30,045 nucleotides of DNA from a virus (taxonomy: Duplodnaviria > Caudoviricetes): positions 1 through 30,045 of the IMG/VR virus record IMGVR_UViG_3300037440_000208; one strand, given 5' to 3'. Below, in pieces: positions 1 through 30,045 of this stretch. Numbering within the stretch: the first letter of the stretch is position 1; each line of letters starts with the position of its first letter. The notes under the pieces were generated by a model. The model was given only the letters and a program-made list of their open reading frames with translations, did not search any database and had not been told where the DNA came from. The position numbers and the translations under genes were made by a program.

Positions 1-1
1 C

Positions 2-478
2 CGCTGGCCGCTGGGGTCCGGCGGCCTCCGGCACTTCCGCATCTTCGGCGACTACCCGAAGGGCGCGCAGTCCCTCGACCAGCTCGAGGCGGCCGACTCC
101 GGCGCCATCACCGCATGGCGGCACCTCCACGTCTTGCCCGTGAACCTCGAAGCGGTGTTCACCTCATGCTCGTGGCGGTTCCTATCCGTGACCACCGACA
201 TCGCACGGGAGCTGGCCGATATCGCCCGCGCCGAGCGCGTCGATGCGGCCCGGAACGCGTGCATCGAACAGCGCATCGAGGAGGCCACGGTGCTCTTCGC
301 CGGGTACGTGACCGCGGCCCGCCAGTCAGGGTGCCTCACCGGGCGCGACTACGCCGCCTACGTCGGGCCGGTGCCTGAACAGCTCCGGCGCGCCGGGCGG
401 GCGTGGGCGGCGCTGGGGAAGCGACAGCGCGAGCGACACGCCGCGTACCGGGCGTCGCTTCGGCAGTGGGTACGCTAG
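2..478 (+). CDS. Hypothetical protein, 5'-truncated by window edge
   Basis: Frame of the 134..478 ORF is open back to base 2 (RWPLGSGGLRHFRIFGDYPKG...), GC3-rich codons, stop followed by two hairpins. Confidence 0.7.
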   Translation, partial: RWPLGSGGLRHFRIFGDYPKGAQSLDQLEAADSGAITAWRHLHVLPVNLEAVFTSCSWRFLSVTTDIARELADIARAERVDAARNACIEQRIEEATVLFAGYVTAARQSGCLTGRDYAAYVGPVPEQLRRAGRAWAALGKRQRERHAAYRASLRQWVR

Positions 479-521
479 GGGCGATCAGCCAACCTCCCGA
501 GGGGTTCCGATCGCGTTGACA

Positions 522-556
522 GGCCCTCCCACCGCATGGCGGGGGGGCCGTTCCTG
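522..556 (+). terminator. Probable intrinsic terminator
   Basis: GGCCCTCCCACC-GCAT-GGCGGGGGGGCC hairpin (12 bp, one G-U, one mismatch) followed by GTTCCTG, downstream of stop at 478. Confidence 0.55.
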
Positions 557-571
557 TGTCGTCACCCCCGT

Positions 572-596
572 GTGATACGGTACGCATACGCAAACA
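572..596 (+). promoter_or_regulatory. Repeated promoter/leader motif copy 1 (extended -10 TG-A-TACGGT ... CAAACA)
   Basis: GTGATACGGTACGCATACGCAAACA; 23/25 identical to the reverse complement of 28050-28074; upstream of RBS AGAGG and ATG 614. Confidence 0.8.
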
Positions 597-613
597 TGAA
601 AGAGGCGAACATC

Positions 614-2395
614 ATGGCTTACTCCATCCGCTACACCAGGGCAACGAACCACATCCAAGGCATCCCCGAACGCACCACCGGGCCCGCCACCGACAACTCC
701 GCGACCACCGGCGTCGTCGGCTACTACGCCACCAGCGCTTGCGCCGCCCTCACCCGCTCCGGCCACCGCATGGGGTTCGCGGCCTCCCGCGATGACCTCG
801 CCGCCATCCTCGACCAGGCCCGCACCACGGGCGGCCGCAACCTGTGCAAGCGATGCGAGCGCGCCGCCCTCCGCGCCCTCGCCGACGCCGCCAGCGCCGC
901 CCCCACGGCCCCGGCCACCCCCACCTACGCCACCGCGCTCGCCGCGCTCCCCACCGGTACCGATGTCCAGATCTACACAGCCATGGGCCACACCGTCACC
1001 GGGAAAATCGCGGGCACCGGCACCGACGGCGCCATGATCGCCGACGACATCACCGGCAACCGCCGCCAGGTCCCCTACGACACCGTGGCATCGTTCGAGC
1101 ACTTCGACCACGACACCGAAACGTGGGCCGACCCCATCGCCGACGCCGAACCCACCCCCGCCGACCGCGAGCGCACCTATGAGCTCGCCTACCGCACCGC
1201 CAGAGACACCGCCGACCACGCCGCCCGCATCACCGACGACGCCGCCGACAGCGCCGCCGAAGCCGCTTACGAGCGGTACCGGGGCGCCGCCGACACTATC
1301 GACCGGTGCCTCATCTTCGGGTGCGAAGCCACCACCGACCCGCACCGCGCCTACTGCCACGAGCACGACACCACCGACGACGCCGACGACACGGCGTGCG
1401 GTGAGCGGACCACCGTCGACGGCATCGGCTACCCGTGCATCAACCGCGGCGAGCATGTCGAGCACAACACCCGCTTGGGCGCCGCATGGCGGGTCCCCGC
1501 CGTTGACGTCCTCACGCTCGGCGCCGCCTACACCGACGCCCGCCAGGCGTACATGCGCGCCGCCGACCGGCTCGAGGAGACAGGCGCCGAATCCGACCAG
1601 CTCGCCGCCGACGACGCGTGGGGAACGTTCATCGCCGCCGCTGACGCCGCCGGAATGTGCCGTGCGTTCACGTGCTACGCCGAAGCCGAGCCCGGCGCCA
1701 CCGAATGCCAGCACCACCGCTGCCAGCACGACGCCGCCGACAGCGCCGCCATGGCCGCCGACGCGCTCGCGGGCGGCACCGCGAACCCGGAATGCTCATG
1801 CTCCAACGGACTGTGCGAGGACTGTGCCCGCGAGTACCGTGCACAGCTCCCCGCCGACCACCACACGGTGACCGCGCGCTTGGACCACACCGAGCCCGGT
1901 AAAGCCATCGCGATCATCGCCACCGGCCACGGCCGCGAGCACACCCCGCAAGCATGGCTTGCGCACGAGCGCGGCTCGTGGCTCCTCGTGGACGACTACG
2001 ACGGCGACACGCTCAATGTGAAGGGCCCCGACGCCGAGCGCGCCGTGCACGCGTGGGCCGCCCTCTTGGGGATCCGCATCGACACGCTCACCGTCGACGT
2101 GGAGTACGCGGGCGGCCCCGTCTCCCCACCGGTGCCACCGGCGCCGGACGCGCGCGGCGCCGACCTCGTATGGGCCCGCGACAGCGAAGAGGTGAACGTG
2201 TTCCACGCCCACGGCCGCGCGCACGACTACCGACTCACCGAGCACTACGACGGCGCGAACCTGGTGGTGTCCCTCCGCGGCAAGGGCGGCCCCATAGTGG
2301 TGTACCGCCGCCGCTACACCACCCGGGCGGGCGGCCGCCGGGCCGCGCAAGCGTTCGAGCACCGGCACGGGCCCATGAACGCGCCCGCCCAATAG
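614..2395 (+). CDS. 593-aa multi-module Cys/His-rich accessory protein (several putative Zn-binding motifs, Sm-like segment)
   Basis: ATG 614 with AGAGG RBS; strong C3 codon bias; motifs CKRC, two C-x4-C-x10-C-x2-H, C-x12-C-x5-H-x2-H, CSC-x4-CEDC; bracketed by promoter and terminator. Confidence 0.8.
   Translation: MAYSIRYTRATNHIQGIPERTTGPATDNSATTGVVGYYATSACAALTRSGHRMGFAASRDDLAAILDQARTTGGRNLCKRCERAALRALADAASAAPTAPATPTYATALAALPTGTDVQIYTAMGHTVTGKIAGTGTDGAMIADDITGNRRQVPYDTVASFEHFDHDTETWADPIADAEPTPADRERTYELAYRTARDTADHAARITDDAADSAAEAAYERYRGAADTIDRCLIFGCEATTDPHRAYCHEHDTTDDADDTACGERTTVDGIGYPCINRGEHVEHNTRLGAAWRVPAVDVLTLGAAYTDARQAYMRAADRLEETGAESDQLAADDAWGTFIAAADAAGMCRAFTCYAEAEPGATECQHHRCQHDAADSAAMAADALAGGTANPECSCSNGLCEDCAREYRAQLPADHHTVTARLDHTEPGKAIAIIATGHGREHTPQAWLAHERGSWLLVDDYDGDTLNVKGPDAERAVHAWAALLGIRIDTLTVDVEYAGGPVSPPVPPAPDARGADLVWARDSEEVNVFHAHGRAHDYRLTEHYDGANLVVSLRGKGGPIVVYRRRYTTRAGGRRAAQAFEHRHGPMNAPAQ
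1236..1750 (+). repeat. 23-bp direct repeat ACGACGCCGCCGACAGCGCCGCC at 1236-1258 and 1728-1750
   Basis: Exact match seen; both encode DAADSAA in the 614..2395 ORF. Confidence 0.85.
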
Positions 2396-2409
2396 ATACA
2401 CATGAGACG

Positions 2410-2439
2410 ACGGCCCCCGGCATCATCGCCGGGGGCCGT
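2410..2439 (+). terminator. Intrinsic terminator-like hairpin
   Basis: Perfect 12-bp stem ACGGCCCCCGGC/GCCGGGGGCCGT, loop ATCATC, 15 nt after stop at 2395. Confidence 0.75.
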
Positions 2440-2450
2440 ACGCTTGTCCC
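2439..2450 (+). promoter_or_regulatory. Putative -10 (TACGCT) for a leaderless transcript starting the structural operon
   Basis: TANNNT hexamer 6 nt upstream of ATG 2451, no SD present. Confidence 0.5.
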
Positions 2451-2825
2451 ATGATCGAAGCGCTCGGGCTCCCGGTGTGGAGCGTGCTCATCCTGTTCCC
2501 GCTGTGGTTCGTGCTCAACACCCTCGCGGCCGCGCGCCTCACACAACTCGTGACCACCGATTCCATCACCGGGCCCCCTCGAGTGGCCGTCACCGAATGG
2601 TCCGACCGGCGCACCATCACCCGCCCGCTCGCCGTCCTCATCAACTGCGGGTGGTGCGTATCGGTGTGGGTGTCCGCCGGACTGGCCGCCTTCGACGCAT
2701 GGGCCGGTGGTCCCCTCGCCGCCGGAGTCGCCGCCGCCGGATACGACACCGCGGCCGCCGGGTGGGCCGTCATCGTTGCGGCGCTGGCGCTGGCGGCGGG
2801 TATGCTCGCCACAAGCACCAGGTAA
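2451..2825 (+). CDS. DUF1360-like membrane protein
   Basis: Hydrophobic segments and RLTQLVTTDSITGPPR...LINCGWCVSVW signature; usual position upstream of portal. Confidence 0.75.
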   Translation: MIEALGLPVWSVLILFPLWFVLNTLAAARLTQLVTTDSITGPPRVAVTEWSDRRTITRPLAVLINCGWCVSVWVSAGLAAFDAWAGGPLAAGVAAAGYDTAAAGWAVIVAALALAAGMLATSTR

Positions 2826-2849
2826 GGGGCCGGAACGCGGGGGGCGGGC

Positions 2850-4727
2850 ATGGCACGAAGCACGACGGCGGCACGTCCCACACGGCCCGCGGCGCGCTCC
2901 ATCGTGGCCGCCTCCGCGGCTATGTACGGGCGGCCGGGCACGAAACTCGAAGTGAACACCGCGGAGTGGCAACGGGAGTCATACCGGCTTTATGACGTGG
3001 TTGGGGCCGCCCGGTTCGTCGCCAACACCGTCGCCAATGCCGTCTCCCGGTGCCGCCTCTACATTGCGAAGCTCGACCCCGACACCGGCGAAGTGCTCGG
3101 CGAAGCCGACGACGCCGCGCTGAAACCCTATGTCGCGTCGCCGTTCGGCACCGGTGACCGGCGCCGGGAGAATATCCGCCTGGCCGCGTTGAACCTGTTC
3201 GTGTGCGGGGAGTACTTCCAAGTCGGTGAAGGCGCCCGCGGTGAAGGCGAACGCGACCGCTGGTATGTCGTCTCACCGTTCGACTTTCAAAAGCAAAAGG
3301 GCGGCGGCACGAGCGCGACTCTGCTCTGTGACCGGCCACCGATGTACGGCGGCGGACAGGCACAGCTTGACCCGGGCACCGACAAGCGCAAGGGACGGGA
3401 TGTGGTGGCCCGGGTGTGGACGCCGCACCCGATGCACTCCCGTGAGGCTGACTCCCCGTTCCGGGCCGCTATCCCCGACCTCAACATCCTCCACACCATC
3501 AAGAAACGCGAATCCGCCGAGCTTGACTCACGGTTGGCGGGGGCGGGGATCCTGTTCGTCCCCGACAGCTTCACGCTGCCAGGGAAGGACGGGAACCCGG
3601 GCACCGTCCAAGATCTGATGGATGAGCTCATCGAGATTGCCTCCGAAGTCATCTCGGACCCCTCGCATCCCTCGAGCATCATTCCCTACATTCTCAAGGT
3701 CCCCGGCGAAGACATCGACAAAGTGAAGCTGCTGAATTTCTGGTCGGAGTTGTCGGCGGCGCTCGGCGAACTCTCCGACCGGAAGATTCGCGCCCTCGCA
3801 CAAGCGTTCGATGCACCCGTGGAAACCCTCGAGGGCGCCGGGAACACGAACCACTGGAACCTGTGGCGCATCGCCGAAGAAACCATCACCACCCACTATG
3901 AGCCGCTGTTGTCGCGCATGGCCGACAGCATCACCACCGTCTACCTTCGGCCCGGCCTCACCACCACCAGCCTCAACCCCGACGAATACGCGTACGCGTT
4001 CGACACCACCCCGCTCCGCGTCCGCGCCGACCGCTTCGGCGACGCCGTGAAACTCCGCGAGCTCGGATTGCTCTCCGATGAAGCCACCCTTCGCGCTGGC
4101 GACTTCAATGAGAACGACGCCCCCAACAAGCAGGAAAAAGCCGAACGGCTCGCCCGGGAACTCGTGGTCGCGAACCCCGAGCTGGCCGCGGGCCCGCTCG
4201 GGGTCCTCGCCGGGCTCGACATCAATGAACGCATCATCATTGACGGCACCACCGCTCCCGAACCGGCCGCCCCGGCACCGGCCGTCGAAGCCGCGCCCCG
4301 CGCCGTCCAAGGCCCGCCCGACGCCGCCGACGCCACCGGCTCCGGCGACGCGCTCACCGCTTCGCTCCTCGCGCAACTCCCCACCGACGCCGCCGTGACC
4401 GTCCTGGCGAACACCGCCGTGCACCGCGCCCTCGAAAAGGCAGGCGGGCGCCTGGTCAAGACGTGGCCCAAAACCGCCGACCGCGCCCGCCTCCACACCA
4501 CCATCGCCACCGCGCCCAACAAGGGACAGGCACAACGCGCGCTCGCCGGAGCATGGGACCAGCTACCCGCGTTCACCGCCGGGCTCGACGTGGACACCGA
4601 CCAGCTCACGAACGCGCTCAACGCGTACACGGTGGAACTCCTCGTGCGCCGCCGCGACCACGAACCCGAAGCGCTCGCCGCCGTGCTCGGCTTCGCACGC
4701 CTCACCGGAGCCTCCCATGCCCGATGA
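2850..4727 (+). CDS. Portal protein
   Basis: WQRESYRLYDVVG, RVWTPHP...ADSPFRA, SRLAGAGILFVP, NHWNLW motifs typical of cluster-B-like actinophage portals; first large gene of head module. Confidence 0.88.
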   Translation: MARSTTAARPTRPAARSIVAASAAMYGRPGTKLEVNTAEWQRESYRLYDVVGAARFVANTVANAVSRCRLYIAKLDPDTGEVLGEADDAALKPYVASPFGTGDRRRENIRLAALNLFVCGEYFQVGEGARGEGERDRWYVVSPFDFQKQKGGGTSATLLCDRPPMYGGGQAQLDPGTDKRKGRDVVARVWTPHPMHSREADSPFRAAIPDLNILHTIKKRESAELDSRLAGAGILFVPDSFTLPGKDGNPGTVQDLMDELIEIASEVISDPSHPSSIIPYILKVPGEDIDKVKLLNFWSELSAALGELSDRKIRALAQAFDAPVETLEGAGNTNHWNLWRIAEETITTHYEPLLSRMADSITTVYLRPGLTTTSLNPDEYAYAFDTTPLRVRADRFGDAVKLRELGLLSDEATLRAGDFNENDAPNKQEKAERLARELVVANPELAAGPLGVLAGLDINERIIIDGTTAPEPAAPAPAVEAAPRAVQGPPDAADATGSGDALTASLLAQLPTDAAVTVLANTAVHRALEKAGGRLVKTWPKTADRARLHTTIATAPNKGQAQRALAGAWDQLPAFTAGLDVDTDQLTNALNAYTVELLVRRRDHEPEALAAVLGFARLTGASHAR

Positions 4728-5532
4728 ACCACCGGTGTGGGACGGCCGCGGCGCGGATCCGTGGATGCCCGAACGGCTCGCCGCGTTCCTCGACGCCGCC
4801 CGCGCCGAAGCACGCATGTTCGCTGCGTTCTGGCGGTTCCTCCGCGACTGGATCGCGCTGGTACGCGACCGGATGCGCGAATCACGCTACGATCCCACCG
4901 TCATTCCCGGCCTCCGCTCGGCATGGTGGGACGCCATGACCGAATACGCCGAACGCGACATCGTGGACACGATGAACGACGGATTCCAGCGGGTCACCGG
5001 CGAACCGTATGCGCTCGACGGCCGCGCGCTGGCCGTCGCCCGCGCGATGGAGCGCCGCAACATGCTCGTGCGCGTCGCCGACGAGGTGTATGCGCGCGTG
5101 CAAGCCGCCGTGGCGAAAGCGGTGAACGTGGGCACCTCCGGTGAAGACCTGGCCGACATCATCGAAGGCATCTTCGACACCACGGGCACCCCCTACTGGG
5201 AGAACCGGGCCACCGTCGTCGCTCGCACCGAAACCCTCTCGGCGCTCAACGGCGGCCGCTACGACGGCCACGTGTGGACGGCGGGGCGGCTCGGCGGCGC
5301 GTTCGAGCGTGTATGGGTTGCCACGTTCGACGCCCGCACCCGCGAATCACACCGCCGCGCCGAAGGCCAGCGCGCGCCGCTCGACGGCGCGTTCGCTGTC
5401 GGTGACCCGCCTTCGATGCTGCGGTGGCCTGGTGACCCGCTGGGGCCGCCGGAAGAGACGATCCAATGTCGGTGCACCACGATCCTCGTGCGGCCCGGCC
5501 AGAATCTCAACGTCATCGCCCGTCGAGCCTAA
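4717..5532 (+). CDS. MuF-like minor capsid / head morphogenesis protein
   Basis: RATVVARTET, RVWVATFDARTRESH, PGDPLGPPEETIQCRC motifs; follows portal. Confidence 0.9.
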   Translation: MPDEPPVWDGRGADPWMPERLAAFLDAARAEARMFAAFWRFLRDWIALVRDRMRESRYDPTVIPGLRSAWWDAMTEYAERDIVDTMNDGFQRVTGEPYALDGRALAVARAMERRNMLVRVADEVYARVQAAVAKAVNVGTSGEDLADIIEGIFDTTGTPYWENRATVVARTETLSALNGGRYDGHVWTAGRLGGAFERVWVATFDARTRESHRRAEGQRAPLDGAFAVGDPPSMLRWPGDPLGPPEETIQCRCTTILVRPGQNLNVIARRA

Positions 5533-5544
5533 AAGGAGACGATC

Positions 5545-7242
5545 ATGGGCAGGCTGTTCACAATGGTCCTGGGGCGCCGGGGCCAGTCATACCGTGACCT
5601 CCGCGGGAACATGATTGCCGACGCCATGTGGTCGGCCATGCAACTCCCGGCCGCCGTGTTCTATCAGCCCGACAACGTGCCCGCGCACAACGGCGGTGTC
5701 CGCGTCGGAAACCTCTACACTGTGGACATTCCCGAAGGCGACGGCGCCGAAATCACCGCGACCGGCGAATTCTTCGACGGCCGGGCCGGTATGGAGCGTA
5801 TCCAGCCGTGGGTGCAAGAGGCGGTCGCGATGGCCGCCGAAGGCGCCATCTGGCCGTCCGTCGACCCCGCGGTTATCGAGGTGATGGACAACGGCGACGG
5901 GGAGGCGTCGGTGGTGAAAGCCGACATCCCCGGCGTGACGCTCGTGTCGATGCCCGCGTTCGTCGGCACGTCGGTAACGCTCCTCCCCGAAGAGGAGACG
6001 ACCGCGCCCGACGACGACGCCGAAGGGATGCCAGCGGATATGCCGGTGGTCGCGGCCGTCCTCGCCGAAGGCCACGCCGACCTCCCCGTAGCGCCCCGCG
6101 ACCGGGCGTGGGATGGCGCGGCCGCCGCCGGGCGCGTCGCCGGGCGCTGCGAGGTCGACGCCGAAGGCGCCGAAGCGGCCGCCTGGTCGTGCTACGCGCG
6201 GGCGTTCCTGTACCGCGACGACGCCGCCGACCCGGCCACGAAGGGCGCCTACAAACTCGGATACGCCGACATCATCGACGGCGAACTCACCATCGTCCCC
6301 GCGGGCGTTATCGCTGTCGCAACCGTCTTGCAAGGCGCCCGCGGGGGTGTGGACATCCCCGAAGCCGACCAGGAACGGTTGCGAGGCGTTGTCGCCGCCC
6401 TCTACGCGCACATCAACGACGCCACCGGCACCGACCTCACCCCGCCATGGGAAGCGGATGAGGCCGCGCTCGTGGCCGCCGCCGTCGCGACCGTCCGCGA
6501 ACCGGTACCGGCCGACGCCTTCAACGAACCGCCGCTCGAGGGATACCAGCCCGGCTACCGCATCGAAGGCGCCCGCATCTTCGGGCACCTCACGAACCGG
6601 GCCGCCTGCCACCGGTCGTGGCCCGCTTCATGCGTGACCCCACCCGAGTCGGCATCGAACTACGCCGTCGCCAACCGATACGACATCATCACCAGCGAAG
6701 GGCCCCTCGAGGTCGGGCGCGTCACCACCGGGCTCGGCGCCGTCGGCTCCGGGTGCACCTGCCACGGCGGCGGCGTCATCGATGACCACTACTGTCCCGG
6801 GTCCCGGTCGGCGGCGGCCGCGATTGCCCACTACGACCAGTGCGCCACCGTCGCCGATGTGATGATCGGGGAGAACGAGGACGGTTCGGTGTGGGTGGCG
6901 GGCGTCATGCGCCCGGCGCTGCCCGCCGACGCCGCCCGTGTCCTCGCCCGCCGTGTGTGGTCGGGCGACTGGCGGCCGTGGGGCACCGGCGCCGAGCTCG
7001 TCGAAGTGCTCGCGCTCGACCACGCCGAACCCGGCTTCACCCACCGCACGAAGCACAACGCCGCCGCCTACACGCTCATCGCCGCCACCGGCCCGGCCGC
7101 GGCGCCGCCTGTGGATGAGGATGAAGCGTTGCGCCGTGTCGTCCGCGAAGAGCTCGAACGCGAACGCGAGACGGAAGCGCATCGACGTACCCTTGCCGCT
7201 GTCGCCTCGCGTTCGGCGCTGGCCGCGATCACCCGCAACTAG
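5545..7242 (+). CDS. Capsid maturation protease, multi-domain
   Basis: N-terminal H..VG / WPSVD / TLVSMPAF prohead-protease motifs; C-terminal GxIFGHL..CH..SGDWR domain; AAGGAG RBS. Confidence 0.8.
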   Translation: MGRLFTMVLGRRGQSYRDLRGNMIADAMWSAMQLPAAVFYQPDNVPAHNGGVRVGNLYTVDIPEGDGAEITATGEFFDGRAGMERIQPWVQEAVAMAAEGAIWPSVDPAVIEVMDNGDGEASVVKADIPGVTLVSMPAFVGTSVTLLPEEETTAPDDDAEGMPADMPVVAAVLAEGHADLPVAPRDRAWDGAAAAGRVAGRCEVDAEGAEAAAWSCYARAFLYRDDAADPATKGAYKLGYADIIDGELTIVPAGVIAVATVLQGARGGVDIPEADQERLRGVVAALYAHINDATGTDLTPPWEADEAALVAAAVATVREPVPADAFNEPPLEGYQPGYRIEGARIFGHLTNRAACHRSWPASCVTPPESASNYAVANRYDIITSEGPLEVGRVTTGLGAVGSGCTCHGGGVIDDHYCPGSRSAAAAIAHYDQCATVADVMIGENEDGSVWVAGVMRPALPADAARVLARRVWSGDWRPWGTGAELVEVLALDHAEPGFTHRTKHNAAAYTLIAATGPAAAPPVDEDEALRRVVREELERERETEAHRRTLAAVASRSALAAITRN

Positions 7243-7256
7243 GAGAGGATCACCGC

Positions 7257-7412
7257 ATGTGCCCGTCTTGTCAGAAAAACGAATGGTTTTTCGTCGACCC
7301 GAAAACGGGTGAAGAGGTGGTGCGCAAGTCGCACTACGATGCGATCGTGGCCCGCCGCCAGCTCGGCGCGACCGGCGCCCGCATCGACTCCCGCAAGAAA
7401 GTCACGGCGTAA
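7257..7412 (+). CDS. 51-aa hypothetical protein (MCPSCQKNEWFFVDPKTG...), not in ORF track
   Basis: AGGAGAGG RBS, fills gap between protease and next gene, N-terminal CxxC like small genes following cluster-B-like proteases. Confidence 0.75.
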   Translation: MCPSCQKNEWFFVDPKTGEEVVRKSHYDAIVARRQLGATGARIDSRKKVTA

Positions 7413-7414
7413 CC

Positions 7415-7690
7415 ATGACCGTCCGTTCCGTCGATGAGCTCTCCAACCGGTTCGCCTACCACCCCCCGGCCGGGCCCCACATTGCCGACGCGCACGAGGA
7501 ACTACGCGAAGCCGCGTACACGCTCGCCGCGGCCATTGAACGGCTCGTGCCGCCCGGCCGCGAGCGCGTCACCGCCATCACCAAATGCGAAGAGGCCATG
7601 ATGTGGGGGAACGCCGGAGTCGCCCGCGCGTCCGGCCTCGCACGCCTCGAAGCGGGAGACCACCATGGGCCGCACACCGAACGGCGATGA
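7415..7690 (+). CDS. Acb2/Tad1-hairpin-like protein (candidate cyclic-nucleotide sponge)
   Basis: NRFAYHPP...GRERVTAITKCEEAMMWGNAGVAR matches the RExxxAxTKLEEAxMW pattern of Tad1/Acb2-fold proteins. Confidence 0.65.
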   Translation: MTVRSVDELSNRFAYHPPAGPHIADAHEELREAAYTLAAAIERLVPPGRERVTAITKCEEAMMWGNAGVARASGLARLEAGDHHGPHTERR

Positions 7691-7961
7691 TGCCGCGAAG
7701 GCACGCGCACACCTGGCGTTCCTCGCCAGCGCCGACGGGGACGCTACGGCCGCCGTCGGCAACACGGAAGCGTTGAAACGCTACTGGACTATCGGCGAAG
7801 GCGGGGCGCGTATCAGGTGGGGGACCGACGGGGACTTGACGCGCTGCCACCGCGAAGTGTCGAAAGAGGTCCCGGTGAAAGACATGACCAGCGATGACGT
7901 GTGGGGTTACTGCCAGAACCTTCACAAGCGGCTGTTCGGGACCTCGAACCCGCGTGATTGA
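7665..7961 (+). CDS. Conserved head-module hypothetical protein
   Basis: LKRYWTIGEGGARIRWGTDGDLTRC...GYCQNLH domain, recognisable from actinophage head genes; GGGAG RBS. Confidence 0.75.
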   Translation: MGRTPNGDDAAKARAHLAFLASADGDATAAVGNTEALKRYWTIGEGGARIRWGTDGDLTRCHREVSKEVPVKDMTSDDVWGYCQNLHKRLFGTSNPRD

Positions 7962-7987
7962 ACGATGCGTGTGGTGCGGGGGCCGCG

Positions 7988-7996
7988 TGTTACCCT
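7988..7996 (+). promoter_or_regulatory. Putative extended -10 promoter (TG-T-TACCCT) for major capsid gene
   Basis: TGnTAnnnT in the intergenic gap ahead of the structured leader. Confidence 0.5.
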
Positions 7997-8013
7997 CGCG
8001 GAGTAAGCCTGAC

Positions 8014-8079
8014 TCGTGATGCCTGGGACAGCGGGGCCGACCGGCTCACTGTCCCGTGTCCAGTACACACGCATCACGA
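8014..8079 (+). promoter_or_regulatory. Structured 5' leader (three-way junction) of major capsid mRNA
   Basis: TCGTGATGC 8014-22 pairs with GCATCACGA 8071-79; GGGACAG 8025-31 with CTGTCCC 8049-55; GTGT 8056-59 with ACAC 8065-68; SD GGGAG at 8081. Confidence 0.55.
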
Positions 8080-8094
8080 TGGGAGATATCCGTC

Positions 8095-9990
8095 ATGGAT
8101 AAGCTCGTGCGCCCCGACAACTTCGGGGACTTCACCCGCGAACAGCTCGAGCAGTGGGACGCGCAGGTCCGCGCCGTCGCCACCGAGCTCGGGAAACTCA
8201 CGTCGTTCACGAACGATGACATTGCCTATTCGACACAGCTGGTGGCGTGGGCGAACGACAACGCCGAAGCGTTCACGGCGCTGGCGCCGTCCGACGCCGA
8301 CGGCGAGGCCGCCCGTGCCGCGCTGGCCGCGCTCACGGCCGCGCCCGCCGCCGACGACAACGGCGACGGCGACGGCGACGACACCGGCGACGACGACGAC
8401 ACCGCCGGTGGTGACGAGTCCCGTGCGGTCCTCCGCTCTGTTGAGCTGCTGCTCAACAACGTTGCCGAGCGCATCAAGTCGGAAACGCCCCCCGCGCCTG
8501 AACCGCCCATCAACGGCGGCGGCGGCGGTGGTTCGGCGCCTTCGGTCGCGGACCTCGCCGGGGCGGGCGTCGGCAACGACACCCCCGACACGGTGAATGA
8601 ACCCGTGCTCGTGGCGGCCGCCGACTTCGGGAACTACCACAACGGCCAGTCGCTCGAAGACCTCTCCGGCCTCGCCGGTGCCGTCAAGGGCCGCCTCAAG
8701 TCCTACGTGCAGTCGCCCGGCGGCGGCAAGGGCCCCGTGCTCCTCACGAAGGGCGACGGCAAGCCGCTCCCGGCGAACGCTGCCGCGGGCGTCATGGCGC
8801 CCGTCCCCGGCGGCGGCTTCGCGCTCACCGGACGGCGCCAGGCGATCAGCGACGGCCACACGAAGCACGCCGTGGCCCGCATCGAGCGCGACTCCGCACA
8901 GCTCGAAGAGTTCACCATCAACGATGCGGAGGTGAACTCGCTCATCGCCGCGCGCGCGCAGGACGAGTGGGTGCGCCAGCTCCGCGCCGGGCGCATGGCC
9001 GCCATCGGCGGCACCCCCCGCGATTCGCTCATCGCGGCGTGGTGCGCCCACCCCGAGTCCTGGTACACGCTGTGTGAGCAGTGGTCCCTGGACGGGCGGC
9101 TCGTGCTCCCCACGCGCCAGATCCCGCGCGGCTCCATCCAGTTCGCGACCGGCTACGACTTCTCAACGGTGTTCACCGCCGTCGGGGAGAACACCGCCAC
9201 CTGTGAAGAGCTCGAAGAGGGCGTCACGAAGACGTGCGTGGAGGTGCCTTGCCTCGACGCCGAAACGACGTGCCTCAACGTCGACTGGCTGTGCATCACC
9301 GCCGACATCCTCCAGCGAAGGGCGTGGGGAGAATCCGTCGAGTCGTTCATTTCGGCGGCGCTGGCGGTGAAGCTCCACAAGACGAACGGGCGCATCATCA
9401 ATCAGATCGCGTCCGGTTCGGGCGCGGCCACCGTCATCGCCTCGTGCGACGGCGACGGCGCGTTCGAGTCGTTCCTGTACGGGCTGCAAGTGGCGAAGAT
9501 CGACGGCCAGTACAACTCCTACATGTCGCTGTCGGGCGAGTGGGAGGCCATCGTCCCGGCGTGGGTCCTCGAACAGCTCCGCGCTTCGGTGATGCGCCGC
9601 CGCGCCATCGAGGACCCGGTGAAGGCGGACTCGTGGATGCAAGCGCAGTTCGCGAAGATCGGGTACACGGTGCACTTCGTGTATGGGTGGCAGGACGCCC
9701 ACGTCACCACCCCGGCCACCGGGCTCCCCGGCGGCCCCGACCCGATCGCGTCGCTGCCCACCGAAGCCGACTTCATTGCCTACCCCGCCGGTACGTGGGT
9801 CCTCGGCGAGCTCCCCGTGATCGAGCTCGACACCATTTACGACTCCGCCGGGCTCCAGTCGAACAGCTTCACCGCCCTGTTCGTGGAGGATGGCTGGTCG
9901 GCGCTGAAAATGTGCAACCTCTCCCGCCTGTACACGGTCGCGCTCGACCCGTGCGGCTGCGGTTGCTCCGGCGGCGGGTCCACCTCCTAA
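8095..9990 (+). CDS. Major capsid protein (hexamer type) with N-terminal scaffold-like region
   Basis: 631 aa; acidic helical N-terminus; SLIAAWCAHPE..Y.LC, RGSIQF, LDTIYDS..LQSN.FTALFVEDG motifs of cluster-B-like capsid proteins; ATG 8095 with GGGAG. Confidence 0.85.
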   Translation: MDKLVRPDNFGDFTREQLEQWDAQVRAVATELGKLTSFTNDDIAYSTQLVAWANDNAEAFTALAPSDADGEAARAALAALTAAPAADDNGDGDGDDTGDDDDTAGGDESRAVLRSVELLLNNVAERIKSETPPAPEPPINGGGGGGSAPSVADLAGAGVGNDTPDTVNEPVLVAAADFGNYHNGQSLEDLSGLAGAVKGRLKSYVQSPGGGKGPVLLTKGDGKPLPANAAAGVMAPVPGGGFALTGRRQAISDGHTKHAVARIERDSAQLEEFTINDAEVNSLIAARAQDEWVRQLRAGRMAAIGGTPRDSLIAAWCAHPESWYTLCEQWSLDGRLVLPTRQIPRGSIQFATGYDFSTVFTAVGENTATCEELEEGVTKTCVEVPCLDAETTCLNVDWLCITADILQRRAWGESVESFISAALAVKLHKTNGRIINQIASGSGAATVIASCDGDGAFESFLYGLQVAKIDGQYNSYMSLSGEWEAIVPAWVLEQLRASVMRRRAIEDPVKADSWMQAQFAKIGYTVHFVYGWQDAHVTTPATGLPGGPDPIASLPTEADFIAYPAGTWVLGELPVIELDTIYDSAGLQSNSFTALFVEDGWSALKMCNLSRLYTVALDPCGCGCSGGGSTS

Positions 9991-10005
9991 CCGGGGGTTA
10001 CTGCC

Positions 10006-10788
10006 GTGCCTATCGCGCCTGCTATCGCACTCGCCGCGCCGCCCACGAACGGGGTGGCGGCGCGGCGGTACTCCATCCTGAACGCCGCCGTCGGCCCGCT
10101 CGACATGCCCGACGGCGGCCGCCTGGTCGACGTGGCCTATACCGTGCCGTGGTGCGGGCCCGGCGGCGAAGTCCTCGCCCCCGACTGCGAGACACCGCCG
10201 CCGAACGTCCCCGAAGGCCCGCTCGCGCTGGTCGACGGCATCGCGTTCACCGTGTCGCGCATGTTCGAGTGCACTTCGCACGGGATCACGCCCGCCGACG
10301 CCGAGCGGTTCATGCGCGAACGGCTCGACGCGTCCGAACACGTGCACGTGGAGCGGGCCGTGGCCGCGCAGCTGGCCGCCGCGGGTGCAACCGCGCTGGC
10401 GGCGTCGGCGACGATCGTGGCCGCCGTGTCGGCGCTCGAAACGTTCGCATACTCGACGGAAGGGTACGGCCCGACCGCGGTCATTCACGTCCCGATCGGC
10501 GCGTTCGCCTACCTCGCCGAATCCCACCAAATCAGTAGGGAATCATCAACGGGGGTGTGGCGCACCCCGCTGGGCACCATCATCGCCCCCAATGCCGGAC
10601 TCACCGACACCGCGTACATCACCGGGCTCCTCGTGCTGTGGCGCTCCACCACCGAATTCATCTCGCCCGCCGAAGCCGCGCTCGACCGGGCCGCCAACGA
10701 ATACCGCATGGTCGGCCAGCGCGATTGGATCGCGGCGTGGGAGTGCTTCACCGCCTCTACCGTGCTTACCCAGCTGGAAGGCGCGTAG
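10006..10788 (+). CDS. Second capsid protein (pentamer type)
   Basis: 260 aa directly after major capsid; AVSALE..AY...VIH..., WRTPLGT motifs as in cluster-B-like pentamer proteins. Confidence 0.7.
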   Translation: MPIAPAIALAAPPTNGVAARRYSILNAAVGPLDMPDGGRLVDVAYTVPWCGPGGEVLAPDCETPPPNVPEGPLALVDGIAFTVSRMFECTSHGITPADAERFMRERLDASEHVHVERAVAAQLAAAGATALAASATIVAAVSALETFAYSTEGYGPTAVIHVPIGAFAYLAESHQISRESSTGVWRTPLGTIIAPNAGLTDTAYITGLLVLWRSTTEFISPAEAALDRAANEYRMVGQRDWIAAWECFTASTVLTQLEGA

Positions 10789-10790
10789 CC

Positions 10791-11006
10791 GTGGCAATCA
10801 TCATCGAATCGAAACAGGACGACGGTTCGTGGGTGTCCATCACCGACCTCACTGAACGTGTCCTCGAAGCCGCACCCGAAGCGACGGTGCGGAAGGTCAA
10901 GGGCACCGTGTCGGGCGTGGAGGTGAACGACGGCGCCGCCGTCAAATACCTTATGACGCGCTACACGGCGAAGGGCAACGCACGCAAGGGGGGATACGAT
11001 GGCTAA
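10791..11006 (+). CDS. 71-aa hypothetical protein
   Basis: GTG start 2 nt after upstream stop, GGAAGG RBS, overlaps start of next gene. Confidence 0.7.
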   Translation: MAIIIESKQDDGSWVSITDLTERVLEAAPEATVRKVKGTVSGVEVNDGAAVKYLMTRYTAKGNARKGGYDG

Positions 11007-11724
11007 CCGTACATTCCGGCCGCGGTACATGGTCCGTACACGGTGGACGGCGCTCGACGCTTGCGGCGTCCCCGCCTACACCGACGACCCGGAAGGATGC
11101 ACTTACTACGTCCGCGACTGCCACGTGTCGTACGCGTGGGAGGACCAGTTCAACGACCCCGAAGAGTTCGACATCCCGTGCGACAACGGGCGTTCGCAAT
11201 TCTTCGACATGACCGATCCGACCTATAAGTTCACGTCGGGGACGCTCGCGCTCAACGACATCGACCCGATCATTCAACTCATGACCATGAGCTCGTATGT
11301 GGAGGTCGACGCGCAGACGCAAGATTTCGTCGGCTACCGGCCCTCGGCCCGGAACTGGGGCACGTCGAAGTTCGCGCTCGAAATCTGGGCGGCGCTGGCG
11401 ACGGCCCGGAACTCCCCGGTGTGTCCCGCGGGCGCCGAAGAGTGGGTGTACCTGTTGTTCCCGTTCAACACGCATGGGCGGTGGGCCACCGGCCCCACCG
11501 CGTCGAACAACACCGACGCTTCTGAGATCACGTTCAACACGTTCACCGGCGGCGCGTGGGAAGATGGCCCGTTCAACGTCATCGCCGATGAGACCGGTGC
11601 GCCGTCGCCGCTCATCGACCCGATCACCGAAGATCAGCCGTACCTGATTCGGCGCACCACGATCGCGCCGCCGGAGGTCACCGAAGAGTGCGTGCCGCTG
11701 GGCGCGCCGGTGTCGTCCTCCTAG
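10999..11724 (+). CDS. Major tail (tube) protein
   Basis: R.T.LDACG.P, FALEIW, Y.LFPF, W..GPFNV motifs of cluster-B-like major tail proteins; size and position. Confidence 0.8.
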   Translation: MANRTFRPRYMVRTRWTALDACGVPAYTDDPEGCTYYVRDCHVSYAWEDQFNDPEEFDIPCDNGRSQFFDMTDPTYKFTSGTLALNDIDPIIQLMTMSSYVEVDAQTQDFVGYRPSARNWGTSKFALEIWAALATARNSPVCPAGAEEWVYLLFPFNTHGRWATGPTASNNTDASEITFNTFTGGAWEDGPFNVIADETGAPSPLIDPITEDQPYLIRRTTIAPPEVTEECVPLGAPVSSS

Positions 11725-11734
11725 GGGTGTAGCC

Positions 11735-12931
11735 GTGGCGCTCGCGCAGTATGACGAACTGTTCTGGTATCCGTCGGGCACGATCGCCGCGGGTATCCCC
11801 GCCAGGGTGTTCGAGCTCGAATCGAACACCCTGGCGGTGCTGTGGGCCGACGCCGCCGGTACGGTGCCGCTGGCGAACCCGACGGCGACGAACGGCGCGG
11901 GGCGGCTCATCTTCTGGGCCGAAGAGGGCGAGTACTGGCTTCACCTGGATTCGGAGTCGTTCCGTGTCCGTGTCGGGCCCGAACCCATCGACCCGGCCAG
12001 CGAGATTGCCGCGGCCGCCCTGTCGACGGGTGTCACGGCCGGGGGTGACCTCTCCGTGAACGCCGTTAGTTCCTCCGCTATCGACATTGCACCGCTCACC
12101 GGGTACATCACCGACTTCACCGCCGACCCGTTCGCGCCGTCCATCACCCGCGTCGTGTACCCGGGTGGGACGGTGGAAATGGACGCGGGCGCGCTGGCGC
12201 GGACGGCGACGGCGTGGCTCATGGATGCCGACCAGGTGATTACGCAGCAATCGTTGCCGCCCTCGAACGCGCAGCGTCGCACCCATATTTTCCTTGGCGT
12301 CACCGCGCAAGTCGGCGGCGTCGTCGTTGTCGACCAGTCGCTACCGGTCATCATGCAGCAACCCGCGAACCAGCTCACGGACCTCATGACCGCGCTGGGT
12401 GCGTTCAACATCTCCGGCAACCTCATTGCGCCGAACGGCGCGAACCTCATGGTCGACCACACCGCCGGTGAGCTGTTCTCGCAGGCGTTCAATCACTTCG
12501 TGGGGCCGGTACAGACGAACGACCCGCACGTGTCGACTACTGTGGCGCAGACTCCGGCGAACTTCCGATACGCGACCAGGGACGTGAACGTACAGTTCGG
12601 GCCGTTGACGAGCCTGGTCGACGTAGCGAATTACGATGTCGGCGGTGTCGTTACACCGGTCGGGGGCGGCGCGAACACCAGCACCGTTCACCGTGTGTTC
12701 ATGTTCGCGAACAACAACCCGGACGATCAAATCGTGTTCCAGTACGGGCAAACGACGTATTCGAGTCTCATGAATGCCGTGAACTCGATCGGAGCGGGCA
12801 CGTTCACACCGAACCCGCTCATGCGGGCGGCCGCGTTCCTCGGGCATATCGCCGTCGCCAGGACGGCCACGAACCTCTCCGACCCCACGCAAGCTGTGTT
12901 CGTGCGCGCCGGTAAGTTCGCCACACCGTAA
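11735..12931 (+). CDS. Virion structural protein, possible collar/fibre with N-terminal attachment module
   Basis: 398 aa; N-terminal LWADAAGTVPLANPTATNGAGRLIFWAEEGEY module; beta-rich remainder. Confidence 0.6.
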   Translation: MALAQYDELFWYPSGTIAAGIPARVFELESNTLAVLWADAAGTVPLANPTATNGAGRLIFWAEEGEYWLHLDSESFRVRVGPEPIDPASEIAAAALSTGVTAGGDLSVNAVSSSAIDIAPLTGYITDFTADPFAPSITRVVYPGGTVEMDAGALARTATAWLMDADQVITQQSLPPSNAQRRTHIFLGVTAQVGGVVVVDQSLPVIMQQPANQLTDLMTALGAFNISGNLIAPNGANLMVDHTAGELFSQAFNHFVGPVQTNDPHVSTTVAQTPANFRYATRDVNVQFGPLTSLVDVANYDVGGVVTPVGGGANTSTVHRVFMFANNNPDDQIVFQYGQTTYSSLMNAVNSIGAGTFTPNPLMRAAAFLGHIAVARTATNLSDPTQAVFVRAGKFATP

Positions 12932-12946
12932 AAGGGGGGGTCACCT

Positions 12947-13774
12947 ATGCCCGTCATCAATCCCGTGAACTCGGTTCCGGGTGAGGGCCCGGCGCCGTGC
13001 GGGTGGATTATCGACCCGGCCGCCACCGGGTGTTGCACCGGTTGGGACGACTACACCGACCAGCAACAGCACACGGGCGCCGTGCTCGCGGCGTCGTGGA
13101 TGTGGGCCGCCACCGGCCGACAGTTCGGGCAGTGCGAGGTGACCGTGGAGGCGTGCACCGGCGCCGGTGGGTTCCCGACCTATGAGGCGTTCCCGGTCGC
13201 ATATCAGGCGCGCTCGGGCGGCGGGTACGTCCCCTACCTCATGGACGGCGTATGGTTCAACGCCCCGGCCGGGGCGTCGTGGTGTTGCGACACGCTGTGC
13301 GAAGTGCGCCTTCCAGGTCCGATCTATGGGACCGCGGCGATCCTCGAAGTCTCCACGGGCGGCACCGTGCTCGAACCTGGTGACTACCGCGTCTACGACG
13401 GCGTAAAACTCGTGCGCACCGACGGGCAATGCTGGCCCGCGTGCTGTAACGCCGCCGCGGGCGGGGCGCTCACCGTGAACTACCTCCTAGGGCTCCCGGT
13501 CCCCGATGACGTGTCGATAGCGGCGAACATGCTGGCATGTGAGTTCGCGGCCGCGTGCTCGGGCGGCAAGTGCCGCCTGCCACGCACCGTTTCCTCCATG
13601 ACGCAGATGGGCACCACCGTCGATTTCTCGGCGCTCCCGGCCGCAGGCATCCCCACGATGGCGACCGGTATTTACGAGATTGACCAGGTGGTGAAGACGT
13701 ACAACCCGTACGGGCTCGCGATGCCGCCGAAGCTGTACAACCCGAACCGGCCGCGCGTCCGCTGGCCCATGTGA
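12947..13774 (+). CDS. Head-to-tail adaptor
   Basis: A...MWAATGRQFGQC, LVRTDGQCWP, LACEFAAAC...CRLP..V.S.T..G, TGI.EID motifs; position. Confidence 0.8.
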   Translation: MPVINPVNSVPGEGPAPCGWIIDPAATGCCTGWDDYTDQQQHTGAVLAASWMWAATGRQFGQCEVTVEACTGAGGFPTYEAFPVAYQARSGGGYVPYLMDGVWFNAPAGASWCCDTLCEVRLPGPIYGTAAILEVSTGGTVLEPGDYRVYDGVKLVRTDGQCWPACCNAAAGGALTVNYLLGLPVPDDVSIAANMLACEFAAACSGGKCRLPRTVSSMTQMGTTVDFSALPAAGIPTMATGIYEIDQVVKTYNPYGLAMPPKLYNPNRPRVRWPM

Positions 13775-13784
13775 GGAGACATTC

Positions 13785-14327
13785 GTGGCCGATGAGATTG
13801 TGTGGCCGGTGCTCGACGCCATGTTGGAATGCCTCATCACGACGTTCGAGGCGGAAGCGAAGCCGCCGGGGGTGATCCGGCACCACTTCGGGTCCGGTAC
13901 CGCCGTCGCGCAGATATCGCCCGACGGCGAAGAAAACGAATGCTGCGACGGGCTCGTGTGGGTGCGCCTCGCCGAATTCTACGAATCCGGTAACGACTCA
14001 CTCACGCCGTACGCGTCGGCGTCGTCGTGTTTCGAGAACCTGGCCGTCCCCATCGACATCGGGGCCGTCCGATGCTGGCCGAAAGCCGGGGACTTCGCCA
14101 CCGCGGAGGACTGGGCCACCACCACCTACGATTGCGCGCAAGACGCCGCGGCACTCCGCAGGGCCGTCAAGTGCTGTTTCATCCCCGGGAATGAGTCGCG
14201 GTGGCAAGTGGTGACGGGCCGGTGGCGGCCGGTCGGGGTGACCGGGCAATGCGTCGGTGGGATCCTCCCCCTCACCGTCGCCCCGAACGCCATCGAGTGC
14301 TGTCCACCTACCGCCCCGTCGCCGTAG
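13785..14327 (+). CDS. Neck / tail-terminator-like structural protein
   Basis: CCDGLVWVRL, GAVRCWP, G..GQCVGG pattern; follows adaptor; GAGGAG RBS. Confidence 0.6.
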   Translation: MADEIVWPVLDAMLECLITTFEAEAKPPGVIRHHFGSGTAVAQISPDGEENECCDGLVWVRLAEFYESGNDSLTPYASASSCFENLAVPIDIGAVRCWPKAGDFATAEDWATTTYDCAQDAAALRRAVKCCFIPGNESRWQVVTGRWRPVGVTGQCVGGILPLTVAPNAIECCPPTAPSP

Positions 14328-14337
14328 ACTCGGCGGC

Positions 14338-14976
14338 ATGACCGTTCCTGTTCCCCCTACCGCCGCCGTGATCGGTACCGGCCGTTCTGGTACCGGCTTC
14401 ATGGCCGCCGTGCTCGCCGCCGCCGGGCTCAACACCGGACATGAGGCGTACTGGCACGCCCACGTTGGCGCGAAAGCGCCGAACCTCGACGTTGACTCCT
14501 CATGGTTGGCGCTGCCGCTCCTCGAGACGGGGCCGTGGTCGGGCCGTGTGCTCCACGTCGTGCGCCACCCCGTCGACGCCATCCGGTCGCTCGCCGGTGG
14601 CGGATTCTTCAACGCCGACCTGGCCCGCGCCCCCTACCCGATGTACGCGCGCGCGCACTGCCCGAACGTGTACGGGCGCACCGGCGTGGCCGCGGCCGTC
14701 GAATTCTGGTGTGACTGGAACAACCGGTGCGCGGCCGTCGCGGACGCCACCGTCCGGCTCGAGGACGCCACCGGCCCCGAACCGGTCGCGAAGGCGTGGG
14801 CCCTCACCGTCGCCGACACGATCGGGCTCGCCACCGTCTCACCCGATGACATCACCGCCGCCGTGGCCGCCACCCCCACGAACACGAACACGCGCGGACC
14901 CCTACCAGGTATCGACCCCGCGCACGTGTGGTCACTCATCGGGCGCCGCGCCCACGCCTTCGGGTACGGCGCGTGA
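14338..14976 (+). CDS. Sulfotransferase-family protein
   Basis: 5'-PSB-like VIGTGRSGTGF..GHE and 3'-PB-like LHVVRHPVDAIRS motifs; probably leaderless (TAGACT at 14325-14330). Confidence 0.75.
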   Translation: MTVPVPPTAAVIGTGRSGTGFMAAVLAAAGLNTGHEAYWHAHVGAKAPNLDVDSSWLALPLLETGPWSGRVLHVVRHPVDAIRSLAGGGFFNADLARAPYPMYARAHCPNVYGRTGVAAAVEFWCDWNNRCAAVADATVRLEDATGPEPVAKAWALTVADTIGLATVSPDDITAAVAATPTNTNTRGPLPGIDPAHVWSLIGRRAHAFGYGA

Positions 14977-16019
14977 GGGGCCGCCCGCTGCGCATCGTCG
15001 CATGGGTGCACGGACTCTACCCGCACCAGCGGGCCGGGTCTGAGACGATGCTGGCCGACATGCTCGAAGCGCTCGCGCTGGCCGGGCATGAAGTGCACGC
15101 CCTCGCCACCCTCACCGGCCCCGCCGACGGCTCCACGTCGTGGGAGTACGGCGGCGTTCAATGCTGGCGCGAATCCGACGCCGCCGCCGCGGCGTTCGTG
15201 ACCATGCTCGAGCCCGACTTGATCGTGTCGCACCACCACATCGGCGTCGAAGCCGTCCCCGTCGCCAAGCGCATCGGGGCCGGTGCCGCCGTCATCTTGC
15301 ACAACGACTTCAAATGGTCACGGGCCATGGTGAACGCCCGCCCCGACCTTCTCGTGTTCAACACGCATTGGCTGAAACGGAAGATGGGCACCCGCGGCGG
15401 CGCTTCCGTCGTCGTGCACCCGCCGCTCCACGCCGACCGGTACGCGCTCGAGGTGCCGCCGCCCGTCGACGGGGCGGTCACCATCATCAACCTCGACAAA
15501 ATCAAGGGCCCCGATGTGTTCTATGGGATCGCCCGCCAGCTCCCCGACACGCGGTTCCTGGCCGTCCGCGGCGGCTACGGCCGCCAGGACGAACGCGGCG
15601 GCTACCCGAACGTCGAGTTCATGGACACCACCGAAGATGTCCGCGGCGATATCTGGGCGCGTACCCGCGTGCTTGTGGCGCCCTCACGGTACGAGTCGTA
15701 TGGGCGCGGCACCGTGGAGGCGTGCGCGGCCGGAATCCCCGTGATCGCGACGGCCACGGCCGGGCTCCGTGAAGCGCTCGGGCACGCGGGTATCTTCGCG
15801 TCCCGCGGGAACCCGGCCGAATGGGTCCGGCACGTGCGGCGGCTCACCGCGGCGGGTGAGGACTGGGCGCGGGCGTCACGCCGGGCGCTGGCACGCGCCG
15901 CCGAGCTCGACGCTATGCGGCGGATCGAACTGGAACAGTGGGTTCGCTCGGCTGCGGAAGTGGCACGCGCCGCGCGGCGGCGTCGCGGCCGTCGGCGAGT
16001 TCCCACGGCGACGGCGTGA
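14973..16019 (+). CDS. Glycosyltransferase, GT-B fold (GT4-like)
   Basis: GSE..LA..GHEV, KIKGP, APSRYESYGRGTVEACAAGIPVIAT...GLRE (E-x7-E) motifs; GTGA overlap with sulfotransferase stop. Confidence 0.9.
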   Translation: MRGRPLRIVAWVHGLYPHQRAGSETMLADMLEALALAGHEVHALATLTGPADGSTSWEYGGVQCWRESDAAAAAFVTMLEPDLIVSHHHIGVEAVPVAKRIGAGAAVILHNDFKWSRAMVNARPDLLVFNTHWLKRKMGTRGGASVVVHPPLHADRYALEVPPPVDGAVTIINLDKIKGPDVFYGIARQLPDTRFLAVRGGYGRQDERGGYPNVEFMDTTEDVRGDIWARTRVLVAPSRYESYGRGTVEACAAGIPVIATATAGLREALGHAGIFASRGNPAEWVRHVRRLTAAGEDWARASRRALARAAELDAMRRIELEQWVRSAAEVARAARRRRGRRRVPTATA

Positions 16020-16701
16020 CGTAGGTGCCGCGGATCGCGTCGCCGGTCGCGCCGTGCCACGACACCGGGGAGGTGGACACCCACGGGCCCGGGATAGGCA
16101 CTTCCGCGTTCGTGTACACCTTCGGGTCGGCCACCTGGTGGCCCTTCGCGCCCGCCAGCTCCGCCATGAGTGTCCGTTGCGCCACGACCCCCGGCACGAG
16201 GTTGTGCGCGCGCATTGCGGCGCCAGCGGCCCGTACAGCGGCCCCGGAGGTGGGTAGGGGGGTGTGCGTCTCCCATGAGGCCGGGGCCGTGTTCCCGGCG
16301 GCCGCGAGGAGATACACCGACCGGCGAAGCCGGGAGCGGTAGGCAGAGCGGGCCGGGTCGGCTCGCATCGCCTCGATATGGTCGGCGGCCGGGCCCCGGT
16401 TCGTGAGCGCCGCCAGGTCGGCGGGGGCGGTCGCGAAAAAGTCGTCGTTCATGAGCACGAACGGGCCCTCGCCGATGAACTCCGCGGCCGCCCACAGCGC
16501 GTTCCAGACGTTCAACATTGAACGATTCTGCCGCTGTGTGACGTTGAGGCCGGTGGCTCGGTTCGTGTCCAGCCAATCGGGGAGGTACCCGGCGACGATG
16601 ATGTCCAGGGTGGCCGGGTCGTAGTGCGCGGCGATGGAACGCAGCGCCCACATGAGTGTGCCGTCACGGCCGCGGCCGTGGGGGAATACGAGCGTGGTCA
16701 T
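15913..16701 (-). CDS. Stealth-like sugar-phosphotransferase / glycosyltransferase
   Basis: LMWALRSI, G..PDWL, FVLMNDDFF, WETHTPLP motifs resembling Stealth CR2; minus-strand GC3 bias. Confidence 0.7.
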   Translation of the reverse strand: MTTLVFPHGRGRDGTLMWALRSIAAHYDPATLDIIVAGYLPDWLDTNRATGLNVTQRQNRSMLNVWNALWAAAEFIGEGPFVLMNDDFFATAPADLAALTNRGPAADHIEAMRADPARSAYRSRLRRSVYLLAAAGNTAPASWETHTPLPTSGAAVRAAGAAMRAHNLVPGVVAQRTLMAELAGAKGHQVADPKVYTNAEVPIPGPWVSTSPVSWHGATGDAIRGTYVTPSPWELADGRDAAARRVPLPQPSEPTVPVRSAA

Positions 16702-16732
16702 CATCCGAGCGTACGCGGCTAGCATGGTGCTC
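16702..16732. promoter_or_regulatory. Putative divergent leaderless promoters
   Basis: Minus-strand TACGCT (16713-16708) 6 nt before ATG 16701; plus-strand TAGCAT (16720-16725) 7 nt before ATG 16733; no SD on either side. Confidence 0.5.
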
Positions 16733-17161
16733 ATGCCCACCATCGGAATCACCGTTGACACCCGCTATGACCGCGGGCGCGCGGGCGTGTGGGTGGGTGA
16801 CTTGTGCCAGGAACTCGTCACCGACTTCACCAATGACGGCATCACGTACGCGACGCTGGCGACACCGGTGCGCACCGGTCGGCTCCGCGCGGCGAACACC
16901 GCCGACGTGGGCACACCGGAACCGTTCCGCTGCGAGGGCCGTATGGTCAACGCGACCGCGTACGCGCTCGACGTCCACCAGGGGACGGGCCCGCACCGCA
17001 TCGAACCACGGAACGCCACGGTCCTCCGGTTCGAGGTCGGCGGTGAAACGGTGTTCTCCGCGTACGTCAACCACCCGGGGACACGGCCGCGGCCGTTCCT
17101 CGCCGAAGGCGCCATAGCGTCGGCGGCACAGCACAACTTCATTTACACACCCACCGTCTAG
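16733..17161 (+). CDS. HK97 gp10-like tail completion / neck protein
   Basis: TPVRTGRLR, YALDVHQGTGPHRI, VNHPGTRPRPFL motifs. Confidence 0.8.
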   Translation: MPTIGITVDTRYDRGRAGVWVGDLCQELVTDFTNDGITYATLATPVRTGRLRAANTADVGTPEPFRCEGRMVNATAYALDVHQGTGPHRIEPRNATVLRFEVGGETVFSAYVNHPGTRPRPFLAEGAIASAAQHNFIYTPTV

Positions 17162-17172
17162 GAGGTTCCCCC

Positions 17173-17697
17173 ATGCCCGCGAAGGCAACGAAAAAGGCCG
17201 CCAAGAAAGCGGCACCCGCACGCAAGGCCACGGCGAAGGCGGCCCCCCGCGACCGCCTCCCCAAGGCCGACGCTCCAATGCCGCCCCGCGAAGGGTTCGA
17301 GCCCGGGGAGGCCATCGGCGAGTTCACCGTGCCGCTGTCGACCGGCGGCGCCCACAACGGCAAGCACAAGACGCTCCACCCGATCGCGCCCACGCCCGAC
17401 CAGCTCGCGTGGGCCGAAGCCGCGTTTTATCGCATGAACCTCGCCATGGCCGCCGCCGCCGAAGGCGAACAGTTCGACCAGGACGAACGCGGCCGCGTGT
17501 TCTCCGAAATCCGCCGCCTCACCGGCGTGTTCCTCTCCGATTGGGAAACCGACTGGTGTGAAGACGCGCTCTCCTCCGGCCGTGTCCAGCTCGCCGACAT
17601 GTGGACGGCCATGGCCGAAGCGTTCACCACCGTCGGTGGTGTCCCCATCAACCCCGACCGCGAGGGCCCGGATGCGGAAATCACGGTCGGCACCTAG
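17173..17697 (+). CDS. Tail assembly chaperone (probable)
   Basis: AGGAGG RBS; two genes upstream of tape measure; Lys/Ala-rich N-terminus. Confidence 0.6.
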   Translation: MPAKATKKAAKKAAPARKATAKAAPRDRLPKADAPMPPREGFEPGEAIGEFTVPLSTGGAHNGKHKTLHPIAPTPDQLAWAEAAFYRMNLAMAAAAEGEQFDQDERGRVFSEIRRLTGVFLSDWETDWCEDALSSGRVQLADMWTAMAEAFTTVGGVPINPDREGPDAEITVGT

Positions 17698-18331
17698 ACC
17701 AGCGCCGCGGGCGCGGTCGCTGGGCAACGACGGCGCCGCGCCCGCCTCCACCACGCTGGCGCTGGCGTTCGAGCCGTGGCACGGCATCAACCCGGCCCCG
17801 ATCACGGCCATGATCGCGGGCCGCCGGTACACGATGCCCGCGATGAACGCCGGGGAGTGGTTCACCGCCATGGGCGGCATCGGGTGGTTGTCGCGCTGGC
17901 GGTTCCTCCCCCACGCCGAGCACGACCCCGACGGGCTCGGCGCGGCCATGCTCATCGAACTCATGTGCGCCGGGGCCGCGGACGCGTACCGCCTGTCGGT
18001 GGCGGTTGATGACGGCCGGGTGAGCGCCCGCGACCTCGCGGGGGCGGCCCGGCGCGTATTCGAGCGCGCCGCCGGATGCCCGTGGTGGACTGCGGAGCGC
18101 ATTGCAATGCAATCGGTGTCGTGGTCGGGTATCGGGGGCGCCCTGTACCTCTCCGGGCTCCGGCCCGACGTGCCGCTCCCGGTGTGGCTCGGCGGTGCCT
18201 ACCGCACTTGGATGTCCCTGGTGGACGACAAGGAACGGTCGTTCGCCGACACCGCCTTGACGCTGCCGCCGCCCGGATATGATTCCGGTGATGTACAGCT
18301 GGCGTCGTCCATCGATGAGCTGTTCACGTAA
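17672..18331 (+). CDS. Pre-tape-measure protein (second chaperone-region gene)
   Basis: ATG 17672 with GAGGG RBS; AAGCPWW.A.R, W..IGG.L...G motif as in cluster-B-like genes before TMP; start uncertain. Confidence 0.65.
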   Translation: MRKSRSAPRPAPRARSLGNDGAAPASTTLALAFEPWHGINPAPITAMIAGRRYTMPAMNAGEWFTAMGGIGWLSRWRFLPHAEHDPDGLGAAMLIELMCAGAADAYRLSVAVDDGRVSARDLAGAARRVFERAAGCPWWTAERIAMQSVSWSGIGGALYLSGLRPDVPLPVWLGGAYRTWMSLVDDKERSFADTALTLPPPGYDSGDVQLASSIDELFT

Positions 18332-18352
18332 CGCGCGGGGGGTGCGTCCGGC

Positions 18353-20749
18353 ATGAGAATCGGTGAGGCCGAAATCGGTGTCGTCGCCGACGGCGGCGAG
18401 TTCAACCGACAGATGGCCCGCATGATGGACGACACGCGCCGCCGGTGGCGGAAGTTCTCCCGCGACAACGCGGAGGACACGAAGACCTGGCGTGACGCGA
18501 ACGGGAAACTGCGAGACGAGTTCGGGCGGTTCATCGCCGAAGGCAACCGCGGGTTTCTCAATCTCGGCATCGGCGCCGGTTCGTTCGGCAAGGTACTCAG
18601 AGGGCTCGTTGGCGGCTTCGCGCGCGTCGCCGCAGGCGCAACCGCCATCGGCTCCATTATTGGGATCCTTGGGGCCGCCACCGCCTCCGCTATCCAGTTC
18701 GCGGCCGCGCTCGCCCCCGCCGCTGGGGCCGTCGCCGCGCTCCCCGCCGTCATCGGTGTCCTCGCCGGTGCCGTAGCCACGCTGCAAGTCGCGCTCGCCG
18801 GTGTCGGCGACGCCTTCGCCGCGGCCGCGTCCGGCGACACCGCCGAATTCAACGACGCCATAGCCGGACTCGCACCGAACGCACAGAACGCGGCCCGCGC
18901 ATTGCGGGAAATCACGCCCGGGTTCCAAGCGCTGCAACAGTCGGTGCAAAACGCTTTCTTCACCGGCTTCGATGACACGCTACGTTCCATATCGGCGACG
19001 CTCCTCGGGCCGCTCACGGCCGGTATGACCGCGGCCGCGTCCGGCCTGGCCGGGCTCACCACCCGCATCGGCGAAGCCGTCACGAGCGGCGCCGGGGTGG
19101 CGTTCATCGAGTCGAGCTTCGCCGCGCTGGCGAACATCATCGCGAACCTCACCGAGCCCGTAGGCGCCCTCATCGAAGCGTTCGCTTCGCTCGGTTCCTC
19201 CATCAACCTCGCGTTCGGAGGGGAGGCGGCCGGGGCCGGGCTCGCGAACCTCATCACCCGATTCGCGGACTTCATCAACACCGCCGCCGACTCCGGCGCC
19301 GCCATCGGTTGGGTGGAGGGCGCCATGACGGTGTTCTCACAGCTCGGCGACATCATCGGCGAAGTGGTCGGCATCATCGGCACGGTTGGTTCTGTCGCCC
19401 AAACCACCGGCGGCAACATCCTCGGCGCGTTCGGATCCGCGCTGGCGTCGGTGAACGCGTTCCTGTCGAGCGCCCAAGGCATCGCCACGCTCACCACGAT
19501 TTTCGAGACGCTGAACAGCGTGGGGGCCCTTTTCGGTGACGTGCTCGCCGGGCTCCTGCCGGTGGTCGCGCCGCTGGTCGGTGAGCTGGTGTCCGGCCTC
19601 ATGCCCGTGCTCCAGTCACTCGTGCCCATTTTGGTACAAATTGGGTCACTTGCGGCGCCGATCTTCTCGCAAATCCTCGCCGCCGTGCTGCCGTTGCTGC
19701 CGCCCCTGCTGTCGCTGGTGTCCGCTATCCTGCCGCTAGTCGCGCAGCTGCTCACAAGCGTCGTGACGGCGCTGGCGCCGCTCCTCGAGGCGTTCACCAC
19801 GCTCCTCGTCTCCATCCTCACGCCGCTCATCCCGGCCCTGGAACCGCTCCTCATCATCTTCGGTGAGCTCGCGATTGCGTTGAGTGAAATTCTGACTCCC
19901 GTGATTCAGCTCGTGGGCGACATTCTCTTGTGGGTGGTGAACGAGGTGATCGTGCCGTTCGTGATCCCCATCATCGAAGTGCTCGCCGGACTGTTCTCCG
20001 GGCTCCTCACCGAAGCCGTGCAAGGATTCGCCGACCTGTTCGCCGTCGTCGTCAACGGGATCGCGGCCGCCGCACAATGGGTATGGGGACAGCTGCAAAC
20101 GCAATTCAACGCCATGAAACTCGGGTTCCAGATTCTCGGGCAGGCATTCCAAACGGCCGGGAACTTCATCAAAAACAACGTGTTCACGCCACTCAAGAAT
20201 GCGGCCAGCTCTGTCAAGTCGGCCCTTGCGAGCACGTGGAACTCTGTGAAATCCGCTTTTCAGAGCGTTGTCAACAAATTCAGCTCCGGGGTGTCGAAAA
20301 TCAAAACGGCACTCAGCTCTATTTGGACTGCGGTGAAGGGCGCTTACAACGCGCTTGCCTCAGGCTGGAACCGGATCGATATCGAAATCGGGCCGTTCTC
20401 CATCCCCGATTGGGTACCCGGCATCGGCGGCGCCACCTTCCACATTGCCGACATCATCCCCGATATCCCGCGCCTGGCCGTCGGTGGCTTCACCGGCGCG
20501 GGCTCCCCGCTGGCGCGGCTCGACCCGAACGAAATGGTTCTCCCCCTCGACCATCAGAACGGCATCAACGCGCTCGCCGACGCGCTCGCCCGCGCGTCCT
20601 CGATGACCGCCGGACTCGGCATGGGCGGGAACATGGAGATACGCGTGTTCATCGGTGACCGCGAACTCACCGACATCATCGACGTACAGATAGAGGAACA
20701 CGATGACGACGTGGCGCATGACGCCCGTGTCGGGGCAGGAACGAGGTAA
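18353..20749 (+). CDS. Tape measure protein
   Basis: 798 aa Ala/Gly/Leu-rich helical protein with Pro-spaced repeats, N-terminal IGEA.I.V.AD, C-terminal IPRLA.GG...E.VLPL. Confidence 0.92.
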   Translation: MRIGEAEIGVVADGGEFNRQMARMMDDTRRRWRKFSRDNAEDTKTWRDANGKLRDEFGRFIAEGNRGFLNLGIGAGSFGKVLRGLVGGFARVAAGATAIGSIIGILGAATASAIQFAAALAPAAGAVAALPAVIGVLAGAVATLQVALAGVGDAFAAAASGDTAEFNDAIAGLAPNAQNAARALREITPGFQALQQSVQNAFFTGFDDTLRSISATLLGPLTAGMTAAASGLAGLTTRIGEAVTSGAGVAFIESSFAALANIIANLTEPVGALIEAFASLGSSINLAFGGEAAGAGLANLITRFADFINTAADSGAAIGWVEGAMTVFSQLGDIIGEVVGIIGTVGSVAQTTGGNILGAFGSALASVNAFLSSAQGIATLTTIFETLNSVGALFGDVLAGLLPVVAPLVGELVSGLMPVLQSLVPILVQIGSLAAPIFSQILAAVLPLLPPLLSLVSAILPLVAQLLTSVVTALAPLLEAFTTLLVSILTPLIPALEPLLIIFGELAIALSEILTPVIQLVGDILLWVVNEVIVPFVIPIIEVLAGLFSGLLTEAVQGFADLFAVVVNGIAAAAQWVWGQLQTQFNAMKLGFQILGQAFQTAGNFIKNNVFTPLKNAASSVKSALASTWNSVKSAFQSVVNKFSSGVSKIKTALSSIWTAVKGAYNALASGWNRIDIEIGPFSIPDWVPGIGGATFHIADIIPDIPRLAVGGFTGAGSPLARLDPNEMVLPLDHQNGINALADALARASSMTAGLGMGGNMEIRVFIGDRELTDIIDVQIEEHDDDVAHDARVGAGTR

Positions 20750-20751
20750 CC

Positions 20752-22824
20752 ATGCCGACGCTCACCGCCGTCTACCTTGACGACTTCTCACGTATCAAGC
20801 TCGAGGCCACCGGCCTCGACCCCGAAGTGGTGTATTCGCTGCAACGATCGGTCGACGGCGGCACCACGTGGGTTCCCGTACGCGGCGGCTCCAACATCAC
20901 CGACGGCGGTGTCACCATCGTCTACGACTACGAGTTCTCCCCGAACGTGGAAAACCTCTACGAGCTGGTCGCACCCGCCATATCGGACACGTTCGAGCGC
21001 GACACCGGGCCCGGCGGCCTCGTACTCACCGGCGCTTCCGGCGACTACGCCTCCACGCCCGACACGGCCGCGCTCGACATCACCGGCGACATCGACATAC
21101 GCGCCGTCATCGCCTACGACGACTACTCCACCGGCGCGAACCAAGTAGTGCTCGCGAAATACACCACCACCGGCAACCAACGTTCCTATTCGCTCACGGT
21201 GAACAGCACCGGTGGGCTCCGGTTTGCCGTGTCGATTGACGGCATCGCTATCAGCCCCGCTGTCTCCACGGTCACCCTGTATGACACGGGTGTGGCGGAC
21301 GGTGAACTGGTGGCGGTGCGGGTGACCCGTGTCGCCGCCACCGGTGTCGTCACGTTCTATGTCGGCGACGAGCCCGTGTTGCAACCCGACTCGTGGGATC
21401 CCATGGGCGCCACCGCCTCCACCACCTCCGGGAACCTGTTCTCCAGTACGGCGCCGCTCGAAGCCGGATCACTCTCCGGCGGCACACTCGAGCGCGCCAC
21501 GGGCACCATCGTCATGGGGCAAGTCCGCAACGGGATCGCGGGCGCCATCGCTGCCAACCCGAACTTTGCGGCCGAAGCGACCGGCACCGGGAGCTTCAAC
21601 GACTCGACGGGCAAGACATGGACGGTGAACGGGGGCGCCACGATCCTCGGGAACGACCAGGCGTGGGGGAGCACCGACACCGGCCAGCTGTGGAACCTCC
21701 ACGTGGACAGCTCCACCGATGCCGTGTGGGAGGTCCGTTCGGGGGCCGGGCGCGTTGTCGTCCCCGACTCCTCATTCGGCATCTACGGCCGCTACCTCAA
21801 TGTGAACCTTGACGACATTGATGCGCGCTACGACTTCTACATGCCCGACATCGACCCCAGCGCCAACGATGAGGGACAGTTCGTGCTACTCCTCCGCGGC
21901 ACTAACGACCAAAGCGACGGCTACCGAATCGTCGTGTTCATCGAATCAACCACCCGCATCGCCACCATCACCATCACCGGCGCGGGCACCGTCGCCACCG
22001 TCACGCTCCCGTCGTGGCAACCGGGCCAGCGGTGGCGCATCCGAGCGCGCACCGTCGGCACCGTCATCGAAGCGCGGGCATGGAACACGGCGAACCCCGA
22101 ACCGAACACGTGGCATGTCACGGCGTCGTCTACAAACTGGACTTCGGGCACGGTCGGGCTCGCGCTGGCGGCACTGACTAACGACTCGATTGATGCTTTG
22201 TTTGACAACTTCATTGTCACCGATGTCCCGGCGACGGCGGCCGCCGAAGCCGCGGTCACGCCCATGCAATCCGACGTATGGCTGAAATCCATCGCCTACC
22301 CGTCGCTGAACATCAACATCGGGTGTCCGCTCACGGGGCCCATGACGCGGCGGGGCCGTAACGGCATCTTCGACGTGAAAAGCACACCGTTCCCGGTCGG
22401 TATCGAGGATGTGGGCTCTACCGAAGCCACGTCGATATCGTTCATGACGCGTTCGATGGAACAGAACCGGGCGGTGGTCGCGCTCCTCACCTACGGTTCG
22501 CCCCTGTTGCTCCAGTCGCCGCCCGACGACGACCCGACGGGGTGCGCGAACGCCGCCCTGACACCGACCGGATGGTATGCGCGCGGCGACAGTGTGCAAT
22601 CGCGTCCGCTGGTCGGTAAGCGGGCGTGGCTGTGGGTGGTGCCGCTCGTGCGCGTCGCCGCCCCCTCGAGTCTGATTCTCCCGGCGCACATGACGTGGAA
22701 TGTGCTGTGGCAGATGATGAACACGTGGGCGGAAGTGTGGGACGAATGGTCAACGTGGGCCGAGCTGTGGGACGCCACGATCGCGCCCGACATCGTGTAT
22801 GACGCGCTCATGGGGGAGTCATGA
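20752..22824 (+). CDS. Minor tail protein (distal-tail-like) with inserted lectin/LamG-like domains
   Basis: Follows TMP; VRG..YDYE N-terminus, VWLKSIAYP.LN and TW-repeat C-terminus; central YASTPDTAALDITGDIDIR domain. Confidence 0.8.
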   Translation: MPTLTAVYLDDFSRIKLEATGLDPEVVYSLQRSVDGGTTWVPVRGGSNITDGGVTIVYDYEFSPNVENLYELVAPAISDTFERDTGPGGLVLTGASGDYASTPDTAALDITGDIDIRAVIAYDDYSTGANQVVLAKYTTTGNQRSYSLTVNSTGGLRFAVSIDGIAISPAVSTVTLYDTGVADGELVAVRVTRVAATGVVTFYVGDEPVLQPDSWDPMGATASTTSGNLFSSTAPLEAGSLSGGTLERATGTIVMGQVRNGIAGAIAANPNFAAEATGTGSFNDSTGKTWTVNGGATILGNDQAWGSTDTGQLWNLHVDSSTDAVWEVRSGAGRVVVPDSSFGIYGRYLNVNLDDIDARYDFYMPDIDPSANDEGQFVLLLRGTNDQSDGYRIVVFIESTTRIATITITGAGTVATVTLPSWQPGQRWRIRARTVGTVIEARAWNTANPEPNTWHVTASSTNWTSGTVGLALAALTNDSIDALFDNFIVTDVPATAAAEAAVTPMQSDVWLKSIAYPSLNINIGCPLTGPMTRRGRNGIFDVKSTPFPVGIEDVGSTEATSISFMTRSMEQNRAVVALLTYGSPLLLQSPPDDDPTGCANAALTPTGWYARGDSVQSRPLVGKRAWLWVVPLVRVAAPSSLILPAHMTWNVLWQMMNTWAEVWDEWSTWAELWDATIAPDIVYDALMGES

Positions 22825-23933
22825 CCGATGTGACGGTGTTCGGTGACCTCACCTCCGGTTCGCACACGGCCCGGTTCTCCGCGATCGCGCCGACATCGTG
22901 GCAGACCGGCACCGACCCGGTAGGGGAACCACTTTTGGTGACCGGGGGCCGTGTCCTGTTCGATGCCACCTCCGACGTGTGGGCGTCGGGATCGATCACC
23001 GTCATCGCGCCGTGGCCGGGCCCCACGAACGAGCTCATCACCGTGTTCGGAGGTGAGATTTTCCTGGCGCGTGGCGTCGAGACGGGCGCGGGCGGCACCA
23101 TGTGGTCACCCATGGGCTACTTCCGGGTCACCACCGACACGCAGGACGACGCCGCCAAGGGACCCATCACGATCACCCTCGATGACCGGATGGCAACGCT
23201 CATCGAATCGGAGCTCATCACCCCGCGCGTGTTCGAGCCGGGAACCACGGTGCAAGCCATGGTCGAAAACCTGGTACTCGACGTGTACCCGCTCGCGGTC
23301 ATCGAATACGACTCGAACACCGATGCCGTCGTACTCGGGCGGCAAATCACGGTGGCAGAGAACCGGTACGAAGGGTTGTCGGACCTGGCCGACTCACTCG
23401 GACAGTACGTGCACTTCGATGAGCGCGGCGTGCTCCGCTTCGCCGACATCCCCACCACCACCGAACCGGTGTGGACGATCCGCGCCGGGCGGCGCGGTTC
23501 AATGGTGCGCCCGCGGCGCTCCCTCACCCGTGTGGGCGTCTACAACGCGGTCGCGGTGTTCGGTGAGGGCATGGACGACACGCCGCCGGTGCACGCCGTC
23601 GCCTACGACGGCGGCCCGACTTCGCCGACGCGGTGGGGCGGCCCGTTCGGCATGATTCCCCGCCGGTACGCGTCGCCGTTCATCACCACATGGTCGGGGG
23701 CGCGGTCGGCGGCGTCGGCGATGCTTCGCCGGTCGCTCGGCGCCCCGTATTCGGTGTCGGTGTCCATCGTCCCTAACCCGGCGCTACGCCCCTACATGCC
23801 TATTCGGCTCATCTACGACGACGGGACTCGGGAAATGCACGTCATCGACAAGTTCGAGTTGCCGTTCGACACGGACACGGACGCGGGCATCGATACCCGT
23901 GACCAGTCGGTGACCTATGTGAGGGTGGAGTGA
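22821..23933 (+). CDS. Minor tail protein (baseplate hub, DUF5047-like)
   Basis: SH, P.G.FRV, GVYNAV.V.GE, SPTRWGGPFG.IPR.Y.SP, PNPAL.P motifs. Confidence 0.8.
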   Translation: MTDVTVFGDLTSGSHTARFSAIAPTSWQTGTDPVGEPLLVTGGRVLFDATSDVWASGSITVIAPWPGPTNELITVFGGEIFLARGVETGAGGTMWSPMGYFRVTTDTQDDAAKGPITITLDDRMATLIESELITPRVFEPGTTVQAMVENLVLDVYPLAVIEYDSNTDAVVLGRQITVAENRYEGLSDLADSLGQYVHFDERGVLRFADIPTTTEPVWTIRAGRRGSMVRPRRSLTRVGVYNAVAVFGEGMDDTPPVHAVAYDGGPTSPTRWGGPFGMIPRRYASPFITTWSGARSAASAMLRRSLGAPYSVSVSIVPNPALRPYMPIRLIYDDGTREMHVIDKFELPFDTDTDAGIDTRDQSVTYVRVE

Positions 23934-24235
23934 TCGCGGTGGCGCGAAGGCAGAGACGCACAAGCAAGCTGGCGCAACTCCTGGCTAGGAAACCGGATAA
24001 AGCGCAGGGCGCGGCCCGGTCGCAAGCCACGATCCTCACGTGGGACGCGGTGACGTTGGAGAACACGGTGTCATGGCGCGGCGAAACCTACATCAACATG
24101 CCGCTACTGACAGTGACGGCTGCGGTGGACTATGACGCCGGGGATATCGTGATCCTCGAGGGGTGGGCACCCGAAGGAAAACTCTCGTCCTGGTACATCA
24201 TCGGGAAAGTCATCAAACCACCGCTCACGCCTTAA
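23930..24235 (+). CDS. Small minor tail protein
   Basis: W....EN.V...G....N.P.L....GD.V......WYIIG pattern; follows hub gene. Confidence 0.65.
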   Translation: MIAVARRQRRTSKLAQLLARKPDKAQGAARSQATILTWDAVTLENTVSWRGETYINMPLLTVTAAVDYDAGDIVILEGWAPEGKLSSWYIIGKVIKPPLTP

Positions 24236-24253
24236 AAAAAGGGGGACCGTACG

Positions 24254-25045
24254 ATGCCGACTACCAACCGGGGATACCCCTACGAGACACCCGCCGACGA
24301 ACCGGGCTGGTCGGTTACCGGCGGCTCCGACGGCTCGCAACAGATCTTGGCGCAAGTCCTCGACGCCGATGTAACCGACATCGTGGGCACCATCAACACG
24401 AACGCCGCGGGCGCCGCCGCCGCGCTGGCCGCCCACGCCGCCGACACGACGGCGGTGCACGGCATCGCCGACACCGCCGACCTCGTGGTGACTACCGACG
24501 CGCGCTTGTCGGACGCCCGCACACCCACCGCTCACGCGGCCACGCACGCCGCCGCAGGCGTCGACCCGATCACCGCGGCCTCCATCGACGCCTACCCCGA
24601 CACCGGAGGAGCGCTCGACGGTGACCTCACACTCACCGAACACGCGGCCACCGTGCGCTCCACCGACGGGCTCAACGCGTGGCGCGCGGCCGCGGCCGCG
24701 GGCGTCGTCGCGCTCGAAACCGTCGGTGTGGTCGACGTGGTGTCATACGCCGGTGCCGACTTCACCAGTACCGCTACGCCGCGCCAGCGATGGAGCCCGA
24801 CCGGTACCGACTTCTCCGGTGTCACCGGGTTCGGGACGCTCGGCGCCCCCGAACAGTCGGTGCACCCCGACGGCTACGGCACGTTCGGCGGGAAAAACGG
24901 TGTGCTGCCTGTACAGATATGCGGGCGCACGAACACCTCCGGGGCGCCCGTGGCGGGCGATTGGGCCGCCGGGGACATCATCATTGACCTTGACGGCGTG
25001 CTCCACTTGTGCACCGCCGACGGCACCCCCGGCACATGGACTTAG
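24254..25045 (+). CDS. Tail fibre-like minor tail protein
   Basis: Shared N-terminal GYPYE..PGWS.TGG anchor; HAADTTAVHGIADT and DARTPTAHAATH fibre motifs; C-terminal CTADGTPGTW. Confidence 0.7.
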   Translation: MPTTNRGYPYETPADEPGWSVTGGSDGSQQILAQVLDADVTDIVGTINTNAAGAAAALAAHAADTTAVHGIADTADLVVTTDARLSDARTPTAHAATHAAAGVDPITAASIDAYPDTGGALDGDLTLTEHAATVRSTDGLNAWRAAAAAGVVALETVGVVDVVSYAGADFTSTATPRQRWSPTGTDFSGVTGFGTLGAPEQSVHPDGYGTFGGKNGVLPVQICGRTNTSGAPVAGDWAAGDIIIDLDGVLHLCTADGTPGTWT

Positions 25046-25057
25046 GGAGCGTGAGCG

Positions 25058-25516
25058 ATGCCGTTTGAACCCTCCTACGGGCTCCCTTACGAGGCCGGTT
25101 CCGACCTCCCCGGGTGGTCACTCACGGGCGGCCCCGACGGGTCACAGCCCGTGCTCGCCGAAGCCGTCGCCGCGCAACTACGGCGCATTGACAATCTCGT
25201 GCAAGAGCTCACCGACCAGTTCGGGGTGTTCCCCACGTCCATCCAAGCGGGGACCGCATCGATCACGCCCGCCACGAACATCGTGAACACGTTCTATAAC
25301 GCCAGCTACTTCCGCGGTACCGCCGTCGTGAACTTCGCGGAAGCGTTCACGGGGACGCCGTCGGTGATGGTGACCGCGAATACGACGGTGCCCGGCATCG
25401 TCATCGAAGTGTCGGTGTCGGCGCCGAGCTCCACGCAATGCACCATCAACCTCGCCCGCTCGAGTAGCACGGGGACCGGTATTTTCTGGATCGCCTCAGC
25501 CCGGACACAGCCGTAA
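25058..25516 (+). CDS. Minor tail protein with H-type-lectin-like C-terminal domain
   Basis: Shared anchor; IQAG...VNFAEAFTGTPSVMVT...WIA pattern. Confidence 0.65.
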   Translation: MPFEPSYGLPYEAGSDLPGWSLTGGPDGSQPVLAEAVAAQLRRIDNLVQELTDQFGVFPTSIQAGTASITPATNIVNTFYNASYFRGTAVVNFAEAFTGTPSVMVTANTTVPGIVIEVSVSAPSSTQCTINLARSSSTGTGIFWIASARTQP

Positions 25517-25528
25517 GGGGGCCGCGCC

Positions 25529-25996
25529 ATGCGCAACGAACCGCTGTACGGGCTCCCCGTGGAGGAGCCGGGCGACATCGAGGGGTGGTCGATCAATGCC
25601 GACCTCGGCGGCGACCTCCTGGCCGTCGCTATCGCCGCCGAGCTGTCACGCATCGAATCCAATTACAACGCCATCGTTGCCACGCTCGGCGCGCTCCCGA
25701 TGAACATCCAAGCGGGCCGCGTCGCTATGGTGCGGGCCGTGTTCCGGCTGAAAAACGATCCCATGTACAACACCGCCGGATGGCTCGGCAGCGAATCCGT
25801 GGTGTTCGAGCGGCCCTTCGACTCGCCGCCTTCGGTCGTGCTCATCCCTCAACTGATTACCTTCCCCGGGGAGGTTGTTGAGGTCGGCGCGTTCAACGTC
25901 ACCGAATCCGGGTTCACCGGCGTCCTGTTCGCCGATAACCCACCCGCTAACCAGTACACCTCCGGTTGGATAGCGGTGGAGCGCACGCAGGCATAA
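25529..25996 (+). CDS. Minor tail protein with H-type-lectin-like C-terminal domain (paralog)
   Basis: Shared anchor; IQAG...VVFERPFDSPPSVVL...NVTESGFT...WIA pattern. Confidence 0.65.
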   Translation: MRNEPLYGLPVEEPGDIEGWSINADLGGDLLAVAIAAELSRIESNYNAIVATLGALPMNIQAGRVAMVRAVFRLKNDPMYNTAGWLGSESVVFERPFDSPPSVVLIPQLITFPGEVVEVGAFNVTESGFTGVLFADNPPANQYTSGWIAVERTQA

Positions 25997-26100
25997 CGCC
26001 GAACGGGTGAGCGAACGCGGGCCGTGAGTATATGTCGTTTGCCTGGCTCGGGCCGGTAGGATTGCGCCACCACACCAGCCCTAATGGAATGAGGTTCCCC

Positions 26101-26946
26101 ATGCGCATCTTCTACCGAAACGACTGGCACGCTAGGGCCGCGCGCGAGGAGCGCTCCACGTCGTGGGCGGCGCGCAAGCACTTCGCGGTGCACCACTCCG
26201 GCGCCAACCCGAACCAGTCCGTGCAGGAGATTCAGAACTTCCACATGGACACGCGCCGGTGGGTCGACATCGGGTACAACTACCTGGTGCGCCCGAACGG
26301 GGACATCTACGAAGGCCGGGGGTGGCTGAAAGTCGGCGCCCACATCGAAGGCCACAACACCGAAGCCGTCGGCGTGTGCGTGATCGGTAACTACGACAGC
26401 GCGGCGCCGTCGGCGGCCGTGAAGGCGTCCCTCGCCTACCTCTACGCGGAGGCCACCCGCCTCAAGGGCGGCAAGCTCGAAGTGCACACGCACCGCCAAT
26501 ACGCCTCCACCGCGTGCCCGGGAGACAAGCTCCACGCGTGGGTGGTCGGGAATCTCGCCGGGGCGGCGCCCGCGAAGCCGTCGAAGCCCGCGAAGCCGTC
26601 CGCCGGGACCGCCGCGCCGGGCCCGCGCCTGCCGTTCCCGCTCCCCGCGGGCCACTACTTCGGCCCCGCCGACGGCCCGAACACGAGCGTGTCGGGCCGC
26701 TACCCGCGTTCCTTCAAGGGCAATGACGCGTCCTACTGGCTTAAGCAGTGGGCCACCCAGCTCGGGCGCCGCGGGTGGGATGTCGGCAAGGGACGCCGGT
26801 GGCTCACGCACCACGGCAACGACGGCCGGTACGGCGACGAATACGCCGCGCTCGCCGGAGCGTTCCAGCGCGACCAGCGGTTGAACGATGACGAACTCAT
26901 CGGCAAGCAGACGTGGAACGCGGCGTTCCTCAACCCGGTGACGTAG
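26101..26946 (+). CDS. Endolysin: N-acetylmuramoyl-L-alanine amidase (PGRP-type) with C-terminal cell-wall-binding region
   Basis: VHHS, IQNFHMD.R.W.DIGYNYL, IYEGRGW..GAH, HRQ..TACPG; FPLPAGHYFGP and FQ......D..IG..TW C-terminus; GAGG RBS before ATG 26101. Confidence 0.93.
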   Translation: MRIFYRNDWHARAAREERSTSWAARKHFAVHHSGANPNQSVQEIQNFHMDTRRWVDIGYNYLVRPNGDIYEGRGWLKVGAHIEGHNTEAVGVCVIGNYDSAAPSAAVKASLAYLYAEATRLKGGKLEVHTHRQYASTACPGDKLHAWVVGNLAGAAPAKPSKPAKPSAGTAAPGPRLPFPLPAGHYFGPADGPNTSVSGRYPRSFKGNDASYWLKQWATQLGRRGWDVGKGRRWLTHHGNDGRYGDEYAALAGAFQRDQRLNDDELIGKQTWNAAFLNPVT

Positions 26947-26948
26947 CG

Positions 26949-27251
26949 ATGGCGCGAACCAACGGCCACCGGGTGCCCGATTCGGCGCCGACCCCGGTGC
27001 ATCTCATTGACGGCGGCCAGCTGTATCAACAGGTGTCGAACATGGCCGCGACGCTCGTGCGCACCGAGACGCTGTTGGCGGCGCACCTCGAGCTCGAGCG
27101 TGAGGAGCGCGAGCGCCGGAACGCCGAGCGCGGCGCCGACGATAAACGGTTCACGGCGCTGGAACAACGGGTGTGGGCGATCCCCGGCGCCGGTACGCTC
27201 ATCGCGCTCGCCGGAATCGCCATTACCATCATGACGCTCAAAGGGGGATAG
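26949..27251 (+). CDS. Lysis-cassette membrane protein (coiled coil + C-terminal TM)
   Basis: Charged coiled coil, LEQRVW then hydrophobic helix; between endolysin and holin. Confidence 0.7.
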   Translation: MARTNGHRVPDSAPTPVHLIDGGQLYQQVSNMAATLVRTETLLAAHLELEREERERRNAERGADDKRFTALEQRVWAIPGAGTLIALAGIAITIMTLKGG

Positions 27252-27253
27252 GC

Positions 27254-27463
27254 ATGGTGAAAATCGACTTCAAACGACTGGCGGGCCACACCCGGAAGCG
27301 GCTGTACCTCGCGATCCCGTACGGGGCCGGGTTGCTGGCCGCTTACGGCGTCGTCGCCGACTCGAAAGTGTCGCTGTGGGTCGGACTGGCCGGAGTGATT
27401 CTCGGGCCCATACAAGGGCACGTGGCGGCCGCGAACGTGCCGCCCGATCACGACGGCGAATAA
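27254..27463 (+). CDS. Holin (2 TM)
   Basis: 69 aa; RKRLY...LLAAYGVV....LWVGL...LG....A.NV pattern of actinophage 2-TM holins. Confidence 0.75.
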   Translation: MVKIDFKRLAGHTRKRLYLAIPYGAGLLAAYGVVADSKVSLWVGLAGVILGPIQGHVAAANVPPDHDGE

Positions 27464-27474
27464 TCGGGGGGATG

Positions 27475-27513
27475 ACGGCGGCCCCGCACCGTGGGGAGGT
27501 GCGGGGCCGCCGT
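27475..27513. terminator. Bidirectional terminator between convergent units
   Basis: Perfect 16-bp stem ACGGCGGCCCCGCACC/GGTGCGGGGCCGCCGT. Confidence 0.85.
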
Positions 27514-27523
27514 TGTGTGCGCG

Positions 27524-28033
27524 TTAGGAGTTGCGCGAGTGGAATTCGTTCATGCGGTAGGAACCGGGGTCGCCAGCGCAGTCGACGTTCGTACGGACCG
27601 TGTAGGCGTCCCACCGGCGGCCGGTGGCCTTGGAGTAGGCGCGGGCGGTGCACGTGACGTGCGCGGCGACGGTGCCGCCGTCGGCGGTGAGGATCGCGAC
27701 GCGGGGGCCTTCGGAGGGGAGGCCGCACAGCTGGCAGTCGCCGGGGGTGCACTTACCGGCAATTTCCTCGCGGGCCACGGGGGACAGCGCGAGCCGTGCG
27801 ACGACTTCGGGTGCGAGGGTGGGGCGCTTTTTGGTGGCGTTCGCGACGCGCGCTTTCGTCCATCCGAGCAGGGTGGCGCCGCACGCGGGGCCGACGTTGA
27901 TGGTGGCGCCGTCGGGGGTTTCGAGGACTACGCCGCGCTTCAAGTCCTCGTAGCGGCATTCCGCGCACGTGGCGCCGGTGCTCTCGGCGAACTTCGCTTT
28001 GTTGATCGGGCCGACCAGCTTGTAACCGCTCAT
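27524..28033 (-). CDS. Hypothetical protein with two tandem putative Zn-binding domains
   Basis: AGGGAG RBS; CAEC..VVLETPDG.T..VGPAC and CQLC..VAILTADG.T..AHVTC. Confidence 0.8.
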   Translation of the reverse strand: MSGYKLVGPINKAKFAESTGATCAECRYEDLKRGVVLETPDGATINVGPACGATLLGWTKARVANATKKRPTLAPEVVARLALSPVAREEIAGKCTPGDCQLCGLPSEGPRVAILTADGGTVAAHVTCTARAYSKATGRRWDAYTVRTNVDCAGDPGSYRMNEFHSRNS

Positions 28034-28049
28034 GTGATGCTCCCTAACC

Positions 28050-28074
28050 TGTTTGCGTACGAGTACCGTATCAC
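28050..28074 (-). promoter_or_regulatory. Repeated promoter/leader motif copy 2
   Basis: Reverse complement GTGATACGGTACTCGTACGCAAACA; 16 nt upstream of ATG 28033. Confidence 0.8.
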
Positions 28075-28080
28075 GAGGGT

Positions 28081-28106
28081 TCGGGGGGCCGACACCGGCC
28101 CCCCGA
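28081..28106 (-). terminator. Terminator hairpin after the 28110..29408 gene
   Basis: Perfect 11-bp stem TCGGGGGGCCG/CGGCCCCCCGA, 3 nt after stop. Confidence 0.75.
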
Positions 28107-28109
28107 CAA

Positions 28110-29408
28110 CTACGCCTCGGCGCCGAGCGCCGCCTTCACCGGTTCGAGCCACCGCCGCCCGGTGGAGGCGTCGACGGTGAACGCTTCGCCGAGCTGGCGG
28201 CCAGTGGGGAGCTCACCGGTGTCTTTGAAGTAGTCGGCAATCCACACGGCCCGTTCGGTGTCGCCCTTGAATGACGCGAGGATTGTGGCGGCGACGCCTG
28301 CGACTTCGCGCGCGTCGACGCGCGCGGGCGCCTGCTTGGCCTCGACGGCGCGCGCGCGCTCGAGCGCGTCGCGCACCATGGCGTTCGGTGCGTGGGGCGC
28401 TTCGGCCGGTGCGGGTTCGGGCGCCGGTGCCGCGGGGGTGCCCCATACGACGCCGAGCGCGCCAAGCGCGGCCGGGGCGAGCGCGTCGAGCGCGCCGAAG
28501 CGCGCGGCCACGAGCTCGGCGACATACGCGCGCCCGGCCTCATCGAGGATGCCGCGCGCTTGCGCGGCGTGTACCGCGCAGTCGAACCGCCACGCGCGCC
28601 ACGCGCGCGCGCGCTCGGCGCGGTGCGCTTTCACCGCGCGCGCGGCCACGCGGTTGAGGCGCCGCTCGCGATCCTTGCGGTTCGTGTCGGTGCTCGTGGG
28701 GGTGCGGCCGAGCCACACCAAGGCGGCCTCGAAGCGGCGCCGGGCCGCGGCCGCCGCCTTCGCCGCCCACGACAGGGCGCCCCCGCGGCGGCGCCGTTCG
28801 GCTCTGGCGGTGAGGTGGAACCCGAACGCGGCCAGCGGCGCGAACACCAGGTAAATCCAGTCACCGCCGCCGTGGTAACCGACCAGCGCGAGCACGATGG
28901 AGCCGCCCCATGTGCACACGCCGTAGATGTCGAGCCCGTCTTGGCTGGTGGTGATGTGCCACCAGGACAGCGCGAACATGGTGAGCATGAATCCCTCGAA
29001 CGCGGCGAAGCCGAGCACGCGCACCCACCAGGATTCGAGCCCGGCGCCGGTGAGCGCGTCTTGAATGCCGTGCGCGGAGAGGACGGTGGCGGCCAGCGCG
29101 GTGAAGTTGAGGAGCGCGAGGAGCGCGCGGCGGGCGGTGGGGGTGTCCATGAATGAGGTGGCGACGGCGCGCGCGCGTGCGCGGACGCGCGCGCGTCGGC
29201 GGGCGGCGCGTGCGTGGTGCGCGGCCCACAGCTGGGCGCGTGCGCGTGCGCGTTCGCGCGCGCCGAGCGTGAGGCGGCGCGCGGTGATGTCGGCGATGGT
29301 GATGAGCGCGGCGGCCATGATGAGCGCGGCGATGATGAGGGTGATGGCGGTGGGCGTATCGGTGGTGGTGAGCCACGCGGTGGCGCCGGTAGGGTGGTCC
29401 CCGAGCAT
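28110..29408 (-). CDS. Multi-pass membrane protein with C-terminal HTH-like motif (DUF2637/Spd-like)
   Basis: Several TM helices, APLAA..H motif, C-terminal GELPTGRQLGEAFTVDASTGRRWL; GAGG RBS. Confidence 0.65.
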   Translation of the reverse strand: MLGDHPTGATAWLTTTDTPTAITLIIAALIMAAALITIADITARRLTLGARERARARAQLWAAHHARAARRRARVRARARAVATSFMDTPTARRALLALLNFTALAATVLSAHGIQDALTGAGLESWWVRVLGFAAFEGFMLTMFALSWWHITTSQDGLDIYGVCTWGGSIVLALVGYHGGGDWIYLVFAPLAAFGFHLTARAERRRRGGALSWAAKAAAAARRRFEAALVWLGRTPTSTDTNRKDRERRLNRVAARAVKAHRAERARAWRAWRFDCAVHAAQARGILDEAGRAYVAELVAARFGALDALAPAALGALGVVWGTPAAPAPEPAPAEAPHAPNAMVRDALERARAVEAKQAPARVDAREVAGVAATILASFKGDTERAVWIADYFKDTGELPTGRQLGEAFTVDASTGRRWLEPVKAALGAEA

Positions 29409-29475
29409 GTGAACCTCGCAATCATGTTCGTCGGGGAGGCCGGGGCCGCGTCGGTGTGGTTCCGGCCTCTTGTTT
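29402..29475 (+). ncRNA. Predicted cis-antisense RNA covering RBS/start of the 28110..29408 gene
   Basis: -10 TAGGGT 29390-95; 5' hairpin 29402-09/29423-30 with CCTC in loop; hairpin 29436-69 + TTGTTT; G-U pairs favour plus strand. Confidence 0.5.
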
Positions 29476-29495
29476 GAATCCGGTTACCGTATCAC
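29471..29495 (-). promoter_or_regulatory. Repeated promoter/leader motif copy 3
   Basis: Reverse complement GTGATACGGTA-ACCGGATT-CAAACA, same 11+8+6 layout as copies 1 and 2. Confidence 0.75.
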
Positions 29496-29496
29496 C

Positions 29497-29625
29497 CGGT
29501 AGGTGGGGGTGGCAGCGTGTATCGTTGGCCCTGCAAGACGGGTCGCGTCGTTCAACGGTCCCCTATCTTGTTTGCGCGAACCGCCTGCCGGAGTTGGGGA
29601 ACCTTCCGGTGGGCGGTTCTTTCGT
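29497..29625 (+). ncRNA. Predicted small RNA ending in a plus-strand intrinsic terminator
   Basis: Hairpin 29578-29619 (G-U pairs on plus strand) followed by TTTCGT; preceded by CCCCTATCTTGTTTGCG; 5' end uncertain (TACCGT 29485 or TATCGT 29520 as -10). Confidence 0.4.
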
Positions 29626-29643
29626 GTCCAGGGCATACGGAAG

Positions 29644-29682
29644 GGCCCCGGGCGCGGAGAGGATCGCAACGCGCCCGGGGCC
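29644..29682 (-). terminator. Terminator hairpin after the 29691..30035 gene
   Basis: Perfect 13-bp stem GGCCCCGGGCGCG/CGCGCCCGGGGCC. Confidence 0.7.
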
Positions 29683-29690
29683 GGTAGTGG

Positions 29691-30035
29691 TTACCGCGCC
29701 GTGGCCGGTAACCCGACCAGCTCGAGCCCGGGAATGGCCCGCTGGCCGGGGAGGTGACCGCGGGGAGGCCGGTAGGCCGGGGTGCCGCGAAGGCACCGCA
29801 GGCAGTTCACGCGGTCGGTGGTCGGTGCGCCGTCCGCGAGCGGGCCACCGGCGGTGGCGGCCCCGCACTTGGGTGCGGGTATCTGCGAGCCGTCGAGCCA
29901 ATCGGTGTCGGCGACGGTGTGGACGGCGCCGGTGGCGCGTAGGCGCATGTTGCGGCCGTGGTAGGCGTAGCGGGCGCCGGTGGCGCGGGCGCGGATGAGT
30001 GCACCGAAATCGTGTATCGGCTTCGAGGTTGCCAC
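29691..30035 (-). CDS. Hypothetical protein, putative Zn-binding (H...C...CxxC)
   Basis: GTG start with GGAG RBS; VH...PAPKC...VNCLRC; followed by terminator. Confidence 0.75.
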   Translation of the reverse strand: MATSKPIHDFGALIRARATGARYAYHGRNMRLRATGAVHTVADTDWLDGSQIPAPKCGAATAGGPLADGAPTTDRVNCLRCLRGTPAYRPPRGHLPGQRAIPGLELVGLPATAR

Positions 30036-30045
30036 GGTGTTCTCC

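Follow-up and report, generated by a model that had tools for sequence, protein, structure and literature searches.

Genes and features at the locus

The window, by which we mean the whole 30,045-nucleotide stretch of DNA analysed here, is a virus record whose plus strand carries a virion and lysis block running from portal to holin. Towards its end lies the 17-mer CCCCTATCTTGTTTGCG (29560-29576, plus strand), one base 5' of a hairpin of 15 bp (29578-29619) that is followed by a TTTCGTGT tail, just as a first-pass annotation of the window had described a 17-mer directly before a plus-strand terminator. On one side is a 114-aa cysteine-containing gene (29691-30035, minus strand), whose terminator hairpin (29644-29682, minus strand) converges on the locus. 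On the other side, likewise on the minus strand, are promoter cassette copy 3 (29485-29495), an extended -10 of the form TGA-TACGGT with a predicted +1 at 29479, and the leader (29409-29479) and coding region (28110-29408) of a 432-aa protein with hydrophobic segments. This protein is DUF2637/SpdB-like in language-model features only, which we treat as a lead; searches of Pfam and PHROG and comparisons with phages and plasmids gave no match. Its leader is long and structured and carries a degenerate tag, CAAACAAGA (29476-29468). The leader also contains a hairpin that covaries among the five loci compared below and a conserved GAACA 5' of the Shine-Dalgarno (SD) sequence, and it possibly exerts a separate cis control.

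The window portal protein is nearest to that of Actinoplanes phage phiAsp2 (33.7%), followed by those of other actinobacteriophages, and therefore the host is likely an actinobacterium; the phages of this family are uncultured. GenBank phages searched with the window DNA gave no match, and positions 28000-58638 of phiAsp2 contain one CAAACA, no promoter cassette and no match to the RNA model described below. Sediment metagenome runs contain DNA near-identical to the window, which may derive from one or other of two of these runs. Among the sequencing runs listed, we found no RNA run carrying window sequence, and their DNA contigs showed no variants in the RNA region.

Because both ends of one relative, G001, are colinear with contiguous sequence of another, G003, we take G001 to be circularly complete at ~50 kb, despite an IMG/VR rating of only 68%. 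No integrase (PF00589 or PF07508) was detected in any of the four records searched, and none of the 23 GTDB genome matches to the cassette pattern is a multi-copy prophage; the phage may adopt a plasmid-like state. G001 encodes an ERF gene and, near the RNA locus, a tandem HTH gene. In L148 (18616-19340), a tandem HTH gene is transcribed divergently from a gene that may encode a replication initiator. This HTH gene lies two genes upstream of the RNA locus, and its product is a candidate protein regulator of the cassettes.

Three further features of these genomes were observed. Inside the head module, the window encodes an Acb2/Tad1 hairpin-domain protein (7415-7690, plus strand; PF24729, E 8e-16), likely the product of a nucleotide-sponge anti-defence gene, and the blastn comparison of the window with G001 has a gap at 7472-7713 that overlaps this gene. 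A TACGCT 6 nt 5' of the ATG of the first virion-block gene (2439-2453, plus strand) is a candidate leaderless late promoter. Directly 5' of the terminase large subunit, positions 409-912 of L147 (plus strand) carry the PHROG label 'Rnase E' (phrog_645), which we take to be probably the small terminase.

Conservation of a two-hairpin unit

Four orthologous loci (G001/L184, L181, L182 and L183) were found by anchoring on flanking proteins, among them the 114-aa protein. All five loci share the same order of elements, read on the strand opposite the 432-aa gene: reversed promoter box 3, a 23-24-nt spacer, TAnnnT, 6-7 nt, RCAAG, a variable stretch, CUUGUUUGCG, a hairpin, a T-rich tail and the convergent terminator of the 114-aa gene. 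Box 3 is identical in all five, as is the seed CUUGUUUGCG (29567-29576, plus strand; 100% identity), whereas identity to the window is 35-47% in the spacer and 10-45% in the variable 5'-stem stretch. When L183 is compared with the window by blastn, the neighbouring gene alone aligns. Some 15 further homologues, on contigs of up to 50 kb, lie outside the five-locus comparison.

The TAnnnT element, TATCGT in the window (29520-29525, plus strand), is the predicted -10 box of the RNA. It reads TATTCT in the most distant locus, and the changes in L183 fall only in the free positions of TAnnnT, a pattern with a background of 0.001-0.0015 per base in these genomes. This conserved -10 places the predicted +1 at 29533, giving a putative small RNA of ~90-95 nt (29533-29627, plus strand; 83-104 nt in the five loci) composed of a 5' stem, the seed and a terminator hairpin. 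The plus-strand RNA proposed in the first-pass annotation gains comparative support from four related loci, with its likelier 5' end at 29533 in place of 29497 (36 nt shorter).

That annotation had also suggested firing from the symmetric -10 of cassette copy 3, in place of which the separate conserved -10 at 29520-29525 is more likely to serve. Initiation at copy 3 would add a variable G-rich 5' extension, and the retention of its TACCGT in four of five loci is forced by the minus-strand promoter. The predicted RNA promoter has no recognisable -35 and, in four of the five loci, no extended -10. Promoter box 3 centres near -42 of the predicted RNA start, and cassette copy 3 is both divergent from the predicted RNA promoter and overlaps it. 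A generic promoter/terminator scanner called neither the cassette promoter nor the RNA terminator. An Rfam cmscan of 27000-30045 to E=5 returned eight sub-threshold matches, none of them over the RNA locus. Our own RNA model matches its five training loci alone; it found no paralogue, and it gave no match for two weak relatives of the 114-aa protein.

Structure and strand of the predicted RNA

In the predicted 5' stem (29533-29571, plus strand), RCAAG pairs with the CUUGU of the seed; all 25 cells of the five-locus alignment are paired and four of the five pairs are invariant. The interior of this stem is a variable inner stem and loop that hold the anti-SD part, with inner pairs showing two-sided changes. 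The last five seed bases, UUGCG (29572-29576, plus strand), form a predicted single-stranded toehold between the stems. For an RNA ending in the U run, UUGCG has an unpaired probability of 0.7-1.0 and CUUGU is paired in all five RNAs; with a longer 3' end, the RNA tail is predicted to cover the GCG of the toehold. The terminator-like hairpin (29578-29627, plus strand) has 15 bp, including a tandem U-G/G-U, and a T-rich tail. At its loop edge is GAACCUYC (29599-29606, plus strand; GAACCT in all five loci), a possible second anti-SD seed that is partly paired and mirrors the GAGGTT present in 11 of 37 leaders, and that is also a generic anti-SD sequence.

We scored a hand-set structure of 20 pairs over the five loci against 500 shuffles. 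On the plus strand, 95 of 97 cells are paired and six pairs, all in the terminator-like hairpin, show two-sided changes, a combination reached by none of the shuffles (0/500), although with five related sequences such covariation scores are inflated by relatedness. Slid controls reach 37-54% paired, and RNAalifold independently predicts both stems.

Identical pairs fill 95 cells when read on the plus strand versus 82 on the minus strand, with 14 G-U cells on plus against a single A-C (four columns against one). The minimum free energy is lower on the plus strand in all five loci and the folding z-score favours plus in four of them (-4.1 versus -3.5 in the window), although the minus strand folds well too (z -2.95 to -4.23). 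The plus-strand tails are T-rich (0.36-0.64), resembling ten hand-picked, oriented phage terminators (mean tail T 0.38), whereas the minus-strand tails lack T. At the sequence level, a predicted promoter and terminator of its own accompany the unit on one strand in all five loci. We conclude that the conserved two-hairpin unit is likely transcribed from the plus strand as a ~90-nt small RNA.

A shared tag in promoter cassettes

The invariant seed mirrors an 8-base tag, CGCAAACA, which precedes as many as a dozen non-structural genes and of which the RNA locus therefore carries a further, promoter-less copy. The window has three exact copies of GTGATACGGTA, at 572 (plus), 28074 and 29495 (both minus). 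Copy 1 (572-616, plus strand) comprises promoter cassette, tag (589-596), SD and the start of a 593-aa gene (614-2395), and copy 2 (28031-28074, minus strand) comprises promoter cassette, tag (28057-28050), SD and the start of a 169-aa gene (27524-28033). A search of IMG/VR with the pattern GTGWTACRNTA-N6-CGCAAACA identified 22 stretches, every one in four contigs of the same phage family. The same pattern gave 23 single matches in GTDB genomes, none labelled actinobacterial.

We collected 35 cassette copies, several of them mutually orthologous (3 from the window, 11 from G001, 4 from G002, 11 from G003, 4 from G004 and 2 from L181). Their consensus is TG-n-TACRNT, a near-fixed spacer, the tag and then a variable SD, with A at the expected +1 in 25 of the 35. 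Sigma-70 extended -10 geometry and promoter rules, applied to the cassette, predict that the tag occupies +2 to +9 of the mRNA. An alternative assignment of the tag, as the -10 of an alternative sigma factor, was rejected: transcription would start inside the SD, and no sigma factor (Sigma70_r2) was detected in the four records.

The set of tagged genes, proposed for the window as a dispersed regulon, is larger in a relative. G001 has 11 promoter-linked tag copies, located at 275-10900, 37574 and 40546-49453, with none in the structural block; tagged leaders sit on separate, distant units. In the sequences examined, 33 of 40 exact occurrences of GCAAACA are downstream of the promoter box. Five of the other seven are the RNA locus itself, one, accompanied by an SD, lies 5' of an internal G004 gene, and the last lacks an SD. 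Motif searches of the window alone are at chance level (8 matches versus 4.15 expected in a loose search with two mismatches, and 6 versus 4.52 in another), so that relatives are needed. The case against chance rests on the 13 GCAAACA occurrences in G001, compared to 0 control matches, and on conservation in all five orthologous loci. A looser seed pattern matched at least 120 stretches of viral contigs, and 21 of the 25 loci of another search were dropped as chance, being single matches in low-GC contigs.

The cassettes appear to be exchangeable modules, since the promoter-tag-gene-terminator unit of the 169-aa gene (window 27510-28110) is missing from G001 and a contig from run X3 diverges from the window at 28075-28081 and continues into a match of opposite orientation. 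Variants of the arrangement were also observed. In L153 (3523-3548, plus strand), a promoter-less tag and SD precede an internal gene, and the first 17 bases are the mirror of the G001 seed. Atypical cassettes without T at -7 are present in L149 (527-560, plus strand) and L181 (5548, minus strand). In the atypical G001 cassette, the bases 5' of the tag are a repeat of the hairpin's 3' arm as it reads on the minus strand, and this cassette is perhaps left over from the duplication that gave rise to the RNA. A back-to-back pair of tagged promoters (6490/6561 in G001) is conserved in G002, G003 and G004.

Predicted pairing with tagged leaders

Counted by hand from the window sequence, the 17-mer pairs with the 28033-gene leader through 14 Watson-Crick pairs and one G-U pair of 16, with the 614-gene leader at 14 of 17 positions and with the third leader over 9 nt, in agreement with the counts of the first-pass annotation. 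We then cofolded full RNAs with 37 leaders, each represented by its first 45 nt, and compared them with random windows. Nine of the 11 G001 leaders are in the top 0.8% when ranked against 396 random windows; the exceptions are the adjacent leader (12%) and an atypical leader (5%). For the window, 397 random windows were used. Here the three proposed targets fare unequally: the 28033 leader is strong (dG -14.8, 1%) and the best predicted target, the 614 leader is modest (dG -7.3, 7.6%), and the adjacent third leader (12%) is a poor target in all five phages, leaving one strong predicted target out of three.

Translation starts with tags are predicted to bind more tightly than starts without them, both in G001 (-10.5 versus -3.8 kcal/mol; 6 versus 28 starts, p=3e-6) and in the window (-11.1 versus -4.5 kcal/mol; 2 versus 12), for script-called genes that cover part of the tagged set. 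Scrambling the tag weakens binding in 14 of 14 leaders, and the predicted duplexes cover the SD in most. The L181 RNA binds weakly across all 37 leaders (-0.6 to -13.2) and has no clear anti-SD. Because the leaders were chosen by their tag, these energies demonstrate discrimination, not function, and follow in part circularly from the tag match.

The seed and the tag core are invariant on both sides. Normalised energies, for which only G001 offered a full leader set, reveal no preference of seeds for leaders of their own genome, and thus no seed-target covariation beyond the invariant core; the covariation of seed and leaders in relatives that had been put forward as a check was looked for and not found. 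The locus has a conserved seed complementary to distant mRNAs that is partly accessible, its toehold being free if the RNA ends in the U run.

Proposed mechanism and alternatives

We consider it reasonably probable, from conservation and modelled pairing, that a trans-acting RNA binds the tagged mRNA 5' ends via the UUGCG toehold and covers the tag together with the SD. Host RNA polymerase would start tagged mRNAs at the A before CGCAAACA, and the free mRNA 5' end would dock on the unpaired toehold. The docked mRNA might then displace the RCAAG end of the RNA, a mimic of the ACAAG of the target, such that the weak 5' stem opens and pairing extends over the SD. Occlusion of the SD would block ribosome loading and probably shorten the life of the mRNA, and the tagged non-structural genes would likely be shut down together by one RNA. 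The RNA promoter and the divergent promoter of copy 3 are probably coupled, because they overlap. The most likely role of such an RNA is to damp early or accessory genes after they have acted, and it may also maintain a carrier state. A broader version of this proposal is tentative, and we doubt that it holds in full: the toehold-gated RNA might be the master off-switch of a plug-in regulon that genes join through promoter-plus-tag cassettes, with the terminator loop as a second anti-SD seed and the overlapping divergent promoters as a toggle, so that a phage without an integrase would gain temporal control or immunity with no protein repressor.

The tag might instead act at the level of DNA, either as an initial transcribed sequence that aids promoter escape or as an operator for an HTH protein; the fourth tag copy would then be an auxiliary site or the relic of a duplicated cassette, and the plus-strand RNA would have another job. 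This agrees with the tag being held at a fixed distance from the promoter box and not from the start codon, with the tandem HTH protein that G001 encodes near the locus and with the absence of seed-leader covariation. However, the distance between the fourth copy and promoter 3 varies from 66 to 83 bp, and an element acting on DNA leaves unexplained the RCAAG/CUUGU pairing, the strand-biased G-U pairs and the seed boundary, which matches the predicted mRNA 5' end with GCG included. We regard this explanation as unlikely.

It is distinctly improbable that the RNA pairs with tagged 5' ends to protect or activate them, or that it mainly targets host mRNAs. Pairing at the extreme 5' end could presumably shield a message from 5' exonucleases, and a G/U-rich seed accompanied by a generic anti-SD (GAACCUYC) would suit host targets, but most of the predicted duplexes extend over the SD, and s-SodF, the one Streptomyces precedent of such geometry, is described as destabilising its target (PMC3919588).

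It is very unlikely that the minus strand carries here a fourth leader without a promoter, for a short ORF or an attenuator upstream of the 432-aa gene. The 23-codon TTG ORF that the first-pass annotation offered as the gene of such a leader does exist in the window, with an SD spacing of 4 nt. L182 and L184 likewise read tag, SD and start, the promoter-less G004 tag is a sense leader before an internal gene, and both hairpins fold on the minus strand too. Against this, the minus-strand ORFs differ between loci in frame, length (10-50 codons) and SD: L182 and L184 have SD-led ORFs of 21 and 17 codons in a frame other than that of the window, L181 has no SD-led minus-strand ORF at the locus, and no other locus uses the window frame with an SD. 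Comparison of the five loci thus reveals no conserved minus-strand reading frame over the RNA, and the 23-codon ORF is not conserved. In addition, no minus-strand promoter box precedes the tag in any of the five loci, the terminator just upstream (29644-29682) would block minus-strand read-through into the seed region, and the strand tests favour plus.

Finally, a type I toxin-antitoxin-like pair, in which the RNA serves as antitoxin solely to the divergent gene for the 432-aa membrane protein, would fit the divergent layout, the long structured leader with its covarying hairpin and the hydrophobic protein, but it can hardly be reconciled with the weak binding of each RNA to its own adjacent leader (-2.1 to -7.4) or with the contrast between an invariant seed and an adjacent tag that is degenerate in three of the loci (the window, L182 and L183).

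Comparison with known regulatory systems

A close parallel to the RNA-mediated off-switch that we favour is s-SodF of Streptomyces coelicolor, described as an RNA of ~90 nt with a weak 5' stem-loop holding the anti-target sequence and a terminator stem, whose pairing begins at the 5' end of the mRNA and reaches into the ribosome-binding site, in an actinomycete without Hfq (PMC3919588). The phage RNA is predicted to share both the two stems and the pairing from mRNA 5' end to ribosome-binding site. According to the same account, s-SodF is host-encoded, is processed from a 3' UTR and has one target, with a perfect match of 18-19 nt and a toehold in the loop. In contrast, the phage RNA has its own predicted promoter, a toehold between stems and about a dozen imperfect targets. 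An origin in a 3' UTR does not apply to it, as the upstream DNA runs antisense to the 432-aa gene and the predicted start has a conserved -10 before it. GcvB of enteric bacteria is similarly reported to use a G/U-rich seed that recognises C/A-rich, ACA-containing elements next to the SD in many mRNAs, but it is a host RNA with an unstructured seed (PMC3879156) and is described as Hfq-dependent (PMC4474525); the phage RNA would recognise a single fixed tag, located where transcripts of a phage promoter cassette are predicted to begin.

Among phage RNAs, C4 of P1/P7 and CI of P4 also pair with transcripts of their own phage (PMC8201110, PMC4825925). As described in these sources, CI arises by processing of a primary transcript and causes termination by pairing with the adjacent seqA and seqC, and C4 regulates the antirepressor of an immunity region. 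The absence of any Rfam match over the locus, which bears out the earlier remark that no resemblance to C4 or CI could be seen, and predicted targets that are dispersed and do not flank the RNA in its own operon set the phage RNA apart; by these sequence features it is not a member of either family. T4 RegB provides another precedent for a single phage factor that acts at the translation initiation regions of many early mRNAs to inactivate them, although RegB is a protein nuclease (PMC3014915) and the factor proposed here is an RNA.

The SAS, ESAS and cluster EC repeats of actinobacteriophages resemble the tag in lying before about a dozen mostly non-structural genes, among them genes between terminase and portal; the role of the repeats is stated to be unclear (PMC7302621). 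These repeats have another sequence, and SAS occupy the ribosome-binding site, unlike the tag, which keeps a fixed position relative to the -10 box and is followed by a variable SD; the passages of PMC7302621 on these repeats mention no complementary RNA. Highly transcribed non-coding regions have been reported for Rhodococcus phage WC1 (PMC10986025). A review describes phage antisense RNAs whose targets are a single phage gene or genes of the host, and its supplement contains 38 further phage sRNAs (PMC12197685). Among literature titles and abstract beginnings, which cover few subscription journals, we found no phage RNA that mirrors a tag common to its own dispersed mRNAs.

Taken together, the locus is likely a real small RNA gene, and a regulon-wide antisense switch is a credible function for it. 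If true, one phage RNA reading a 5' tag on about a dozen of its own mRNAs would constitute a regulon-wide switch in a host that lacks Hfq, and the off-switch reading would offer an answer to the purpose of the start-associated repeats of actinobacteriophages.
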